Translations under genes and position numbers: made by a program | The notes under the pieces: model-generated | What the model saw: only the letters and a program-made list of their open reading frames with translations | Database searches by the model: none | What the model was told of the DNA's origin: nothing | In this document: positions 1 through 64,000 of the stretch, piece by piece | How positions within the stretch are numbered: the first letter of the stretch is position 1 | How the letters are laid out: every line of letters starts with the position of its first letter | Origin: an uncultured virus (IMG/VR IMGVR_UViG_3300027659_000012) | Taxonomy: Duplodnaviria; Heunggongvirae; Uroviricota; Caudoviricetes | IMG/VR virus record: IMGVR_UViG_3300027659_000012 | DNA length: 64,000 bases | Direction: 5' to 3' (one strand)

Positions 1-104
1 CTCGAATCATCGGCGGTGCATCCTGTCATAAGGTTCGGCGCTTTAGGGCCATCATTGATGTTCGTCAAGAAATCAAAGAAGCTCAATGGTTTGGTGTCGC
101 TCAT
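1..104 (-). CDS. gp62: Clamp loader small subunit, N-terminal part (runs off window)
   Basis: Manual translation MSDTKPLSFFDFLTNINDG..., FDFLxxIN start typical of gp62; directly downstream of gp44. Confidence 0.7.
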   Translation of the reverse strand, partial: MSDTKPLSFFDFLTNINDGPKAPNLMTGCTADDS

Positions 105-108
105 CGTA

Positions 109-1050
109 TTATTTCCATTCGACGTTGCCCATCAGCTCGGTCAGACAAGCAACAAGGTTGAGTTCCTTATCGGCAACAAATGCCGATTTGTAAGAATAAT
201 CTGCCAAGATCAGGACCGCGCCTGGGATAGAGCCAGGATTCGCGATGTCATAGAGCGAATCATAGATCTTACGAAACATAACCGTTCCATCCAGAGCAGT
301 ATTGTTCGAGACCCAGGAACGCATGCTCTTGAAGTCTTTGGTCTTGAGGTACGAAACAACCTGAGCGATGTTCTGATCACTCATGCCGACCAGCGCGACC
401 GGATTGATCTGACCGCCCGAGCTGTGACGCTGACACTCATTGACAACACGTCTCCAATCAGGAGCATACTGGATAATGAGGTCAGCGATCACGCTCTCTT
501 TATATTCTACACCTTCACTCTTTAGAATGAACTGAAGACGCTTCATGAAATCACCTGCCAGAGAAGCCAATTGCTTCTTTGTTGTATTGAACTCGATCAC
601 CGCACAACGACTATGAAGCGGCTCGATGATACGGTTCTTGAAGTTGCAGGTGAGGATGAAGCGGCAATTGTTACTGAATTCCTCGATGAAACCGCGAAGC
701 GCGGGCTGAGTCGACTGAGCATTCATGTAATCAGCCTCGTCGAGGATGACTACGCGATAGCCGCCGGAGAGCGAGACACTCGAGGCAAACTGCTTGATCT
801 TGTTACGTAAGACATCAATTCCAGATTCCTCGGAACCGTTGATGAGCATATAATCAAGGTCAAGCATATTGCATAATGCCCGAGCGACAGTGGTCTTGCC
901 AAGACCGGCAGTGCCAGTCAAAAGCATATTGTGCATCTGACCGGTCTTGACGATCTCATTGAAGACTTTCTTCAATTCGGCCGGAAGGATGCAATCATCG
1001 ATGGTTTGTGGGCGGTATTTTTCGCACCAGAGGAATTCAGTAGAGTTCAT
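109..1050 (-). CDS. gp44: Sliding clamp loader AAA+ subunit (RFC-like)
   Basis: LWCEKYRP, Walker A GTAGLGKTT, DEAD, SRC motifs. Confidence 0.97.
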   Translation of the reverse strand: MNSTEFLWCEKYRPQTIDDCILPAELKKVFNEIVKTGQMHNMLLTGTAGLGKTTVARALCNMLDLDYMLINGSEESGIDVLRNKIKQFASSVSLSGGYRVVILDEADYMNAQSTQPALRGFIEEFSNNCRFILTCNFKNRIIEPLHSRCAVIEFNTTKKQLASLAGDFMKRLQFILKSEGVEYKESVIADLIIQYAPDWRRVVNECQRHSSGGQINPVALVGMSDQNIAQVVSYLKTKDFKSMRSWVSNNTALDGTVMFRKIYDSLYDIANPGSIPGAVLILADYSYKSAFVADKELNLVACLTELMGNVEWK

Positions 1051-1074
1051 AATATAGTTGGTTGAAGGAGTATC

Positions 1075-1335
1075 TTACAGTATAGTGATCTGATTGTAAA
1101 TGTTTTTTACGTCGGCCGTCTCACTTTCAAATTCGGCCATGGCTTGCTTATGGTACAGCTTCGAGACCTTGCGAAGCATCGGTTTTGGGATGTCAAAGGC
1201 GCTGGATGCCGCGGTCAGGATTTCGTTGACCTGTTCGCGAGCAACATCCATCTTTGACATTTGTTCCGAGATTTCTTTCATTACGCCGAGCATCGCTGCG
1301 CGTGCCTTATCATCTTTTAGTTCAGTGGTATCCAT
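1075..1335 (-). CDS. dsbA: T4 DsbA-like double-stranded DNA-binding protein
   Basis: 86 aa from MDTTELK; ...PKPMLRKVSKLYHKQ...E pattern resembles T4 DsbA; longer track ORF overlaps the neighbour. Confidence 0.65.
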   Translation of the reverse strand: MDTTELKDDKARAAMLGVMKEISEQMSKMDVAREQVNEILTAASSAFDIPKPMLRKVSKLYHKQAMAEFESETADVKNIYNQITIL

Positions 1336-1339
1336 AATT

Positions 1340-1666
1340 TTAATCGTTTTCTGAGAATTTCTTTTGATCGTCAAGTTTGATTTGACGAACCGTTTTTGTT
1401 GTGTGTGTAGGGGTGGTAGGTTTTTCTTTTTCCTCGGCAACAGAACCTAGGATCAATAAACCTATGAAGGCGGCAAAGATCCAAAATAAGACAGAATACA
1501 AGAACGTCATGATAGGACTTCTGGCATGACGGGCGATTGCCCGGGTGCCACGATATCCTTTAGGTGGATTCATGTATTTTACCCAGAGGATTACTCTTCC
1601 GGGAAATACGAATGCCTCATACAAGAGCGAACTTCTCTTCGAACCGTCTAATCGATCTTTAGCCAT
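1340..1666 (-). CDS. Hypothetical membrane protein
   Basis: Hydrophobic segment FLYSVLFWIFAAFIGLLILG. Confidence 0.55.
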   Translation of the reverse strand: MAKDRLDGSKRSSLLYEAFVFPGRVILWVKYMNPPKGYRGTRAIARHARSPIMTFLYSVLFWIFAAFIGLLILGSVAEEKEKPTTPTHTTKTVRQIKLDDQKKFSEND

Positions 1667-1682
1667 ATAAAAAATGAGTAAT

Positions 1683-1718
1683 AAGGTCGGGTCAACGTTT
1701 TAATTTTGACCCGACCTT
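1683..1718 (-). terminator. Stem-loop, probable terminator
   Basis: aaggtcgggtcaa / ttgacccgacctt perfect 13-bp inverted repeat between ORFs. Confidence 0.6.
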
Positions 1719-1732
1719 GTGCTTATTACCAA

Positions 1733-2026
1733 TCAACCTTCTGAGTCAAGGGTCAATTCAAGTTCTCCTTGAACCTCGCCTTCGGGAGATTGTTCTTCTT
1801 CGGTAGGAGGGCTATTTGCCTTGATGAAGGTTTCAAGGCGAGTAGCCAAATCACCGACGATAGTGAATTCCTTAGATTCGAAACCACCACGACGTGCGAC
1901 GGTCGCGATGATGTTTGACATAAGGATGAAATCACTCAAGGTGATCGGTTGTTCGCTGGTAACGGTTTCTTCTTGTTGTGTTTCTGTACTCATAGGGAAT
2001 TGTGTAATGTTAGTAGGAGATTGCAT
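1733..2026 (-). CDS. Hypothetical acidic protein (start may be 1993)
   Basis: ORF downstream of gp45 with IATVARRGGFESKEF...VG motif. Confidence 0.6.
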   Translation of the reverse strand: MQSPTNITQFPMSTETQQEETVTSEQPITLSDFILMSNIIATVARRGGFESKEFTIVGDLATRLETFIKANSPPTEEEQSPEGEVQGELELTLDSEG

Positions 2027-2031
2027 GGATA

Positions 2032-2706
2032 TTAGGCTTCGAAGGTAGAAGTCTTCTCGAGCGCGATGAAATATTCAACTGCGACGGATTGATTCTTCCA
2101 GTGACTGATGAGCTTCGAGGAGATTTCCACGACATAGTTGCCGGCAATAACCTTGAGGTTCGAGATGAGGAACTGAAGATCAAAGGATGCCTTCGATGCG
2201 TTGTTGTCATCGATCACGATGCTAAAGGAGTTAGCAGTAGGATTCTTCGGATCAAGCACAGCCAAGGAGATGACGCCGTCTTTGCCTGTGATGGAGACTA
2301 CGCTATGTCCAAGGGCACCACCTGCCTTACGAATTTTGTTGAGACTATCAGCAGTGACTTCGACGGTCACATCCGCATTGGGCATATTGATCTTCTTCGA
2401 AGGAGTCGTCAGGATGCTTTCATCTGCGAAGCGATACTTAACCTTGGATTTGCCAGAGGAAAGGACCACGCTGTCCTCAGAGAAGTCAAGATCTGGTTCA
2501 CCGACCAAGTCGATTGCCGAGAGAAAGCCAGTCAAATCATAGATTCCAAATTGCTGAGGAAAAGCCTCGGCGATGGTGGCGATAGCCATGATATTCTTTG
2601 CCTCGCTGATAGTCGAGAGGGGTTCACCGGGTTTCACAACCAGATTGGAATTGATGGTTGCAAAGTTCTTAAGGATGCTGAGTGTATCGGGCGATAGTGT
2701 TGTCAT
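2032..2706 (-). CDS. gp45: DNA polymerase sliding clamp
   Basis: LSPDTLSILKNFATINSNL, FGIYDL, YFIALE motifs. Confidence 0.96.
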   Translation of the reverse strand: MTTLSPDTLSILKNFATINSNLVVKPGEPLSTISEAKNIMAIATIAEAFPQQFGIYDLTGFLSAIDLVGEPDLDFSEDSVVLSSGKSKVKYRFADESILTTPSKKINMPNADVTVEVTADSLNKIRKAGGALGHSVVSITGKDGVISLAVLDPKNPTANSFSIVIDDNNASKASFDLQFLISNLKVIAGNYVVEISSKLISHWKNQSVAVEYFIALEKTSTFEA

Positions 2707-2715
2707 GATATGATT

Positions 2716-2745
2716 ATTATATATTGTTTTTGTGAGATTGTAAAC
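2716..2745 (-). promoter_or_regulatory. T4-like early promoter upstream of gp45
   Basis: GTTTAC-N18-TATAAT on - strand. Confidence 0.55.
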
Positions 2746-2753
2746 CTAATTCT

Positions 2754-3047
2754 TTAGTTTTTATTGGAGTCAAATTCGAAGTAGAACATCATGCAACAGA
2801 TCGCATGAGCAGCATGATGAAGGCCAGTTTCTGGATCATGAGATTCGCCCTTCAAGAGAGCCCACATGTGTCGCATGGCAGCCGAGAAGTAGCGTATCTT
2901 GCCATCCTCGACGATACGCCAATTGTCTCTGGCGTACTTAGCAGTTCCAAATGTGAGAACCTTCACCACTTCCTCGAGCGCGAAGGGAGGAACCAGACTA
3001 TAGTCAGGCTTCTCGTTATCAAATTTAAGTCCGATTGGTTTCTTCAT
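2754..3047 (-). CDS. dATP/dGTP diphosphohydrolase domain protein (DUF5664-like)
   Basis: KFDNEKPDYSLVP...VLTFGTAKYARDNW...AAMRH...DPETGLHHAAHA. Confidence 0.85.
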   Translation of the reverse strand: MKKPIGLKFDNEKPDYSLVPPFALEEVVKVLTFGTAKYARDNWRIVEDGKIRYFSAAMRHMWALLKGESHDPETGLHHAAHAICCMMFYFEFDSNKN

Positions 3048-3058
3048 AATAAAGGAAA

Positions 3059-3092
3059 GGAATGAGGCGAGAGCGAATCATCGCCTCATTCC
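3059..3092 (-). terminator. Rho-independent terminator
   Basis: ggaatgaggcga / tcgcctcattcc 12-bp stem followed by T-rich run on - strand. Confidence 0.65.
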
Positions 3093-3101
3093 AATTAATG
3101 C

Positions 3102-3383
3102 TTATCGGGCACTCTTCTTGCTCGAACGCTTTGCGACTGGCTTTTCGGCAGCCAACGAATAGACGGTACTAACGTTGCCGCTACGATCAGCGGTGCGAGC
3201 AGCCTCGATATCGGCGCCGATCGAACGCAGATGGTTGATCACGCGACGTGGATCACGGACACCGGCATTGCGGGCATCTTGGGCCGAGAACGTAACGCCG
3301 GAGAGGAGGAACGTCAGGAGCGCCTCGCGTTGGCTGGTGCGGTTGATCATGGAGGTCAGTTTTTGTGTCAGTTTCTTTGTCAT
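3102..3383 (-). CDS. Small winged-helix/HTH DNA-binding protein
   Basis: Basic 93 aa; PRRVINHLRSIG...VYSL pattern. Confidence 0.6.
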   Translation of the reverse strand: MTKKLTQKLTSMINRTSQREALLTFLLSGVTFSAQDARNAGVRDPRRVINHLRSIGADIEAARTADRSGNVSTVYSLAAEKPVAKRSSKKSAR

Positions 3384-3444
3384 ATGTGTGTTGTTTGTGT
3401 GTTGGTGGACTCAAAGAGGCGTGAGTCCTTTCGCCATGAGAGCA

Positions 3445-4590
3445 TTAGAATGGATACGGTTCGCTCGGTTCGCTCGGTTCGCTCGCGGTGAGAAGCGGAG
3501 CGACCTGCTTATCGGCATCGATCTTGGTATAGAGGTCTAAGAAAGCCGAGCGAGTATCGTCATCGAAGCGGGCGATGCACATCATGATGGACTTCATGCG
3601 ATCCTTGAAGATCGAGTGAGCCTTGACGATATGGCACAGACGACGAGTAGAGATGAGTTCATCGACACCTTCGGCTTCGTAGGTCTTGCGAATAACACCG
3701 GACCAAGCGATCAGCTTGTCGCAGAATTCAGTGTCATCCACCTCCAGTGCCTCCATGTGCTTAGAGACGATGGTGTGCTCGACAGAGGAGGATGGATATG
3801 GTTGGTCGATGGTGGCAACGAAACGCTCAATGAATGCCTCGTCGATGATGTTGGCAGCGCTGTAGCGACCGTCTTCGCTGCCACGACCCTTGGTGTTGGC
3901 AGTCGCGATCACATTGAAGCCAGGAGCAGGCGATACGACCTGACCAATCTTCTTGATGAGGACTGGCTTGCCCTCGAGAATGCCTTGAAGGCACATAATC
4001 TTGTTGGATCCGCGATCCAACTCGTCGATCAAGAGGATGCAGCCTTTCTCCATGGCCTTGATGACTGGTCCTTTGTGGAAGACAGTCTCGCCATTGACCA
4101 GACGAAAGCCGCCGATCAAGTCATCCTCATCCGTCTCGGGCGAGATTTGAACCCGAATGTATTCACGCTTGGCCTTAGCGCAGGCTTGCTCAACCATCAT
4201 GGTCTTGCCGTTGCCGCTCATGCCAGAGATGTAGAGTGGAAAGAACATGCGAGAATCAATGATCTTGCGCACGGACTTGTATTCGCCCCATTGGACGAAG
4301 GTGGAATCATTTGTTGGGATAAAAACGTCTTCGTTCATGAGGGATGCGATAGGCTGTTGAGGCGTCACCGTTTGAATAAGCTCGACCTTGGAGGCAGAGG
4401 AAGAGGCAGCAGTGCGAAGTGAATAGGCTCCACGACCAACCTTGTTGGAATCGTCAAGGAATTCTTTCTTGATCTGGTTGTAAGTCATGCCGTTTTGGCG
4501 GCCGATGTCATAGATCACCGAGGACTTGAATGAGGAAGTGTCGCCCGGAAGGGACATGAGGGCAGCGATAGTTGATTCAATATTTGTCAT
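3445..4590 (-). CDS. cobS: CobS/MoxR-like AAA+ ATPase
   Basis: GMSGNGKT, LLIDELD, ATANTKGRG, STRRL motifs. Confidence 0.9.
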   Translation of the reverse strand: MTNIESTIAALMSLPGDTSSFKSSVIYDIGRQNGMTYNQIKKEFLDDSNKVGRGAYSLRTAASSSASKVELIQTVTPQQPIASLMNEDVFIPTNDSTFVQWGEYKSVRKIIDSRMFFPLYISGMSGNGKTMMVEQACAKAKREYIRVQISPETDEDDLIGGFRLVNGETVFHKGPVIKAMEKGCILLIDELDRGSNKIMCLQGILEGKPVLIKKIGQVVSPAPGFNVIATANTKGRGSEDGRYSAANIIDEAFIERFVATIDQPYPSSSVEHTIVSKHMEALEVDDTEFCDKLIAWSGVIRKTYEAEGVDELISTRRLCHIVKAHSIFKDRMKSIMMCIARFDDDTRSAFLDLYTKIDADKQVAPLLTASEPSEPSEPYPF

Positions 4591-4619
4591 AATGTAGAGG
4601 AGAGGTTGCTTACGAGGTT

Positions 4620-4648
4620 ATTCTACCAAATTTGGAGAGTTTGTACAC
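4620..4648 (-). promoter_or_regulatory. Early promoter
   Basis: GTGTAC-N17-TAGAAT with TGG extended -10. Confidence 0.7.
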
Positions 4649-4676
4649 ACCTTTTTACATCAAAGGTGAATTATTT

Positions 4677-4862
4677 TTAGGCGCACAAATCGGCGACCAT
4701 GTTGTCAAGTTCTTTGAAGTTTTTCTCCATGGAGGCACGAACAGAATCTGCTTTGTCTTGGGCGCCAAAACTTTCAAGCTCGCGAATCGTTTGTTGCTGG
4801 CGTTCGATGTAGACGCGAAGCTCGATGATTTTTTTATTCCAGAAGATTTGATTTTCGTTCAT
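4677..4862 (-). CDS. Small hypothetical coiled-coil early protein
   Basis: 61 aa ORF with its own promoter and a leader shared with cobS. Confidence 0.65.
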   Translation of the reverse strand: MNENQIFWNKKIIELRVYIERQQQTIRELESFGAQDKADSVRASMEKNFKELDNMVADLCA

Positions 4863-4894
4863 AATATAGAGGAGGCAGGTTGCTTACAAGGGAG

Positions 4895-4923
4895 ATCTTA
4901 CCAAAAATGGGGCCAATGTACAC
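4895..4923 (-). promoter_or_regulatory. Early promoter
   Basis: GTGTAC-N17-TAAGAT with TGG extended -10. Confidence 0.65.
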
Positions 4924-4949
4924 ATCTTTTTACGTTGAAAGTGAAAAAG

Positions 4950-5006
4950 ATTTAGACTTCCCCCGTTACCAACGGGTTGTGTATTTAGACTTCCCCCGTT
5001 ACCAAC
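4950..5006. repeat. 24-bp direct repeat, two copies
   Basis: atttagacttcccccgttaccaac at 4950-4973 and 4983-5006. Confidence 0.85.
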
Positions 5007-5009
5007 CTC

Positions 5010-7289
5010 TTATGCAACCAGCTCGGCGAACTTGTTGAGGACGATGCGGCTCGTACGCTTGTCGGCGCTATATTTTGTGAATGCCTTGGCAAGCTTATTC
5101 TGGCCAGAGGTGCTCGTCATATCGACAGCTTCATCGATTTCAGGATCAAAGCTGTCATCATCGGCGACATCAAAATCACTGGCCGAGATGATGAAGTATT
5201 GGTCAAAGCAGAAACCGTTCTCAATGAGCAAGCACTTGTTCTTGCGAAGAAGTGGTGCCATAGCCGCGACCTTCTCAGCTGCAGGTGTCCATTCAAGGAT
5301 TTGAGGAATTTTGCTGTGGCGAATCGAGTTGATGGCCGAGCTTTTGAGTTGGCTTCTCGAGGAGGTGATGAAGAAACCGAGGGTCGTGCAACCCGTCGTG
5401 ATCTTGAGGTTTTCGATCAGGACCGCATAGTTGAAGGAAGGATTGCGATAAGACAGTTCGATCTGACGACCATTGAGTTTAACTCGAAGCAGCGCATGGC
5501 GATCCGATACGGTGTCCTTTACGAATGCCTCATTGGCGCGATCATCGCCCGTACGAGGGCCGCTGCCGTCTCCATCGGTCAAGAAGATGACATTCATCTT
5601 TTGAACCTGATGCTTCTTCTTGAAGCGATTGACTAGTTCATGAGCAATCATGATCGTCTCGTAAAGAGGTGTGCCGGCCATACGCTCATATGTGCTAGCG
5701 AATGGAAGGTAAGGCGAGCGAGCAAAGGTAGCATCGACTTCATGAAGGAACGACTGAGCTCTCAGTTCGCGGCAAGCAATCTCGTAATCTTTCTTGGACA
5801 TGGTCGAGTTGACCAGTTCAAAAACACTGGCGTGACTAACACTCAATTGGCGGCTGCTGACATTGGGTTCACGAACGAATCGATCAGGATTGGTGAAGCC
5901 ATAGACTTCGAATGGAATGCCAACTGCCTTGCAGAAGAAAACCAGATTGAGAGTATGAGTGATCACCTTGGAAATCTCCCAGCACATTGAGCTGGAATAG
6001 TCGATGAAGAAGATCATGCCGTGATTCTTGGCATCGGCCAGTTTGGTGACGCTCTTAAAGATCTGATCCTCAAACTTATAGGAGTGAAGGCGATTTACAT
6101 CGATGGAACCGGTAGTGGAACGCTGGGCTCGGCTGTATTGGAATGCAGCCTTACGACGCTCAAATTCTTTTACCAACAGATTGACGTGCGACTTGGTAGA
6201 CTTCTTAAAGTTCTTCCAATCCTCGGTGACGGTGAAGAGACTCATGTAGTGACTATAGTCGCGAGCATACAAACGTGATTCCATCACCTTCTTGACAGGA
6301 ATCACCGAGTCCATCATTTGCTGCTTGGAAGGGGCAGCAACTGGAATGTAGTCGGTGATGTTCTCTTGAAGATTTGACAGTTCGCTCTCGAGGTCGCGTA
6401 GGGTTTCGGAGGTGAGCTGCTCTATCAGCTCTTGGTTCATTGCCTCGGCACCCTTTTGGCCAATCGATTGGCCTTCTTGTTTGAAGGCATCTTCACTCTT
6501 TTCATCGGTCTCTTGCTCAGCGGCTTTACCGTCGTTACATTTATCGGAGTCAACCTGGTGTTCTTTGCCTTCCTTAGCGGATTCTTGTTTGCCTGAGGAA
6601 TCTTGGCTTTCACCACCTTCAGGCGAAGCATCATCAGGAGAAGGAACGACATCGCCTTGGCCTTCTTCTTCATTGTCATCATCTTCTTCAGCAGCATCTG
6701 GCTTGTTGGCTTGAACTTGCTCCTTGATCATCTCGAAGATGTCAGCACAAACTGCAATCACATCATCGATCGACTTGGTCTCGAGGCAACGCTGATAGAT
6801 GGCCTCCTCAGCATCATTCAATGCAACCTCAATGAGGCTGCCGATTTTGCCACGAAGGTTAAGGCGATTGATGAACGTCATGGCCGAGATGTCTTGGCCT
6901 TTGATCTTGAAAAAGTCGTTCTCGATAAAGTAGGAATATCCACCTTTGAAGGAGGAGATGAGACCAGGATATTGATCTTGCACCATCTTCTCGATGCGAA
7001 TGTCCTCGACGATGTTCAACACATCGAACGGGCAGTTTGGAAGCACTTGCTTGAAACGCTCGATGCCGTCGTGTGGTGTATAAAGAGCATGTCCAACTTC
7101 GTGGCCAACTAATAGGTCAGAGAGCTGTTTGTTGCTAACGTTCCAGGTCGGAAGGCCAAGGATTCGTTGCTTTACATCAAAGAACGCCGTATGATAATTG
7201 CCAATCTCGACGGTGATGTTCTCCTTGGCCAGGAGTTTGGCCAACATTCCTTGAGAGGCGGAGTTGACTAATGGAGTGGTTTCAAGCAT
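5010..7289 (-). CDS. CobT-like vWA/MIDAS protein with N-terminal HExxH metallopeptidase-like domain
   Basis: HEVGH, acidic linker, IDYSSSM (DxSxS), GTPL, FLTDG; upstream of cobS-like ATPase. Confidence 0.85.
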   Translation of the reverse strand: MLETTPLVNSASQGMLAKLLAKENITVEIGNYHTAFFDVKQRILGLPTWNVSNKQLSDLLVGHEVGHALYTPHDGIERFKQVLPNCPFDVLNIVEDIRIEKMVQDQYPGLISSFKGGYSYFIENDFFKIKGQDISAMTFINRLNLRGKIGSLIEVALNDAEEAIYQRCLETKSIDDVIAVCADIFEMIKEQVQANKPDAAEEDDDNEEEGQGDVVPSPDDASPEGGESQDSSGKQESAKEGKEHQVDSDKCNDGKAAEQETDEKSEDAFKQEGQSIGQKGAEAMNQELIEQLTSETLRDLESELSNLQENITDYIPVAAPSKQQMMDSVIPVKKVMESRLYARDYSHYMSLFTVTEDWKNFKKSTKSHVNLLVKEFERRKAAFQYSRAQRSTTGSIDVNRLHSYKFEDQIFKSVTKLADAKNHGMIFFIDYSSSMCWEISKVITHTLNLVFFCKAVGIPFEVYGFTNPDRFVREPNVSSRQLSVSHASVFELVNSTMSKKDYEIACRELRAQSFLHEVDATFARSPYLPFASTYERMAGTPLYETIMIAHELVNRFKKKHQVQKMNVIFLTDGDGSGPRTGDDRANEAFVKDTVSDRHALLRVKLNGRQIELSYRNPSFNYAVLIENLKITTGCTTLGFFITSSRSQLKSSAINSIRHSKIPQILEWTPAAEKVAAMAPLLRKNKCLLIENGFCFDQYFIISASDFDVADDDSFDPEIDEAVDMTSTSGQNKLAKAFTKYSADKRTSRIVLNKFAELVA

Positions 7290-7295
7290 GATAGG

Positions 7296-7325
7296 ATCCT
7301 ACCCTGTTCTGGGCAAAATGTACAT
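7296..7325 (-). promoter_or_regulatory. Early promoter, 6 nt from ATG
   Basis: TGTACA-N17-TAGGAT-cctatc-ATG. Confidence 0.55.
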
Positions 7326-7365
7326 GCCTTTTTTAATTATTTTTTCGCTATTAATAACCAATCGC

Positions 7366-9087
7366 TTATGCAGACTCCATCATCCTCGAGAAGTTCTTGA
7401 TCTTCTCAAACTCGATCTTTCGCTCAAATTTGCTCTCGAGAATATCCTGTTTGTGGCTGATCACGAAGACATTTGTCTCGGCATCGAGCGTATTGAGGAT
7501 TTTCATCAGGTTATCGATGCCATCCGCATCCAGAGATGCATCGAAGGTTTCATCGAGAATCATAAGGTTGGTGTTGGCCGAATTCTTCATCTTGGCCACT
7601 GCTCTCCAGGCAAACAGCAGACTCAGATCGATTTTTTGTTTTTCACCTTCTGAGAATGAACTGTAGCTAAAGTCATCCCTATGACGAGACTTGATCTGCT
7701 CATTGAAGCTCTCATCCAGATTGAACGAAACGAAGAAGTCAAAGATCTGAAGGTAATGATTGATGAGCTTGTTCATGACCGGCAAATATTGGCGAATGAT
7801 CTTGGTCTTGATGCCAGTATCCTTGAGAAGTTCGGCGATCACTTCATTATAGGTTCGGTCCTCGATCTGAGAGCTTTTCAGGTCGCTCAGTGTGTCCTTC
7901 TCTTCTCGCAGATTCTCGAGCAGCGTCATGGCAAAGGAGGTATCACTCTCTGTAGAGGATTGGCGCAGATACTTGTTAAGATCGGTGATGCGACTCTCGA
8001 GTTGAGCGATCATAACATTATTGACAGTGATTTCCTTCTGAAGGTCGCCGAGCTCATCATAGGCATCTGATGCTTCATTGTAGCTCTGCTGAGTCTCAGC
8101 CATCTTTGCCTTGAGCATGTCATAGCCTTCTTGAAGTTCGACGGCTTTCTCTTTACAACCATCAAGCTTATGCTGCTTCATGTCGCTCTCGAGCTTTTGC
8201 TGACACGTAGGACATTCATCGTTACCTTCATAGAATTTTGCCTCGGTGACTACTTTAGCAATATTGTCCTTAATCTGCTTCTCATAAGAGAGCAGCGAAG
8301 TGCGAGTGGATTCTGCCTTACTCAAGGTAAGTTTCACACCAGCGGCTCGATCGCTCCAAATCTCCTTGTTCGAGGCATTCGTCTCCTGAAGTTTCTCGAC
8401 GTTGGAGGTGAGAGTGTCGATCTCGTCGTTGTACTTGGCGGCATTATTTTCGTCGATCTGCTTGAGCGAATCGATATGCTTGCTCTGAATGATGATCTTT
8501 TCCTTGACCAAGACGAGATGGTTCTCGGTGTCCTTAATGGTATCCTTTAACTTGGCATTCCGCTCTTTCAGAGCCACGTTCATCTTGGTAAAGATATTGA
8601 TATCCAATAAGTCTTCAATCACTTCACGCCTATGATTGGCGCTCAGTTGCATGAATGGAATAAAGTTGCTCGAACCCAGCACCACAACCTGATGAAAGCT
8701 CTTATGATTGAGTTTGAGGATATTGGTCTCTAGTAATTTTTGATAATCCCGAGAATGGGATTCTTGATTGATCATCACTCCATTTTGCCAGATTTCAAAG
8801 ATGCCCGGTTTAATGCCTCTGATGATCTTGTACGCGATTGAGCCGATAGAGAATTCGACTGTGACCAGACAATTCTTACCATTGATGCTGTTGACCAGCT
8901 GAGGCTTATTGATGGTTCGATGCGGTTTACCAAACAAGGCAAAAGATAAGGCATCGAGCATCGTAGATTTACCGGCACCATTTGCTCCGACCACCAAAGT
9001 CGAGTTGCCAGGATTCAAATTCACGACGATCTCATTATCACCGCTACTTAAGAAATTTTTGTATGAAAGTTTAAGAAATGAAACCAT
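7366..9087 (-). CDS. gp46: Recombination endonuclease ATPase subunit (Rad50/SbcC-like)
   Basis: GANGAGKST, CPTC zinc hook, FSEGE signature, LDETFD. Confidence 0.97.
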   Translation of the reverse strand: MVSFLKLSYKNFLSSGDNEIVVNLNPGNSTLVVGANGAGKSTMLDALSFALFGKPHRTINKPQLVNSINGKNCLVTVEFSIGSIAYKIIRGIKPGIFEIWQNGVMINQESHSRDYQKLLETNILKLNHKSFHQVVVLGSSNFIPFMQLSANHRREVIEDLLDINIFTKMNVALKERNAKLKDTIKDTENHLVLVKEKIIIQSKHIDSLKQIDENNAAKYNDEIDTLTSNVEKLQETNASNKEIWSDRAAGVKLTLSKAESTRTSLLSYEKQIKDNIAKVVTEAKFYEGNDECPTCQQKLESDMKQHKLDGCKEKAVELQEGYDMLKAKMAETQQSYNEASDAYDELGDLQKEITVNNVMIAQLESRITDLNKYLRQSSTESDTSFAMTLLENLREEKDTLSDLKSSQIEDRTYNEVIAELLKDTGIKTKIIRQYLPVMNKLINHYLQIFDFFVSFNLDESFNEQIKSRHRDDFSYSSFSEGEKQKIDLSLLFAWRAVAKMKNSANTNLMILDETFDASLDADGIDNLMKILNTLDAETNVFVISHKQDILESKFERKIEFEKIKNFSRMMESA

Positions 9088-9719
9088 CTTCTTGTCTAAA
9101 TTGTTTTTGTAAATTAGTTAACCACGGTAGCATTTGAAGATTTTCTTTAATAGATAATTCTTCAGCAGTCATTCCTTTTTCCCATCCTTCTTTAATTGAT
9201 ATAATATGATCTAATTGATAAGCGCCGGACACACCGCACAATCCTCGTTTATAATCGTTTGGGTTGATTTCATCTTTGTGTTTATTATATGTATGACGTG
9301 TTAACGCATGAACTGCATTAGAAAATTTAGTATATTCTTTGAGATTTGGATTTCGTATTGGTTTAGGGCATGGTCCTCTAGTTTTTGACATTTTTGACCT
9401 AAATGATTCAGATATATACATACATTTTCTAGAACAACATCTATTTAATTCGTTTTCCAGCTGGAATGGATAATAATAGACATCAATTTCGCATACAGGA
9501 CATTTTCTAAATCCTCCTCTACGTTTACTACCAGAACCAATTTTTCTTGCTGTTACACATATTTTATGCTTTTGTCTCCATCTTCTAATAGTAGAGTTTC
9601 CGACATTGAGTAATATAGCTGCATCTTCAGTTCTAATAGAGGCATCTGATAAAATAGTAATATCTTCAAGTTTGGGGTTAAACATACAAGTATTTATCAA
9701 TACCATTTTTGTATGAAAG
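9055..9719 (-). mobile_element. AT-rich HNH endonuclease cassette inserted in the gp46 5' end, bounded by 15-bp direct repeats
   Basis: atttttgtatgaaag at 9055-9069 and 9705-9719; composition shift; duplicated gp46 N-terminus. Confidence 0.8.
9071..9685 (-). CDS. HNH homing endonuclease with HTH and Zn-finger
   Basis: VGNSTIRRWR, CPVC...CCSRKC, YQLDHIISI...NLQMLPWLTN; probable start MFNPK 5 nt after GATAAATA. Confidence 0.8.
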   Translation of the reverse strand: MFNPKLEDITILSDASIRTEDAAILLNVGNSTIRRWRQKHKICVTARKIGSGSKRRGGFRKCPVCEIDVYYYPFQLENELNRCCSRKCMYISESFRSKMSKTRGPCPKPIRNPNLKEYTKFSNAVHALTRHTYNKHKDEINPNDYKRGLCGVSGAYQLDHIISIKEGWEKGMTAEELSIKENLQMLPWLTNLQKQFRQEDGFIS

Positions 9720-9737
9720 GGAGGTAAAGGTAACCAT
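9678..9737 (-). pseudogene. Orphan 5' stub of gp46
   Basis: MVTFTSLSYKN then GIDKYLYV*, vs MVSFLKLSYKNFLS of gp46; ATG 1 nt after gp47 stop. Confidence 0.75.
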
Positions 9738-9738
9738 A

Positions 9739-10818
9739 TTATAGAGCATCCATTTGTTGCGCCTCGACATAGAGTTCGTGAAGTCGATTCTTAATTTTAT
9801 CTTTGTTCAATTCAGTTTCGATGGCCTCGACATAGCTATTCAAAAGTGTACCGGTATCTGCCATACAGATCGATTCATCTTCCACAGATTCGGCTGCGTA
9901 TTCAGAGAATGATTCGACGATCTTGATATCAAATGGTTCGGCCGCTTGCAGTTTATCTATGTACTTGTCGAAGGCATAAGGATCCTTCTTCGAGTTGACG
10001 ATCACCTTGATGAAGGTTCCTCTTGCCTTGCTAAGATCCAACTCATTGACGTATTCAATCGGAGAAGAGCTTTGTGAGTCATCATAGACCAGTCGTTGAA
10101 AGATGCACAATGGGTTACGAATCGCCAACAGTTCACGTGTATCGGTATCGAACACGTGGAAATACTTTGGATCGTTTGCATCGCTCCAGGTCAATTCGTA
10201 CTGAGTGCCGAGATAATGAATGTTGCGATCAGAATTCTTGGTATGATAATGACCCGAGAGAACCATCTCATAGCGAGAGAAGAGTTCTGGAGGCATGCCA
10301 TGGCTCTGAGCTGGAGCGCCTTTCATCATCTCAAATCCAGACAATTCCAGGTGAGAGGCAATGATCGAGGCATTTGCGGTCTCGATGAACCGCATGCTCT
10401 CGGCATAGTTATCGGTGGTGATCCAAGGCAACAGCGCGATGTTTACTCCATCGTACTCCTTCACTGTAGGCTTCATAAAGACATTGACCTCAGGAGAATA
10501 GTGAGAGAGGTATTCGTTCAATGAGCAGAGCGAATTGGTATTCTTCCAGTAGACGTCATGATTTCCTGGAATGATGTCCATCACCATACCATATTCCTTC
10601 AGCTTGTCCAAGAACATCTCACGATTACGCTGAAGCACCTTATAGTTCACATACTTGCGATGCTCAAAGTAATCACCGAGATGAATGATTTGCTTGATGT
10701 CATGCTGAACGCAATAAGGGAAAAAGATTTCCGAATAGAATCGTTCGCTATAATCCAGGAATATGTCACTGCCGCTTTTGACGCCGGCATGAGTATCGTT
10801 GATAAGGGCAATGCGCAT
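9739..10818 (-). CDS. gp47: Recombination endonuclease nuclease subunit (Mre11/SbcD-like)
   Basis: DTH, HLGD, PGNHD, SGHYH metallophosphoesterase motifs. Confidence 0.97.
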   Translation of the reverse strand: MRIALINDTHAGVKSGSDIFLDYSERFYSEIFFPYCVQHDIKQIIHLGDYFEHRKYVNYKVLQRNREMFLDKLKEYGMVMDIIPGNHDVYWKNTNSLCSLNEYLSHYSPEVNVFMKPTVKEYDGVNIALLPWITTDNYAESMRFIETANASIIASHLELSGFEMMKGAPAQSHGMPPELFSRYEMVLSGHYHTKNSDRNIHYLGTQYELTWSDANDPKYFHVFDTDTRELLAIRNPLCIFQRLVYDDSQSSSPIEYVNELDLSKARGTFIKVIVNSKKDPYAFDKYIDKLQAAEPFDIKIVESFSEYAAESVEDESICMADTGTLLNSYVEAIETELNKDKIKNRLHELYVEAQQMDAL

Positions 10819-10823
10819 ATGAA

Positions 10824-11486
10824 TTAGTCAATAAAGAAGGATTCGATGATTGTGAGTTGTTTCTTTGTGACGAGGAGTTCTTCGCCGTTTTCATCTAGAA
10901 TGGCTCGCTTCTGGACCGCAGATTTTCTTGGCTTGCCGAATTGATTCTTGTGCGCCTCTTTGTCCTCGACTCCTGCGGCCTTGTCGCCCTTAAAGAAGGT
11001 GTCGTTCTTAGTACGAATACGCTCAATCATTCCTTCACCGGTATGGTCGCTATCGCTGCCAAAATCGGCAAAGGCATTAGAGCCAGAATGTTCGGCATAG
11101 AGGACCTTGATATCGGCCTGCTTCTTCTCCTTGGCAATGCGTCGGAGGAAAGCAAAGTAAGAAATCTGAGTGAAGTAGGCAAAGGCATTTGGCAATCCGG
11201 TGCGAGTGGCTTTGTTCACGTCATAGTTAGTGATTGCCTTGACACAGTTTTCAACTGCATCCATCACCATCTCATCCCTGTAGGTGTAGTTGATGAAATT
11301 GTATTTGTGGGATAGTCCTTCGCAAATCTTAAGAAAGCACATACCAACGTAATTGGGAATGATTCCTGCCTCCTTGCCTGCCTCCTTCGCCTCATTGACC
11401 GATCGCACGTAGTCGACCACTGCCTGAGAGAATTCCTTGTTGTTGACGTAATGGACTGATGCCCGTTTTTCCTTTAGCGTTGCCAT
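10824..11486 (-). CDS. gp55: Late-transcription sigma factor
   Basis: HYVNNKEF, NFINYTYRDEM, NAFAYFTQISYFAFLRRIAKEKKQ. Confidence 0.96.
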   Translation of the reverse strand: MATLKEKRASVHYVNNKEFSQAVVDYVRSVNEAKEAGKEAGIIPNYVGMCFLKICEGLSHKYNFINYTYRDEMVMDAVENCVKAITNYDVNKATRTGLPNAFAYFTQISYFAFLRRIAKEKKQADIKVLYAEHSGSNAFADFGSDSDHTGEGMIERIRTKNDTFFKGDKAAGVEDKEAHKNQFGKPRKSAVQKRAILDENGEELLVTKKQLTIIESFFID

Positions 11487-11492
11487 GCCGTT

Positions 11493-11521
11493 ATTCTACC
11501 ATATCCGGGAGGTTTGTACAC
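11493..11521 (-). promoter_or_regulatory. Early promoter of gp55
   Basis: GTGTAC-N17-TAGAAT-aacggc-ATG. Confidence 0.7.
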
Positions 11522-11570
11522 CTAAAAGTGATAAGAGGCCAAAAATAGTTTCACTGTCGTGAATTATATG

Positions 11571-11599
11571 GTGTACATACCAGGAATTTATGGTATAAT
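11571..11599 (+). promoter_or_regulatory. Early-type promoter facing no ORF (antisense to uvsW operon)
   Basis: GTGTAC-N17-TATAAT with TGG extended -10. Confidence 0.6.
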
Positions 11600-11619
11600 A
11601 CTACTAGATCAAGCTGCTG

Positions 11620-12060
11620 TTAATTGTTCCAATTTCGATTTGGATATTGATTCTTCAAGTTAGACCAATCAAACCCTTTATCCTCTTTAAGGATATCATC
11701 GTCCTCTGGCACCACTAAGGTTGAATCCAAGGCATCTGCTAGGTCGGCAAACTTATTTACTAGCAAGGCATCACAGTATTGCTTCTTCAAGGCAATCGCG
11801 GCTTTGGATTCTAGCATGATTGACGTTCGATAAACGATCACTGATTCACCGATGCCATACGGTGTAAAAGGAATCATAATAGTATGTATATCGCCGATCA
11901 TGACGTTGGTGATGACTCTCTTTAGCTCCATCACGTTGCTCAACTCGATGGCATTCTCATGAGCATCAAGTAACTTACCAATGATCTGGGCACCGGTACT
12001 CAAGGCATAGACACGAATATTCATTCGCTCTAGATCTTCATAGAATTCCTTACTCAACAT
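11620..12060 (-). CDS. Hypothetical protein, possible Sm-like fold
   Basis: LSTGAQIIG motif; position between uvsW and gp55 as in other T4-like phages. Confidence 0.55.
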   Translation of the reverse strand: MLSKEFYEDLERMNIRVYALSTGAQIIGKLLDAHENAIELSNVMELKRVITNVMIGDIHTIMIPFTPYGIGESVIVYRTSIMLESKAAIALKKQYCDALLVNKFADLADALDSTLVVPEDDDILKEDKGFDWSNLKNQYPNRNWNN

Positions 12061-13559
12061 AGCAGGTCGATCTCATATAGTTTGTAGTCAAAGGATTCCT
12101 TAGCATAGATCTTAACTCTATCTATCGCGTGCTGCATCGTGTAGTTCTTGGCTTTTTTCCAGGAGAAGTTATCGGAGATGTCAAAGACGGTGGTTCCCCT
12201 GCCATCATCAGACTTTCGTAGTCCTCGACCAATGCTCTGTAATACCCTGATCTGGCTTTTCGTTGGCGCAGCGAATATAATCTGATGTAGATTCTTGACA
12301 TTGATTCCTGTACTAAACGTACCAACACTGGCCACAATGATTGCATCTTTTTCTTTTTCTGTAATTTCTCGGATTCTTTCTCGCTCGTTGACATCGGTAG
12401 AGCCAGAGACAAAAAAGACCTTACGATCACCTTTGACTTTTGCCTTGATCATATCATAGAGAGGCTTTCCATGTTTCTGCACTAGGTTATATAGCACTAA
12501 CGAATTGCCTTGCTGATCCACCGCCAGGTTTGTAATGAATCGATTGCGGGCATCACAAGAGACGATGAAATCAATCTCATCCTTATAGTCCATCTTACTG
12601 ACGATCTTTCGAATCTCATCTGAATACTTTAAGACAAGACATTGAACCTTCAACGCTGCCAAGGTATTTGAATCCATTAGCGCCTTGGTCGTCGTGACCC
12701 TCTTTACAGGTCCAAAGTTTCCGGTAAGCACAAGCTCATGGACTTGAGTATTGTCTAAGGTGCCAGTGGTGCCTACTCTAAAGCGAGCATTGACCAGCGC
12801 AGCCATGATTGTATTCAACGATTTAGCCTTGAAAAGGTGTGCCTCATCTCCGATCACCATACCGAATTGAAGGAACCATGATTTAGGCAGCGTGATGGCA
12901 CTTTGCCATGTGGTGACTACGACGCGTGAGGAGAAGTGAATCTTTTCTTTTCCGGAATAGATCTTGTGCACATCGATGTCTGCCTCGAACTCTGCATCTC
13001 GCTGTGAATAGTCCGCGAAATCCTTAGTCATCTGCTCAACTAGACTTGTAGTCGGGACAATGATGATTGCCTTTTGATTTTCATCCGATGCATGATCCAG
13101 GAACCAGCGAATCATAAGATAGATGATCAACGATTTTCCAGAACCAGTAGGAGATATGAGGAGCGCTCTGCTTTCCCTCATCGCATGGGTGAAGGCATCG
13201 ATCTGATAGTCTCGAGGCTTAATCTGGTTGTTGCCACCAGTAATAGTCAAAGCGTCAATGAACGACGTCAATCGATCCATCGAAGGCACATCAGATGAAA
13301 GCAAAGAATCGTCTAGCTTGATTTCATAGCCACGCTGTTTGGCAAACTCGGCCAGATGAAACAATAGTCCATAAGGCAACGTATTCGATCTCTGATCAAA
13401 AAGTCTTATTTTTCCATCCCATAATTTATTTTTAAATGCCGGAATAAATTTGTAGCCCTCGGCAAAGAAAGTAAAGAACTCGCCGATCTCCATCAAGAGA
13501 CCCGAATCCTTCGACTCGACCACAACGATCGATTCATTTTTCTTTCTTACCGTGATCAT
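12054..13559 (-). CDS. uvsW: SF2 DNA/RNA helicase
   Basis: PRDYQ, SPTGSGKS, GDEAH, QSIGRGLR. Confidence 0.96.
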   Translation of the reverse strand: MITVRKKNESIVVVESKDSGLLMEIGEFFTFFAEGYKFIPAFKNKLWDGKIRLFDQRSNTLPYGLLFHLAEFAKQRGYEIKLDDSLLSSDVPSMDRLTSFIDALTITGGNNQIKPRDYQIDAFTHAMRESRALLISPTGSGKSLIIYLMIRWFLDHASDENQKAIIIVPTTSLVEQMTKDFADYSQRDAEFEADIDVHKIYSGKEKIHFSSRVVVTTWQSAITLPKSWFLQFGMVIGDEAHLFKAKSLNTIMAALVNARFRVGTTGTLDNTQVHELVLTGNFGPVKRVTTTKALMDSNTLAALKVQCLVLKYSDEIRKIVSKMDYKDEIDFIVSCDARNRFITNLAVDQQGNSLVLYNLVQKHGKPLYDMIKAKVKGDRKVFFVSGSTDVNERERIREITEKEKDAIIVASVGTFSTGINVKNLHQIIFAAPTKSQIRVLQSIGRGLRKSDDGRGTTVFDISDNFSWKKAKNYTMQHAIDRVKIYAKESFDYKLYEIDLLC

Positions 13560-13562
13560 ATG

Positions 13563-14009
13563 TTAAAATCCAGAGGTGAACTTCTTGAAGTCAATGATAT
13601 TCTTGATATTCGAATGCCTCCACTTGATGTTGTCCATAATATCCTGAAGGGTCTCGACGATCACCTTCTGATAGTCGATCTGTGCCACGAGTTTGCTTAT
13701 GTCGCTGTCAGTGGAGTAGAACATATCCATGTCACCCTTCATTGGTTTTGCCATTCCATCAAACGGATCATACTTCCATTGACGCTCATCCATATCGGCT
13801 TTGGTCATCTTGCCATTATAGTAGAGCCACTTGTCTTTCTTGAGCGCGATGAGCTGAGATTCCCTTCTCTTCAGCTGAAGCTTACTGATGCTAAAAACTT
13901 CAAGGTATTTTGCATGAAGTTTGGCGCTCTTCATAGAGGTTTCATCGAGGTTAATATCGTCGATGATCGAGTCTTCTTTCCAATCCTTTAGGATATCATC
14001 AAGTGTCAT
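13563..14009 (-). CDS. uvsY: Recombination mediator
   Basis: WKEDSIID, LHAKYL, IKNIIDFKKFTSG. Confidence 0.9.
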   Translation of the reverse strand: MTLDDILKDWKEDSIIDDINLDETSMKSAKLHAKYLEVFSISKLQLKRRESQLIALKKDKWLYYNGKMTKADMDERQWKYDPFDGMAKPMKGDMDMFYSTDSDISKLVAQIDYQKVIVETLQDIMDNIKWRHSNIKNIIDFKKFTSGF

Positions 14010-14028
14010 ACTATGATTTATACACTCT

Positions 14029-14502
14029 TCAGGAAATAAAACTCATGGTGTCAAATCTGAATGTCACGTCTGCCTGAAGATATTCAATGTCGCCGTTTTG
14101 TGTGTTGAACTCCACTCCGTTCAAAGAGACAGGAAACGCGCTGGTAAACTTCACTTGTTTGTTGACTTTACTTTTGCTCGACATGATATTAAGAATCATA
14201 TCGCAAAACTCTAATTTACCGGCAGATACCGAATTTATATTCAACCAATCGAAGATCTCATTATAGTTGTTCATGTCTTCATCTATCAACATCCGCACGT
14301 TTAGCGTATCGTACATGATTTTATCGCCAGGCATATATCCTTGTCTGTTACGAAACGAAGTAGTGACCTCGGCGTTATTGACGGTAGGAAGAATGACCGA
14401 TGTGATAAAGTATTCGACGTTACCATATTTGGTCGAATCCATCGTCAATTTAAACCCGATCGGAGTTAAGAAATTACGATTGCTTGTCAGTGAACTGCTC
14501 AT
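14029..14502 (-). CDS. gp3: Tail completion / tube terminator
   Basis: NFLTPIGF, PGDKIMY, IDEDMNNY, AFPVSL; synteny. Confidence 0.85.
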   Translation of the reverse strand: MSSSLTSNRNFLTPIGFKLTMDSTKYGNVEYFITSVILPTVNNAEVTTSFRNRQGYMPGDKIMYDTLNVRMLIDEDMNNYNEIFDWLNINSVSAGKLEFCDMILNIMSSKSKVNKQVKFTSAFPVSLNGVEFNTQNGDIEYLQADVTFRFDTMSFIS

Positions 14503-14522
14503 GAATCTATTTATTCAAAGAC

Positions 14523-14553
14523 AAAAAAAGGGGATCCTTCTTTCGAAGGATCC
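14523..14553 (-). terminator. Terminator after major capsid gene
   Basis: gggatccttc/gaaggatccc stem plus T7 on - strand. Confidence 0.85.
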
Positions 14554-14596
14554 CCCAAACTGAGAACTAAAATTAAATTTTAGTCTCGAGGTTTAA

Positions 14597-15970
14597 TTAC
14601 GCACCATACGGCGAAGGAGAAACACCGCCGAGGCCAGTGATTTCAATCTTACGGAAGTATTGGTTGCTGTTACGGTGACCAAGCACTGAGGTAGAAGTAC
14701 CTTCAACATTGGAGGAAGTAACTGCACCACCAGCAAACGGGTTAGCAACGAGACCATAACGAGTCTTGAAGCCGATCTTCGGCTGGAAGCTGTTAGGATC
14801 GACGGCGCGAACCATCGTCAATGGAACGTATGGGCAATAGAACAGACCCGCGTCGTAGTTGTTCGTGCCGCGGAAACCGACAGTAGCATAATCGGTAGTT
14901 GCATAAGGGTCAACGAAGACCTTCATGCGACCATTGAGAATACCTGCGAAGGTATTGCCAGTGTCGTCGACGTTGAGGTTGGTGCTGAGAGCAGGAGCAT
15001 AAGCAAGGACACCAGCGGCGGCCAGAGCGGAAGCAACGTTGCTTGAGCAAACAACGAAGTTACCCTTGCCACGACGTGTGTCTTTAGCGATACGGTTAGC
15101 TTCGACTTCCAATTGGAAGAGCAAGCCTTTGACCTTTTCGAGGAACCAACGACCGTCGGCTTCTGTGTCGAGGTCGAATGTACCGGAACCTTGGATCACT
15201 GCGTCGGTTGAAGCAGATGGGAAGTTGACTTCGTTGTAGGCTGCATCGAGAACGCCACCAAACTTAGCCTTCGAATTCACTGTGTTGATGATTTCGCGGT
15301 TAATTTCAGCAAGGATTTCGGTTGACAGGATGTTAGCCAATTCGCCTTCGGCATCAAGACCGTGAACGGCCTTAAGGTCTTGTGCGAGTTCCATTGTGTA
15401 CTCGGCTTTCAGGGCGCGAGTAACAGCAGTAACGGTTTGCTTCTCGATGGTGAAGCCCATGTTGCCGAAGCCTCCGCCGTCGCCGGTAGCGCCTGTGCCG
15501 GAAGCATTGCTAGTGAGTGCTTCACCGTCTGAGGTAGCAAGACCACCACGACGAAGACCACCTTCACCAGTTTCACCAGCAACTGAGCCGGAGAATGCGG
15601 TGTCGATCGTGTTCATGAAGGCTTCCTTCGTGACGCCGGAACCACCATAGTTTTGATAGTTGCTCTTCATTGCGAAGATAAGGCCTGTAGGCATGTTCAT
15701 CGGTTGGACCGAGGCGATGTCATAAGCGATCAGGTTAGGCATTGCACGACGAACCAGAGCAATAAGGACAGGATCCCAGTTGCTGACGGCCGAGGTACCA
15801 GTGGCTTCACCGAGGAAACCGGCTTGTGAACGCTCTTCTTGAAGGGCACGCTCTTGGTTTTCGAGCATCACCGAAGTGATGGCGCGACGATAGTTGTCTT
15901 TGAAAGCAGGAGCGTCCTTGGCTTCAAGGATCGGGGCCCACTTCTTTTCGAGTTGTTCTGAATTAAACAT
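14597..15970 (-). CDS. gp23: Major capsid protein
   Basis: VQPMNMPTGLIFAM, ELAQDLKAVHGLDAE, FQPKIGFKTRYG. Confidence 0.98.
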   Translation of the reverse strand: MFNSEQLEKKWAPILEAKDAPAFKDNYRRAITSVMLENQERALQEERSQAGFLGEATGTSAVSNWDPVLIALVRRAMPNLIAYDIASVQPMNMPTGLIFAMKSNYQNYGGSGVTKEAFMNTIDTAFSGSVAGETGEGGLRRGGLATSDGEALTSNASGTGATGDGGGFGNMGFTIEKQTVTAVTRALKAEYTMELAQDLKAVHGLDAEGELANILSTEILAEINREIINTVNSKAKFGGVLDAAYNEVNFPSASTDAVIQGSGTFDLDTEADGRWFLEKVKGLLFQLEVEANRIAKDTRRGKGNFVVCSSNVASALAAAGVLAYAPALSTNLNVDDTGNTFAGILNGRMKVFVDPYATTDYATVGFRGTNNYDAGLFYCPYVPLTMVRAVDPNSFQPKIGFKTRYGLVANPFAGGAVTSSNVEGTSTSVLGHRNSNQYFRKIEITGLGGVSPSPYGA

Positions 15971-16021
15971 AATAGTTATTTCTAGTTGTTGGTTATTGGT
16001 TTGGGGTGTGTCTCTCTCAAA

Positions 16022-17263
16022 TTAACCTTTAGCTGTTGCTAAACGAGACACGGCGGTTAAATACTTAGCCATCGACGGAGAGATCTCATTTGAGAAATCT
16101 TCACCTTCGACGATCGTTTCGATTGTTTCATAAACGGAATCACTTGATTCCTCGAGTGCTTTAACGTTGTCTTTGTTGGAGAAATAAGCTTCCTTGATTG
16201 TTTCCACCTTATTGCGGAAAGTATCTTCGGAGACGAATTCAACATCTTGAACAAGGTTAGCAAGTTTTGCGGCTTGTGTATCAGCCAAGGTCAGTGCGGC
16301 TTCGGCAAGAACCTTTTCACGAACGAGCACTTCGACTCTTTCGCTCAAGACCGTTGCATCGGCTTGTGCCAGGGCTGCTGATTCCTTGAGACCTGCAAGC
16401 TCGACTTCCAATTCGGAGACGAGATCTTTTTTGCTCTCAGGAACTTCAATATAGTTTTCAACGAACACAGTCTTCAGAGCACCGATAAAGTTCTCTGCGA
16501 TTTCTGCGCGAAGACCGCTTTCGATAGCGACCTTGTTGTCTTCTACCCATGATTCAACCACGTATGTCAAGTAATTGTCAACCTTTTCAGCGAGGTCCTC
16601 ACGCACTTGTGCGGTCTGCTCGGAGAGTTGGGTTTCGAATTGCTCGGCAAGTTTTTCTTTTTCTTCACGAATTTTGGAAGTAACAGCAGCCTCAAAAATG
16701 ATGGCAGCCTTTTCTTTGAAGGACTCGGTAAGATTAGCTTCAGATTCAGTCAGAGCTGCAAGATCAGCTTCGTAAGATTCATTCTTAGTTGGCTCTTTGA
16801 AATCTTTCAAAGCTTTTTCAATTTCTGCTTTACGCGCATCCTTATATTTTTGATGAGCAGCGTCTGAAGCATCATTTAATTTAGACAATTCTTGTCTAAC
16901 TTTATCATAATTATCCGTGCCTTTTGCAGCAGGAAGCTTCTTATACGCAACTTCATTTGCTTGTGAATGAATTTTATCATACGCATCATACAATTTACGA
17001 ACCGCATCGCTCATAGGAACGTTGCGAGCCGCTTTTTGATATGCTGGAGTAGATTTCGGTCCTTCAACAGCTCCAAATTCGATCAGAGCAGCTTCTTCCA
17101 AAGTTTCTTCTTCAGTTGCTTCTTCTTCCAGAGTGACTTCTTCAGTTTCCACAACTTGTTCTTCGGAAACGATAGTCGATTCCTGTTCAAGCTCTAGTCC
17201 TGCAGCAAGTTGCTCTACGGTGACATCTTCGATGATGTCTTCTAATTGTGTATTTTCTTCCAT
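16022..17263 (-). CDS. gp22: Prohead core scaffold protein with basic insert
   Basis: FKEKAAIIFEAAV, KVDNYLTYVVESW; position upstream of gp23. Confidence 0.92.
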   Translation of the reverse strand: MEENTQLEDIIEDVTVEQLAAGLELEQESTIVSEEQVVETEEVTLEEEATEEETLEEAALIEFGAVEGPKSTPAYQKAARNVPMSDAVRKLYDAYDKIHSQANEVAYKKLPAAKGTDNYDKVRQELSKLNDASDAAHQKYKDARKAEIEKALKDFKEPTKNESYEADLAALTESEANLTESFKEKAAIIFEAAVTSKIREEKEKLAEQFETQLSEQTAQVREDLAEKVDNYLTYVVESWVEDNKVAIESGLRAEIAENFIGALKTVFVENYIEVPESKKDLVSELEVELAGLKESAALAQADATVLSERVEVLVREKVLAEAALTLADTQAAKLANLVQDVEFVSEDTFRNKVETIKEAYFSNKDNVKALEESSDSVYETIETIVEGEDFSNEISPSMAKYLTAVSRLATAKG

Positions 17264-17285
17264 AGTAGTTTAACTTTCTTTTGTT

Positions 17286-17936
17286 TTAGAGGTTGGAGAG
17301 GAAATCGTTAAAGATTCTCAATTGAGCCTCAGCGAGGTTCGAAGAAGTTGCTTTTCTGATTTCAGTCTCATAATTTTCAATCTGTTGAGGTTTGAAAATG
17401 CCATTCTCATGAATCCAAGAAACACCTTCCATGATGCCATTGACGAATGCCGATGGAGCAGAAGGATCCTGGACGATGTCAACCGTTGCCAGTATGAAAT
17501 CGTTTTTTACACTCGAAGAGCCGTTTCTGTTTTCAACGGTTCCCATACCACGACTTGAGACGCCTAGGCGAACACCGCCTTCAATAAGACCTTTCACGAT
17601 TTTTCCCATCGGGGTGTTCAGTATAAGCGCCTTTCCAACAACGTCATCACCGACCCATTTGAGTTCGGTGATGCGATGCGAAACTTTATCTAAATTGATT
17701 GTAGGACCATCAGGGTGATTCAATTCACCGACAGCACGTCCTGACATGACCTGCTCAGTCACGTACTTATTGACTGCATTACGTAAGACATCACGCGGAT
17801 AGACCCGGCGATTCTTATTAAGCTTCTCGGCTTGCATGAAGACGCCTTCGATGAAGACATTCTTTTCAGTGCCAGTTTGATTATTTTCGACGACGTAATT
17901 GAGATTAGCGTCGTTATGTTCTGTGATTAATTTCAT
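17286..17936 (-). CDS. gp21: Prohead protease
   Basis: GELNHP, GVSSRGMG, DIVQDPSAP. Confidence 0.96.
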   Translation of the reverse strand: MKLITEHNDANLNYVVENNQTGTEKNVFIEGVFMQAEKLNKNRRVYPRDVLRNAVNKYVTEQVMSGRAVGELNHPDGPTINLDKVSHRITELKWVGDDVVGKALILNTPMGKIVKGLIEGGVRLGVSSRGMGTVENRNGSSSVKNDFILATVDIVQDPSAPSAFVNGIMEGVSWIHENGIFKPQQIENYETEIRKATSSNLAEAQLRIFNDFLSNL

Positions 17937-18772
17937 TATGGTTTTTTGACGAGATTCTTATAGAGTCCGCCTGGTCCAGCAAGTTTATTGCCTGCAGGAC
18001 GGTATTTACCTAATTTATATTTGTTGTTGTATTCATCTTGGCTCATTGCGCCATGAAGAACTTTCTGAAAATCAAACTTTTGTCCGGGTGTTTGTGCTTC
18101 TTCAAGATCATCTTCCTCGCTTTCGACACCTTCTTTTTTGACTGGAGATGATAGCATTTTAGCAATGAAAGGAGAACCGGCATTGGTCTTATATTGACCT
18201 AACTTCCATTTCTTATTGTAATCATCCCGCTTCATTGCACCTGCCATGACTCGATCGAAGTCACTATTTTTGGCTCTCTCTTGTTCCGGAGAAAGATTCG
18301 ATGCTTCTTCGAGAGTTTCTTCTTCGCCTTCGGTACCTTCCATCACGTAGATGTAGTCGATGCCTTTTGATTTGGCCCATTCACGAGCTTTTTGTTTGGC
18401 ATCGGCATATGAACCGTTGAAGCTAAACTCTTGTCCTTTGTCTCCGCCTTTTGACGAGCTGCTGAAGAACCATCCGCCTCGCCCTTTAGGCTGCTTAGAA
18501 TGTGAACGAACATAACGCTCAGAAGAAACCCGAACTGCTTCGTCCAGTTCTTCTTCCTCTTCTGGAAGATTCTTCGTGACATCTGGATTGAGCATCTCTT
18601 TCTTTGACTGAGCACCCTCTTTAACTTGATTGAAAACGTCCGAGGCCATAGCAACACGGCGAATATCCAAGACGGTACTGACCTTATCATTGATGGCCGC
18701 AGTAAACTCGGAACGAGCCGCTTGAGCATCACCATTCATGATGGCGTCAATTAGTTTCATATTATTACTCAT
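17936..18772 (-). CDS. gp67-like prohead core protein extended by basic modules
   Basis: N-terminal LIDAIMNGD...F...INDKV helix; position between gp20 and gp21; L[D/E]EA-delimited modules. Confidence 0.65.
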   Translation of the reverse strand: MSNNMKLIDAIMNGDAQAARSEFTAAINDKVSTVLDIRRVAMASDVFNQVKEGAQSKKEMLNPDVTKNLPEEEEELDEAVRVSSERYVRSHSKQPKGRGGWFFSSSSKGGDKGQEFSFNGSYADAKQKAREWAKSKGIDYIYVMEGTEGEEETLEEASNLSPEQERAKNSDFDRVMAGAMKRDDYNKKWKLGQYKTNAGSPFIAKMLSSPVKKEGVESEEDDLEEAQTPGQKFDFQKVLHGAMSQDEYNNKYKLGKYRPAGNKLAGPGGLYKNLVKKP

Positions 18773-18798
18773 AAATTCTATTTATACTTTTTTAAGTT

Positions 18799-20355
18799 TT
18801 ACTCTGTTGGTGGTTGCTCTTCTCCGGAATCTTCAGGAGCAGCTTCACCATCTTCTGGAGCAGCTTCTTCTTCAGGAGGTTTTTCCTTTGCGATCTCGGC
18901 ATCAATACGCTCAATATCTTGATCTGATTGACGAAGAATATTATGACGAATCCAAGTCTCGGAATAGTATTTGCCGACGTATGATTCGAGACTATTAAGC
19001 ATATTTAGCCGCTCATTGAGGATTTCAAACTCCTTGAGTTCGCTAAAATAGTTGTCCTCGGAATAGTCGATCGTGATATTTTCCTTGATCATATCCCAAT
19101 CATCCTCGGTAATGATGCCCTTGAGCAGCAGCTGAACGCGCAGCATATCAATAAAGAGGTAAGAGAACTTCTTACGAAGACGAGCAATAAACTTATGGAA
19201 TTTGACCTCATCGCGAGAGATTTCCGAGGCGCGACCCATATTGAATCCTGTATCGGCAACCAAGCGAGTGATAGGAACGTTAAGCGAGCGATAGAGTTTT
19301 TCCTGGAAGTACTTGACGTCATCCATCTGGCCAAGGTTTTCACCGCCAGGAAGCGTAGTAATCTCTGTGCCTCTACCGCCTTCACGACGTGGCAACCAGA
19401 AATCCTCGAGCATCGACATCGCCTTACGATCATCCCGAATATCACCGGTATTGGCATCATAGACAAGTTTGTTACGATACTTCGACATGATCGACTGGAC
19501 ATACTCCTCAGCTTTACCCTTCGGAAGGTTACCGGTATCGATATAGAAGATACGACGTTCAGGTGCGCGAGAAATACGATAGATGACTAATGAGTCTTCC
19601 ATCATACGAAGCTGATTGATAAGCTTTAAAGATTTGTGAAGATTGGATACGACACATTTGCCGGTTTCATCCACCATTCCAGATGGAACATAGACTACAG
19701 CATTGGTATCGATCTTGAGCTGAGAACCACCACCGGCATTGTTGAGACCGACACTATCGCCGAAGACGAAGTACTCACCCTTCGTTTCGATCATCTTGAT
19801 ACCAGTATTCTTATCAAACTTAGAGGCCACTTCGCGCACCTTCTTGATCTTTGTCGGATCGATATAACGAACTTCCTTGATGCCATCCTTTGCTTTTTTA
19901 GGATCGATGATTACGTGGTAGTAAAGTCTGCCATCGATATACCATCTACGAAAGATCTCGGTGCCATCGCGATTAAATTGTAAAAGTTGAACGATCTTCT
20001 CGAATTCATTGGTGATCTTCTTCTTGATAGAATCAGGATATTCGAGGTCGTCTAAAACTAGACTGACTGGTGTGCTATTTTCGTCAGAGACGATCGCTGC
20101 ATCTGCGATATCTGAAATGGCCGCATCGCACTCGGGAAGTGTGGCAGCATTGCGATACTTGATAATGATATCGCGCTCATTGACAATGGCCGTGCCATCG
20201 ATGTCAACGAATTGACCGAAATAGCCAGAAGCCGCGTTGACCAAAGAAGTACCTTCCTTATCGGTAGGAGGCACAAATGATACGACATCTTCGTCCTTAC
20301 CGGCGATAACCTTTGCGCCGATCTTCTTGCTAATTTCGAATCCAAATAATTGCAT
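18799..20355 (-). CDS. gp20: Portal vertex protein
   Basis: IYRISRAPERRIFYIDTGNLP, EDFWLPRREGGRGTEI. Confidence 0.98.
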   Translation of the reverse strand: MQLFGFEISKKIGAKVIAGKDEDVVSFVPPTDKEGTSLVNAASGYFGQFVDIDGTAIVNERDIIIKYRNAATLPECDAAISDIADAAIVSDENSTPVSLVLDDLEYPDSIKKKITNEFEKIVQLLQFNRDGTEIFRRWYIDGRLYYHVIIDPKKAKDGIKEVRYIDPTKIKKVREVASKFDKNTGIKMIETKGEYFVFGDSVGLNNAGGGSQLKIDTNAVVYVPSGMVDETGKCVVSNLHKSLKLINQLRMMEDSLVIYRISRAPERRIFYIDTGNLPKGKAEEYVQSIMSKYRNKLVYDANTGDIRDDRKAMSMLEDFWLPRREGGRGTEITTLPGGENLGQMDDVKYFQEKLYRSLNVPITRLVADTGFNMGRASEISRDEVKFHKFIARLRKKFSYLFIDMLRVQLLLKGIITEDDWDMIKENITIDYSEDNYFSELKEFEILNERLNMLNSLESYVGKYYSETWIRHNILRQSDQDIERIDAEIAKEKPPEEEAAPEDGEAAPEDSGEEQPPTE

Positions 20356-20364
20356 AAAAGTATA

Positions 20365-20405
20365 TATACGCCGTTACCACGGATAGAACATGGTAACGGC
20401 GTATA
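20365..20405. terminator. 15-bp perfect hairpin between gp19 and gp20, overlapping the gp20 late promoter
   Basis: tatacgccgttacca / tggtaacggcgtata. Confidence 0.6.
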
Positions 20406-20421
20406 GGGGTGTAATTAAGTA

Positions 20422-20946
20422 TTACGTGGTTGTTGCTGATTCCCAGTATTGGTAATTGAGTTCAACAGTGAAATCTTCGATAGCATCGTTGGTTTCATAG
20501 TTAAGTTCAATAGCCGACACATTGGTTGGGAATGCACCGCGAATGTTGTAAGTCTTGGTGACTTCACCTGCACGGTTAAGTTGCTCCACAGTCATATCAG
20601 TTTGATACAATGTTGGTGAAGATAAACCCGTATTCGTGACGTGCGAATTGATTCCGTTCATCCAACGCTCGAAAGCATTGCGAATATCCATTGCGGTGTC
20701 ATTGATGATCGTGATTGTCCAAGGTTCAAACGTACGATCACCTGCGATCTTAAGTTTTCTACCACGGAATGCAACCTCGATAGGTGCAACCACACTGGCC
20801 GGAAGAGTGGCACCCTTAATCATGAAGGATGCTAATTCACTGTTTCCACCTGCAAATGTTGGAAAGTTACATGTAACTTTGAAGAGGTTAGCGCGAGCGC
20901 CGCCTCCAATTAATTTTGACTTAAAGTCATCTACTCCTAAAGACAT
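20422..20946 (-). CDS. gp19: Tail tube protein
   Basis: GGARANLF, FRGRKLKIAGDRTFEPWTIT. Confidence 0.96.
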   Translation of the reverse strand: MSLGVDDFKSKLIGGGARANLFKVTCNFPTFAGGNSELASFMIKGATLPASVVAPIEVAFRGRKLKIAGDRTFEPWTITIINDTAMDIRNAFERWMNGINSHVTNTGLSSPTLYQTDMTVEQLNRAGEVTKTYNIRGAFPTNVSAIELNYETNDAIEDFTVELNYQYWESATTT

Positions 20947-20972
20947 ATGTTTATTTATATTGAGTGTTTAAA

Positions 20973-23183
20973 TTATTTTCCAACGATTTCATTGAATTCA
21001 ACTCCGGTACGTGTAGCAATAAAGTTAAGCGTAATGAAGTTGATCGAACGAGCAGGCTTGATGTAGATATCGGCAACGAAACGATTCGCATCGATGACTT
21101 CACCTGTATTGTTAGTAGTATCACAAACGACTAAGAAATCGGTGATACCACGACGACCTTTGACGTCACGCAAGAACGGCTCGACCATGTTTCTGAACAT
21201 CGCGCGAGTGAATTCATCATTGAGTTCAAACAGTTGATATTTAGCAGCAGTGGCAACAGCTTTTTCCAGAGCAATGAACAGGCGGCGAACGTTGATGCGA
21301 TCGAATGCACTTGCCTTAGCTTGACCAGTTTTATCTCCATAAAGGAGAGTACCTTGACCAGGGAAAGTAACGATAGGATTGATACGTGCCTTGTAAAGAT
21401 CATCACGATCGGCTTGCTTAGGATTATAAGCGATCTTGGTTGTGCCAAGAAGCTGACCACGATTGAAACCGGCAGGTGAGAACCATGTATCGGTGACTTT
21501 ATCCGTATAAGCGCAAAGACCGGCCATGTGACCAGCCGAAGAGATCCAGAGATAACTATCAGTGTACTTATCGTACGTATAGACCGGAGTCGAATCAAAC
21601 ACTAGATAGCTCGAAGAAGTAACATTGTTGAACTTGTTCAACACATATGTTTTCTTATCTGCATCCGTACGAAGTGTACCGAGGTCAAGAGGAGCTGAGA
21701 TAAATCCGACACAATCTTTACGAGCGGTAACAATTTCGATGACCTTATTATCGACATTTTGTGCTTGGCTGCCGATATATGTCGAAGAAGCCTGCTTGAA
21801 TGTTTCTGCAAACACCAAGTTAACATCGATCAAATCTGCATCTGCAAAATACTCAAGAGCCGCAACAATTTCGGAATCATCTGCGGTTCCTGATGTACCA
21901 TTAGTAAGGACACAGTTTTTATATGCTGGAGCCGTTGATGATCCGGTAAACGCATATGTTTGAGTGGTTGCCACTTGATTCACCTTGATCTGAGAAACAC
22001 GATGTTCATCGATCGAGACTGGAATCAATATAACCTCAGTATTTTGTGCGAAGATCGTAATTAAGGTTGATTCGGCATATTCTGTATTTAAATGCGTTGA
22101 TAACTCAGTCTTGATATTCAACAATGTTGCCAAACTACCAAAATTGATATTAACGTTTAAATATCCATTTTCAATATCGACAGGTGTCGATGTGACCACC
22201 ACGACATTGTCTGCATTGCCGCTCTTGACAAGAGTGAGAGTCGTATTTTCGCCTAATAAAGGATTTTCAAAATTCGTAACGAAACTAATTTCTGGGAAAG
22301 TAGCGACGTGTTCGGAAATTGCGATATCATCGGTTGGCCAAACTTCAAAGATACTAGTGTCTAACGAACCAGGGACTTGTGCTGATGCATATGTGGCAAA
22401 TCCTGAACCGGAAGTAACGGAGAATTGTTCATCAGAGGCAGTAGTGATTTCTTCATCGGCACCATTAAAGAGCGAATCAAGCGAACCGGAATAGATGTAT
22501 GCCGAGGTCGTGTTGATCACGTCTTTATAATAGATACTTGATCCATCTGCTGATTTAGCATTTGAGGCAAGTGAAAGGTTGCCGAATGATTCGAGCACCG
22601 AACCAACGACACCGGTAAATTTACCATTTTTGTCGATGACCAATACGTGAATTTCATCATGGCCTGCAACAGCATCGCCGTTAATATCGCCAGTTAGGTT
22701 GACATTAAATTCAGAATCTCCTGAGGGAGCGTCGAATGAACTGACGAATGCTGAGTTAGCATATCCATCGAATTCACCATAACCGATTTGCACTTCGATA
22801 CTGTTACCGATATCTCCTGGATATCTGGCCGTAAACGTAGCGGTAACGGTAGTTGCTTCGTATTCTTCGAGGTTCGAGATAGGCTGAGCAGCGATAGTTC
22901 CAAATGCTGCGTTGCGTGAAGCGGCTGGAATAGCACGAGACACGCGAAGAGTATTCGAATATTTTAAAAAGCTTGCTGCTGTAAAGAATGATTGCGCAGA
23001 GTCAGGGGTAGGTTTACCGTAGACAGTGGCAAGATCTTTTTCTGATCCGACAGTAACGACTTGGTTACCTGGACCCCAGTTGAAATGTCCAGCAAATGCG
23101 CCGATAGACGTCGACAATGCCGGAATTACGTTTGTTAAGTCGATTTCTTTTACCTCGACTCCGGGTGAAACTAAAAATCCCAT
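20973..23183 (-). CDS. gp18: Tail sheath protein
   Basis: SPGVEVKEID, WFSPAGFNRG, FDRINVRRLF. Confidence 0.97.
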   Translation of the reverse strand: MGFLVSPGVEVKEIDLTNVIPALSTSIGAFAGHFNWGPGNQVVTVGSEKDLATVYGKPTPDSAQSFFTAASFLKYSNTLRVSRAIPAASRNAAFGTIAAQPISNLEEYEATTVTATFTARYPGDIGNSIEVQIGYGEFDGYANSAFVSSFDAPSGDSEFNVNLTGDINGDAVAGHDEIHVLVIDKNGKFTGVVGSVLESFGNLSLASNAKSADGSSIYYKDVINTTSAYIYSGSLDSLFNGADEEITTASDEQFSVTSGSGFATYASAQVPGSLDTSIFEVWPTDDIAISEHVATFPEISFVTNFENPLLGENTTLTLVKSGNADNVVVVTSTPVDIENGYLNVNINFGSLATLLNIKTELSTHLNTEYAESTLITIFAQNTEVILIPVSIDEHRVSQIKVNQVATTQTYAFTGSSTAPAYKNCVLTNGTSGTADDSEIVAALEYFADADLIDVNLVFAETFKQASSTYIGSQAQNVDNKVIEIVTARKDCVGFISAPLDLGTLRTDADKKTYVLNKFNNVTSSSYLVFDSTPVYTYDKYTDSYLWISSAGHMAGLCAYTDKVTDTWFSPAGFNRGQLLGTTKIAYNPKQADRDDLYKARINPIVTFPGQGTLLYGDKTGQAKASAFDRINVRRLFIALEKAVATAAKYQLFELNDEFTRAMFRNMVEPFLRDVKGRRGITDFLVVCDTTNNTGEVIDANRFVADIYIKPARSINFITLNFIATRTGVEFNEIVGK

Positions 23184-23282
23184 ATAGTTATTCTTTCTTT
23201 TTCAGTGGTTATTGGTTAATGATAAGTGATCTAGCATAATAAGGTGTGTTCAATCGAAAGGTATTTATAGTTTTTGACACTT

Positions 23283-24872
23283 CTAGAACGTACCCCATTC
23301 TTGCTGGGCTTTAACTAGAGCCTCGTATTCAGGATTTATATCGATGTGGGAGTTGCCAAACACTCCAAATAGTGGTACATCCTCCTCCATCTCCTTCATT
23401 CTCTCAGAATAGAGCAGTTGTTTTAAGTCAATCGTAGATATATCGCCGAATGCCTCGGAGGATACGAACCAGGAGAAAAGAACCAGATTCATTACCATAT
23501 CGTCATGAGTGCTATTTGATGCCTGGAAAGAGTCTCCCCTATGTTCGAAAGAGCTCAATTCATGAATCGTATTTAGATCGTGCAACACTAATTTACCCGA
23601 TTCGATCAAATCCTTTAGGTTAGAACATCCGATACGCTTAACCTTCTTTGTCATGGTAACACCCACTCCACCAGCCTTGACTGTGGATTCAACGAAGGTA
23701 TTCTCATATTCGTATTCATGATACACTGCATTGCAAACCACCTGACCCGCATCATTGCTCTCTATCACAATCATCGCCTTATTGTATACCTTGGCGACTC
23801 GGACGATCACATCCGGAAACAATAGCGGAGAGATTAAATTATCTCGAAACGTAGCGACCTGTTCAAAAGGCATACTCGAGACGTCGACTACGGTGAAAGT
23901 AGAATAGTCCTGACCACGTCCTCGTGATACGTCGACCATCATCACGTAATTATGAGCTTCTTTCGGCTCTACATAATAACTCACATCTCGATGCATCTTG
24001 ACCGGTTCACGCGCCTGAAGACCTAGGAGTTTATCCGAGGCGATCAATGTATTTGAGGAGCCGACGAACGAATTGCCGAACTCCTGAGAAAACTGAAGCT
24101 CAGAGGTGTTGGCGACAGTCTGTCTACGCCATTCTTCACCTCGACCCGGTACGTCCCACCAGTCCACTCGAAATGGTTTGTATTCGTTGGAAGATTGAAC
24201 TGCACCTTCCCAGAGCCGATAGAAAAGATTGCCTACTCCGTTTGCAGTAGACGTAATGATCACCTTAGTGCTGTGACCAGATGAAATGACCGGATAGGTC
24301 GAGGTATAGAACTCATTCGGGTTTTCCACGAAGGCAAACTCGTCCAAGAACAAAAGGTTGACCGACATACCCCGAATCGACGATGCCGAGGTGGCCGCAG
24401 CGATGATCTTGGAATTGTTCGAGAAGACGATTGTTCCTTTGTTGAATACCTTGCATCCTGGCTGCAGGAAGAATGGGAGGTTCTCAATAGCCAGTGCGAT
24501 ACGAGATAACATCTCTCGGGCGGTGGCTCCTTTGTTGGCCAGGATAGCAATGACCTTTTCCGAATGGAATATCGCATACCAAAGAAGATAGACGATCGAA
24601 GAGATAGATTTGCCAGACTGTCGACATGCCAAGACGATCGAGAATCGATGATCATTGAAGTGAGAGAACATCTCTTCCTGATAAGGATACAGATCGAAAG
24701 GCACCAGACCTTTGTTGAGGTTGATCACCTTGATATATGTCCGGGCAAAATATGCCGGATCCTTCATACATCTCTGGTATTCCTTAATCTCGTGAGCAGT
24801 GAAGTTCTGTTGAACCCCATCACTCTTCACGTATGGATTCCCGTTATAACTTTTTGGTGGTTCTTCACTCAT
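23283..24872 (-). CDS. gp17: Terminase large subunit
   Basis: RQSGKS, LDEFAF, HDDMVM; start at MSEEP overlapping gp16. Confidence 0.97.
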   Translation of the reverse strand: MSEEPPKSYNGNPYVKSDGVQQNFTAHEIKEYQRCMKDPAYFARTYIKVINLNKGLVPFDLYPYQEEMFSHFNDHRFSIVLACRQSGKSISSIVYLLWYAIFHSEKVIAILANKGATAREMLSRIALAIENLPFFLQPGCKVFNKGTIVFSNNSKIIAAATSASSIRGMSVNLLFLDEFAFVENPNEFYTSTYPVISSGHSTKVIITSTANGVGNLFYRLWEGAVQSSNEYKPFRVDWWDVPGRGEEWRRQTVANTSELQFSQEFGNSFVGSSNTLIASDKLLGLQAREPVKMHRDVSYYVEPKEAHNYVMMVDVSRGRGQDYSTFTVVDVSSMPFEQVATFRDNLISPLLFPDVIVRVAKVYNKAMIVIESNDAGQVVCNAVYHEYEYENTFVESTVKAGGVGVTMTKKVKRIGCSNLKDLIESGKLVLHDLNTIHELSSFEHRGDSFQASNSTHDDMVMNLVLFSWFVSSEAFGDISTIDLKQLLYSERMKEMEEDVPLFGVFGNSHIDINPEYEALVKAQQEWGTF

Positions 24873-25329
24873 CTTCAACATCAATCGTTTTCTGGGCACT
24901 CAGAAATTTCTGGAGCTCAGTAGTGGTACCAACGAAGATTGCGTTATTCGTCGTGGATGTACCACTTACAGATTGATTTATATTCTTTTTAGCAACGGTT
25001 TCGTGCATCTTCTTACGATCTCGCTGGAGCGTCATGAGTTGCTGATTCATATCTGCAGCTGTCTTGAACATATTCGACAAGACCTCAAATGCACGCGGAT
25101 GTTCTGAATCCGTAGCGAGTGCCAACATCGAAGATATCGCCTCGTCTGAGGTATCGATCAACTTCTTGATACGCTGCCGGGAGAAATCATAGTCTTCCTC
25201 AGTATCAGCATCAATTTTCGTCTGATAGTCCGTTACGGATATTCCAGCAGCCAATTCAGAGCTTTGCGTCTCTGGAATGTTCTGTGACAATGACGCCAGT
25301 ATGCTTTCTTTGTCCTTCTTCATAATCAA
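24865..25329 (-). CDS. gp16: Terminase small subunit
   Basis: HPRAFEV, FVGTTTELQKFL. Confidence 0.93.
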   Translation of the reverse strand: MIMKKDKESILASLSQNIPETQSSELAAGISVTDYQTKIDADTEEDYDFSRQRIKKLIDTSDEAISSMLALATDSEHPRAFEVLSNMFKTAADMNQQLMTLQRDRKKMHETVAKKNINQSVSGTSTTNNAIFVGTTTELQKFLSAQKTIDVEDE

Positions 25330-26099
25330 TCAAATCCAAACGTAGTAACTACTGTATAGTCATTTGGGGTGTCATTTTCTAAATCGCCGAGTTGTACATT
25401 CACCTTATCGATAGGCTCGCTGATACCGACATTCATATCTCCATGAGTATTGGCATCCACAATTTTAATGATTGGGCGAACGCCGCCCGTTGTATCTCCG
25501 ATGAATCTTACTTTGACGTTAAAGTCAAGTGTATAGATCAATACACGCCGAGTAGAGGCAAAATCACCATCATAGTTATCCTCAAAATTAGTAGCGTTTA
25601 AGATGATCGGCACATCGGTTAATGTTCCTGGACCTTCTAGATCTTTGACAGTAATGGTATATTCCGGAGTGAATGTCGGCACAATCTGTTCAAAGATCTG
25701 CAACGCATCATCCTGAGAACGAGCCATGATGCTCAACTGCATTCCAATTATATAAGGAACGCTCTGATAAACTCTAGTCGTATGATCAGTATCTCCGTCG
25801 ATCGCAAACTTTTGATGATTAAGTTTATTTAATTTTGAGGCCGAATCATATGCGATCGATGTCATCTCGAACGACATACGCGGAAGCTTGATCGCAATAT
25901 CGGTAGGATATTCAAGAGATTCATTGGTTCTGATCCGCATCAAAAAATGTTCCTTCGGACCATATGCCAGAGGAACTCTATGAATGTTCATCAACTTTCC
26001 GGAAACACTCTTGCCGACATAGATGTTGTTGAACAACGTACCGAATACCGATACGATCTTCTTGATTGTGCCATTGTAATAGTGCGATCCGTTTAACAT
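25326..26099 (-). CDS. gp15: Tail sheath stabiliser/completion protein
   Basis: FGTLFNNI, VPLAYGPK, LPRMSFE. Confidence 0.93.
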   Translation of the reverse strand: MLNGSHYYNGTIKKIVSVFGTLFNNIYVGKSVSGKLMNIHRVPLAYGPKEHFLMRIRTNESLEYPTDIAIKLPRMSFEMTSIAYDSASKLNKLNHQKFAIDGDTDHTTRVYQSVPYIIGMQLSIMARSQDDALQIFEQIVPTFTPEYTITVKDLEGPGTLTDVPIILNATNFEDNYDGDFASTRRVLIYTLDFNVKVRFIGDTTGGVRPIIKIVDANTHGDMNVGISEPIDKVNVQLGDLENDTPNDYTVVTTFGFD

Positions 26100-26101
26100 A
26101 A

Positions 26102-27016
26102 TTATGCGTCGTTTGGTTCTCCGAATGGGTTAGACTCGCTGAAATCGATGAATGAATTGCCTACATCCTCGAACGGATTGTTCTGAGCGTTTGGATCGTT
26201 GTTGTATGCGTCTTCACTCGTATCGCTCAATTCAAAGAGTGATGTGATGGTCGAGACGACTCCAGATTTTTCACCGGTGAGTGTGGTACCGACTGTGAGT
26301 TGATGGAATTGACCGTCATCGAAATTAAGGGTAGCCAATCTTTCGACCAGAGTAGCACCATCACGCTTGTATTCAAGCAGTTCGGTATAGCCAGTGATCG
26401 CCGAGGGAAGCGTGATAATCAACTTCTCATTCAATAGATGAAGCTCACCTTCATCGAATTCAACCACTGCATTGATGAGCGTAGAGGAAGTACGCTGAAG
26501 CTTATCGACCTCATCGATACCAGTATTGATTTCTTGATTTCCGTATTCGAAGTTTTCGCATGTGAGTTTGAAGGTAGGAACATTCTTGACCTGGAAGAAT
26601 GGTTTCTTATCCTCAACATATCGAATTTCAAATAGACCTTTGGTCATCGGGATATAGATCAAGTCACCTTCTCTCGGACGTACGGATTCCTTGGTATAGC
26701 CTTTGTTGCCGATGAGTTGATTCCATCTGCGACGACTCACAACAAATGTGATCTGATCGCGAATCTCGAAGCCAAATTTAGAATAGAGTTTACCGTCGCC
26801 TTCGAGACCATCGATGGATTCGATATACATCTCGATCTTGAATGCCGACTCAAACTTACTCAGTGTGTCTTCATTGAGGATGGTGTCAATGCTGTAGTAT
26901 GCTCTAGGCAGATAAAAAATATCTGTACCATAGATCTGCATGGCCTCTATGATGAGGCCCTCGTACAGATCTTGCTCGGATTTTACTCCGTTGCTTATGT
27001 AAACATTTCTGGCCAT
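26102..27016 (-). CDS. gp14: Neck protein
   Basis: YLPR, SKFG, RPREGDLIY, DFSESNPFG. Confidence 0.93.
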   Translation of the reverse strand: MARNVYISNGVKSEQDLYEGLIIEAMQIYGTDIFYLPRAYYSIDTILNEDTLSKFESAFKIEMYIESIDGLEGDGKLYSKFGFEIRDQITFVVSRRRWNQLIGNKGYTKESVRPREGDLIYIPMTKGLFEIRYVEDKKPFFQVKNVPTFKLTCENFEYGNQEINTGIDEVDKLQRTSSTLINAVVEFDEGELHLLNEKLIITLPSAITGYTELLEYKRDGATLVERLATLNFDDGQFHQLTVGTTLTGEKSGVVSTITSLFELSDTSEDAYNNDPNAQNNPFEDVGNSFIDFSESNPFGEPNDA

Positions 27017-27031
27017 TAGTAAACCTATTTA

Positions 27032-27784
27032 TTATCCAACGTAAAAGTCGGTGGGCATTGCGAATCTCAATTCGAACTCGGTCTCGATCTTTTCGATCTC
27101 AACGTTAGCTTCATCATAGATCTTACCGCCGTTGATGGTGACTCCGCCTGGAAGCTGCATGCCCTCGAACTTGGAAAGGTTCTGACCCCATTGTCTCTTT
27201 AACAGAGCAGTGGTATACTTTTTCAGGATCATATCGTTATAGATCTTTGGATAGTCCGTCGGGCTAAGGGCGACGTATCCTTCCATGATTACTGTCTTTC
27301 CAGCCTGAAGTGAACTTTTCCAATCGACGGCGATCGATAATTGATTCTGATGACGAGAGAAGATGATCTGCTGAGACATGCCATTCAATTCCATCTCGAT
27401 CAGGTTCATGTACTGCTTGGTGATCTCGTAGTTGACGATCGAACCGGGATCGCGCAACGAATAGATGTCCGACATCATCATCTGATACTGGACCGAGAAC
27501 AGATCCGTTCCCATCATTGAGGAACCTTTTAACGGAAAAACTCGATTGACATAGATCAATTCATCGGGTAAAGTGATGTACTTGTTGATGATATCCTGAG
27601 GTGTCAGCACATGCTTCACAAACGTACGAACCAAGGCATCCGAATGATACGTCTGATAGAATTGAATCGCCTCGTCGACGCGATCATCGATCTGATCCTC
27701 ATCTAAATTAATCTCGAGAACCGGAGCTCCGAGTTTTCGGAGGCAATAGTCGATGAGTCCTTGTCGTGTAGTTGGTGATGCCAT
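27032..27784 (-). CDS. gp13: Neck protein / head-tail adaptor
   Basis: YCLRKLGAPV, QWGQNLSKFEG.QLPGGVTING. Confidence 0.94.
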   Translation of the reverse strand: MASPTTRQGLIDYCLRKLGAPVLEINLDEDQIDDRVDEAIQFYQTYHSDALVRTFVKHVLTPQDIINKYITLPDELIYVNRVFPLKGSSMMGTDLFSVQYQMMMSDIYSLRDPGSIVNYEITKQYMNLIEMELNGMSQQIIFSRHQNQLSIAVDWKSSLQAGKTVIMEGYVALSPTDYPKIYNDMILKKYTTALLKRQWGQNLSKFEGMQLPGGVTINGGKIYDEANVEIEKIETEFELRFAMPTDFYVG

Positions 27785-27822
27785 ACACGAGTATTTATAC
27801 CCTCAAAAGAATCGTGTACTTC

Positions 27823-28140
27823 TTATTTAAAGAAGTACTTACTGGCATCACGCTCAAACTTTTTACCAATAGCAACTAGACCTCCGATGATTTCCGGAGA
27901 AACCACACCGATGACGCCGTATGACATCGCTTTATACAAAGATGATATCGAAGTTTGCTCTAACAAAAACCAGGCAATTGTAGAGGCAATTGCCGCGATT
28001 AAAATCTTTTTAAACTGTTGTAAGAGATCAAGTTCCTTGTCGGTCGAGATAAGTCGAGCTAACATTCCAGCCGCACCTACCATCGGTATTAGCCACCCTC
28101 CATTTATAAATTCTTTGATGAGCGACTTTTCAGGTTCCAT
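27823..28140 (-). CDS. Small membrane protein, holin-like
   Basis: Three hydrophobic segments and basic C-terminus. Confidence 0.5.
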   Translation of the reverse strand: MEPEKSLIKEFINGGWLIPMVGAAGMLARLISTDKELDLLQQFKKILIAAIASTIAWFLLEQTSISSLYKAMSYGVIGVVSPEIIGGLVAIGKKFERDASKYFFK

Positions 28141-28204
28141 TGTATTAAAAGATAATAGTAGTATTGTTTAGAGATTTATACTATTTATCAAATCACACTT
28201 TCTA

Positions 28205-28729
28205 TTAAACTTCAGACATCACTTGCTCGAATGAGAACGGAGCCGGAGCAAAGGTGATCGAACCGCTAAGAGCAGTGCCTTTCACTTCTTGCAACCATTG
28301 ATAGACCGCGACAAGTTTAGGCTTGTCAGCAATTGTACCGGCTTCCTTTGCTTGCAACAGCAAGTCCATACAGGTAACCAGTCGTGATGCACCGAATCCT
28401 TGACGTTCGACGTGTGATTCACCCATCTCGATCTTCTTGGACAAAGGCATAGCATCTAATCTTGCCGTTTGATTAGCAGCGCGCTTGGATTCCATCTCTG
28501 CCTGCATTTCGCTTTGCCTGGCTTCCATGCGCTGTTGCATCGTGACCAGCTCTCCGTTTTCAAAGAAGTAAAAAACCTTTGGTTGACCATCTCTTCCGGC
28601 TTGAACTGTAGCAGCTTGTTCATCGGAGATTTCAACAATTGAATAGTTTTGTGAGTCGGCCAATTGTGTTGGCTCAGTGTCTTGAACGGTCAATACCGCT
28701 CCGCGTGGTCCTAATGTTGCAAATTTCAT
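28205..28729 (-). CDS. Hypothetical protein, possible fibre assembly chaperone
   Basis: Start MKFATL in ATGA overlap with sulfotransferase stop. Confidence 0.5.
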   Translation of the reverse strand: MKFATLGPRGAVLTVQDTEPTQLADSQNYSIVEISDEQAATVQAGRDGQPKVFYFFENGELVTMQQRMEARQSEMQAEMESKRAANQTARLDAMPLSKKIEMGESHVERQGFGASRLVTCMDLLLQAKEAGTIADKPKLVAVYQWLQEVKGTALSGSITFAPAPFSFEQVMSEV

Positions 28730-29523
28730 AGCGTGTTGATCCAGTTGAATTTCTCCTTGAGTGTTGTTGATAGTTGTTTTCCTAGAATTTCGTTGTAGTC
28801 CAGTTCGAGCGGACGAACAGTCGAACGAATCGTATGATCGCCGTATGGCCATCCCACATCATATTCTTTGGTGTACTGCTCGACATTGTCGAAGTCATGT
28901 GCATCAAACTCTAGACCCAGATATTGCCAAACTTTGGCCATTTCCTGAGCAGGCGATGCTGTTAGCTTGTCTGCATTGACAAAATGCAGACGATCCTTAA
29001 AACGAGTGACTGCATCATAGAGTCTCTCGATGGCGATGCCGACAGGAGCCGATGAGAGCCAGCCTTGAACTCGCTTTTCGATGGTGGTAGCGTTTGCAGG
29101 ATTTGCCTCCTCGAAGCCGTTGAAGGGCGAAGGATGCTTGCGACGAATCTTTTCCATGGAGCAGATGATGCCTCTTACGTCTCTCACCGGCACAATCACC
29201 TTGGCCTCGGGCCAGATCTGAAATAATTGATCCAGATGTCCGATGTACGAACGACATTTGTCTGCGACGATTGGACGATCTGTCAGTGAATCGAACGCAT
29301 GTGAACAACCTCCACGAACATAGTCAAAATACATCTTCTCGAGTACATCACCGGCGACGGCCTTGGCCTCCTCAGTCTGAAATACCTTTCGAGCGATGTA
29401 GCCAATCTCGTGAAGCGGACTGGTCGCCGTAGCATGAACAGCTGGGTTCTGGGCCAGCAGGTTACAGACCAGAGTAGAACACGCACGAGGAAGGCCGCTG
29501 ACGAAATGTATTGTTTTGCTCAT
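28726..29523 (-). CDS. Sulfotransferase family protein
   Basis: SGLPRACSTL PAPS-binding-like loop, DKCR, KVIVPVRD. Confidence 0.82.
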   Translation of the reverse strand: MSKTIHFVSGLPRACSTLVCNLLAQNPAVHATATSPLHEIGYIARKVFQTEEAKAVAGDVLEKMYFDYVRGGCSHAFDSLTDRPIVADKCRSYIGHLDQLFQIWPEAKVIVPVRDVRGIICSMEKIRRKHPSPFNGFEEANPANATTIEKRVQGWLSSAPVGIAIERLYDAVTRFKDRLHFVNADKLTASPAQEMAKVWQYLGLEFDAHDFDNVEQYTKEYDVGWPYGDHTIRSTVRPLELDYNEILGKQLSTTLKEKFNWINTL

Positions 29524-29536
29524 ATACTATTATATA

Positions 29537-30610
29537 TTATAGATCCTGAACAACGGTTAGTCCACCAAATGTGGTGTCGTATCCGGTTGCACCAACAGGA
29601 ACATGAATCTCAGTGGCAGCAGTGGCAAGAAAAATCTCGCCATCACCAGTCGGAGCAACCATTGCAAGACATTGAACGTTCACCAAGCTAGTGCAAAAAA
29701 TGAACGCCTGTACCCCGATGCTAGTAATGCCGCTGCCGATTGTTACGCTCGTTAGGCCCTCGCAGCTGCCGAACGCAATGCTGCCGATGCTAGTGACGCT
29801 GTCTGGAATAGTTATGCTCTGCAGACCTATGCAATAATAGAATGCGGAGCTTCCGATGATAGTGACGCTGTCTGGAATAGTTATGTTCTGCAGCGTAGTA
29901 CAACCATAAAAACCCCAGGCAGGTATAGTCGCTAGCGGGCAGCCCGGGTCAAATGTAACAGATTGTAAAGAACTAGACGATTGGCCATTAACAGATTGAA
30001 AAGCATGGTCGCCAAGGCTGCTCAGGTTGCTGCCAAAATTCACAGATACAATGTTGCTTGGCACACCATATCCCGAAGCGAAACACCACGCGCCAATGTC
30101 GGTGACGTTATTCAGGTTGAGCGAGGTATTAGGCGGAAAAAGGAAAAACTCAAAAGCTTCTGCTCCGATAGTAGTAACTCCATTGCCCATAGTAAATCCA
30201 TTTTCCGGATCGGCCGCGGTCGCATCGTGACCGGTAGCGTAAAAGGCTTTTGACCCGATGCTGGTGACGCTGTCAGGAATAGTTATGTTGGTCAGATTAT
30301 AATCCCATGCAAAAGCGTATGCTCCAATAGTGGTCAGTGTTGACTTAAAGACAACACGCGTAACGTCGGCATTCGCAGGGGCCCAACTGTCAGGAATGAT
30401 GTCGCTGGCTTCTTCAAAAAGAACAATGTTATTAACGTCATATGCTCTGTTTGGTGGTGGGGTCAGATAGACCCATTGGCCATCTTGACGAACATACTTT
30501 TCACCATCGATTGGCGCATCGCCAACAGCTCCGAGAGCAGCACGAATTTGTTGTTGCTGTGGTGTTGTAGGTGGTGTTCCTACCGGGGTGTTTCCTAGAT
30601 CGATTGACAT
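29537..30610 (-). CDS. BspA/LRR_5-type leucine-rich-repeat protein
   Basis: Repeated LxxITIPDSVTxIGxxAF; N-terminal DAPIDGEKYVRQDGQW fibre-like motif. Confidence 0.85.
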   Translation of the reverse strand: MSIDLGNTPVGTPPTTPQQQQIRAALGAVGDAPIDGEKYVRQDGQWVYLTPPPNRAYDVNNIVLFEEASDIIPDSWAPANADVTRVVFKSTLTTIGAYAFAWDYNLTNITIPDSVTSIGSKAFYATGHDATAADPENGFTMGNGVTTIGAEAFEFFLFPPNTSLNLNNVTDIGAWCFASGYGVPSNIVSVNFGSNLSSLGDHAFQSVNGQSSSSLQSVTFDPGCPLATIPAWGFYGCTTLQNITIPDSVTIIGSSAFYYCIGLQSITIPDSVTSIGSIAFGSCEGLTSVTIGSGITSIGVQAFIFCTSLVNVQCLAMVAPTGDGEIFLATAATEIHVPVGATGYDTTFGGLTVVQDL

Positions 30611-30614
30611 AAAG

Positions 30615-30746
30615 TTAGTTGTATATTAAAAATTCACCGTTATAGACCAGTGCCACGCCATTAAACAAGATCACATCCAGAGGAATACCACTTGCTCCCT
30701 GCGAAGAGGTATATGAAATATCCAGAGATAGTCCGAGCGATAGCAT
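30615..30746 (-). CDS. Small hypothetical protein (43 aa)
   Basis: Manual translation MLSLGLSLDISY...LVYNGEFLIYN*; fills the gap between neighbours. Confidence 0.55.
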   Translation of the reverse strand: MLSLGLSLDISYTSSQGASGIPLDVILFNGVALVYNGEFLIYN

Positions 30747-30750
30747 AAGA

Positions 30751-31017
30751 TTAGAAGAGTGCTACGATGCCAGTGGTGACAGTGGTTCCGCTCTTGATGA
30801 TGGCCATGCCGCCATAAGGATATGTGCCAGGAGTCAAGGCCAACTCGATGGTCTCTTCATCGATGCCCTGAATGACAACAGTGCATGCCGTGGTGATGTG
30901 CAGTCCTTTGAATACTGTAGTTGGAACCCAATCGGCTGATGTAGTGTCGACTGCCTCATATCGAAGTGCCGAACTGATGTTGCGTAGAACGCTTTTGAGG
31001 TAAGTATTGATTGCCAT
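30751..31017 (-). CDS. Small beta-rich hypothetical virion protein
   Basis: Late promoter 5 nt before ATG; ends TGIVALF. Confidence 0.6.
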   Translation of the reverse strand: MAINTYLKSVLRNISSALRYEAVDTTSADWVPTTVFKGLHITTACTVVIQGIDEETIELALTPGTYPYGGMAIIKSGTTVTTGIVALF

Positions 31018-31025
31018 GTTTCTAT

Positions 31026-31208
31026 TTATACACCGTCTGAGTTATGCCATTCGATCGCGTCTTGTTCACTTGCAAACCAGCTCCATCCATCCACAAGATA
31101 CGAGTATGCATCTTTGTCTTGTTCCAACAGCACATAGCCACTGCCTTCTACGATGTTTGGAGCATAGAGCAGCTCTTCATTTTGTTTTTTGTAAAATCCT
31201 TGTGTCAT
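31026..31208 (-). CDS. Small hypothetical protein
   Basis: 60 aa, YSYLVDGWSWF; follows LRR gene. Confidence 0.55.
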   Translation of the reverse strand: MTQGFYKKQNEELLYAPNIVEGSGYVLLEQDKDAYSYLVDGWSWFASEQDAIEWHNSDGV

Positions 31209-31212
31209 AAGA

Positions 31213-33843
31213 TTATCCTGTTACTGACCAGCCTTTTAATAAGGCTGTTCCTGTTTTTAATTGTCTGAATGTTAAGGTAGTTGCTCCACCTGCCGCCATT
31301 GGTCGAGACACTACTATACTCGTATTAGGGGTAATGGATACGATTTCAGTTCGATGTCTCACCGTACCAGAACCATTTCCAGTCAATGTCAATGCTACGC
31401 CTCCAACTGTAGCAGCTACTTGGAAAGTGCCAGAGGCTGCATTAACTACATAATATACCGTATTTATTACGATACCTGTCGTAGTGGCTATTGTGGCAAA
31501 GGACACTTCATCTCCGTTGCTCAAGCCATGACTGGCAATGGTGACGACGCTTCCAGTAGTAAATGTAACTGCTCTTGCTGTGGTTAAAGGCGAATTTGTT
31601 CCAGTAACTTGCATCCCAACCGCTAAACCCGTTGTACTCGCCATAGTTATTGTGGTACTATTCGCAGTTGGCGTGGCTGACAAACTGACTACAGTAGGCG
31701 CACCCCAGTTGCTGCTGACGGTTAAGGTCTGACCTGCTGCGCCTATAGTACCCAAATTGGTAAAGATGGATTCCAATTCTTCTTTAGATAATTTGCATGA
31801 TGCATATGAAATTGTAAATCTGGTTCCGCTCAGTGCTGCGCGAGTCAATGAAATACAAGTAGCGTTAAAGATGGTGGTGAAATTAGCGCTTGTAACTGCC
31901 GATGAAACGAGTGGTGGTACAGTAGCAAGCGCTTGACAACCAGCAAACATACTGGTCATATTTGTAACTGCTGCGGTATTGAACTGCGGCACAGAGACGA
32001 GTGCTGGGCAAGTGATAAACATATTGCTCATATCTGTTACCAATATAGTATTGAATAGCGGTACAGAGATGAGCGAATAGCAGGTATTAAACATATTGCC
32101 CATAACCGTAACCTTAGATGTATCAAACAATGGTACAGTCTGAAGTGAATAGCAACCATTAAACATTGAAAACATTGTCGTAACCTTTGACGTATCAAAT
32201 AGCGGTACACTAACAAGATTATAGCAACCACCAAACATCTGTAACATGGCTAGAACTTTTGATGTATTAAAAAATGGTACAGTAGTAATAGCAAGGCAGT
32301 TTGAAACGAAATAACTCATATCCGTAACATTAGACGTATCAAAAAATGGTACAGACGTGAGCGAAGAGCAGAAAAAAAACATCTGAGACATACTCGTAAC
32401 CTTTGACGTATCAAACAGCGGCACAGAGACGAGTGCAGAACAACCGCTAAACATAGCTGCCATATTTAAAACTGATACGGTATTAAACAGTGGTACTGTA
32501 GTCAGCGAAACACACCCCTGAAACATATAAGACATCTCTGTGGCCAATGGTGTATTAAAAAATGGTACACTAGTAAACAAAGAGCAACCGTTAAACATCT
32601 GATTCATATTCGTAACCTTTGATGTATCAAATAACGGTACGTTAACGAGTGAACGACATGTGCTAAACATAGTATTCATCGCTGTAACTTTTGATGTATT
32701 AAACAGCGGTACAGATACAAGTGAATAGCAACCTTGAAACATACCGCTCATGTTTGTAACCAATGCGGTATTAAACAACGGTACAGACGCGAGTGAGTTA
32801 CAACCATAAAACATATTACTCATATACGTAACTTTTGACGTATCAAACAGCGGCACACTACTTAGCGAAGTGCAACTATAGAACATAACACTGCTATCCG
32901 TAAGTGCTGGTGTATTAAATGCTGGAATAGTAACAAGTGAATAGCACTGCTGAAACATTGTACTCATATTCGTAACTTTAGAAGTATCGAATAGGGGTAT
33001 ACTAGTAAGCGGATAGCAGTTATTAAACATGGCTAGCATGTTAGTAACGGATACAGTATTGAAAAATGGTACGCTGACAAGTGAATTACAACCACTAAAC
33101 ATATTTGCCATAATGGTAACGGCGGCAGTATTAAATAGCGGCACCAAAATAAGTGAACGACAATTGAAAAACATGTTGCTCATATTAGTAACGGCAGCAG
33201 CAGTATATAAATTTGATACTTGCTTTAATGCATTTAACCCAGAGAATAAACTGGCATAGGATGTTATTGTTCCCATATTAATTCCTGAAAAATTAACGAG
33301 ACTTTTACAATAACCCAAAGCCAAACTTGACATATTAGGACAAGACAATATTATTTCTAATATTGGGGATGTAGTAGGATATGTCGAACCAGTACTTGCA
33401 TAGATTTGGCTAAAGTTGACACCCGTCAAGTTCTGCCCAGCTTGTGGAGTAATGGTAACGATAGCCATTTTGTAGCCATCGCTTGTAACCGTAGCACTTA
33501 AATCTGGATCGGCGTAATCATATGCATGTTGCGCTTTGACACCAGTAGCAACGTTTTCAGTGTTGCCATCACCCCAATCGACAGTGTATGCTCCAGATAT
33601 TAAAAATGCCAAAAAATTAGATCCTTGCGGAAACACAGGCATCAACAGAGCTATCTTTTGCTCAGAAGATGTTATGGAGGGCATGGCGAGCCAATCAGCA
33701 GGGCGAGTCCATGCATTGGTGCTGGCAGCGTTATTGGCGCGAGCTGGCTTCTTTATGACTGATCGGTCTAATCGGTTCTTTTTAAAAAAACTAGATTTAC
33801 GAGATGCCAATGGAGCAATTTTTTGTCCGTATCGTATACTCAT
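31213..33843 (-). CDS. DUF285/BspA-like surface repeat protein, putative adhesin
   Basis: 18 x 24-aa repeats MxxMFxxCxSLxxVPLFxTxxVTx; VDWGDG PKD-like motif; C-terminal HGLxNG module. Confidence 0.85.
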   Translation of the reverse strand: MSIRYGQKIAPLASRKSSFFKKNRLDRSVIKKPARANNAASTNAWTRPADWLAMPSITSSEQKIALLMPVFPQGSNFLAFLISGAYTVDWGDGNTENVATGVKAQHAYDYADPDLSATVTSDGYKMAIVTITPQAGQNLTGVNFSQIYASTGSTYPTTSPILEIILSCPNMSSLALGYCKSLVNFSGINMGTITSYASLFSGLNALKQVSNLYTAAAVTNMSNMFFNCRSLILVPLFNTAAVTIMANMFSGCNSLVSVPFFNTVSVTNMLAMFNNCYPLTSIPLFDTSKVTNMSTMFQQCYSLVTIPAFNTPALTDSSVMFYSCTSLSSVPLFDTSKVTYMSNMFYGCNSLASVPLFNTALVTNMSGMFQGCYSLVSVPLFNTSKVTAMNTMFSTCRSLVNVPLFDTSKVTNMNQMFNGCSLFTSVPFFNTPLATEMSYMFQGCVSLTTVPLFNTVSVLNMAAMFSGCSALVSVPLFDTSKVTSMSQMFFFCSSLTSVPFFDTSNVTDMSYFVSNCLAITTVPFFNTSKVLAMLQMFGGCYNLVSVPLFDTSKVTTMFSMFNGCYSLQTVPLFDTSKVTVMGNMFNTCYSLISVPLFNTILVTDMSNMFITCPALVSVPQFNTAAVTNMTSMFAGCQALATVPPLVSSAVTSANFTTIFNATCISLTRAALSGTRFTISYASCKLSKEELESIFTNLGTIGAAGQTLTVSSNWGAPTVVSLSATPTANSTTITMASTTGLAVGMQVTGTNSPLTTARAVTFTTGSVVTIASHGLSNGDEVSFATIATTTGIVINTVYYVVNAASGTFQVAATVGGVALTLTGNGSGTVRHRTEIVSITPNTSIVVSRPMAAGGATTLTFRQLKTGTALLKGWSVTG

Positions 33844-33844
33844 A

Positions 33845-34210
33845 TCAACTGATTCTATTCACATAGCCAAACACATTAATTCCTGTTGCCACCGAACTGT
33901 TGCCATAGATTGAAAATCCAGTAGTATCATCACCGCGAGCGATTAATCCTGGGCATATCAGCACACTGCCAGCATATGCTTCAATGACTCCTTCGAATAG
34001 AATATCAGTCGTGAAGCTAGTACCGCCATATAATAAGTTTAATGTAATATCAGATGTCGTCGAGTTTGTCGCATATAACCATACTTCATCGGTCGAAGAT
34101 GCACTAGTCGGAGTAGTATGAATGAGTGTAGTGCTAACACCGGTTGCAGTTACGTTAACAGCTTTACCATTAGCACTTTCCGATAATAATTGTTTTGTAT
34201 ATGTAGCCAT
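33845..34210 (-). CDS. Hypothetical virion-associated protein
   Basis: DEVWLYATN, VFGYVNRI; beta-rich; in fibre cluster. Confidence 0.6.
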   Translation of the reverse strand: MATYTKQLLSESANGKAVNVTATGVSTTLIHTTPTSASSTDEVWLYATNSTTSDITLNLLYGGTSFTTDILFEGVIEAYAGSVLICPGLIARGDDTTGFSIYGNSSVATGINVFGYVNRIS

Positions 34211-34219
34211 AATTTTATT

Positions 34220-37200
34220 TTATAAAAAGAGTGAAAGACCTATGATTGTGTTTGAATCGTCTGGTTGCGAACCGCCGGCACTTACCCAGGCAGAATTATA
34301 ATATTCGTATTTTTGTAATGTATCCGTACGCAACCATTGATCTCCCTCGGCAGGACTTGCGGGGGCGGACACACTTTGAGTATAATTTTTAGAGGAGATT
34401 GTCCCGATGTTAGTGGCAGATATTGAACCGGTGACGCTAACATTACCAGAGACACTAAGTTTTTCACTTGGTGTGGTAGTTCCAATACCAACATTACCAC
34501 CGCCTGTAACCGCAGTAACAGTAATTACCGAATTTGTATTGTTTCGAACCTGAAATAAGTTACCAGCTGTACGATCAACAGTGCCGCCTTGCAAAACAAT
34601 ATCTGTCGAAGTCGCCGCGGCAGTGCTATTACTACTTCTTATGACATTAGTATTATTATTGCCTCCTAGAGATATAGTAGCAGGACCACCGCTAAATGAT
34701 GCTGATGCTGCAGCAAACATTTGACCAGATTCAGCAATTCTTAGACCTACGTTACTTGCATTATAGGCAGTAAATATACTTCCGCCGCTTCCGGCAGTTC
34801 CTTGAACCCTTAGTAATGTACCACTCGTAGCTGTTCCAGTGATATTTGCACCAACACCAGTACCTATAGACGTATTAGCAGTCGTCAATGATGATAGACC
34901 CGTAATAGTTCCGCCTGTGATCGCAACTGCATTTGCGTTTTGCGTCGCCATCGTTCCGTTTATAGCATCCAGCTTTGTCTTATCGCCGGCAGACATAAAG
35001 CCATCGATGACGGTAGTCGCGTTATCGTGAGTATGTGAAGTCGATGATTTGCTGTTGATCTGGGATTGAACATTTGATGTGACATCGGTCAAATGATTGA
35101 TCTCAGCACTTGTTACGGTGATGGCATCGATTAACGTATTTTGCGCCGATGTAAGATGTTTGGTCTCGTCAGATATATGATTCGATAAGTCAGTCGATGC
35201 GGCGGCATCGATAATGCCATAACCGCTTAACGTAGTTGGATTCGTTCCAGCAGTAACTCTTCCCTTTGTGTCTATCGTAACACTCTGATACGTTCCGACA
35301 CCAGGACCAGTATCTTTTAATGTAGTAGCAAAACTTCCTGTGCCGCTACCTGTAATATCACCAGTCAATGTGATAGTTTGATCGCCTGTGTTGGTACCGG
35401 TAATTGCATCGAGTTTTGTCTTATCGCTAGTCGACATGAACCCCGCGATTGATGTCGTAGCATCGGAATGTATATGGCTAGTTGAAGATTTTCCGTCAAG
35501 CTGAGATTGGATCGCCGAGGTGACATCAGACAAATAGTTGATCTTCGTACTCGTTACGGTGATGCCATCAATTAATGTATTCTGAACCGAGGTAAGGTGA
35601 AGAGCATCATCGCTGATGTGATTCGATACACTAGTAGCGCTTGCTGCATCAGTAATGCCATAACCAGACAAAGTTGTTGGATTTGTGCCGCTCGTGACTC
35701 GACCATACGCATCGGTTGTGACGCTCTGATATGTACCTGCCGTTCCATGAGAGGCAAGATCGACACTTGGTCCAACTACGATTCTATCGGCGGTGCCTAC
35801 CACAGAGAATATAGTTCCATCACGATGAAGACCATCACCGGCATCATATGATCCACTGCCAGAGAATTGAACAAACTCAACGTTCGATGATCCCACCGTC
35901 GTGACCGGTTCACTCAACACCCAACCTGTATCGGCATATGTCGTTCCGTGAGTGACAAAGACGAAGTCTCCACCGGCCATCTCGATCGAACTGTCAAAAT
36001 CTGCGGCGCGAGTCAATTCTCGATCTGCTGTTATGATGTAAATTCCGTTCCAATTTTTATTATCGACTTCTCCATTGATGATGACGCGTGAACCATTTTC
36101 GCCGGCCACCAAGTCATCATCTTCGCCACATTCGGCATTCAATGCAGTGATGATAGTACTTCCTCCGGTGACTGTAAGTTTGGCACCTACGCCATCTGTT
36201 CCGTTCGTATAAGCCACTGTTCCGCCTGTCGCAGTCGCCAAATCGATGGTTAAGATGACGTGAACTTGCTCATGAACATGAAGGCCGGCACTGATGTCAT
36301 CGGCGTATGCCTTATTGACTGCATGATTAGATTCGGTCGGACGAGGAACGATTGGGCTCAGTGTAAATTCTTTTGCGCCGGTAATAATCTGAGTCTCACC
36401 TATATTTACGGTATCGCTAAACGTTCCGTCTTGAGTTGCAAGAGTACCGAGACCGGTTATCGTCGCATAAGACTGAGTTCCAGTATGATACGTACGATCG
36501 AGCAAATATGTATCAGATGTAGGAGCAGTAGTTTGAATCGTACCGTCACCGAATATTATTCTACTCGCTTCTCCACCAGTAAACGATGATACTCCATCAT
36601 TGCCATAATTATAGTTCGATTGATTGCCAGTCTCGCCTGCAACATTTTGATATACCCAGATATAATTAAGATCTGTACCCCAATGAATATCTCCAAATAG
36701 ACCAGAAGCATTGAGTACGGTGATTGTCTTGTTGGCGACATCCGTTATGGTATCAGTCGAAGGATTTACGAGTATCGGAGTACCCGGTCCGGTAATGCCA
36801 TCATAGTCATAATAGAAATCATGTGTTACGCCATCAGGTGTTGTCAGACCAAATCCACTATCTTGGGCAGGAAACGTATTTAAAACGATATATGCTCTGG
36901 CATAATAGTAGTCATTGTTTGGAGCAGTTAAAGATCCATCAGGTGAAAAATACCATCCACGCGTAATTAAATTTTGACTATCATATTGATCGATCGGTTC
37001 TATGGCAACACCTTCGCCGCTTCGAATATGAAATCCCATACCCACATTGATCGAGGTATTATTTCTGTCAAAGACGAGTCCTCCGTTTTGTGCCAGATAC
37101 AAGTTGGCATCTTCACCTAACTCTACCTCATTCGCGCCGTTTATCAATTTACTTGGAACGATCGCCGCTAACTTATTCTTCTCAATTAAAGAATAGTTTT

Positions 37201-37507
37201 GATCGGATAATACCTTACCAACTACCTTATCAACTTTACCATTTAAAACAAGTTGCGTTGCGGTACTAACTGGCTTATTGATATCACTGGTATTATCGAC
37301 GCTGCTCAGACCGACCATCAATTTTGTTATGCCTGCAGTGATGCCAGTAAACGTCTTGTTGCCTGCAATGATCTGATCACCAAACATCTTTACTACCGCC
37401 GCGTCACTTCCATAGACTGCGCCTTTGACCTCGATCGATCCCCTCTGCGGAACATTAATTTTTAATGGAGGAGTAGATGTTAAAGATACGTTTATATCAG
37501 AAGGCAT
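34220..37507 (-). CDS. Long tail fibre protein
   Basis: VGLSSVDNTSD, two GTYQSVTxDxxGRVT...NPTTLSGYGI units, NVGIGTTTP. Confidence 0.8.
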   Translation of the reverse strand: MPSDINVSLTSTPPLKINVPQRGSIEVKGAVYGSDAAVVKMFGDQIIAGNKTFTGITAGITKLMVGLSSVDNTSDINKPVSTATQLVLNGKVDKVVGKVLSDQNYSLIEKNKLAAIVPSKLINGANEVELGEDANLYLAQNGGLVFDRNNTSINVGMGFHIRSGEGVAIEPIDQYDSQNLITRGWYFSPDGSLTAPNNDYYYARAYIVLNTFPAQDSGFGLTTPDGVTHDFYYDYDGITGPGTPILVNPSTDTITDVANKTITVLNASGLFGDIHWGTDLNYIWVYQNVAGETGNQSNYNYGNDGVSSFTGGEASRIIFGDGTIQTTAPTSDTYLLDRTYHTGTQSYATITGLGTLATQDGTFSDTVNIGETQIITGAKEFTLSPIVPRPTESNHAVNKAYADDISAGLHVHEQVHVILTIDLATATGGTVAYTNGTDGVGAKLTVTGGSTIITALNAECGEDDDLVAGENGSRVIINGEVDNKNWNGIYIITADRELTRAADFDSSIEMAGGDFVFVTHGTTYADTGWVLSEPVTTVGSSNVEFVQFSGSGSYDAGDGLHRDGTIFSVVGTADRIVVGPSVDLASHGTAGTYQSVTTDAYGRVTSGTNPTTLSGYGITDAASATSVSNHISDDALHLTSVQNTLIDGITVTSTKINYLSDVTSAIQSQLDGKSSTSHIHSDATTSIAGFMSTSDKTKLDAITGTNTGDQTITLTGDITGSGTGSFATTLKDTGPGVGTYQSVTIDTKGRVTAGTNPTTLSGYGIIDAAASTDLSNHISDETKHLTSAQNTLIDAITVTSAEINHLTDVTSNVQSQINSKSSTSHTHDNATTVIDGFMSAGDKTKLDAINGTMATQNANAVAITGGTITGLSSLTTANTSIGTGVGANITGTATSGTLLRVQGTAGSGGSIFTAYNASNVGLRIAESGQMFAAASASFSGGPATISLGGNNNTNVIRSSNSTAAATSTDIVLQGGTVDRTAGNLFQVRNNTNSVITVTAVTGGGNVGIGTTTPSEKLSVSGNVSVTGSISATNIGTISSKNYTQSVSAPASPAEGDQWLRTDTLQKYEYYNSAWVSAGGSQPDDSNTIIGLSLFL

Positions 37508-37552
37508 AAGCCTATTTATATTATTTGCGCCCTAAAGGGGCGGTGTTATTCC

Positions 37553-37903
37553 TCACAAATCGAAATCGCCGTTTAACACACCAGGCATTATTTCAATCTG
37601 ACCTTCTAATATACGTGTCACCCTATCGGTGAGAGTATTAACAATTTCGATGTCATACAGATATCTGCCACTTTTCATTGCCGCCGTAGTCTCGGATTCT
37701 AGAGAGATGGCGATTTGTCCTGCGACTGGATCGCTAATCTCGGCGTCAAAATCTACTGCAGAGGACGACATATAAGATTTTTTAATTCTACCACGAGCGA
37801 TGTAATCGGTTAAAACCAAATCACTATCACCCAGAGTCCCGACATTGATTACTGTCGAGAAATACGAACCTTGATCGGCATACAGATCACTATAAAGAGC
37901 CAT
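37553..37903 (-). CDS. Small baseplate/fibre adaptor protein
   Basis: DQGS, GRYLYDIEI, RILEGQ. Confidence 0.6.
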   Translation of the reverse strand: MALYSDLYADQGSYFSTVINVGTLGDSDLVLTDYIARGRIKKSYMSSSAVDFDAEISDPVAGQIAISLESETTAAMKSGRYLYDIEIVNTLTDRVTRILEGQIEIMPGVLNGDFDL

Positions 37904-37923
37904 GATGCTATTTATATGATTGA

Positions 37924-40779
37924 TTAAATCTGGAATGCTCGCACATAACCATACGTCTGAAGACTGGTAAGTCCAGGCGCACCAATTAAAACCTTGTCTC
38001 CTGCAGAATTTAATGCTACTGCCTGTCCATAATAATCATAGGAAGCTGTTCCATTTGCATCTGAACCAAATTGTGACCACACTGAATTGTTATAATCATA
38101 GATTCTAACTCTGCCTATGGCTGGAGAAGGAAAAAGTGTTTCGCCGATGGCTATCCTATTTCCTACGGCATTTAAAGATATGCTTGTTGCAAAATAATTA
38201 TTATTTGCTTCAACAATATCTGATCCAAGTTGTGTCCAAGTCGAAGAAACCAATGAATAGACTTTTGCTTTATTAGTAGTAGTTGTTCCTAATGCAACCA
38301 CATCACCAGCAGCATTCATCGACGCAGACTTTCCAATCTGTTCACCATTCACTGTTCCTAGAATATCATTTCCAACTTGAGTCCAGGTTGAAGCCGAATA
38401 GGAATATACTCTGCCCATTCCTCTGTCAGGTGTAGATCCGCCACTTTGCCCCCCTGAAGTTATTAGTACTCTATCACCAGCATCATTGAGCACCACCTTG
38501 GTGCCAACATAATAATTGCCTGTAGAGCCAGTGTTTACACCCGCAAATGTAGTTCCAAGCTGTGTCCAGGCACTTCCGCTCCATGAAAATATTTTAACCA
38601 GTCCGACCGGTTGACCTGTTCCTGATTGAGCAGTAAATGCGCCAATTGCTATTCTATCACCGGCGGCATTCAGTGAAATGCTAGAGCCCAAAGAAGTTTC
38701 ACCGCTTGCAGCCGTAAATGTAGAGCCGCGTTGAATCCATGCAGTTCCATTCCAGGCATACACTTTAACCGTATCGCCCGTGCCAGTGCTCATGGCAACT
38801 ACTGTACCGTCTGCATTCAATGACACATCAGTTCCTAAGAATTCGCCTGCCGATCCGGTAAAGGTAGAACCTCTTTGAATCCAAGCAGATCCGCTCCAGG
38901 TATATACAAACACCTTTGAATAGCTGCCGCCACCGGCACCAAATCCAGAACCTCCAACCACTATTGCGTCACCAGCAGAGTTAATATCAACAGAACGGCC
39001 GCATTGCGCATATTGCGGACCGGTAATTGTTGCGCCCAATTGACCGATGACGGATAGTGTCGAATTATTGCTCGAATATGAACCGATGTTTGATCCGGCA
39101 CCCGTTAGCGATACCATCGGGTTTTTGCATAAAATACCGGTTCCATTAGTAACTAGATCTACAACACTTCCTCCGGATAATGTAGCTAATTGAAAATCAT
39201 CTGCAGTAGCGTTTATTACATAATAAACTGTATTGATACTAATTCCAGAGGTAGAGGTGATAGAGGAAAAATATACTGCAGAGCCGTTTGTTAAACCGTG
39301 AGAATTGAGTGCTACGCGATTGGTGCTATCGACGAATGTGGCTGATCCGATACTCGTCGACAATGACATAACACCGCTGCCATTCGTTGCGAGCGGCAAT
39401 GCAGCGCCTACTACACTCGCGGCCAATTGGAATGTATTTGTCGTTGATGAAATTACATAATATCGAGTGTTGGTGCTGATACCTGTCGTAGAGGTGATAG
39501 AGGAAAAATATATTGCAGTACCATTTGACAAACCATGACTCGTCGCTGTTACCGTATCACCGCTATCAGTAAATATTACTCCGTTGCTTCGTGTAGAATA
39601 ATATCTCTGCACCGTAGATCCGGGAAAAAATCGGTATGTTTGCCCAACCGAAGGAACGGATGAAAAATCTGCAATTAATGATAGCGGCGTAAATGAAGCC
39701 GTTGCTGTACCTTTAACTGAAACTAAAGTACCAGCGGTTATACTAGTGGAACCAGTATATGTATTATCACCAGCAAATGTTTGTGCGCCACTGCCAATCT
39801 TAACTACTGTAATAAGACCGGTAATCACCCCCGAGTATGTGCCGCTGCCGCCATTCGCACCTATTTGTAAAGTACGTGCGTCACCAGATTCAATATATAT
39901 TGAACCGCCGGTACCATTCACAACATCAAATTGTAACGTCAGATTAGAATCTGTTCCGTTAATTGCAAACTGCGTGTCCGCAGCTAAAGTTAAAGAGGCT
40001 AAATTTGTAGATTTAGCTGAACCATCTAAAATACCAGCCTGAATATCAACAGATGCACCGGCACTCATATCAAATGGCATAGTCGAAGTACCTGCAGTTA
40101 AAGATGCTCGGCCAACTCCGCTTTTAATGAATGTGCCAGCACCTGTTATAGAATTATTGCTAGCAGCAAATCTACCCTGCACCGCGGATGTGTTAATTTC
40201 AAGAATAGCCCCGCTCGCAATAGTATATTGCTCAATTGAAGCGTAATCATTCGTAGTATTAGTACGAACGTATTGCAATTTGCCAGCATTAATTTCCGTT
40301 GTACCGGTATATGTATTAATTCCAGTTAATACTAATGTATTCGCCCCATTTTTAATCAATCGATTCGCTCCAGATATAACACCACTTAATGTGATTGCAG
40401 CCGTATTACTATTGATGATGCCGCCTGCGGTTCCAGGACTCAACGCGATATCGTTCGAGATGCTCTGAGCGTTGCTAGAATTATTGGTTATGTATGAATT
40501 ATCCAATTTGGTAAACGCGATGCCCGATATAGAAAAAGCACCGGCCGCAGCAGGAAACGTAATGTTGTTTACCGAAAACGATGATATATCATTTGTCGGA
40601 GTCAAACGAGTTGATCCGCCAAAGATTAAACTGTTGTTGCTATTCGGGACACGATTTCCAATCCAGTTTGCGGTTAAGGACCAGTTATCGGTCGATCCTA
40701 ATCCGGTCCAAGTTGCCTCGGTCAGCACAATAACTTGCTGTGCCGACATCACCGCTATTCTAAAATCTCTAATATTCAT
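37924..40779 (-). CDS. Adhesin: autotransporter-associated beta-strand repeats plus FG-GAP-like propeller
   Basis: LIKNGANTLVLTGINTYTGTTEINAG and KIGSGAQTFAGDNTYTGSTSITAG; repeated SLNAxGDxxAIG...WTQxG blades. Confidence 0.8.
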   Translation of the reverse strand: MNIRDFRIAVMSAQQVIVLTEATWTGLGSTDNWSLTANWIGNRVPNSNNSLIFGGSTRLTPTNDISSFSVNNITFPAAAGAFSISGIAFTKLDNSYITNNSSNAQSISNDIALSPGTAGGIINSNTAAITLSGVISGANRLIKNGANTLVLTGINTYTGTTEINAGKLQYVRTNTTNDYASIEQYTIASGAILEINTSAVQGRFAASNNSITGAGTFIKSGVGRASLTAGTSTMPFDMSAGASVDIQAGILDGSAKSTNLASLTLAADTQFAINGTDSNLTLQFDVVNGTGGSIYIESGDARTLQIGANGGSGTYSGVITGLITVVKIGSGAQTFAGDNTYTGSTSITAGTLVSVKGTATASFTPLSLIADFSSVPSVGQTYRFFPGSTVQRYYSTRSNGVIFTDSGDTVTATSHGLSNGTAIYFSSITSTTGISTNTRYYVISSTTNTFQLAASVVGAALPLATNGSGVMSLSTSIGSATFVDSTNRVALNSHGLTNGSAVYFSSITSTSGISINTVYYVINATADDFQLATLSGGSVVDLVTNGTGILCKNPMVSLTGAGSNIGSYSSNNSTLSVIGQLGATITGPQYAQCGRSVDINSAGDAIVVGGSGFGAGGGSYSKVFVYTWSGSAWIQRGSTFTGSAGEFLGTDVSLNADGTVVAMSTGTGDTVKVYAWNGTAWIQRGSTFTAASGETSLGSSISLNAAGDRIAIGAFTAQSGTGQPVGLVKIFSWSGSAWTQLGTTFAGVNTGSTGNYYVGTKVVLNDAGDRVLITSGGQSGGSTPDRGMGRVYSYSASTWTQVGNDILGTVNGEQIGKSASMNAAGDVVALGTTTTNKAKVYSLVSSTWTQLGSDIVEANNNYFATSISLNAVGNRIAIGETLFPSPAIGRVRIYDYNNSVWSQFGSDANGTASYDYYGQAVALNSAGDKVLIGAPGLTSLQTYGYVRAFQI

Positions 40780-40792
40780 ACTTTGATTTATA

Positions 40793-41251
40793 TCAACTTA
40801 ACATTCCTATCGCCACGAATGATTCGCTAGTGGGTGATATGTAGATATAAACTGCCGAATACGATACTGTATTCGTAAAGGTAGTCAACGTGCCGTTGAT
40901 GGTATTAGTAGAACTACGATTGATGGTCAAAGGAGCTCCACCCGTATTTACGATTCCAATCGACCAGCCTGATGTAACCGATGACCATACCGGCAAAACC
41001 AAAGTATTGGTTCCTGTAACATGAAATATTTTTCCATTATCGGCTTCAGCGAAAGTTTTACCTGAACCTGTGATGGATGTATCGATCGCCGCTTCTCCGT
41101 ATACCGTCACTGCATCGGATGCGTTCTTGTAATAAAGCTTATTATCTGCATAGTTAAGTGCCAATTCTCCTGCTTCCAGGAACGTAGAAGAAGGAATCGC
41201 TCCTACTACCCCGCTGTTCTTAACCTTTATCTTTGCGTTGCTATTGCTCAT
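40793..41251 (-). CDS. Short fibre-related protein
   Basis: GELALNYADNKLYYK motif typical of fibre N-termini. Confidence 0.6.
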   Translation of the reverse strand: MSNSNAKIKVKNSGVVGAIPSSTFLEAGELALNYADNKLYYKNASDAVTVYGEAAIDTSITGSGKTFAEADNGKIFHVTGTNTLVLPVWSSVTSGWSIGIVNTGGAPLTINRSSTNTINGTLTTFTNTVSYSAVYIYISPTSESFVAIGMLS

Positions 41252-41267
41252 CAGAAGTATTTATGTA

Positions 41268-42704
41268 TCAATAATAGATTCTAACCACCAATTGCCAATC
41301 TGTATTCGAAAAGAGCACATTAAAATTAGTATTGGTAGCCGAAGATGTTCCTGTAGCAGATGTATAAAGACGCACGTCATTGACCATAATACTTTGATTG
41401 CCGCTAGTGGCTCTTCCAACAGCAAATCTATTAGGAGTTATATAGGTATCCAAAAGATAAGATGAACGCCAGTTAGTAACATCAATATATGTTCCAATAC
41501 CAGGATATCCGGCCGATGCCAATGGAGCATTAGCCGCTGCTACACGTTTTAAGAAAACTGAATATGAAGTAAAGTTTGTAACATCATGTGCAACATGCCA
41601 AGCACATGCATCATTCAGAGCACTTACATTTGACCATAAGCGATATTCTTTGAATTGGGGAGTTTTGCCGTCAACATATGCCTTGGTGGTGAGATGCGTC
41701 GAAAGCGTAGGAGTAGCAGCGGTAATGTTTCCGCTTGAAGTTAATGATGTACCAGTGATAGATCCACCAGTAATTGCACCAGTGGTACTAATTGTGCCAC
41801 TACCAGCAGCCAATGATGTACCAGTAATTGCCCCGCCGGTAATAGCTCCAGTTGTGCTAATTGCTCCACTGCCAGCAGCCAATGATGTACCAGTAATTGC
41901 CCCACCGGTAATAGCTCCAGTTGTGCTAATTGCTCCACTGCCAGCACTTAATGATGTACCAGTAATTGCCCCACCGGTGATTGTGCCGGTAGTACTAATT
42001 GTGCCGCTACCAGCACTTAATGATCCACCGGTGATTGCTCCACCGGTGATTGTGCCGGTAGTACTAATTGTGCCGCTACCAGCACTTAATGATCCACCGG
42101 TGATTGCTCCGCTACCAGCACTTAATGATCCACCAGTAATAGATCCAGATGCAGATATATTTCCATTTACCTCAAAGGCATCAATCGCGGCAATCTTATT
42201 GATACCTACTCTTCCTACGCTAATAACGATTCCGTGTGAGTTGCCAGACCATTTTCCGATGATTATATTTTTTGTGTCTCCGGCAGAGGATCCGCCGATA
42301 ATTGAATAATCGCCTGAAGCAACTAACGGGTTCCAGGCACCTACAGTAGAATTAGGATTAAATCGCAAGTGTTGAGTCGAACTTGTGATGTTTAATGCCG
42401 GAGTCAAAGATGCCGTAGCGCTAACATTGATTGATGATGCCAATCCTGAAGTAAATCCACCTTTTACGATGAATCCTCCGACAGTGCCATTAGTAGTTAC
42501 AGTTCCGGTCGTCTGATGCCACGTTGGAGCAGGAGCAGCCAACTTAATGGATTGAATGGTATTGTCGGCAATGTTGGCATTAGTTATGATCGGACTATAG
42601 TTTGCGATATGTCCGTTCGTCTTTTTGCGCCAGACGTCAAAGGTATCAGTAATCAATACTCCGTCTTGCCACGTAAGATCGATGTCATTAGAAGAAATAG
42701 GCAT
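41268..42704 (-). CDS. Tail fibre/baseplate connector-like protein with Gly-rich tandem repeats
   Basis: DTFDVWRKKTN N-terminus, TKAYVD, 20-aa repeats. Confidence 0.7.
   Translation of the reverse strand: MPISSNDIDLTWQDGVLITDTFDVWRKKTNGHIANYSPIITNANIADNTIQSIKLAAPAPTWHQTTGTVTTNGTVGGFIVKGGFTSGLASSINVSATASLTPALNITSSTQHLRFNPNSTVGAWNPLVASGDYSIIGGSSAGDTKNIIIGKWSGNSHGIVISVGRVGINKIAAIDAFEVNGNISASGSITGGSLSAGSGAITGGSLSAGSGTISTTGTITGGAITGGSLSAGSGTISTTGTITGGAITGTSLSAGSGAISTTGAITGGAITGTSLAAGSGAISTTGAITGGAITGTSLAAGSGTISTTGAITGGSITGTSLTSSGNITAATPTLSTHLTTKAYVDGKTPQFKEYRLWSNVSALNDACAWHVAHDVTNFTSYSVFLKRVAAANAPLASAGYPGIGTYIDVTNWRSSYLLDTYITPNRFAVGRATSGNQSIMVNDVRLYTSATGTSSATNTNFNVLFSNTDWQLVVRIYY
41750..42150 (-). 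repeat. 60-nt coding tandem repeat
   Basis: About 5 units of (G/A)ITGGAITG(T/G)SL(S/A)AGSG(T/A)ISTT plus partial units. Confidence 0.85.
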
Positions 42705-42712
42705 ACTCGTAT

Positions 42713-42934
42713 TTATGCTTTAGCGTTTTGTAGTATCTGAGAAACCAATTCTTTGAGGGAAGCGATTTCTTCTTCCAGAGAAAGTATACGTTTTTCCTTT
42801 TGATCACCTTCCATTTTACGCGCTACGGCCATGGCATATCCGTGTGCGTCTCGATTTAATATCGCGTTTGATGAACTGTCACGCTCGAGTGAAGGCTCAT
42901 CCTTCACAGCTATCTTTGTTGTATTTTTACGCAT
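42713..42934 (-). CDS. Small coiled-coil hypothetical protein
   Basis: LERDSSSNAILN motif, follows VrlC-like gene as in T4-like cyanophages. Confidence 0.65.
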   Translation of the reverse strand: MRKNTTKIAVKDEPSLERDSSSNAILNRDAHGYAMAVARKMEGDQKEKRILSLEEEIASLKELVSQILQNAKA

Positions 42935-45900
42935 ATGTTGCTATTGCTCTAAAGTCTGTGATTGATGGGACATTCGGTCCATTTAATACCGATGAGGTGA
43001 ATACTATTTTTACACTCCATGTAGAGAATGAATTTCCAGGAGCGTATTGATAAGATATTTCTTGGAAATCACCGACATTAGAAGAGATTGGGATGGCAGT
43101 TGTTGGAGGTAATAATACCCATGGATTATTCGCAAAGATATCGGTATCTTTCGTTTGTATCTTGGCATAGACCAATATTGCCTCAGACGGCGAAGGAAGC
43201 CTCGCTCCTAAGTATATATTCAACTGATTGGCCGGATTGTTTAATTCAACAGCGCGAGTGATGTATCGTGCAGTCGCACTACCATTATCTAATGTTAATT
43301 CCGTGGAAGTATCACTGTTGATTTGATTATCGATCAATACAACCGAAGATCTATCGCAATCAATATATGGCGCAACATAATCGCTGCTAGTAGACAATGA
43401 AGCAACAAGTTTGATACCGTCACGTTTGACTGTGAACCTCCTTGGCAAGAAGAGCGTTTCATTGATATTGATATCGTATTCAAATGGAGTGACAAAGGCG
43501 ACATCAGTGAGATACAGTTTCCAAGAGATGTTAGTATTGTTCTGCGTGATATTCTCGACGGTAGTCTTGAGTGTCGAGAATGATAGCGAATCATTTCCGG
43601 GTTGATTCACACCTTGTATGATCACTTCACGCGTAACATTTGTAGTACTAAATTTAGCCCGATAGAGGCTAAATTTCATATCTTTGTTTTGATCCGCTGT
43701 CCAGGTAGAACCGTTTTGACTCTTGAACAATACGCCCGCATAAGGGTTCTTGGCGATTATTTCATAAGGAGCGACGATGTTTTCTTTTCCTACTTCAGAA
43801 ACATATACCATATAATCAGAATCATTTGACATTACTACGAACGCATATTCAATTCCGGGTTGAAGATAGACCGGAGAAGAAAATACGAATGTTGTAGGCG
43901 TAGTAGGTGCCGATGGGTTAATAACCACATCTGCCGCATCTTTCGTCAGTGCCGAGAATGGGATGATGTTTTGTGTGGGCATACCGTTCTCCATCGAGAC
44001 GATATGAACCGAAACTGGAATGTTTTTGGTCGATTTCGTCTTGAAATAGAGATCAAGCTTAGTGATGTATGCACCGTCGGTTTGTTTTTCGTCTAAGATA
44101 AACGACTGAGCCAATGGATCGTCCCAGGTAACTTTAACCACCGCAGCGTTTGTCCGACTATCGGATACCTTCGTAGTATCAAATCGCGGGATACGAGTCG
44201 AGATAATGGTATTTTCCTTTGTCTCTAAGATACCTGTCGCATAGTAGGTAGAATCAGCGATTGTAGTAAAATCGTTTGGATTATTAGTTAAAGAATCCGT
44301 CAAGCGGAACGAACGTTGACCAGTTTTAAATTTAAGGTCGCTGTTGTTAGGTATGATGAAATATCCATTGGCTTTACCGGTAGAATCAGATATAACAGGT
44401 GTAGCTGTAATTCCTAAAGAACCTACTGCCACGCCGTCGTATATGGTACTATCAGTTTGATTTTTGAATTGAACCACATCGATTAGCGGCACCGAAACAG
44501 TATAAGCGCTGATATCAACTCCGTCAAAGAATGGATAGACTCGAGTATTTGGTTTCAAACGAGTGGCTGTAAAATAGATTTTACGCGAACGAATGAAAGG
44601 GATATAACTTATATCTACGACTTTTTCTCCGAGACTTTCTTTATTATCAGTATATGATAAGGTAGTACGAGTTCCATCACGAAGACTAGTGCTGGTGACA
44701 GTAGTCGTAGTTTTTCTTCTCATCACACCATCCGGAGCTTTCGCAACGTGTTTGGCTCCTCTGTTAACCACAGGTGCTCCTGTCCAGTTAACTTCCCATT
44801 CATTCCAGTGATAACCCAGTAATCCTGAGGATTGAGCACTAAAGGCGATCGCGTCATATGCATTGTTATCATTGACGATGACGTCTGGTCTAACGATGGT
44901 TGATTTCCATTCATCCGAAGAAGGGGAAAGTTCAACTGCGCCGTTCCACATCGTCATATTAAACGGATTGACGCTCTCGGCGTTTGCCGTCGCATAAGTC
45001 TGTTCGATTATCTTTTCATCTGTATAAGCGATGCTGGTCGTATTATTATTGTTGCTCAACAGCGCATTTGTTTTGCTCGCAGAATCAACTTTAAGATCGA
45101 CAAGTGTAGTGGTATAATATGGAAGAAGTTGTCCATTTACTGAGTCGACGCTACATTTGTATCCAGCATTGGTCACATCGCCGATATTATGGCCAAAAAA
45201 GCTATCAACGATGATTCCGTTTTTATAACGCTGAAGACCACCTGCAGTCAAGATTTGTTTATCCTGGGCAGAGCGTTCGAGCAGCGAAAGGGAAGTATAA
45301 TACTCGATGTTAGAAACACGCTTCTCAATGTTGCCGATGTCGCGCATCGTATAACGTTTGTTATCGATGAAGGATGGCACAATTTCGTCAGTGCTAAAAG
45401 TATAGGCTGGAACGTATAGACTATACAGATTCATCGCATCCTTCGGTACTGCCGGAGCCACCGGATTTACCGCTGCGCTACCTTCGTCGATATAGAATTG
45501 ACCGGCGCTGTTTACTAAAACGTTGTCGACGCGAGGGAGATAATGACTTACAGTGGCGACGATGGTGGAATTGGAATCCAACCGAACTGCTGCGGTTTCT
45601 CCATTATCATATCTAAAATCGATACAATCGCCTAAACGAACACCGGCATATTTAGGAATATCTTCTAAACCGTCGAGAGCGCTATACGAATTGACGATGT
45701 ACGGCTTACCTGTCGCTGCAGTATGCGGGTAATACGAATACGTGATTGTTAATGCTGATGTCAATGGCGATGAATCTTTATAAACTAAAAGTGGAGTTTT
45801 AAAATAGTTTGAGGTGATTCCATCCTCGATCGTAAACTTAGATGTTACGTTTGTACCGCCGTTCATAATTTGCACTGATGAAGCGATGATATCCACATTA

Positions 45901-48008
45901 GTGAGACCTATGATATTCGTCGAGGCCATGATTCCTGTACCATTCGTGGAAAATTCGACCTTATGATCACCTCGATAAAGCGCTAACTGAAATCTCGTCG
46001 TATCAGTGTAAATCACATAATACGTTGTTTGCGTATATATTCCAGTAGTACTAACAATGGAAGAAAATGATACGCGATCGCCTTCTCTCAAACCATGTCC
46101 ACCAGCGATTGAAACATAATCACCGGCATCAGTAAATGTTACCGCTCTAGATGAATTTACTGTATACGTTGCAGACGACACTGTTTGCGTAGCCGCAGTA
46201 AGAGCCGATTTGCTATTGAATATGCTTGTTACAATAGTTGGAGCAATGATTGACGCGGTATTAGCGCCGCCTTGCGCAGCTCCGGGAACGAGCAGATATA
46301 CTCCAGAATTGGTATCGATATAGACCGAAGTTACAGGACGAACAACTCCGCCATGATCTACGACGATATAATTTGATGGGGAAGTATCCTCAAATTTTGA
46401 ACTGCTAAGATTCGGATGGGGAATATTCACCCATATTCCAGCTATTCCGTTTACAGTAGTCGAACTAGGAGTAGCAGTAAATGATGTACGAACGCCATAT
46501 CTCAGCGACGTGATCGAGTCAATTGCCTCATACGGAAATGGGAAAACGTTTGTGTTGTTGCTTGTTCCGAAGAGAGAGAATCCCGCAGTGTTAGCAAAAT
46601 TATGCACATCGACGTCTGCAATGACTGTAGTTAATGCTAAAAATTTAGCATCACTTAATCTTTTTCCATCGCATAATACTAAATCATAGATGAAGATGTT
46701 ATATGCGCCATTGGTAACATATTCTATGTTACGAATCCTGCACGCACCTATGAAAGTTGTGGCAGCCGCTTCTCCATAAAGGTTATATGTAAGAGTGGTA
46801 TTATTGATATCCGGCAAAGCGCCATTATTTGGAATATCTAAACTCGTCGAAACGATGTAGTTATCTTGACGAGCAGTGAAGGTAATGTTTTCGACTGTTT
46901 CGGTAGTATTTCTGGCTTTGTTTCCAACTAGATCATTTCGATCGGTCAATACGATTCGATATCCTTTGACGTATGCGATTGAAGGCTCGATGCCGGCAAT
47001 GTATTTGGTTTTTGCTACTGCCTCGTCAATACCACTTGGTAAATTTGCCAGAGTATACTTGCCAAAATTAGTTCCGTCATTAAAATATTCTTTTACGTCT
47101 AGTTTAAATGGACGAACGCTATAGTTACCAGACTCTTCGAATGTACGAGTGGCCAATAAATCATCTAAAGATTTGGCATCAGATGAATTACTATTAGGAA
47201 GCGCCGGCTTTAATGTCTGAGAATTTACAATCGTTAGCAGTTTGGCAAAATCATAAGATGGGATGTTGTCATCATAGATGAATACCAATTCTAAATTGAT
47301 AGCCTGACGATCTGCGCCTGGAGCCTGAAAGTTCGGTGAACCGGTGGCATTATCGAATAGCGTTTCATCGGCGACTGCAGTAATAATGGATTCAGTGATC
47401 TTGAACGCTGCGAAGCCATTGACCAGTTGTCCCGAAGTGATTGGAACAAAAAGTCGTTGCGGCGAATCATTGACAACAAATGATCCGTTAACGAAGAAGA
47501 TTCCTTTGTTGATGAAAAATCCTAATGAATATCCAACTCGCAAGACTGCACCAATAGCAGCGTTCGTATCAGTGTTATCGATCGTATCACTCACTGCAAA
47601 TACGCGAGTCGTACCATTCGTTGTATCAGACTTACTATATCTTAAGAAAAATCTATAAGTCGTCGTGACATCATCAGTTAATTCATATCCGATGATGTCA
47701 GCAGTAACACCGTCTTGATTCTTTAATGCGGTAGATGCCGCGGCTAACTCTGCAGTAGTTTCAATATCAACCGAATAGATATCATTCTTGAATGTAATGA
47801 GACCATCTACGACGGCAGCCCCATTCGTATAAAATGAAGATCCAAATTTATCAATTTGTGCACGAAGCATAGACTGAATCTGATTCAATTCCCTGTTCTG
47901 AACACTATATCCGGGTTTAAACAGAATCTGTTGAAAATTCTTATTTTCATTTGATGAACTGATAAAATCATCAAAGTACGGAGAATGCTGTTGTGTCGTG
48001 ATTGGCAT
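42927..48008 (-). CDS. Large virion structural protein, VrlC/DUF4815-like
   Basis: PYFDDF, LFKPG.SVQ.RELNQ, RTFEESGNY, RYTMRDIG, DPLAQSF, FKSQNGSTW. Confidence 0.88.
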   Translation of the reverse strand: MPITTQQHSPYFDDFISSSNENKNFQQILFKPGYSVQNRELNQIQSMLRAQIDKFGSSFYTNGAAVVDGLITFKNDIYSVDIETTAELAAASTALKNQDGVTADIIGYELTDDVTTTYRFFLRYSKSDTTNGTTRVFAVSDTIDNTDTNAAIGAVLRVGYSLGFFINKGIFFVNGSFVVNDSPQRLFVPITSGQLVNGFAAFKITESIITAVADETLFDNATGSPNFQAPGADRQAINLELVFIYDDNIPSYDFAKLLTIVNSQTLKPALPNSNSSDAKSLDDLLATRTFEESGNYSVRPFKLDVKEYFNDGTNFGKYTLANLPSGIDEAVAKTKYIAGIEPSIAYVKGYRIVLTDRNDLVGNKARNTTETVENITFTARQDNYIVSTSLDIPNNGALPDINNTTLTYNLYGEAAATTFIGACRIRNIEYVTNGAYNIFIYDLVLCDGKRLSDAKFLALTTVIADVDVHNFANTAGFSLFGTSNNTNVFPFPYEAIDSITSLRYGVRTSFTATPSSTTVNGIAGIWVNIPHPNLSSSKFEDTSPSNYIVVDHGGVVRPVTSVYIDTNSGVYLLVPGAAQGGANTASIIAPTIVTSIFNSKSALTAATQTVSSATYTVNSSRAVTFTDAGDYVSIAGGHGLREGDRVSFSSIVSTTGIYTQTTYYVIYTDTTRFQLALYRGDHKVEFSTNGTGIMASTNIIGLTNVDIIASSVQIMNGGTNVTSKFTIEDGITSNYFKTPLLVYKDSSPLTSALTITYSYYPHTAATGKPYIVNSYSALDGLEDIPKYAGVRLGDCIDFRYDNGETAAVRLDSNSTIVATVSHYLPRVDNVLVNSAGQFYIDEGSAAVNPVAPAVPKDAMNLYSLYVPAYTFSTDEIVPSFIDNKRYTMRDIGNIEKRVSNIEYYTSLSLLERSAQDKQILTAGGLQRYKNGIIVDSFFGHNIGDVTNAGYKCSVDSVNGQLLPYYTTTLVDLKVDSASKTNALLSNNNNTTSIAYTDEKIIEQTYATANAESVNPFNMTMWNGAVELSPSSDEWKSTIVRPDVIVNDNNAYDAIAFSAQSSGLLGYHWNEWEVNWTGAPVVNRGAKHVAKAPDGVMRRKTTTTVTSTSLRDGTRTTLSYTDNKESLGEKVVDISYIPFIRSRKIYFTATRLKPNTRVYPFFDGVDISAYTVSVPLIDVVQFKNQTDSTIYDGVAVGSLGITATPVISDSTGKANGYFIIPNNSDLKFKTGQRSFRLTDSLTNNPNDFTTIADSTYYATGILETKENTIISTRIPRFDTTKVSDSRTNAAVVKVTWDDPLAQSFILDEKQTDGAYITKLDLYFKTKSTKNIPVSVHIVSMENGMPTQNIIPFSALTKDAADVVINPSAPTTPTTFVFSSPVYLQPGIEYAFVVMSNDSDYMVYVSEVGKENIVAPYEIIAKNPYAGVLFKSQNGSTWTADQNKDMKFSLYRAKFSTTNVTREVIIQGVNQPGNDSLSFSTLKTTVENITQNNTNISWKLYLTDVAFVTPFEYDININETLFLPRRFTVKRDGIKLVASLSTSSDYVAPYIDCDRSSVVLIDNQINSDTSTELTLDNGSATARYITRAVELNNPANQLNIYLGARLPSPSEAILVYAKIQTKDTDIFANNPWVLLPPTTAIPISSNVGDFQEISYQYAPGNSFSTWSVKIVFTSSVLNGPNVPSITDFRAIATYA

Positions 48009-48010
48009 TA

Positions 48011-49420
48011 TTAGAATTGAATTACAAGTTTAATTTCTTCTTTTTGAGTAGCATTACGGCTAATAGGCTTTCTATTTTCGATAAAAAGCACTTCACCCGT
48101 ATTGTGTACATATTCTGATTCGTTTACGGTGCTAAATAAGTATGTCGTACCGGAATCGCTATTAATATATATCGTTCCTCCAGCAGTGGTAAACTTAGCA
48201 TAATTTACTGAATCGCTATCATTTTGATGATAGTATAATTTACCCGTACCGGTACCGCTATCATAAACATATGAATCAAAGAAAGCCTTTGCTTTTACTC
48301 CACTGCCGACTTCAGTGATGACATCACCGGTGACAGCGTCGATCGAAGCTGCAGAAGACACCAAATATTTCAATGCGTCAGCCGAAGTGTTGTCATCTGG
48401 AAGAGTCGAAGTAATCGTAGGATTTTTGATCAAAGAAATTTGGCGATAAGATAAAATCTGTGCATCTCCACTTGGATCCTGCGCAATTAATTTTCCATCG
48501 AAATCTGCGGCGAGACCTAAAAACCAGGTTGGAAGGTTATTTAAAATCGTCGGCCCGAATCCATCGAGAGGAGCGATGTTTGGTATGATGATTGCTCCGC
48601 TACCTCCGCCAGTGACGGTGAAGCGAACACTCGCATTTGTAAATCCGAGGGTAGCATTTGCATCCGTGAATGCGACTCCAGTAATAACACTTCCAGTGCG
48701 AGTGATCGTCAATGGAATCGGGGAAGTGGTGCCATCTCCTACTAAGAAAGCCGTAGGAGCAGATGTATAACCTGTTCCACCATTTTGAATTGTGAAGCCG
48801 TAGACTCGTCCTTTCGTAGTATTGTTTGCTGTTTGACCAGCTCCACCCGAGTATTGAGTAGCATCAAGTTTGACCGCAATAAATTGATCTGTATTAAAAG
48901 GAGCATTAGCAATGTTTTCGACATTTGCAATGGCTATCCATGTATATCCGGTCGAAGCAGTGAATTCGGTGTATAATGCTTGTCCAGAAGGAATAACTGA
49001 AAGTGTAGATCCATCTGATTTGAGACACAACCAGATTTTAGAATCTGCGATTGCGTAACACGGATATGTCGTCACCGACCCAACAGTTGTGGGAGTAAAA
49101 CATGCGCTATCATTTGCTGCGTATGGCTTGTGTCTATTTCCAGTTTTCCAGGCAACGTTAGGAATGATAATTCGACTCTTCGTAGAATCCAATTTTAGAA
49201 GTGACATCAAATTGTTTCTGACTTCTTTCATGTCGCCGACTGATCCAATCGGGGGTGGAGTAACGAAATCAGGATCAGTTTCGATAAATCCACCGCTTGT
49301 GGGCCAAGCATCTGTTTTTCCGATACCGACGTAGTATGTATTTCCTTCTGTTCCCAATATGTCTGCTAAGACTGAGGAAGCAGAATTTCTTCTAAATTGA
49401 TCTGTGATGATAGCAGCCAT
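48011..49420 (-). CDS. gp8: Baseplate wedge subunit
   Basis: MAAIITDQFR, ENRKPISR...EEIKLVIQF. Confidence 0.85.
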   Translation of the reverse strand: MAAIITDQFRRNSASSVLADILGTEGNTYYVGIGKTDAWPTSGGFIETDPDFVTPPPIGSVGDMKEVRNNLMSLLKLDSTKSRIIIPNVAWKTGNRHKPYAANDSACFTPTTVGSVTTYPCYAIADSKIWLCLKSDGSTLSVIPSGQALYTEFTASTGYTWIAIANVENIANAPFNTDQFIAVKLDATQYSGGAGQTANNTTKGRVYGFTIQNGGTGYTSAPTAFLVGDGTTSPIPLTITRTGSVITGVAFTDANATLGFTNASVRFTVTGGGSGAIIIPNIAPLDGFGPTILNNLPTWFLGLAADFDGKLIAQDPSGDAQILSYRQISLIKNPTITSTLPDDNTSADALKYLVSSAASIDAVTGDVITEVGSGVKAKAFFDSYVYDSGTGTGKLYYHQNDSDSVNYAKFTTAGGTIYINSDSGTTYLFSTVNESEYVHNTGEVLFIENRKPISRNATQKEEIKLVIQF

Positions 49421-49454
49421 TTTTGTTTAATTCTATAGTAGTAGTTATGAGTAT

Positions 49455-50657
49455 TTATAACGAAGTATTGTATGCATACGCAGCTTCCCAATTTGTTTCA
49501 TCTGGTATAAGAGTATAATTAACCGAAGCCATTTCCCATTGTGATTGTGGATATGTTATATTTCCAGATGGAGTTACGAACGTAGCACTCTCATCTGATT
49601 CAAAGGTTGAAATTTTCCATGGATACCAACTTCCACGAACGGACCCGACGTGAGTGATGGCATTTGCCATGGCGGCTTCAATCGTGATATTGGCATATCC
49701 ATCTATCAAAGGATTAGGATCCCAAAATTTGAGATATTCGATATACTCGCTTTTTATTTTTTGCGCAGAAGAATTCGTCGCAACTAGTATCGATTGGCTG
49801 ATAATATAAACAGCACGAATGAAATCATTTTCGGCGCCGTTGCTAATGAGCGCGGCGATGACAAATCTAAGTTTTCTAGCATTTCCACTTAACCAACCTG
49901 GTTGAAATTTAGGGCTATGAAATGCGATGGAGTTTGCATTTAATGTATGAGGACTCGTATATGCATTTAACCAACTTAAATCTGCGGTAGGGTTCGTAGA
50001 GTTATAATCTATATAATTATCCCAAACGTTAGAAACGGAAATAAGTACTAATAATTGCGAAAACAAATACAAGCCAGCAGGATGTACCAGTTTAAGATAC
50101 GCTTTTTCCCATTCAGAGAAAGTAACACCACTTTTAATTCCGTAAGAATATTCTTGCCAAACATATCCATCCTGAATTCTGTTTTGATCAGAAGTAAATC
50201 CCTTTCTATTCGAATAGACCCAATCATCACCGGAATATGATCCGGATCCATCAGAAGTTTTAAATAAATAATCTTTAGGATAAATTATTTCAATAAACTC
50301 ATCAAAAAATATACGAAAAAATACGTTTGCGCTTTCGGCTGTTCCGCGAATGCTATAATATTTTACGATCTTTTTATATAAAGATACCCTATCGATGACT
50401 TTAGAATTAGGTATACTGTTTGCGATTTCTGCTTGTATAGCATCCAGATAAGAAGCAGACACGCGATCTATATCATGCTCGGCGGTAATATTCGAGATTA
50501 CGTTACTCGGTAATCCCACAGTATTCATATAATTGTAATACTGTTCTAAGAATCCTATCAATGCCGTGGCATTTTCAGAGATAGCATGCGGCAACAAGTC
50601 AGCCGTACGTTGCGACTCTTGATTACGTGGCCGCGAATCTGCTATGCTGAGTATCAT
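49455..50657 (-). CDS. Baseplate wedge initiator, gp7-like
   Basis: FLEQYY, RGTAES...FFRIFF, QDGYVWQEYSY, LVHPAG. Confidence 0.7.
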   Translation of the reverse strand: MILSIADSRPRNQESQRTADLLPHAISENATALIGFLEQYYNYMNTVGLPSNVISNITAEHDIDRVSASYLDAIQAEIANSIPNSKVIDRVSLYKKIVKYYSIRGTAESANVFFRIFFDEFIEIIYPKDYLFKTSDGSGSYSGDDWVYSNRKGFTSDQNRIQDGYVWQEYSYGIKSGVTFSEWEKAYLKLVHPAGLYLFSQLLVLISVSNVWDNYIDYNSTNPTADLSWLNAYTSPHTLNANSIAFHSPKFQPGWLSGNARKLRFVIAALISNGAENDFIRAVYIISQSILVATNSSAQKIKSEYIEYLKFWDPNPLIDGYANITIEAAMANAITHVGSVRGSWYPWKISTFESDESATFVTPSGNITYPQSQWEMASVNYTLIPDETNWEAAYAYNTSL

Positions 50658-52531
50658 ACGTCTTTATTGAATGTTGTATAATTGATCGCTCCATTAGATC
50701 CACCGGAAACGATTTCGTCGATATCACCAAATATGGTCGTTTTATTGAAATCGATCAAAAGGATTTGGTTTCTAACGACTGGAATATCATCTGCTGCAGG
50801 AGTGACATATATAGATATCGTCGTATTTGTATCTGCCTTAAGCGTTGTCAAATTAATTAATCCAATTGTTGGGTTTAAAGTCCCCACTGATTGTTGAACC
50901 TTTTGAAACTCGCCAGCAGCATTTAGAACATAAACGTATATGTTTCTAAAACTTTCATTGGTAGGATCATATTCGTCGGCCAAATAACATGTTTTACCAT
51001 CAAAGGGAAATGAAGTCGAAGAAATAAATGATTCTTCTTTATTTGTTTTACCTAATAACTCAAATGAGAATGATGTCGAAGATTCATATGATAACGGGGT
51101 AAGATCGATTTGTTTATACGCATACACCCTCGCAGTAGAATTTAAGATAGATATGTTACTATTGTCTATCTTAGATAAAAATTTAGAATGTCTAAAGATG
51201 CCATCGAAAGCAAGTAGGTTATCTTTTTCGTATGCTTTAATGGCATCATTAACCTGAGATTGCAATCCTTGCTGAGAAAGCGTAGTAATTGCTGGATTAT
51301 ATTTAAAAAATATATTAAAATATAAAAAGGTATAATCCGGTCTAACTAATACTGGAGTAATCGAAAGGACTCGTTTTGGCTCTAAGAAATTTAAGATCTG
51401 TTGTTCTTGTGTTGACGTTAAATATAAATTATCTTCGCTGATGCTATTATTTGAATCACCGGTTGGTTTTATCGAAATGAATACCTTTCCGTATTGTACC
51501 GGAACATTATATTCTCCGCCCCAAACAGATATGGAATCAACCGATTTGAACTCTGATCTAATCACCGCTTTGTAGTCTTCAGTAGTGACCGCACGATTCT
51601 GAGAAATTAGAGATTGCGGCGCATTTTTACGAATACTATCCAATGATTCACGTTCCGAACCGCCTAGAGCTTTCGCCACCATGACGATAGTTGGATTACC
51701 CGTAGTATAGGCTAATTGAGTATCGGCATATTTGAAAGTTGCACATCCATTTGCCGAGGTTCCTTGAGTAACTAGATATTCTAATTCGACAACTGCCAAT
51801 CCAGCCGGAGCTTTACCAAAAACATTATTTCCAAACGTGATCTCATAATTACCCAAAGCATTCTCGGCTAAAAAGTATATTGCGGATTTATCGGTGATAT
51901 TATCAAATGTAGAGAAACGAGAATATAATTCAGATTCGCTTACAGTTTGATCGGCGTATACTCGAACGACTAAAGTATTAATATCGACGTTTGCATCCGG
52001 AATAATAAATTTTTGATTTTCGTTTGAACTATCGACGCTGTATCGGCTCGTCGCGAATGAACCTTGTATCAACTTTACGTCGTTGAACGAATATTGATTA
52101 TTAATGTTAATGGTGCTATACGTCTTATCCGTGACGAACTGATACGTAACTCCATCAAGGGAAGATTTAAATTTTGTTCCTTTTGGTAATAGAATTTCGT
52201 TACCAATAGAAACTCCATTAGTGGAAGCAAGAAAAGTCATATCGACGTACGCATATGGTGTAATCGTACTATACGGAAGATACCCCAATAACTTAGCCGA
52301 CGATACGACGTTTGAACGAACCTGCGCAGTATCCAAGAAACTTTCATTTACCGACATGTGCGCTAATACGGCGTTATAGTGCGTATTATATGCAAGCACA
52401 TCTAACAATAGACTTAAACCTGAGCCATCATAGTCCCAATCTTTAAATGGAGAATCAGTATTTGTAAAATAACTTTTAAGATTACTTTTAATCTGATCAA
52501 AGTCAAGTTCTGTAACGTTAAGCTGCGCCAT
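50654..52531 (-). CDS. gp6: Baseplate wedge subunit
   Basis: LDFDQIK, LLDVLAYNTHY, QNRAVTTEDY, WGGE. Confidence 0.95.
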   Translation of the reverse strand: MAQLNVTELDFDQIKSNLKSYFTNTDSPFKDWDYDGSGLSLLLDVLAYNTHYNAVLAHMSVNESFLDTAQVRSNVVSSAKLLGYLPYSTITPYAYVDMTFLASTNGVSIGNEILLPKGTKFKSSLDGVTYQFVTDKTYSTININNQYSFNDVKLIQGSFATSRYSVDSSNENQKFIIPDANVDINTLVVRVYADQTVSESELYSRFSTFDNITDKSAIYFLAENALGNYEITFGNNVFGKAPAGLAVVELEYLVTQGTSANGCATFKYADTQLAYTTGNPTIVMVAKALGGSERESLDSIRKNAPQSLISQNRAVTTEDYKAVIRSEFKSVDSISVWGGEYNVPVQYGKVFISIKPTGDSNNSISEDNLYLTSTQEQQILNFLEPKRVLSITPVLVRPDYTFLYFNIFFKYNPAITTLSQQGLQSQVNDAIKAYEKDNLLAFDGIFRHSKFLSKIDNSNISILNSTARVYAYKQIDLTPLSYESSTSFSFELLGKTNKEESFISSTSFPFDGKTCYLADEYDPTNESFRNIYVYVLNAAGEFQKVQQSVGTLNPTIGLINLTTLKADTNTTISIYVTPAADDIPVVRNQILLIDFNKTTIFGDIDEIVSGGSNGAINYTTFNKDV

Positions 52532-52540
52532 ATTAGTATA

Positions 52541-52981
52541 TTATCGTAATCTGTTTAAGTAGAATGAAATTTCCGCCCCTCTATTGTCGTATATGACATT
52601 AAAAGAAATATTTACTAAGTAAGAATTTCTATCTAGGTCATCAAGTATCTCTACGCTCACCTCGTTGATTCGAGGCTCATGTTCTGCAAGTACTTGTTCA
52701 ATTTCTTGTCGAATCGCCATCGCCGTAAATGGAGAAGCGTTTTCGAATAACATCTCGGTGATTCTACAACCAAGTTCTGGATGAAAAGGACGATCGTATC
52801 TAGAACTTAAAACTAAATTCTTTACGGAGTTTTTTACTGCCTCGATGTCCGTAACCGGTCGGACATCATTTAAAACAGGATGAACATATAAGAGAGTATT
52901 GAGATCGGCATAAATCGTTTTACGGGCGACTACCTTAGCCGATCCGCTTACTGGATTATAATCTGATAATACCGAACTCAT
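52541..52981 (-). CDS. gp25: Baseplate wedge subunit
   Basis: AVKNSVKNLV, RPFHPELG, HEPRI. Confidence 0.92.
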   Translation of the reverse strand: MSSVLSDYNPVSGSAKVVARKTIYADLNTLLYVHPVLNDVRPVTDIEAVKNSVKNLVLSSRYDRPFHPELGCRITEMLFENASPFTAMAIRQEIEQVLAEHEPRINEVSVEILDDLDRNSYLVNISFNVIYDNRGAEISFYLNRLR

Positions 52982-53007
52982 ATACGTATTTATATACTCC
53001 GATATGA

Positions 53008-54450
53008 TTACCAGGTGGAATTATTACCGCGAGTATCTATATGAACAAAGGTGTTATATAAACCTAATCCGCCTCTAAACCTACCTTGATTGCGCCATGA
53101 CAACAGCGTATTATATACTGATTGCGGAGATTTTCCACTAACCTGAATATCAAGCGCATTGAATACTAAATGGAAACTTCCGAGTTTACCTCCTACATTA
53201 CGATTATATTCCGGACTTCTATATGAGCTAGTGATGGTTATTTCTCCGCCTAAGGCATCGCTTAATTCATCGACAACACGGAGCGTACTCACTATGTTTG
53301 GCCAGAGCGAAGAACTTGGAGTTTGATTTAGCGGTCTCGAGAAATAATTAGTGAATTCAGAGGCTGAGAAATGTTTGAATCCTTGTGCATTGAACCATTC
53401 GGCAAATTTTTGACCCTTAATGACTTCGACATGATTGATTCCGGATTGCATGGCCGAACGATCGGCAAGAGCTTTCCAATTTGCAGTTAAAGTAGTTTTT
53501 AATGCGATAGATGTTGAATCCGTTGCATCTTTAATCGCCGGCGTTTTGACAGTATGCAAAGTCATTTCGGTGACTAAAGAAGGCAGACTGTTAAGTATAG
53601 CATCCACATCCTCTGAAGATATAGTACCATTTGCGTCTTTAATTTTTTGCAAAAACTGTTCATTTACCTTGATCGCCGACAATTTGCATGCATTAATTGC
53701 TGCATTGACTTCTTCGATATCTTTCGAATATACAATATAGTCTTGTTGTGTAGATTGTTCGGCGCTAGATAAATTTTGAACTGCGGTATTATCTAAAGAT
53801 ATTCCTTGACCTTGGCATTTAACGACGAACGAAGCGTATGCCGCGCTCGAAACTATGGCTTCAAGGTTTGTATCAGAGCTTATTTTTAATTGATACAGTT
53901 CGCTGCTCTCAATCGTCTGAGTGATTGCTTTTCCGGCATCAGTGGCGGCAACCGTTTTCGTCGTGAATCCTTCTGGAAGATTATTTTTCATCGTGACCTC
54001 GGCCGGAGTTGATTTTTCCGGAGGACCAGAAGCAGTTATAGCCGGAGGAGCCTCGACGAATGCCGTACCATCAGGATTCAACTTATAGTTTGAACGCATC
54101 AGGTCACACGGATTGAGGTTTGCTAGATTCTGAACGATGGTTTCAATGTCAGAAACTATTTGTCCCCATTTTTCGATAAAGGCTTTTGTTTTTTGGGTAT
54201 AAGTGACGATATCTTCCCCGATACTATCTTTCAATTCTTGCAGATCTAATAAAAAGCTAGGTTTAAAATCTGGAAATGGCGGTATCAAAGCCTCGAATGC
54301 GTCTTTCAACTCATTCGCTTTATCTGTAATGGCACTTGTGACTGCTCCCGCAGCGTCTTTGATTTGTTGTTCCAATTCGCTCTTAAGTTTACTAATCGCC
54401 GAATCTAACGGATTTCCGGAACAAAGCAATTTAAGTGGGTCTAACTCCAT
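53008..54450 (-). CDS. Helical protein with C-terminal peptidase M15 (D-Ala-D-Ala peptidase-like) domain
   Basis: SSYRSPEYN, SFH...ALD, FVHIDTRG zinc ligands. Confidence 0.82.
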   Translation of the reverse strand: MELDPLKLLCSGNPLDSAISKLKSELEQQIKDAAGAVTSAITDKANELKDAFEALIPPFPDFKPSFLLDLQELKDSIGEDIVTYTQKTKAFIEKWGQIVSDIETIVQNLANLNPCDLMRSNYKLNPDGTAFVEAPPAITASGPPEKSTPAEVTMKNNLPEGFTTKTVAATDAGKAITQTIESSELYQLKISSDTNLEAIVSSAAYASFVVKCQGQGISLDNTAVQNLSSAEQSTQQDYIVYSKDIEEVNAAINACKLSAIKVNEQFLQKIKDANGTISSEDVDAILNSLPSLVTEMTLHTVKTPAIKDATDSTSIALKTTLTANWKALADRSAMQSGINHVEVIKGQKFAEWFNAQGFKHFSASEFTNYFSRPLNQTPSSSLWPNIVSTLRVVDELSDALGGEITITSSYRSPEYNRNVGGKLGSFHLVFNALDIQVSGKSPQSVYNTLLSWRNQGRFRGGLGLYNTFVHIDTRGNNSTW

Positions 54451-54458
54451 ACGCGTAT

Positions 54459-55592
54459 TTATGGATTAAGATTTATCAATGAACCGGTGATGGTAGTCAC
54501 ACTCGCAGCGCCGATAGACATCGTTCCTCCCGCTGAGGTGTCTAAATTTCCACTCGTGAAATCAACTCTGGGTCCTAATGTTTTGAAACTTGTATCCGTA
54601 GAAGTGAAATCTAATTTTCGGCAATCTATCTTTGATATACCCGAAACGATCATTGAATCGTTTGTACCTATCGTAATTTGTCTTTCTCCGCCAATGTTTT
54701 GTGTGACCTTTCCATAAACCTCGGCATTGTAGTCTGCGCCAGTTTTGATGATCTTGGACCCTTTGATATTTTCATTGTAATTACCCTCGACCTCGAGGTT
54801 ATAGTTTCCGCGAATCAAAGTATTGCAATCGCCGACGATGGTCAGGTTACAAGTTCCGTATATGTAAACGTTATCGTCCTTGGCTACTATTTTATATGAA
54901 GAGCCAACAAGTGTTGTAGTTAAATTTCCGCCAGAATCGATCTGACGCATAGTCCCGCTGCAATGTGTTTCAGAGATACGTTCGGCGCCAGGCGTATCAT
55001 CTACCTCGATCACGTGACCACTTACCGTACGAGTCGCGCTATTATACGGATACGAAGGCTTAACGGTATCAGCAGTCGAAGGAGGAGTAAAAGAGCCTCG
55101 CGTAGCGTCTTCTGCGGTGGGATCGATCGACGTGATTGCCGGCGGAATAGCAGATTCTATCGTTTGATGATCTGTTTGTTGTTGGATACTATATCCAGTA
55201 CTCTTTTTATATTTGTTTGTTGCTATTTCCGGAGTATCGACACCATTACGTTTAGGATATACCCCGGAAGGATCGGCGAAGGTTGAACCCGGTTGAACGC
55301 GAGTAGAATTTCCAGGAATAGATCCAACGATTATTGGATCCTGATAATCTTCTCCGTCTCGAAAAAATCCCATTACCCATGAACCCGGCAAAAGTCCTGT
55401 TGAAGTTTGACCGATTCCGGATATCGATGCCGAGGTGACAGGCATCAACGGCGTAGCCCAAGGGAGAGATGACGTAGGAAGTTCCTCGGAATCTGGTGTA
55501 TGATAACCTATCGCCCGAACCTTGATTCTTCCTCTTTCTTGCGGGTCGTTGATATCCTCTACGACGCCGGTAAACCATTTTAAATCATTCAT
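54459..55592 (-). CDS. gp5: Baseplate hub spike, no lysozyme domain
   Basis: WFTGVVED..DP...GR.KVR OB-fold, GHVIEVDDTPGAER, beta-helix C-terminus. Confidence 0.9.
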   Translation of the reverse strand: MNDLKWFTGVVEDINDPQERGRIKVRAIGYHTPDSEELPTSSLPWATPLMPVTSASISGIGQTSTGLLPGSWVMGFFRDGEDYQDPIIVGSIPGNSTRVQPGSTFADPSGVYPKRNGVDTPEIATNKYKKSTGYSIQQQTDHQTIESAIPPAITSIDPTAEDATRGSFTPPSTADTVKPSYPYNSATRTVSGHVIEVDDTPGAERISETHCSGTMRQIDSGGNLTTTLVGSSYKIVAKDDNVYIYGTCNLTIVGDCNTLIRGNYNLEVEGNYNENIKGSKIIKTGADYNAEVYGKVTQNIGGERQITIGTNDSMIVSGISKIDCRKLDFTSTDTSFKTLGPRVDFTSGNLDTSAGGTMSIGAASVTTITGSLINLNP

Positions 55593-55594
55593 AA

Positions 55595-56956
55595 TTATGC
55601 CGAATCCCTTCCGATCGTTAACTGCGTAGTATATATACCTTGTTCAAATCGATGCGCCGCTTTAAATACAATATATTTTCCGGATAAAGTGGAATCAAAC
55701 TTATTGAGTTTCGTATCCGCGTTTCCTCTGAATGCCTTTTGGTTATAATAACTTACCGCCTTAGGTATGTTGATGGTTATCTTTCTTCCGGCATTTAAGT
55801 ATAAGTCTCCGTATACAATGATATCGTGACTTTCGTTTTGCAAGTTAGATATGATAGATTTTGCTTTATGTTGCGATTCGGCTAATGCCGAATTGGAATT
55901 TTCCGAGGCAAATCCATACGAAGAAGGATTGGTGTAGACGTAGTTGATACTCGCCTGAGGCATGTTGTTTAGCGTCATCGGGGAACCGTTACGAAAAACA
56001 CCGAATTCAGTAGAATATGTTTTACCGCTTCCTAGACTCAACTCTTTACTTCCTTCCTTTGAATGATCGAAATTACGTACGGTGATGTTCTTATTCGCGA
56101 TGTCGACGTATCTTGTTTCCGAGGCGAATGCTCCTTTTCTCGCCTGAGCCACTTTATCTAGTTTTAAATTAGATGTTATGGTAAAGATACGATCAGCCTG
56201 CTCGTTGAATCCTTCATTTGTACCAGGCTTCTCGTGGTATTGACTATGATAAACGTAAGTCTTATAGTTAGGATTCGTTTTGTCGGAAATCAAAGAAAGC
56301 AATGAAGATAACTGCACGTTGCCATTGATCGTCTGAAACAACATGAACGGCGAACCTGTTTTATCGAATGTACGTTTCGTGAGCCACTCGGCGTTCTTAA
56401 TCGGTGTATTGATCGGAAGAACGCCTGAAAAGTTAGAGGAAGGTTCACCTGTAATTAAAAATTTATCGTTCGAGACCAGCAGATCATTTACGAATATACT
56501 TTTTATATTTTCAGAGGTATTCCCGGTAATAGATCTGCTAATCTTAGTTAACGCCGAGTGATATGCTATCTCACTCAGGGCGACGATCGTATAATACTGA
56601 ACGTCATATTTTTCTTTATCCCTAGAAAATAAAGGATATTCCTTGGTGACGAACCTAAGTTTGATTAGTTTTTCAAGTGAAGATCCTTTATCGATTTTGG
56701 ATATCGTAAGACTAAGGATTTCTTGACCGCATAAGCCGTAATCTTCGAACAAGTTAACGTTATCGATTATATCTACGGTCAACACTAACACCGGAGAAAA
56801 TATTTCCTCGGTTATCGTAAACGATTTAATTAATTTCTGAATATCTACCTGTTGAGCTTTATTATTGGTCAAGGTAAATGATTTGATTACGAATGCACCA
56901 GGAAATTCGACACCTTTGCCGTTTCCTGCTACACCGTATGAAATGTTATTAAACAT
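55595..56956 (-). CDS. Baseplate hub protein, gp27-like
   Basis: Position between gp53 and gp5; LSGKYIV...HRF C-terminal pattern. Confidence 0.6.
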   Translation of the reverse strand: MFNNISYGVAGNGKGVEFPGAFVIKSFTLTNNKAQQVDIQKLIKSFTITEEIFSPVLVLTVDIIDNVNLFEDYGLCGQEILSLTISKIDKGSSLEKLIKLRFVTKEYPLFSRDKEKYDVQYYTIVALSEIAYHSALTKISRSITGNTSENIKSIFVNDLLVSNDKFLITGEPSSNFSGVLPINTPIKNAEWLTKRTFDKTGSPFMLFQTINGNVQLSSLLSLISDKTNPNYKTYVYHSQYHEKPGTNEGFNEQADRIFTITSNLKLDKVAQARKGAFASETRYVDIANKNITVRNFDHSKEGSKELSLGSGKTYSTEFGVFRNGSPMTLNNMPQASINYVYTNPSSYGFASENSNSALAESQHKAKSIISNLQNESHDIIVYGDLYLNAGRKITINIPKAVSYYNQKAFRGNADTKLNKFDSTLSGKYIVFKAAHRFEQGIYTTQLTIGRDSA

Positions 56957-58034
56957 TCGAGTTTAATGCGGTTTTAAATGATTCCTCAAATGATGAGATA
57001 TATTGCGGGTCGATCACCGTTATATTTTTATGAGATTCATTAATGTTGAATTCATTTTGAACATAAGAGATATAATCCGAATTTGGATTTTTCAACGAAT
57101 GCATACTATAGCTTTGATTTAATGTCGAGATATGATCAAGCATTAGGCTATAGTATGAAACATATCGTTTGGATCCGTCATCTTCTTCTTTATAAAATGA
57201 ATATGAGGCATCATAAGAATTTTGCCAAATATCCGAAGGAATAAATTGAAGTTTAGGATAAACAAACAATTCCGGCGAGTCGTCTCTTAGCTTTTCATAT
57301 TCATAATATAATGCCGGGTCGGTAGTTTGCAACGATTGCAGAACTTTTTCATTCCATTCGATATCTAAAGCATGTATATCATCAAACGCCGTATCTCCTT
57401 CTGAGTATGGATTAATGAATTCAAGCGCATAATACGAAACGTGAACGCTAGGATTTTTATCATAAAATGCTTCATTGTCAATGTTTTCTATCCAAAGTTG
57501 AAGAGTAGAAGAATCAAATCGATTAATGTTCGCTGAGGCTATTGGTCCTGGACTAGCGTTATATGCGCTAAGATAAAGATATGGCAAATATTTTTCATCG
57601 AGCGGTAAACCTATAAAAGTATTATACAGATGCGTATAGGTAATGACTTGGCTATCCGTATCGTATGATCCTGAAATAGTATAAGTTTTATTCGGAATCG
57701 CTAATGGAACAAATGTTAAGACTGAATATTTTCCATATTCAGCTTCGACAAATTTATTAAATTCAAGATTATTGAGTGGCCAATTATTTAATCCTTCTTT
57801 TAAGAAATCATTGGTGATAAAGAATGTCCAGTAATAATCAGGACTTGCATATAAATTATTTGATACTATATCGGGTCTCTCTCCATCATTGATATAATAC
57901 GATTTATAAACACTAATCTGATCTATCAACTTATCGTTTACATCGACGTTACGAAAAATATCAGTAATGACCCGATTGACACCATTATCTTGCAGATCAA
58001 AAGATCTGAACGGAAACATTGAAAAGAATGACAT
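56949..58034 (-). CDS. gp53: Baseplate wedge component
   Basis: DGERPDIVS..LY.SPDYYW, WPL; start at MSFFSMFP. Confidence 0.85.
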   Translation of the reverse strand: MSFFSMFPFRSFDLQDNGVNRVITDIFRNVDVNDKLIDQISVYKSYYINDGERPDIVSNNLYASPDYYWTFFITNDFLKEGLNNWPLNNLEFNKFVEAEYGKYSVLTFVPLAIPNKTYTISGSYDTDSQVITYTHLYNTFIGLPLDEKYLPYLYLSAYNASPGPIASANINRFDSSTLQLWIENIDNEAFYDKNPSVHVSYYALEFINPYSEGDTAFDDIHALDIEWNEKVLQSLQTTDPALYYEYEKLRDDSPELFVYPKLQFIPSDIWQNSYDASYSFYKEEDDGSKRYVSYYSLMLDHISTLNQSYSMHSLKNPNSDYISYVQNEFNINESHKNITVIDPQYISSFEESFKTALNSNV

Positions 58035-58048
58035 ACTGTTTATTAATT

Positions 58049-59110
58049 TTAAAACCAATTTTTAACTGCATCAACGAATGACTTAGGGGCATTTGGGTCT
58101 TTAGAATTGGTTCCTATTAATCCATTTGCGCCTGGAGATCCTTGTAATGTACCAAGCGCATCAAAACCTATGGCTTTTTTGAGCTTTTCGTTCATCTTAT
58201 TCACTACAGCCTGAGTTATATTTTCACCCATATTGCTGCCATCCGCAGAAAATCCATGTTGCATATTTGAGATATCTCCTTGAGTCAATGCCTTGGTTTC
58301 GGTAAATGCTACCACCACATCGACTTCTAAAGGAGCCTTATCATTTCTCCACATCTTCGATGAAGAATTAAAATTGGTAGAAAGGTTCTGCAAATAGCAT
58401 TCATAGGGTTGAGGAAGATGCGGTAGAGGTTTAAGTTCGGGAAGGGATATATATTTAATCTGCCATTTGGGAGGAAAGCGAAGCTTCATGTTTTCTGCTC
58501 CCGTTACACCGGTCGGATACATACCTGAACGAAATGCAAATTGAATCTTCTTAATCATTTCAGATTCTTCCGGAGAACGAGCTATCATCTTGAACGTAAA
58601 AGAATGATTTCTTATACCAACACCATCAAAAGTAGTAACCGTATTTTTATTTTGGGTGATCTGCGTGACTGAGGCGATGCCCGCATTTATTTCAGCGTTG
58701 GCACTCGCGGCTTGCGCTAAGGTAGACAATGCTTCGCTTCTCGTTCCGGGCAAGAATTGGCTCAATATGTTTCCGGTCGCTCCGGATAAACCTTTACCTG
58801 CGGCTGTCCAACTTTCGGCAGTCACTCCTACCCTTGCGGCCTTTTGTGCGGCGAAGCCGAGTATGTTAAGATCTTGACCGCTATACGACATCGAATCGTT
58901 CATCTGAACACCCTCAGGCATTGGAAAATAAATGTTAGTATATCCTTGCAAAGGAACCATACACGTGAACTGAATCAATGGCCGATCCGGAACACTCATG
59001 ATATCGATAGGATAATATAAAGATCCACCCAACGAATTCGATATATTAAAAAGCTTTCGACTAGAAGCGAGTCCTACGATCTTTGTTGCGGTTGAAAATA
59101 TATTTGCCAT
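58049..59110 (-). CDS. gp48: Baseplate tail tube cap
   Basis: F.GVG.RNHSFTFKM.ARS.EES, FTETKALT. Confidence 0.8.
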   Translation of the reverse strand: MANIFSTATKIVGLASSRKLFNISNSLGGSLYYPIDIMSVPDRPLIQFTCMVPLQGYTNIYFPMPEGVQMNDSMSYSGQDLNILGFAAQKAARVGVTAESWTAAGKGLSGATGNILSQFLPGTRSEALSTLAQAASANAEINAGIASVTQITQNKNTVTTFDGVGIRNHSFTFKMIARSPEESEMIKKIQFAFRSGMYPTGVTGAENMKLRFPPKWQIKYISLPELKPLPHLPQPYECYLQNLSTNFNSSSKMWRNDKAPLEVDVVVAFTETKALTQGDISNMQHGFSADGSNMGENITQAVVNKMNEKLKKAIGFDALGTLQGSPGANGLIGTNSKDPNAPKSFVDAVKNWF

Positions 59111-59131
59111 AAATACCTAAATAGTATTTAT

Positions 59132-59293
59132 ATGGCGTATCGTGGAAAATATAGGGTGAAAAACCCAGAAAAATATGAAGGCGATCATACGCGAGTAGAA
59201 TATCGATCCCTCTGGGAGAGACAAGTTTTTAAGTTAACTTTCCCATTTTATAAATACATTAATGGAAGAATGGAGAAAAAGATTACTAGATAA
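59132..59293 (+). pseudogene. Orphan 5' stub of gp4
   Basis: MAYRGKYRVKNPEKYEGDHTRVEYRSLWERQVFK matches the gp4 N-terminus, then diverges to a stop at 59293. Confidence 0.85.
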
Positions 59294-59789
59294 CCCACCT
59301 CCATGCGCAAGTATTTTTGATCTAGAAGAATGGGAAGACATAGTTATCAATGAACTTACCGCAGATCCTAGTTTGTGGGGAGGAGCGTCATTTGGTCAAT
59401 TAACCGATGAGCATAAAGAAAATATATCTAAAACATTGATGGGACATTCGGTTTCAGCTGAAACTAGAAGAAAAATATCCGAAGCTGGAATCGGCAGAAT
59501 TAGTAGCAATGAAACTAATTCAAAACGAAGCAAAAGTATGAAAGGCAAAACTCATTCGACGCAAGCAAAACAAAAAATGAGAGAGAAAGCGTTAAACCGC
59601 CAACATACTGACGAAACTAAAGAAAAAATATCCAAAGCAGGAAGGGGTATTTTACGAAGTAAAGAATTTAAAGATAACTTAAAAGAAGTAGTTAAAGGTA
59701 GAATTCATATAACAAATGGAGAAATAAATAAATTTGTTCATAAAGAAAATATACCAGAAGGATTTTGGCCAGGAAGAATACTTAAATGA
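59262..59789 (+). CDS. NUMOD3-repeat DNA-binding protein (homing-endonuclease C-terminal type, no evident nuclease domain)
   Basis: Repeated H(S/T)xETxxKIS motifs, ITNG...IPEGFWPGR end; AT-rich; own TATAAATA. Confidence 0.75.
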   Translation: MEEWRKRLLDNPPPCASIFDLEEWEDIVINELTADPSLWGGASFGQLTDEHKENISKTLMGHSVSAETRRKISEAGIGRISSNETNSKRSKSMKGKTHSTQAKQKMREKALNRQHTDETKEKISKAGRGILRSKEFKDNLKEVVKGRIHITNGEINKFVHKENIPEGFWPGRILK

Positions 59790-60241
59790 GTAAATACTAT
59801 AGTGGAAGGTTTAGACCAAAAAATATCGAAAAGTATGAAGGCGATCATACAAATGTAAGATATAGATCCTCTTGGGAGAGAGCTGTTCTAAAGTGGTTAG
59901 ATGAGAATCCAAATGTTATAAAATATAGTTCAGAGGAAGTCGTAGTTCCTTATCGTTGCAAGACCGATAACAAGATGCATCGGTATTTCGTCGACATCAA
60001 AGTTCAATTTCGTGGAGGCGTCACGTACCTGATCGAGATCAAACCTAAAAAAGAGACAATGCCTCCGAAGGTGCGTGAACGTAAGACGCGAGGTTATCTG
60101 ATGGAGGTGATGACCTACGCCAAGAATATCTCTAAATGGGAGAGTGCCACCGAATATGCCAAGGATCGTGGATGGATATTTGAGATTTGGCACGAGGATA
60201 CAATCAAGAGTCTTGGTATTAAATTGCTCACCTCTAAGTGA
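59786..60241 (+). CDS. gp4: Head completion nuclease (TnsA-like PD-(D/E)XK)
   Basis: YRSSWE, HRYFVD, LIEIKP, N..KW..A. Confidence 0.92.
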   Translation: MSKYYSGRFRPKNIEKYEGDHTNVRYRSSWERAVLKWLDENPNVIKYSSEEVVVPYRCKTDNKMHRYFVDIKVQFRGGVTYLIEIKPKKETMPPKVRERKTRGYLMEVMTYAKNISKWESATEYAKDRGWIFEIWHEDTIKSLGIKLLTSK

Positions 60242-60257
60242 TTTATAAATAGATCTT

Positions 60258-60863
60258 ATGCGTAAAGAAGTTTTTAGTGACATTCAAAAGAAGTTTTCTT
60301 CCTCTGGATTGGGTGCTAGGACTACCGAGGCGCGTGATTGGTTTTTACAGAATCTTAAGAACTATTCCAGCCTCAATCGCAACAATCTATTAAAGGATTC
60401 TGCGTTGACTCGCAAGACATCGATCGACTCAAAGGCCACATCGATCGGCAAGATGTATATGTTTAGGTACGACCCGAAACATAAAGAAACTTTACCTTAC
60501 TTCGATAAATTTCCTTTGATCCTTATGGTGGGTCCTGCCGAGGGAGGTTTCTACGGACTGAATTTACACTATCTTCCACCTAGACTTCGTGCATTATTGT
60601 TTGATCGTCTATTACCTTATACGAACAACGATAAGTTTGATCAGACAACTCGCTTTCGTCTGACGTATCAGTTACTCACCTCGGTCTCTAAATTAAAAAT
60701 ATTTGCTCCGTGCTTCAAACACTATCTACTGAAGCATGTCACATCCAACACCATGGAAGTGCCTGCCAATGAATGGGAAGTCGCGATGTTTCTTCCTACG
60801 GATCAGTTCGCATATCAAACCAAGCGAACGGTCTGGAATAAAAGTAAAAAATCAATAATGTAA
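60258..60863 (+). CDS. gp2: DNA end protector
   Basis: YDPKHKETLPYFDKFPL, GLNLHYLPP, CFKHYL. Confidence 0.93.
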   Translation: MRKEVFSDIQKKFSSSGLGARTTEARDWFLQNLKNYSSLNRNNLLKDSALTRKTSIDSKATSIGKMYMFRYDPKHKETLPYFDKFPLILMVGPAEGGFYGLNLHYLPPRLRALLFDRLLPYTNNDKFDQTTRFRLTYQLLTSVSKLKIFAPCFKHYLLKHVTSNTMEVPANEWEVAMFLPTDQFAYQTKRTVWNKSKKSIM

Positions 60864-60864
60864 T

Positions 60865-61575
60865 ATGTCTATATTTTCATCGATCACCGGTCTTATAACA
60901 AAGACAGAAAATTATATCAATCCGAACACCATTGATGACTTCAAAAGTTCGATAAGTAGGCGTAATGGCCTGGCGATGACGAACCGTTTCTTGATAATGG
61001 TTCAACCTCCTAGTCAATCCTTACTTAATTTTAATATAGGCGACCTTGCCAGCAAAGTATTGCTCGGCAATAAGATTAATGTATCTGACTTTATCAATGA
61101 TCCGCGTGACATCGCGATGCTTTGTGAAAGCTGCTCTCTTCCGGGAAGACAGATCCAAACCACGGAATATTCGGCCTATAGACAACCAGTAAAAATTCCA
61201 ACCGGTTATATCAACGAAGACGTTACGATGACCTTTCATCTTACGAACGATTACTATATTCGTAAGGTATTCGATAAGTGGCATGCTCTGGTGATTAACT
61301 ATGATTCGTACCTTTTGAATTATAATAAAGACTTTTGTGCAGATATTATCATTCAACAGCTCGATATGAATAATAAACCGGTCTATGCGGTAAAATTAAA
61401 AAATGCATATCCAGTAGGAATAAACAGCGTCGCCTTAGACAACACTCAATCGGATTCTCCTCAAAAATTAGTGATTCAACTCACGTATGAAGACTTTGAA
61501 CCAATGGGTGCCATCGCATCTACGGTTGCAGGAGTCAAGAACAGCATCACGGGTATCCTGAATAAATTGATATAA
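60865..61575 (+). CDS. Baseplate tail tube initiator, gp54/gp19-like
   Basis: GLAMTNRF, CESCSLPG, NAYP. Confidence 0.75.
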   Translation: MSIFSSITGLITKTENYINPNTIDDFKSSISRRNGLAMTNRFLIMVQPPSQSLLNFNIGDLASKVLLGNKINVSDFINDPRDIAMLCESCSLPGRQIQTTEYSAYRQPVKIPTGYINEDVTMTFHLTNDYYIRKVFDKWHALVINYDSYLLNYNKDFCADIIIQQLDMNNKPVYAVKLKNAYPVGINSVALDNTQSDSPQKLVIQLTYEDFEPMGAIASTVAGVKNSITGILNKLI

Positions 61576-61586
61576 ATTATATTACT

Positions 61587-62297
61587 ATGGCATTACCCAC
61601 AATCAACACACCGAAATATCAACTTAAGTTACCTTCCACTGGAGAAGCCATAACTTATCGTCCGTTTTTGGTAAAAGAAGAAAAGATCTTGCTGATCGCG
61701 CAAGAAACCAAAGATCCAAAACAAATGATGATGGCCATGAGAGACATCATCTCGGCATGTACGTTTGAAAAGGTAAAAACAACTGAAATTACCGGATTCG
61801 ATCTTGAATACATCTTCTTAAAACTCAGAGCAAAGAGCGTCGGTGAAAATGCCGATATCAAGATTCAATGCACTCATTGCGAAGAATTTAATGACATCTC
61901 GATCAACCTCGACGATATTTCAGTGGTCGTTCCGGATAAGAGCAACAACGTGATCATGCTGACGGATTCCATCGGTGTCACGCTTAAGTATGTGACCGCC
62001 GAGAAGATGGAAAAGATCACGGCGCTGATCGATACAAATCAGATGGCAGTCATCAATGAACTGATCATCAACTCCATTGAATCCATCTTTGATGCCGATA
62101 ATGTCTATGCTGCCGCAGATTCTACTCCCGCAGAACTTACGCAATTCATCGAATCTCTGAATAGAAAACAAATGGAAAAGATCGAGGCATTCATCGCGAA
62201 TGCTCCGAAGCTTCAACACACCTGTGAATTCACTTGTTGCAAGTGTGAACTAGAAAACTCCATCAATCTTCAAGGAATTCAGTCTTTTTTCGAATAA
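61587..62297 (+). CDS. gp26: Baseplate hub assembly chaperone
   Basis: MALPTINTPKY, YRPFLVKEEKILL, LRAKSVGE, two CxxC. Confidence 0.92.
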   Translation: MALPTINTPKYQLKLPSTGEAITYRPFLVKEEKILLIAQETKDPKQMMMAMRDIISACTFEKVKTTEITGFDLEYIFLKLRAKSVGENADIKIQCTHCEEFNDISINLDDISVVVPDKSNNVIMLTDSIGVTLKYVTAEKMEKITALIDTNQMAVINELIINSIESIFDADNVYAAADSTPAELTQFIESLNRKQMEKIEAFIANAPKLQHTCEFTCCKCELENSINLQGIQSFFE

Positions 62298-62476
62298 GCC
62301 TCTCGCACGAATCATTGGAAAATTTGTATCAAACGAATTTTGCTCTGATGCAACATCATAAATATAGCCTAACGGAATTAGATGATATGTTACCGTGGGA
62401 GAGGGAAATCTATACCGCATTACTCATAGAACATCTAAAAGAAGAAAAACGTAAGAACGAATCGGCTAATCACTAA
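62285..62476 (+). CDS. gp51: Baseplate hub assembly catalyst, in -1 frame of gp26
   Basis: Manual translation FFRISLSHESLENLYQTNFALMQHHKYSLTELDDMLPWEREIY...NH*. Confidence 0.8.
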   Translation, partial: FFRISLSHESLENLYQTNFALMQHHKYSLTELDDMLPWEREIYTALLIEHLKEEKRKNESANH

Positions 62477-62481
62477 CCATC

Positions 62482-64000
62482 ATGGAATCCATAAGCAATA
62501 ATCTGTTACTTCAGGACGTGATCCTAGAATTACAAATCTCTAACGAAAATGTTTCGGGTATAGAGACCGGAGTGACGATGCTCACTGATTCCATTTCAAA
62601 GTTATCTGTCACAAATACGAAAGATAACAGTCAACTCATCGAACGAGATGATAAGATGATTACTGTATTGAAGACGATCGGTCTGGTCAACACTCACATG
62701 TTGAATACAATGGATCGTTTGTATAAGTTTTTCATGGATAATGATATGGTTCGTGCCGAGGAACATCGGGATTTGGTGGATGCCATCGAAGATATCGGCA
62801 AAGGTTCAACTAAAGGTGGAGCAACGTTTGATACGAAAAAACCAAAGGGAATACTCGGTCTCTTAGCCGGAGTCGCGGTATTTGCGGCAGGCGTATTGAT
62901 AGGATTCTTCGAAGAGCTAGTGCGAAAGATCAAGATGCTCGGCTTTTATGGAAAAATACTTGGAGTATTTTCTAGTATCAGTACGATGTTCGGTCGTATC
63001 GGAGAATTTATCACCGAATCAAAGTTGTACGAAAAGATGAAAGATGCTTTTAGTAAAGTAGGAAGCATCTTCGGCGGAATCGGTAGGTTCTTTGGAAAGA
63101 TTGGTTCCGTCCTAGGAAAAGTATTAGAACCAGCATTGAACTTCATTCGACAAATGCCAATTAGTCGTTTTATTGGTACCATTGCCGAAATGGTTGGTAA
63201 AATGTTTAGTCTAATCATGAAACCAATTAAATTTATTATGAGGCTCTTTGGTAGTGTCGGCAGCGCCAGTGCTTTAGGCACAATCTTTAGATTGGGCAAA
63301 GGTCTCGGAAAGATTTTAGGTAAACTAGCATTGCCAATCACCATCATCATGGGCATCGTTGAAGCAGCGATGGGAGCGTTCGAAGGTTATAAGACCGGCG
63401 GAATTATGGGGGCAATCAAAGGAGGACTAAAGGGACTTCTGGAAAGTTTAATTGGATGGATGATTGATATCCCCAAAGATCTAATTTCTTGGCTATTAGA
63501 AAAATTTGGTTTTGAAAATGCCTCGAAGTGGCTTGACAGCTGGAATTTTGGTATGCTATTCGATGGTCTCTGGAAAGCTTTCTCCGATCTATGGAATGGA
63601 GTCGTTTCGGCATTAGGCGCAGTTAGTGATTGGTGGAGTAGTTGGTCCTTTGAAGGAGTATTCACGAGCATCAAAGATTTCTTCTTCGGAATCTGGGATG
63701 ATGTCATTGACTGGTTAGATGGAATGGGGCAAGGTCTACTCGATGTGTTTGGTAGCGCCACGAATTTCATGTTAGATTTCTATCGTAAAATTCTCAACAT
63801 CATCTTGCCGGATCCAACGAAACATACAAGCATGACGGATCCACTTTATTGGGTCGCTAAGGCAGTGCCTGATGCGGTATACGATTTTGCCAAGGTACAA
63901 CAAGCCCCGAACATTGTTGCAAACAGCATTCAAGGAGTTCCTGGAACAAATGGAGGAGCGCTGATGTCAAGCGGTGGAGGTGGAGCAAATGTTACGATCA
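62482..64000 (+). CDS. Tape measure protein (partial, runs off window)
   Basis: Long frame from MESISNNLL; Gly/Ala-rich hydrophobic helices with periodic F/W; follows gp26/gp51. Confidence 0.7.
   Translation, partial: MESISNNLLLQDVILELQISNENVSGIETGVTMLTDSISKLSVTNTKDNSQLIERDDKMITVLKTIGLVNTHMLNTMDRLYKFFMDNDMVRAEEHRDLVDAIEDIGKGSTKGGATFDTKKPKGILGLLAGVAVFAAGVLIGFFEELVRKIKMLGFYGKILGVFSSISTMFGRIGEFITESKLYEKMKDAFSKVGSIFGGIGRFFGKIGSVLGKVLEPALNFIRQMPISRFIGTIAEMVGKMFSLIMKPIKFIMRLFGSVGSASALGTIFRLGKGLGKILGKLALPITIIMGIVEAAMGAFEGYKTGGIMGAIKGGLKGLLESLIGWMIDIPKDLISWLLEKFGFENASKWLDSWNFGMLFDGLWKAFSDLWNGVVSALGAVSDWWSSWSFEGVFTSIKDFFFGIWDDVIDWLDGMGQGLLDVFGSATNFMLDFYRKILNIILPDPTKHTSMTDPLYWVAKAVPDAVYDFAKVQQAPNIVANSIQGVPGTNGGALMSSGGGGANVTI

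Follow-up and report, generated by a model that had tools for sequence, protein, structure and literature searches.

In an uncultured freshwater T4-like phage, a cassette of the homing-endonuclease type has probably inserted into gp4 at codon 33/34, supplying a promoter and a foreign gene start and leaving the native start behind as a stub. The working gp4 consists of a foreign head and a native body. The window analysed here, that is, the whole stretch of DNA, comprises 64,000 nucleotides.

Layout of the gp4 locus

The features around gp4 were located as follows.

58049-59110, minus strand: gp48-like baseplate gene (phrog_230, E 7.2e-39)
59108..59115, plus strand: CATAAATA, a near-consensus late promoter candidate upstream of the native gp4 start, read from the sequence
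59125..59132, minus strand: TATAAATA, late promoter of the gp48-like gene; its last base is the A of the stub ATG
59132..59233, plus strand: native gp4 start (stub), 34 codons; the frame continues to a stop at 59293
59230-59232: left edge of the cassette, where homology to the empty alleles ends
59231..59940, no strand: cassette of ~710 bases, made up of a spacer, a predicted late promoter, the NUMOD3 ORF and the foreign gp4 start
59249..59256, plus strand: TATAAATA, predicted late promoter within the cassette, separated from the ORF ATG by 5 bases
59262..59789, plus strand: homing-endonuclease-like NUMOD3 ORF, 175 aa
59786..59940, plus strand: foreign gp4 start that replaces the native one (MSKYYSGRFRPKN..YRSSWERAVLKW..); its ATG overlaps the ORF stop (ATGA)
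59786..60241, plus strand: working chimeric gp4, head completion protein, 151 aa (phrog_218, E 9.4e-53)

A sequence-only reading of this DNA had described a stub, an AT-rich block, a promoter, a NUMOD3 ORF and a second start at gp4, and each of these elements is present where it had been placed. The ATGA overlap is likewise as described, with the TGA of the ORF overlapping the ATG of the 151-aa gp4 at 59786. When both ends of the 61 ORFs of the window were scanned, an adjacent duplicated gene start was found only at gp4 and gp46.

The TATAAATA octamer occurs 12 times in the window, against an expectation of 3.9 +/- 2.0, and a count of 12 was reached in 0 of 100 shuffles. Comparison with the ORF table showed that each of the 12 sites precedes a correctly oriented ORF start by a few to ~80 bases, and the octamer is likewise present ahead of the related ORFs in the lineages L117 and L119. 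This window-wide enrichment upstream of ORFs agrees with the proposal that the cassette carries its own late promoter, with TATAAATA at 59249-59256. The CATAAATA site at 59108..59115 shares bases with the CAT that is the start codon of the divergently oriented gp48-like gene; its likeness to the 12 exact TATAAATA octamers suggests that it may act as a promoter. The native stub retains both its ATG and this near-consensus upstream site.

A native stub and a foreign head

The stub ATG at 59132 opens MAYRGKYRVKNPEKYEGDHTRVEYRSLWERQVFK, and its whole frame forms a 53-aa ORF. Residues 1-35 were aligned to positions 2-36 of the PHROG profile phrog_218 'head closure' (gp4) with an E of 7.9e-10. A DNA profile was built from 25 unique uninterrupted gp4 starts; by nhmmer, its positions 1-101 matched 59132-59232 (E 7.1e-23). 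The amino acid identity of the stub was 88% to L002 and 85% to L003, which are close relatives with an uninterrupted gp4, and that of the working start was only 62%. At the DNA level, the corresponding values were 78% for the stub and 58-63% for the working head. The stub is thus nearer to the uninterrupted allele than the downstream start is, as the insertion model had anticipated, and these comparisons support the view that gp4 originally began at the stub.

The G+C content was 34.1% in the ORF, 32.7% in the new head, 44.8% in the rest of gp4, 41.2% in the stub, and 42.8% in the window. The insert, which had been called AT-rich, therefore stands at 33-34% G+C against about 45% in the gp4 body. 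For the gp4 body, identity to L002 and L003 was 95-97%, with a clade support of 99/98. The working head was closest (66-68%) to the heads of L117, L119, L097, and L096, the bodies of which were only 48-60% identical. The head and the body are accordingly discordant in ancestry: the head groups with starts beside related ORFs, and not with the relatives of the body. Searches for a donor revealed no close match to the ORF or to the new head; in the JGI metagenomes, the new head reached at most 68% identity. These comparisons indicate that the first ~50 codons of the downstream gp4 start are of foreign origin.

The uninterrupted heads read YRSLWER[QN].F[RK]W in 25/25 unique sequences. The working head alters codons that are invariant in these 25/25 uninterrupted starts and reads YRSSWERAVL, and all five lineages with an ORF upstream of gp4 deviate from YRSLWER[QN].F. 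These changes are consistent with a recoded head that would be immune to re-cleavage.

Empty alleles and strain variants

The stub region and the gp4 body both aligned to a single uninterrupted gene in L002 and L003, where the two alignments overlapped by 64 bases. Two gp4 starts were found in 0/76 other viral gp4 loci; L001 has both starts and is the same phage (100% identity). Further evidence came from strain variants, represented by contigs of 130-766 bases, some with a depth of ~4, from sequencing runs of other studies. Record 15 of run X5 matched 59125-59230 and then ran on through gp4 without a break (...R W L D D N V N V), diverging at 59230/59231. Relatives without the insert, on which the insertion model depends, therefore do exist in L002, L003, and a contig of X5. 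Run X5 holds both the empty and the filled alleles, and L096 is empty and L097 filled, so that the site is polymorphic for the presence or absence of the insert.

The filled arrangement was also recovered from the strain variants. Record 21 of run X6 bridges the left junction (59087-59486) with 9 differences in 400 bases, and record 16 of X5 bridges 59297-59962. Record 24 of X6 showed 16 differences over 59787-60086, of which all those listed lie at 59941 or beyond and 0 in 59787-59940; four differences were listed in 59941-59956 for the X5 contig. The cassette thus varies far less between strains than either flank, and these contigs indicate a sharp right-hand mosaic boundary near 59940. The pattern carries a signature of co-conversion, namely, a foreign head up to ~59940 followed by the listed X6 differences, together with discordant head and body identities. 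Taken together, the low G+C shared with the ORF, the discordance, and the mosaic boundary bear out the suggestion that the replacement 5' end was brought by the element.

The NUMOD3 ORF and its family

Pfam recognised NUMOD3 in 59262-59789, as had been claimed, with an E of 1.3e-10 (41.4 bits; cut-off 20.4), and the 175-aa ORF also matched the PHROG homing-endonuclease families phrog_314, phrog_10820, and phrog_655. It consists of a conserved helical N-terminal domain of ~35 aa, NUMOD3 repeats, and a small C-terminal beta hairpin. The ORF family was defined as small proteins with this common N-terminus, and 26 representatives taken from 50%-identity clusters were aligned. The N-terminal ~35 residues were strongly conserved across all 26; NUMOD3 was present in 19/26 and I-TevI_DNA-bd in 6/26. 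A nuclease domain (GIY-YIG, HNH, LAGLIDADG, PD-(D/E)xK, EDxHD, or His-Cys) was detected by Pfam neither in the ORF nor in the family members (0/26). The nearest homologues are GIY-YIG plus NUMOD3 proteins of 220-300 aa with up to 35% identity, and their GIY and YIG blocks are missing from the ORF in the alignment; MAFFT sets the N-terminal ~35 aa (W..L..NPP....EW..IV.NEL) against the last helices of the GIY-YIG domain. The idea that the ORF is a GIY-YIG gene cut short by the left junction was dropped because the same N-terminus occurs in L097 and in ~30 small proteins.

The alignment-based structure model of the ORF had a pLDDT of 84.2, with 92-96 in the N-terminal domain; the single-sequence AlphaFold model was poor (pLDDT 48.8). 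A Foldseek search of the PDB with the confident N-terminal domain gave no fold match at E <= 0.001, and residues 1-47 gave a weak ESM Atlas lead to GIY-YIG (score 0.89). The predicted complex of gp4 with the N-terminal domain (score 0.29, mark 0.32) is no evidence either way. Since no nuclease domain is recognisable in the ORF family, we only infer that the 175-aa ORF cleaves DNA; as there is also no PDB fold match, the element may be defunct or moved by something else.

A tblastn search of cultured phages with the first 55 aa of the ORF gave no match, and the sole match in a word-based search with residues 1-50 was the protein itself. Among viral contigs, the ORF matched its own phage and, weakly, seven others (29-53% identity). 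When 58000-61600 was compared with cultured phages by blastn, only short matches were obtained, in the neighbouring DNA-end-protector gene.

Recurrence in other lineages and at gp46

The ORF family was found at gp4 in four further lineages, directly upstream of the gene in L114/L115, L116, and L117/L119, and inverted in L097. The overlap between the ORF stop and the gp4 start is homologous in four lineages. The gp4-start DNA profile revealed a stub in L097 (E 4.5e-19) that ends at profile position 98, compared with 101 in the window, and stubs in L117 and L119 at profile positions 1-38 (E 2e-5), the stub lengths being 34, 33, and ~12 codons. These alignments indicate that insertion at this codon has occurred in other lineages too. 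By the same profile, no significant stub accompanies the upstream ORF of L114/L115 and L116; hence a stub is not a necessary part of the arrangement. L097 has a working head similar to that of L096, its sister that lacks the ORF, and it is the stub of L097 that stands apart, a pattern that fits the cassette model only if L096 lost the ORF or was co-converted.

By eye, decayed stubs seemed to remain between gp48 and the ORF in L114/L115 and L116, and L096 seemed to keep a GTGGCATA remnant; these readings were rejected because a search of those places with the gp4-start DNA profile gave no match at E <= 10. Separately, Escherichia phage Ec_Makalu_002 carries an HNH gene antisense between gp4 and gp2, which is a different arrangement.

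The second case in the window lies at gp46.

9705..9737, minus strand: gp46 stub, 11 codons (MVTFTSLSYKN), beginning one base after the gp47 stop
9071..9706, minus strand: inserted ORF, 211 aa, G+C 31.6%
7366..9087, minus strand: working gp46 (SbcC-like, 573 aa; start MVSFLKLSYKN; phrog_77, E 9.6e-159)
9055..9069 with a copy at 9705-9719, minus strand: 15-base exact direct repeat CTTTCATACAAAAAT, flanking the gp46 insert

The same design had been proposed for gp46, and a stub, an inserted ORF, and a true start are indeed present there, the ORF being unrelated to that at gp4. The ATG of the 211-aa ORF overlaps the final codon of the stub, and the ORF terminates 17 bases into gp46, the first 6 codons of which differ from the stub. 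In related loci, gp46 starts 0-17 bases after gp47 (76 of 77 informative cases). Pfam gave for the 211-aa ORF a weak N-terminal HTH_17 (E 2e-4) and, up to E 5, HTH_23; an HNH domain was not confirmed by Pfam up to E 5, and there were 0 PDB sequence matches. By eye, the C-terminus is HNH-like, with a ..LDHIISI..NLQMLPWLTNLQK motif. The nearest ESM Atlas clusters consist of viral HNH proteins and carry PF01844 on 48-100% of members, with scores of 0.90-0.93, which serve as a lead only.

Proposed mechanism

We propose that a double-strand break occurred in the conserved YRSLWERQ.F codons of a naive gp4 and was repaired from a cassette-bearing phage. On the right side, repair would have proceeded by homologous recombination in the gp4 body, near 59940, and the left end would have been joined at the break, with the consequence that the native head survived. 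Later homing would be intron-like, with the stub and the upstream gene serving as the left arm and the gp4 body as the right arm, and the recoded head YRSSWERAVL would not contain the target. gp4 would be expressed from the cassette promoter by translational coupling, for which splicing is unnecessary; since the foreign start lies in the ATGA overlap with the ORF stop, gp4 would be made as a chimera. No Rfam family was found at E <= 1 in 58900-60400 on both strands, and no ribozyme core was found. This result, together with the complete downstream start, suggests an insertion without splicing.

A wider reading is tentative and somewhat doubtful, namely, that the locus represents a third way, besides introns and inteins, of residing inside essential genes, and that the ORF belongs to a new family of homing proteins. 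The element would insert at its own cut site near the 5' end of the gene, carrying recoded, cut-resistant codons, a promoter, and a coupled restart, and the stub would be its left homing arm. The helical domain of ~35 residues, as the sole part not devoted to DNA binding, possibly corresponds to the last GIY-YIG helices; cutting might be performed by a new minimal or oligomeric nuclease, or via a recruited partner nuclease.

Alternative explanations

The ORF may instead be a domesticated or defunct DNA-binding relic, in which case the cassette would spread by general recombination or by trans-acting nucleases. We regard this as rather unlikely. Its parallel would presumably be the defunct I-TevIII moved by MobE. 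Such trans homing of a defunct endonuclease is described in the consulted part of PMC2790892, and the complete lack of nuclease domains in the family (0/26), with the GIY-YIG core of the nearest homologues absent, is what a relic would show. However, the N-terminal ~35 residues are conserved in the 26 representatives and confidently folded in the model (pLDDT 92-96), which argues for a selected function. Further points against this reading are that the family turns up repeatedly at a single site in a single gene, beside altered target codons, and that strains differ much less in the cassette than in either flank.

It is unlikely that the stub is a mere scar of faulty one-sided homing by an element whose normal home is the gp48-gp4 spacer. 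On this account, each stub would have arisen independently when the left side of the break was joined illegitimately, and would have no role in spread. The lineages with the ORF directly upstream of gp4 and no significant stub (L114/L115 and L116) fit this account, as do the differing stub lengths (34, 33, and ~12 codons), and the consulted part of PMC2988022 documents T4 introns that homed on one side only, with junctions at microhomology. Random illegitimate joints should scatter, yet the left junctions hug the ORF: in the window the junction lies 28 bases before the ORF ATG, with the promoter included; in L097 the stub alignment enters the ORF stop codon; and at gp46 the ORF ATG overlaps the last stub codon. 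The ORFs of the window and L097 are 37% identical and oppositely oriented, and yet their stubs end at profile positions 101 and 98. The variant strain of X6, with 9 differences in 400 bases, has the same left junction.

It is highly improbable that the gp4 start was first duplicated in tandem in place, that the ORF later came to lie between the two copies, and that the downstream one diverged thereafter. In nucleotide identity, the stub (69.6%; 22/34 third positions) is slightly closer to the new head than any other start is (53-63%), as a duplication would have it. A diverged native copy is, however, at odds with a head that has the low G+C of the ORF, groups with heads beside related ORFs in distant phages, has with those distant heads a homologous stop/start overlap in common, and ends at a sharp boundary in the strain variants.

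The probability is close to negligible that the stub is the true first exon and that the insert leaves the RNA, whether as an intron or in some other way. An intact gp4 would result if stub codon 34 were joined to the W codon at ~59894; against this, there was no Rfam match at E <= 1, group I and II introns included, and the downstream copy has its own start codon in the conserved overlap with the ORF stop. The two X5 differences listed in the downstream copy (59809 and 59827) are moreover third-position and synonymous. An assembly chimera is vanishingly improbable: no point in its support was found, L001 repeats the arrangement with 100% identity over 4223 bases, and independent contigs from other studies bridge both junctions.

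Comparison with known systems

The free-standing homing endonucleases of T-even phages are encoded by the seg and mob genes. The cassette that we propose at gp4 resembles such intronless homing in that a small ORF with DNA-binding modules of the homing-endonuclease type lies beside a conserved T4-like gene, is present or absent among relatives, has co-converted flanks, and faces a target that differs in the carrier (consulted sections of the review PMC2988022). The T-even free-standing genes treated in those sections are intergenic or gene-splitting, whereas the present insertion lies inside the coding sequence and is offset by a duplicated, recoded start; 'duplicat' and 'truncat' have 0 occurrences in the portion of the review text that was available. 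One-sided homing of T4 introns with microhomology junctions, for which the same review cites Parker et al. 1999, provides a tested route that matches the proposed first formation of the stub. It concerned laboratory introns with engineered homology, however, and the consulted part of the review describes no natural product with a rescued gene start.

In genes-in-pieces, such as those with mobE in Aeh1 nrdA, mobA in T4 gene 39/60, and seg in gene 43 of phage 25, an endonuclease-type gene likewise sits inside an essential phage gene with no intron, as outlined in section 17 of PMC2988022. There, both parts are translated and assembled and nothing is duplicated, whereas here the full-length downstream copy would suffice and the upstream piece is redundant. 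The ORF has NUMOD3 repeats in common with GIY-YIG endonucleases of the I-TevI and Seg types (PF01541 + PF07460); unlike these (PF01541 / SegE_GIY-YIG), it shows in the alignment no N-terminal beta-sheet core with the GIY and YIG motifs and the catalytic Arg, and carries the conserved helical domain of ~35 aa instead.

The closest described parallel is the mORF gene hybrid found in mitochondria of fungi, of which the gp4 locus would be a mirror image at the 5' end. Such hybrids are reported for atp6 of Allomyces macrogynus and for atp6, atp9, cox2, and nad3 of Glomus mitochondria in the portion of PMC3630166 consulted. According to that portion, an endonuclease-type ORF with a copy of a foreign terminus lies in a protein gene with no splicing, the native terminus remains as an unused duplicate that matches close relatives better, and the inserted terminus seems to come from another lineage; the gp4 locus appears similar in each respect. 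The hybrids described there have the 3' (C-terminal) end replaced, whereas at gp4 it is the 5' end, with the ORF upstream of the working gene. Their ORFs are often in phase with the host gene, whereas the present one is a separate cistron with its own predicted late promoter and an ATGA restart. They are also organellar and of the LAGLIDADG or GIY-YIG type, in contrast to a phage ORF with no recognisable nuclease domain. In the parts of the literature searched, no description was found of a phage gene start replaced by an endonuclease cassette.

These findings mean that a selfish endonuclease-type gene can occupy an essential virion gene without an intron or intein, by replacing the start of the gene. 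The ORF family itself is conserved, confined to one site, and apparently recently mobile, and yet lacks any known nuclease domain. Taken jointly, the stub and the recoded head would indicate the likely recognition site. Short 'orphan' ORFs beside endonuclease genes may be dead gene starts, and the N-termini of core phage proteins may have a separate history, which would lead to misleading phylogenies and annotation.

Stub, inserted ORF and working gene at gp4

PHROG profile matches (gp44/45/46/47/55-type genes for replication and late transcription, plus a full virion module) identified the window as part of an uncultured T4-like myovirus, and the runs containing the stretch are labelled freshwater, river, runoff, sediment or estuary metagenomes. 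The gp4 locus is arranged as follows.

Features of the gp4 locus
58049-59110, minus strand: gp48-like baseplate tail-tube-cap gene (phrog_230, E 7.2e-39)
59125-59132, minus strand: TATAAATA before the gp48-like gene
Between the gp48-like gene and the stub ATG, 21 bases: divergent promoter spacer
59132 (ATG; frame ends at 59293), plus strand: gp4 stub of 34 codons, MAYRGKYRVKNPEKYEGDHTRVEYRSLWERQVFK
59249-59256, plus strand: TATAAATA, late promoter of the cassette
59262-59789, plus strand: cassette ORF, 175 aa (Pfam NUMOD3, E 1.3e-10; PHROG homing-endonuclease families)
59786-60241, plus strand: complete working gp4, 151 aa, ATGA overlap with the ORF stop (phrog_218, E 9.4e-53)
60244-60251: TATAAATA before gp2
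Directly after gp4: gp2, DNA-end-protector gene

The stub matched the gp4 family phrog_218 (E 7.9e-10) as well as a DNA profile made from 25 unique uninterrupted gp4 starts (E 7.1e-23, profile positions 1-101). Together with the matches of the full gene and the ORF, this excludes chance resemblance; the stub, ORF and second gp4 start described by the sequence-only reading were thus borne out.

The window contains 12 copies of the octamer TATAAATA, where 3.9 +/- 2.0 are expected; 0 of 100 shuffles reached 12. Comparison with the ORF table showed that each of the 12 sites (18779, 20952, 23262, 27792, 31023, 37513, 37909, 49452, 52987, 59125, 59249, and 60244) is followed on its own strand by an ORF start, at a distance of a few to about 80 bases, and the octamer also precedes the related ORFs in the phage contigs L117 and L119. 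The enrichment, placement and recurrence indicate that the cassette carries its own T4-type late promoter, as had been proposed. Taken as a set, the exact octamers also cleanly map T4-type late promoters, whose leaders are very short. By eye, the purine-rich codons of the conserved C-terminal ..GR.. of the ORF lie 12-16 bases before the gp4 start in four lineages and could be a candidate ribosome-binding site for gp4. No Rfam family, intron or other, was found at E <= 1 in 58900-60400.

The working gp4 (59786-60241) also matched Pfam Tn7_TnsA-like_N, a TnsA-like endonuclease N-terminal domain (E 6.2e-18), a curious endonuclease-like fold for the gene beside which the nuclease-less homing-type ORF is always found. 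The score of a predicted complex of gp4 with the N-terminal domain of the ORF gave no verdict. Auxiliary genes elsewhere in the window include a sulfotransferase-family ORF (28726-29523; Pfam Sulfotransfer_3, E 3.1e-16) and a gene pair on the minus strand (3445-7289) matching phrog_249 ("porphyrin biosynthesis") and phrog_459 ("peptidase").

The stub is the native gp4 start

Relatives of gp4 are encoded on 77 viral contigs. L001 is the same phage as the window (100% over 4223 bases); the nearest others, L002 and L003, have an uninterrupted gp4 that is 88% identical. Window 58833-59230 aligned to L002 2473-2867 and window 59827-62476 to L002 2804-5450, so that about 64 bases of one L002 gene match two places in the window. 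Two gp4 starts were absent from all the other 76 loci, L001 excepted.

The stub was 88% and 85% identical to L002 and L003, respectively, at the amino-acid level and 78% at the DNA level, whereas the working head reached 62.5% and 58-63%, respectively; from about residue 50 on, the working gp4 was 95-97% identical to both, and its body formed a clade with them (support 99/98). Judged by these identities and this clade, the stub is original to the phage and the working start a replacement. Two expectations of the sequence-only reading, that relatives without the insert exist and that the stub resembles their allele more than the downstream start does, therefore hold.

Boundaries and apparent recent movement of the cassette

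Contigs of four runs from four studies, which are short and in some cases of depth about 4, were aligned to window 58500-60600. One contig of run X6 (record 21; 401 bases, 9 differences) spans the junction of stub and insert, and one of run X5 (record 16; 666 bases, 11 differences) that of ORF and gp4. The arrangement is hence not an assembly artefact, the chimera that the sequence-only reading had named as a possible refutation.

Another X6 contig (record 24) covers 59787-60086 with 16 differences; those listed in this range all lie at or beyond 59941 with third-codon spacing, and none in the preceding 154 bases. Four of the listed differences of X5 record 16 lie within 59941-59956. By these patterns, the cassette ends on the right at about 59940, very close to the 59935 first estimated. 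On the left, X5 record 15 matches 59125-59230 with 7 differences, a stub-like start about 93% identical, and then continues CGA TGG CTG GAC GAC AAC GTC AAC GTG (R W L D D N V N V) as an uninterrupted gp4 allele; its divergence point puts the left end of the cassette at 59230/59231, where codon 33 meets codon 34. Run X5 also holds a cassette-bearing allele (59297-59962), so donor-like and recipient-like phages co-occur.

The immediate flanks in X6 were about 9-11% different (13/151 in 58950-59100; about 16/146 in 59941-60086), and contig pieces including the cassette differed by about 2% or less. Such low divergence within diverged flanks looks like that of a recently transferred unit. The X5 differences listed inside the new head (59809 and 59827) are synonymous third positions, which at these two sites fits a translated head.

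The ORF family and its sites in other phages

The nearest homologues of the ORF in a large protein collection were at most 35% identical and mostly 220-300 aa long; with the ORF left out, 10 of 25 hits combined GIY-YIG with NUMOD3. Aligned to such homologues, the window ORF had neither the GIY nor the YIG block. Truncation at the junction was rejected as the origin of the ORF, since about 30 proteins of 120-217 aa bear the same segment N-terminally. In an exhaustive profile search, the first 55 residues matched 41 proteins at E <= 0.001, these about 30 among them. The 26 members that were aligned share a conserved stretch of ~35 residues at the N-terminus (W..L..NPP....EW..IV.NEL), followed by NUMOD3 repeats and then variable C-terminal DNA-binding modules; Pfam found NUMOD3 in 19/26, I-TevI_DNA-bd in 6/26, and a nuclease domain in 0/26. 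An alignment-based model of the ORF (pLDDT 84; 92-96 over residues 1-30, three short helices) had no PDB fold match, and residues 1-47 gave a weak lead to SegE_GIY-YIG fragments in the ESM Atlas.

Related ORFs beside gp4 and gp47: position, stop/start overlap, working gp4 head
Window: overlap AAATGAGTAAATAC; deviating head YRSSWERAVL
L114/L115: between the gp48-like gene and gp4, gp4 strand, stop overlapping the gp4 start; overlap (L114) AAATGAGTAAC; deviating head HRSLWERVTF
L116: layout as L114/L115; overlap CTATGAAGTAC; deviating head YRSHWEFQLF
L117/L119: same layout after a 12-codon gp4 stub, MAYRGKFTPKHP; overlap (L117) ATTGAGTAAGTAT, TTG start; deviating head YRSSWERSTF
L097: 33-codon stub, inverted ORF, gp4; deviating head YRSSWERTTF
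L120:2977-3468: antisense between gp4 and gp2
L121-L123 (e.g. L122:2977-3477): 166-aa family member directly upstream of gp47, stop touching the gp47 start

The gp4-start DNA profile supported the stubs of L097 (E 4.5e-19, profile 2-98) and of L117 and L119 (E 2e-5, 1-38) and detected no stub in L114, L115, L116 or L096. In the gp4-body tree, ORF-bearing lineages are scattered among ORF-less ones. The ORFs of the window and L097 are 37% identical and oppositely oriented, and their stubs end within one codon of each other (positions 101 and 98), which suggests that a site-specific event took place at codon 33/34. Core genes other than gp4 are also targets of the small NUMOD3 family, as the members at gp47 indicate.

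L118, from the viral collection, is apparently the L097 contig. The L097 sister L096 is without the ORF, has a "cassette"-type head (YRSSWERAAF), and may represent a lineage that lost the ORF. Its 58-base gp48/gp4 spacer (L096:1115-1181) holds GTGGCATA, resembling the first bases of the L097 stub; the gp4-start DNA profile gave no support for a remnant of a stub in this spacer. In the cultured coliphage Ec_Makalu_002 (L204, 2254-3276), an endonuclease-type ORF lies antisense between the gp4 3' end and gp2, and both this ORF and that of the uncultured phage L120 overlap the gp4 stop.

The G+C content was 34.1% for the ORF and 32.7% for gp4 codons 1-50, against 44.8% for the rest of gp4, 41.2% for the stub, and 42.8% for the window. 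The new head was closest to those of L117, L119, L097, and L096 (66-68% over 38 residues), with gp4 bodies just 48-60% identical to that of the window, and four lineages (window, L114, L117, and L116) share a homologous ORF-stop/gp4-start overlap. The replacement head is best read as having arrived together with the ORF. However, at the DNA level it is slightly nearer the stub (69.6%) than any other start, and searches yielded no close donor, with 68% identity for the best relative in metagenomes.

YRSLWER[QN].F[RK]W is common to all 25 unique uninterrupted heads, which come from 44 loci, and the stubs of the window and L097 retain YRSLWERQ. The working heads beside an upstream ORF deviate, and L120, with the ORF at the other end of gp4, keeps the consensus. 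A recognition site with resistant alleles would look like this pattern, which comes from few and phylogenetically non-independent lineages.

A second case at gp46

Features of the gp46 locus
9737 (ATG), minus strand: gp46 stub MVTFTSLSYKN (11 codons), one base after the gp47 stop
9706-9071, minus strand: inserted ORF, 211 aa, starting in the last stub codon and ending 17 bases inside gp46
9705-9719 and 9055-9069: 15-base exact direct repeat CTTTCATACAAAAAT flanking the insert, ending the stub and lying in the working start, respectively

The recurrence claimed for gp46 is real, with stub, ORF and new start at 9737-9055. The true gp46 start reads MVSFLKLSYKNFLSSG..., and the G+C content of the insert is 31.6% versus 44.3% for gp46. 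Among 80 gp46 loci compared, 3 ended too early to tell; gp46 begins 0-17 bases after gp47 in 76 of the 77 informative ones, including the closest relatives L125 and L126. L173:2412-3087 is the sole other insert between gp47 and gp46, a complete gene of SegE type with GIY-YIG and NUMOD3 (Pfam E 2.8e-7 and 2e-10); by eye, it has no stub beside it. The 211-aa ORF showed a weak HTH (E 2e-4) and, by eye, an HNH-like motif that Pfam and PDB sequence searches did not confirm; its ESM Atlas neighbours were viral HNH clusters, a lead only. Stub and working start each match L125 at 6/11 residues, and the stub is too short to assign either copy as native. Besides gp4 and gp46, no window ORF has an adjacent duplicate of its start.

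Proposed mechanism

At codon 33/34, gp4 is interrupted by a foreign unit of about 710 bases that comprises a promoter, the ORF and a gp4 head; the native head is retained. The unit varies far less among strains than do its flanks, the site is empty in relatives and in co-occurring strains, and related units lie at the same place in other lineages. We infer that a naive gp4, broken within its YRSLWERQ.F codons, was repaired from a cassette-bearing genome, the right side via homologous recombination in the gp4 body and the left end by joining at the break. Such one-sided, microhomology-mediated repair is described for T4 intron homing in the accessible text of PMC2988022. Afterwards, the stub and the gp48-like gene would serve as the left arm and the gp4 body as the right arm, so that the unit could home into its own cut site like an intron, the recoded head protecting the carrier.

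Left junctions are tight: the window stub gives way 28 bases before the ORF ATG, and the L097 stub alignment enters the ORF stop codon. Those of the window, L097 and gp46 are better explained by a defined unit than by random scars formed repeatedly; in L114-L116, the ORF stands at gp4 without a detectable stub.

Comparison with known systems

Among described systems, the mORF "gene hybrid" of fungal mitochondria comes closest. According to the accessible part of PMC3630166, which also summarises the Allomyces atp6 case, an endonuclease ORF brings a foreign C-terminus into atp6, atp9, cox2 or nad3, and the native C-terminus, more like that of close relatives, is left downstream. The gp4 case mirrors this at the 5' end of a phage gene, where the ORF has its own promoter and the gene a presumably coupled restart. 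Its proposed working mode is like intronless homing by free-standing phage endonucleases. Known phage "genes-in-pieces" insertions, as far as the accessible text of PMC2988022 describes them, duplicate nothing, whereas here the gene start is duplicated. A phage description of a replaced gene start was not found in the accessible full-text literature, including parts of PMC2988022, PMC8351571, and PMC10448857; subscription papers lie outside this scope.

Taken together, the results show that the gp4 arrangement is real and support its first reading; the cassette is homing-endonuclease biology with a mitochondrial precedent. The comparative evidence for its insertion site, boundaries and recent movement is unusually direct, and the ORF family, although tied to a single codon in one gene, is without a known nuclease domain.

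What the first reader, a model, noticed from the sequence alone, without database searches (positions are those of the whole stretch)
62270..62484. Probable -1 ribosomal frameshift fusing gp26 and gp51 upstream of tape measure
Seen: gp26 ends TCT TTT TTC GAA TAA, containing the X XXY YYZ heptamer T TTT TTC (62285-62291). The -1 frame reads FFRISLSHESLENLYQTNFALMQHHKYSL...PWERE, i.e. gp51, whose apparent homology begins before its first ATG; no SD is present. The tape measure gene starts 5 nt after its stop. Established: lambda G/GT-type tail chaperones use this frameshift layout just upstream of the tape measure gene. Inference: gp26/gp26-51 are the G/GT equivalents here, which I do not know to be described for T4-like phages.
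Basis: partly seen in the sequence, partly recalled or inferred. Interest (0 to 1): 0.82.

Follow-up and report, generated by a model that had tools for sequence, protein, structure and literature searches.

The report
Frameshifted gp26/gp51 tail chaperone gene
This uncultured freshwater T4-like phage very probably makes a short and a long form of its tail-assembly chaperone from one gene, because some ribosomes slip back one base on a conserved run of T's; the feature is real, but it appears to have been published for T4-like phages in 2022.

Summary
The gp26-like gene (61587-62297) ends in T TTT TTC (62285-62291), one codon before its stop. The -1 frame continues into a 61-codon gp51-like extension that stops 5 nt before the tape measure gene.

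A heptamer alone is not rare. The signal is its conservation: 93 of 93 relatives whose gp26 stop lay inside the fetched DNA (88 distinct) carry an in-frame T TTT TTN there, as do 2 of 3 more distant phages checked later. The preceding codon always ends in T although its residue varies. Third-position variability switches from frame 0 to frame -1 at the heptamer. Most relatives have no start codon ahead of the conserved block.

T4 gp51 is a gp26-family domain plus this extension in a single frame, and it aligns across the junction. The modelled N-terminal domain resembles the HK97 tail assembly chaperone at middling scores.

So this is a lambda G/GT-type chaperone pair. It is not new in principle. 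Vladimirov, Gautam and Davidson (Virology 2022) identified these chaperone genes, and a citing paper credits them with the poly-T slip signal. I could not read that paper itself.

This scan has noted the same thing on other DNA (169 notes, 142 citing that paper). No phage record I opened annotates the slip, and I found no experimental proof.

The parts
61587..62297 (+). gp26-like gene, short form of the tail assembly chaperone (236 aa, stop included)
   Evidence: Pfam PF12322 T4_baseplate E 1.4e-59 and phrog_150 E 2.8e-64. AlphaFold2 model: mean pLDDT 92.5. Residues 1-95 align to the HK97 tail assembly chaperone 2ob9_B at Z 7.1 and to YqbN 3klu_A at Z 6.7.
62272..62276 (+). AAGGA, a Shine-Dalgarno-like stretch ending 8 nt before the heptamer; a possible stimulator (inferred, weak)
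   Evidence: In 61 of 86 relatives an SD-like motif ends 8-10 nt before the heptamer; 21 of 86 have none. This is confounded with the conserved Glu/Lys-Gly residues encoded there.
62285..62291 (+). slippery heptamer T TTT TTC in X XXY YYZ phase
   Evidence: An in-frame T TTT TTN is found in 93 of 93 relatives. The preceding codon always ends in T: AGT 28, AAT 20, TCT 18, GAT 15, GCT 5, GGT 1, CAT 1.
62295..62297 (+). gp26 stop codon TAA, one codon after the heptamer
   Evidence: The stop lies 3 nt after the heptamer in 71 of 88 distinct loci and directly after it in 13.
62291..62476 (+). -1 frame extension (gp51-like 'T' part; 61 codons plus stop); base 62291 is read twice
   Evidence: phrog_634 E 1.8e-26 from residue 2. 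Third-position variability follows this frame from the heptamer onward. 6 of 6 natural variants are synonymous in this frame. The model shows three helices, pLDDT 80.8.
62482..64000 (+). 5' part of the tape measure gene (runs off the window)
   Evidence: ORF open to the end of the window. Tape-measure PHROGs: phrog_305 E 2.7e-10, phrog_1272 E 1.5e-9 and others.
60865..61575 (+). tail-tube-family gene directly upstream (gp54-like tube initiator)
   Evidence: PF06841 Phage_T4_gp19 E 2.1e-7 and phrog_45 E 1.1e-36. The same place is annotated 'baseplate tail tube initiator' in HTVC008M, phi-pp2, P10VF and S13.

Best explanation
A programmed -1 ribosomal frameshift. Most ribosomes read gp26 to its stop and make a 236-residue chaperone.

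A minority slip while the two Phe-tRNAs sit on UUU UUC (62286-62291). They re-pair one base back on UUU UUU and continue in the -1 frame for 61 more codons. This gives a 296-residue gp26-gp51 fusion.

By analogy with lambda G/GT, the shared N-terminal chaperone domain would hold the tape measure protein, whose gene follows. The three-helix extension, present in few copies, would dock the complex to the tube or hub to start tail assembly. Neither form is expected in the virion.

Shown here: the sequence layout, its conservation, the frame switch of coding constraint, and the collinear in-frame T4 gp51.

Inferred: that the slip is ribosomal, its frequency, and all binding partners.
For: 1. The heptamer, the stop and the -1 ORF are as described.

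2. 93 of 93 loci whose gp26 stop lay in the locus have an in-frame T TTT TTN within the last 60 nt. These are the window, 13 named phages and 79 of 80 IMG/VR loci; L063 ran off its end. 88 are distinct. They include distant and GC-rich lineages: KVP40-like phi-pp2, Cr30, ACP17, phiM19, S-CRM01, DLP_6, HTVC008M and Melnitz. P10VF and Cronobacter S13 also have it.

3. The residue before Phe-Phe varies (S, N, D, A, G, H), but its codon always ends in T, and the first Phe codon is always TTT. Under independence, with the genes' own codon usage, log10 P is -20.7 and -15.5. Relatedness inflates both figures.

4. Mean column entropy by codon position was measured in -1 phase on 86 loci. Upstream it is 1.73/1.36/0.96, so frame 0 is coding. 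At +9..+60 it is 1.05/0.70/1.46, the same pattern as +60..+126 (0.78/0.45/1.40). The conserved block ahead of the first Met is therefore translated in the -1 frame.

5. The first ATG after the slip is at codon +20 or later in 59 of 86 loci, and at +33 or later in 7. In 11 of 86 a stop sits directly before the heptamer in the -1 frame.

6. T4 gp51 (249 aa) is PF12322 over residues 1-201 (E 3.9e-52) plus the gp51 tail. The window's conceptual fusion aligns with it in one segment across the junction, E 9e-9 against two sequences.

7. Contigs of two other runs cover the junction with 0 differences and no indel. A variant population shows 6 of 6 changes that are synonymous third positions in the -1 frame. 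One of them turns TTG 62315 into TTA.

8. Sharma et al. 2014 list H_HH.U_UU.Y among the most efficient -1 motifs in E. coli (PMC4066793, passage seen).
Against: - There is no experiment: no RNA or protein data for this phage or, as far as I could find, for any relative.
- No conserved RNA structure lies downstream. RNAalifold gave 0 pairs on 86 loci and on the 8 nearest. The window's own hairpin starts about 27 nt after the heptamer and is not significant (z -1.77).
- The frequency may therefore be low. Lambda G/GT also works at a low level (PMC5009743).
- The same protein would arise from transcriptional slippage.
- 17 of 86 relatives have an ATG within 8 codons of the slip. Vibrio phage K364 has no heptamer but a TAATG stop-start overlap. 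A free small gp51 is therefore possible in some lineages.
- The fold match to chaperones is middling: Z 7-8, the range the tool calls common for unrelated best hits.
Confidence: 0.8

Rival explanations
1. Transcriptional slippage. RNA polymerase adds one U in the T6 run in a fraction of transcripts. Those mRNAs encode the same 296-residue fusion without any ribosomal slip.
For: - The site is a homopolymer run. It is 6 T long in 55 of 86 loci, 7 in 29 and 8 in 2.
- The conserved wobble T also lengthens the run, so that signal does not separate the two mechanisms.
- The product would be identical.
[quoted passage not shown] I could not read what it means beyond the two-gene arrangement described.
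Against: - The run is only 6 T in 55 of 86 loci.
- The second Phe codon is TTC in 53 loci and TTT in 33, although these genes use TTT for 67% of Phe codons elsewhere. P is 7e-8 under independence. This is the opposite of selection for a longer run.
- The phase is fixed as X XXY YYZ in 93 of 93 loci.
- From recall, efficient slippage by bacterial RNA polymerase needs runs of about 8-9.
Confidence: 0.1
2. gp51 is a separate small protein made by its own initiation (TTG 62315, ATG 62348, or re-initiation after the gp26 stop). On this reading the heptamer is incidental.
For: - Annotators call a separate gp51 CDS in many records.
- 17 of 86 relatives have an ATG, and 25 of 86 an ATG, GTG or TTG, at or before codon +8.
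- Vibrio phage K364 has a stop-start overlap and no heptamer.
Against: - In the window the conserved, coding-constrained block 62291-62347 lies ahead of the first ATG.
- A natural variant destroys the TTG by a change that is silent in the -1 frame.
- 59 of 86 relatives have no ATG before codon +20.
- S-CAM8, ACG-2014i, ACP17 and S13 have no gp51 CDS called at all.
- T4 gp51 carries the segment fused in frame to a gp26-type domain.
Confidence: 0.06
3. Artefact or decay: a one-base sequencing or assembly error in a homopolymer, or a recent frameshift mutation in a gene that is normally one ORF.
For: Homopolymer runs are error-prone. T4 has a single-frame long form.
Against: - A contig of run X2 covers 62100-62650 and one of X3 covers 62141-62650, each with 0 differences. 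No indels are listed in four runs. X2 is near-identical and may not be independent of the window's source.
- The same two-frame layout is seen in 93 of 93 relatives from many samples and from cultured phages.
Confidence: 0.01

Closest known systems
[quoted passage not shown] Seen only as a title in reference lists and in two citing passages: PMC10885494 and PMC12846349.
   Same: The same gene family (PF12322 plus the gp51 tail), the same role, and, according to the citing passage, the same poly-T slip signal in the short-form gene.
   Different: This phage is new: no near DNA match among 50,697 phage records, and the best gp26 identity there is 43%. I cannot say which lineages, statistics or experiments the paper covers.
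Phage T4 gp26 (208 aa) and gp51 (249 aa), hub assembly chaperones (Leiman et al. 2010, PMC3004832, passages seen)
   Same: T4 gp26 corresponds to the short form. T4 gp51 corresponds to the long form: a gp26-family domain plus the extension. PMC3004832 says gp51 is needed for assembly but is absent from the particle.
   Different: T4 uses two genes on opposite strands and no slip. This two-gene form is seen in 1375 phage records. Gene 51 is not next to the tape measure gene 29 in T4.
Lambda gpG/gpGT and the conserved -1 frameshift of tail assembly chaperone genes (Xu, Hendrix, Duda 2004, recalled; Atkins et al. 2016, PMC5009743, passages seen)
   Same: Two overlapping ORFs directly before the tape measure gene; a -1 slip near the end of the first; a short and a long form; no need for a strong RNA structure.
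   Different: There is no sequence similarity. gp26 is about twice as long as the solved HK97 chaperone chains that its N-terminal domain matches (236 aa against about 105), and it carries a Cys-rich C-terminal domain. The heptamer is U-only. The host phage has a contractile tail and a T4-type baseplate hub. The 2016 review still names T4 as the exception.
HK97 tail assembly chaperone (PDB 2ob9) and B. subtilis YqbN (3klu)
   Same: Residues 1-95 of the model superpose on both: Z 7.1 (83 residues, rmsd 4.2) and Z 6.7 (85 residues, rmsd 4.3). 2ob9_A is rank 2 in Foldseek.
   Different: Identity is 7-9%. The scores lie in the range that unrelated best hits also reach. Residues 96-236 have no counterpart.

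Membership tests
Frameshifted tail assembly chaperone pair (lambda G/GT type) | Two overlapping ORFs directly upstream of the tape measure gene | tested here: met
   gp26 is 61587-62297 and the -1 ORF runs to 62476. The tape-measure-like ORF starts at 62482.
Frameshifted tail assembly chaperone pair (lambda G/GT type) | A slippery X XXY YYZ heptamer near the end of the first ORF, with the second ORF in the -1 frame, conserved in relatives | tested here: met
   T TTT TTC at 62285-62291. 93 of 93 relatives have it, as do 2 of 3 further distant phages.
Frameshifted tail assembly chaperone pair (lambda G/GT type) | The second ORF has no start of its own and is translated only as an extension | tested here: inconclusive
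   In the window and in 59 of 86 relatives the conserved block precedes any ATG. 17 of 86 have an early ATG.
Frameshifted tail assembly chaperone pair (lambda G/GT type) | Two proteins made in a set ratio by ribosomal slippage | not testable with these tools
   No RNA holder was listed. There are no protein data.
Frameshifted tail assembly chaperone pair (lambda G/GT type) | The chaperone fold of the shared N-terminal part | tested here: inconclusive
   VIA-align gives 3fgx_B Z 8.0, 2ob9_B (HK97 chaperone) Z 7.1 and 3klu_A (YqbN) Z 6.7; the next rows are at 5.3 or lower. Foldseek finds nothing at E <= 0.001.
Frameshifted tail assembly chaperone pair (lambda G/GT type) | The short part binds the tape measure protein and the extension binds the tube protein | not testable with these tools
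T4 gp26 family (Pfam PF12322 T4_baseplate) | A profile match above the curated cut-off | tested here: met
   201.9 bits against a cut-off of 24.5, E 1.4e-59, residues 9-236.
gp51 'baseplate hub assembly catalyst' (phrog_634), C-terminal part of T4 gp51 | A profile match, and collinearity with T4 gp51 across the junction | tested here: met
   phrog_634 E 1.8e-26. A single BLAST segment joins fusion residues 24-280 to T4 gp51 residues 16-244.

The most novel reading that the evidence does not exclude
The frameshifted single gene may be the general and probably older state of the whole T4 superfamily, from cyanophages and pelagiphages to KVP40-like Straboviridae and Pootjesviridae. On this reading the two-gene T4 arrangement is a derived duplication.

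The slip would then run on the bare U-rich heptamer, helped only by the adjacent stop codon and an upstream SD-like stretch. A third solution, stop-start coupling, would exist in K364-like Vibrio phages.

If the 2022 paper did not cover this breadth, these signals or the mechanism, then the phase-locked codon evidence here is new. So is the annotation gap: about 540 public phage records have a gp51-like extension and no slip annotated.
Probability: 0.2. Interest if true: 0.45.

Novelty: new member of a known kind. Interest (0 to 1): 0.25.

Why it matters
The frameshift closes, for this phage group, the 'except T4' gap in the otherwise general rule that long-tailed phages make their tail chaperone in two forms by a frameshift (PMC5009743).

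It also explains why 'gp51' of cyanophages and their kin is only about 60 residues long and often has no start codon.

There is a practical point for annotation. None of the 16 named non-T4 phage records I opened annotates the slip. Several omit gp51 or start it at an internal Met.

The principle itself is already in print, so this locus is one more well-supported example.

Tried and rejected
- **RNA stimulator.** RNAalifold gave no pairs for four windows around the site on 86 loci or on the 8 nearest relatives. Single-sequence folds of the window gave z -1.77, -0.71 and +1.60. Rfam gave nothing relevant, only a chance snoRNA match at E 0.3 on the other strand.
- **Expression.** No RNA holder was listed among 21 runs.
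- **Binding test.** Complex prediction (tube protein 20422-20943 with the extension alignment A2) met a full queue and was then declared unavailable. Nothing was folded.
- **Family and structure searches that found nothing:**
  - A PDB search by sequence with the gp26 profile found nothing below E 0.05.
  - Foldseek against the PDB found nothing at E <= 0.001.
  - NCBIfam had no family for gp26, the extension, the tape measure protein or the tube-like protein.
  - Pfam had no family for the extension or the tape measure protein.
  - Megablast of 60000-64000 against the phage collection found no match.
- **Literature.** The key paper is not held. Six full-text searches found no open paper that describes the gp26/gp51 slip directly. 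It surfaced only through the reference list of PMC10885494. A third citing paper (PMC12859696) added no detail.
- **Sequencing-error reading.** Rejected; see the rival explanations.
Full report
**What is there.** The window carries a T4-type structural module. It holds the major head protein, scaffold, portal, tube (20422-20946, minus strand), sheath, baseplate wedge and hub genes. After these come gp4, gp2, a tube-family gene (60865-61575) and the locus in question.

- The 236-codon ORF 61587-62297 is a gp26-family protein: PF12322, E 1.4e-59; phrog_150, E 2.8e-64.
- Its last codons are CAG TCT TTT TTC GAA TAA. T TTT TTC therefore lies at 62285-62291 in X XXY YYZ phase, one codon before the stop.
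- The -1 frame is open from 62249 to a TAA at 62474-62476. From the heptamer it reads FFRISLSHESL....
- That peptide matches the gp51 family phrog_634 from its second residue (E 1.8e-26). It also matches the C-terminal 46 positions of phrog_150.
- A tape-measure-like ORF starts 5 nt later, at 62482, and runs off the window.

**Is it more than chance?** A slippery pattern alone is not. In-frame X XXY YYZ heptamers occur 105 times elsewhere in 88 gp26 ORFs. The evidence lies in comparison.

I collected 94 loci:
- the window;
- 13 stretches of named phages;
- the 80 best IMG/VR loci, kept out of at least 600 matches.

One locus (L063) ends before the gp26 stop. In the other 93, an in-frame T TTT TTN lies within the last 60 nt of gp26. 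88 of these are distinct.
- The seventh base is C in 53, T in 33 and A in 2.
- The stop follows after 3 nt in 71, directly in 13, and after 6-24 nt in 4.
- The residue before Phe-Phe varies, yet its codon always ends in T: AGT 28, AAT 20, TCT 18, GAT 15, GCT 5, GGT 1, CAT 1.
- The first Phe codon is always TTT.
- With the codon usage of these same genes and assuming independence, log10 P is -20.7 and -15.5. The sequences are related, so these figures overstate the case. The pattern nevertheless spans seven different codons.
- It also holds in GC-rich phages (ACP17, DLP_6) and in distant lineages: KVP40-like phi-pp2, Cr30, phiM19, S-CRM01, HTVC008M and Melnitz.

Three further distant phages were checked later.
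- P10VF has T TTT TTG.
- Cronobacter S13 has T TTT TTC.
- Vibrio phage K364 has no heptamer. It has a TAATG stop-start overlap instead.

**The frame of translation switches at the heptamer.** I measured column entropy on 86 gapless loci.
- Upstream of the heptamer, the most variable codon position is the third position of frame 0.
- From +9 to +60, which is before the conserved Met, the most variable position is the third position of the -1 frame: 1.05/0.70/1.46 bits.
- The later, undisputed gp51 part shows the same pattern: 0.78/0.45/1.40 bits.

Start codons do not explain this block.
- The first ATG after the slip lies at codon +20 or later in 59 of 86 loci, and at +33 or later in 7.
- In 11 of 86 a stop codon sits directly before the heptamer in the -1 frame.
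- 17 of 86 do have an ATG within 8 codons. A free gp51 cannot be excluded for those.
- In the window no ATG, GTG or TTG lies in the -1 frame before 62315.

**Independent samples.** The stretch is held by DNA runs of freshwater, lake, river and sediment metagenomes: 20 holders in 14 studies. No RNA run is listed.
- A contig of run X2 covers 62100-62650, and one of X3 covers 62141-62650, each with 0 differences. No indel is listed in four runs.
- X2 is near-identical and may not be independent of the window's source.
- Variant contigs in X4 differ at 62305, 62308, 62311, 62317, 62320 and 62452.
- All six are third positions of -1 frame codons and are synonymous there. All five changes between 62305 and 62320 would change the residue, or create a stop, in either other frame.

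**A natural in-frame version exists.** In T4, gene 26 lies on the minus strand and gene 51 on the plus strand.
- T4 gp51 (249 aa) matches the gp26 family PF12322 over residues 1-201 (E 3.9e-52). It matches phrog_150 over its full length.
- The window's conceptual long form (296 aa) aligns with T4 gp51 in a single segment that runs through the junction.
- T4 therefore makes the short and long forms from two genes. This two-gene form is found in 1375 records of the phage collection.
- The small gp51-type extension is found in 551 records, of which 539 cover at least 80% of it.

**Fold.**
- An AlphaFold2 model of gp26 on 56 homologues has mean pLDDT 92.5.
- Foldseek finds nothing at E <= 0.001. 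The HK97 tail assembly chaperone 2ob9_A is rank 2, with the highest probability in the list, 0.44.
- The wide VIA-align search covers 48,161 chains. It puts 3fgx_B (Z 8.0), the HK97 chaperone 2ob9_B (Z 7.1) and YqbN 3klu_A (Z 6.7) on top, all on residues 1-95. The next rows are at 5.3 and below.
- These scores are in the range the tool calls common for unrelated best hits. I count the fold as suggestive only.
- That YqbN belongs to a chaperone family is my recollection.
- The extension is modelled as three helices, pLDDT 80.8.

**Mechanism.**
- The most likely mechanism is tandem -1 slippage of the two Phe-tRNAs.
- U-rich heptamers of the type H_HH.U_UU.Y are listed among the most efficient in E. 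coli (PMC4066793, passage).
- I found no conserved RNA structure.
- Two context features are common. One is the stop codon 0-3 nt after the heptamer, in 84 of 88 loci. The other is an SD-like stretch ending 8-10 nt before it, in 61 of 86 loci; in the window this is AAGGA at 62272-62276. Their role is inferred, and the second is confounded with conserved residues.
- Transcriptional slippage would give the same protein. It is disfavoured because the run is only 6 T in 55 of 86 loci, and because TTC is preferred over TTT as the second Phe codon against the genes' own usage.

**What is known.**
- A 2016 review states that the G-T frameshift is conserved among long-tailed phages 'except T4' (PMC5009743, passage).
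- Leiman et al. 2010 list gp26 and gp51 as hub assembly chaperones (PMC3004832, passages).
- The PRFect paper cites Vladimirov, Gautam and Davidson (Virology 2022;566:9-15). It cites them for the point that some T4-like phages carry one short and one long fused chaperone gene instead of frameshifting (PMC10885494, passage).
- The 2022 paper itself is not held. I saw only its title and these passages.
- One phage record already names gp51 'tape measure protein assembly chaperone'.
- Earlier notes of this scan describe the same feature on other DNA: 169 notes, of which 142 cite the 2022 paper. I reached the paper independently.

**Verdict.** The feature is very probably real (0.8 for a ribosomal -1 slip; about 0.9 for a fused long form by either kind of slippage). 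The principle is already published, so this is a new member of a known kind. What remains open is experimental proof, the mechanism, the binding partners, and the missing annotation in public records.

Noticed in passing
L096:1102-2105 (Vibrio phage K364): A distant gp26 relative (22% identity) has no slippery heptamer. Its small downstream ORF starts with an ATG that overlaps the gp26 stop (TAATG). This looks like a third way, stop-start coupling, to express the gp51-like part.
   Followed up: partly
L095:1201-2069 (Rhizobium phage P10VF) and L097:1177-2090 (Cronobacter phage S13): P10VF has T TTT TTG, the only G at the seventh base that I saw. S13, a member of the Straboviridae, has T TTT TTC and a -1 extension, but no gp51 CDS is annotated.
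   Followed up: partly
L086, L087, L089, L091, L093, L095 (HTVC008M, Melnitz, Cr30, phiM19, DLP_6, P10VF): These phages have one more small hypothetical ORF (about 80-150 aa) between gp51 and the tape measure gene. The window and the cyanophages lack it.
   Followed up: no
window 59262-59789 (+): A 175-aa ORF between the gp48-like and gp4-like genes has a weak match to a homing endonuclease family (phrog_314, E 1.5e-8).
   Followed up: no
window 53008-55592 (-): The gp5-like hub protein is only 376 aa. The neighbouring 479-aa ORF carries an endolysin/peptidase-type C-terminal domain (phrog_894, E 1.4e-18). The cell-wall enzyme may therefore sit on a separate protein here.
   Followed up: no
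window 42927-48008 (-): A 1692-aa ORF inside the baseplate module matches only PHROGs of unknown function (phrog_358, phrog_877).
   Followed up: no
window 62318-62341 (+): A local 9-bp hairpin starts about 27 nt after the heptamer (z -1.77). It is not conserved in the nearest relatives.
   Followed up: yes
L084:3803-4429 (T4 gene 26, minus strand): T4 annotates an internal product 26' (the last 95 codons of gene 26). It is not clear whether the frameshift-type phages have a counterpart.
   Followed up: no
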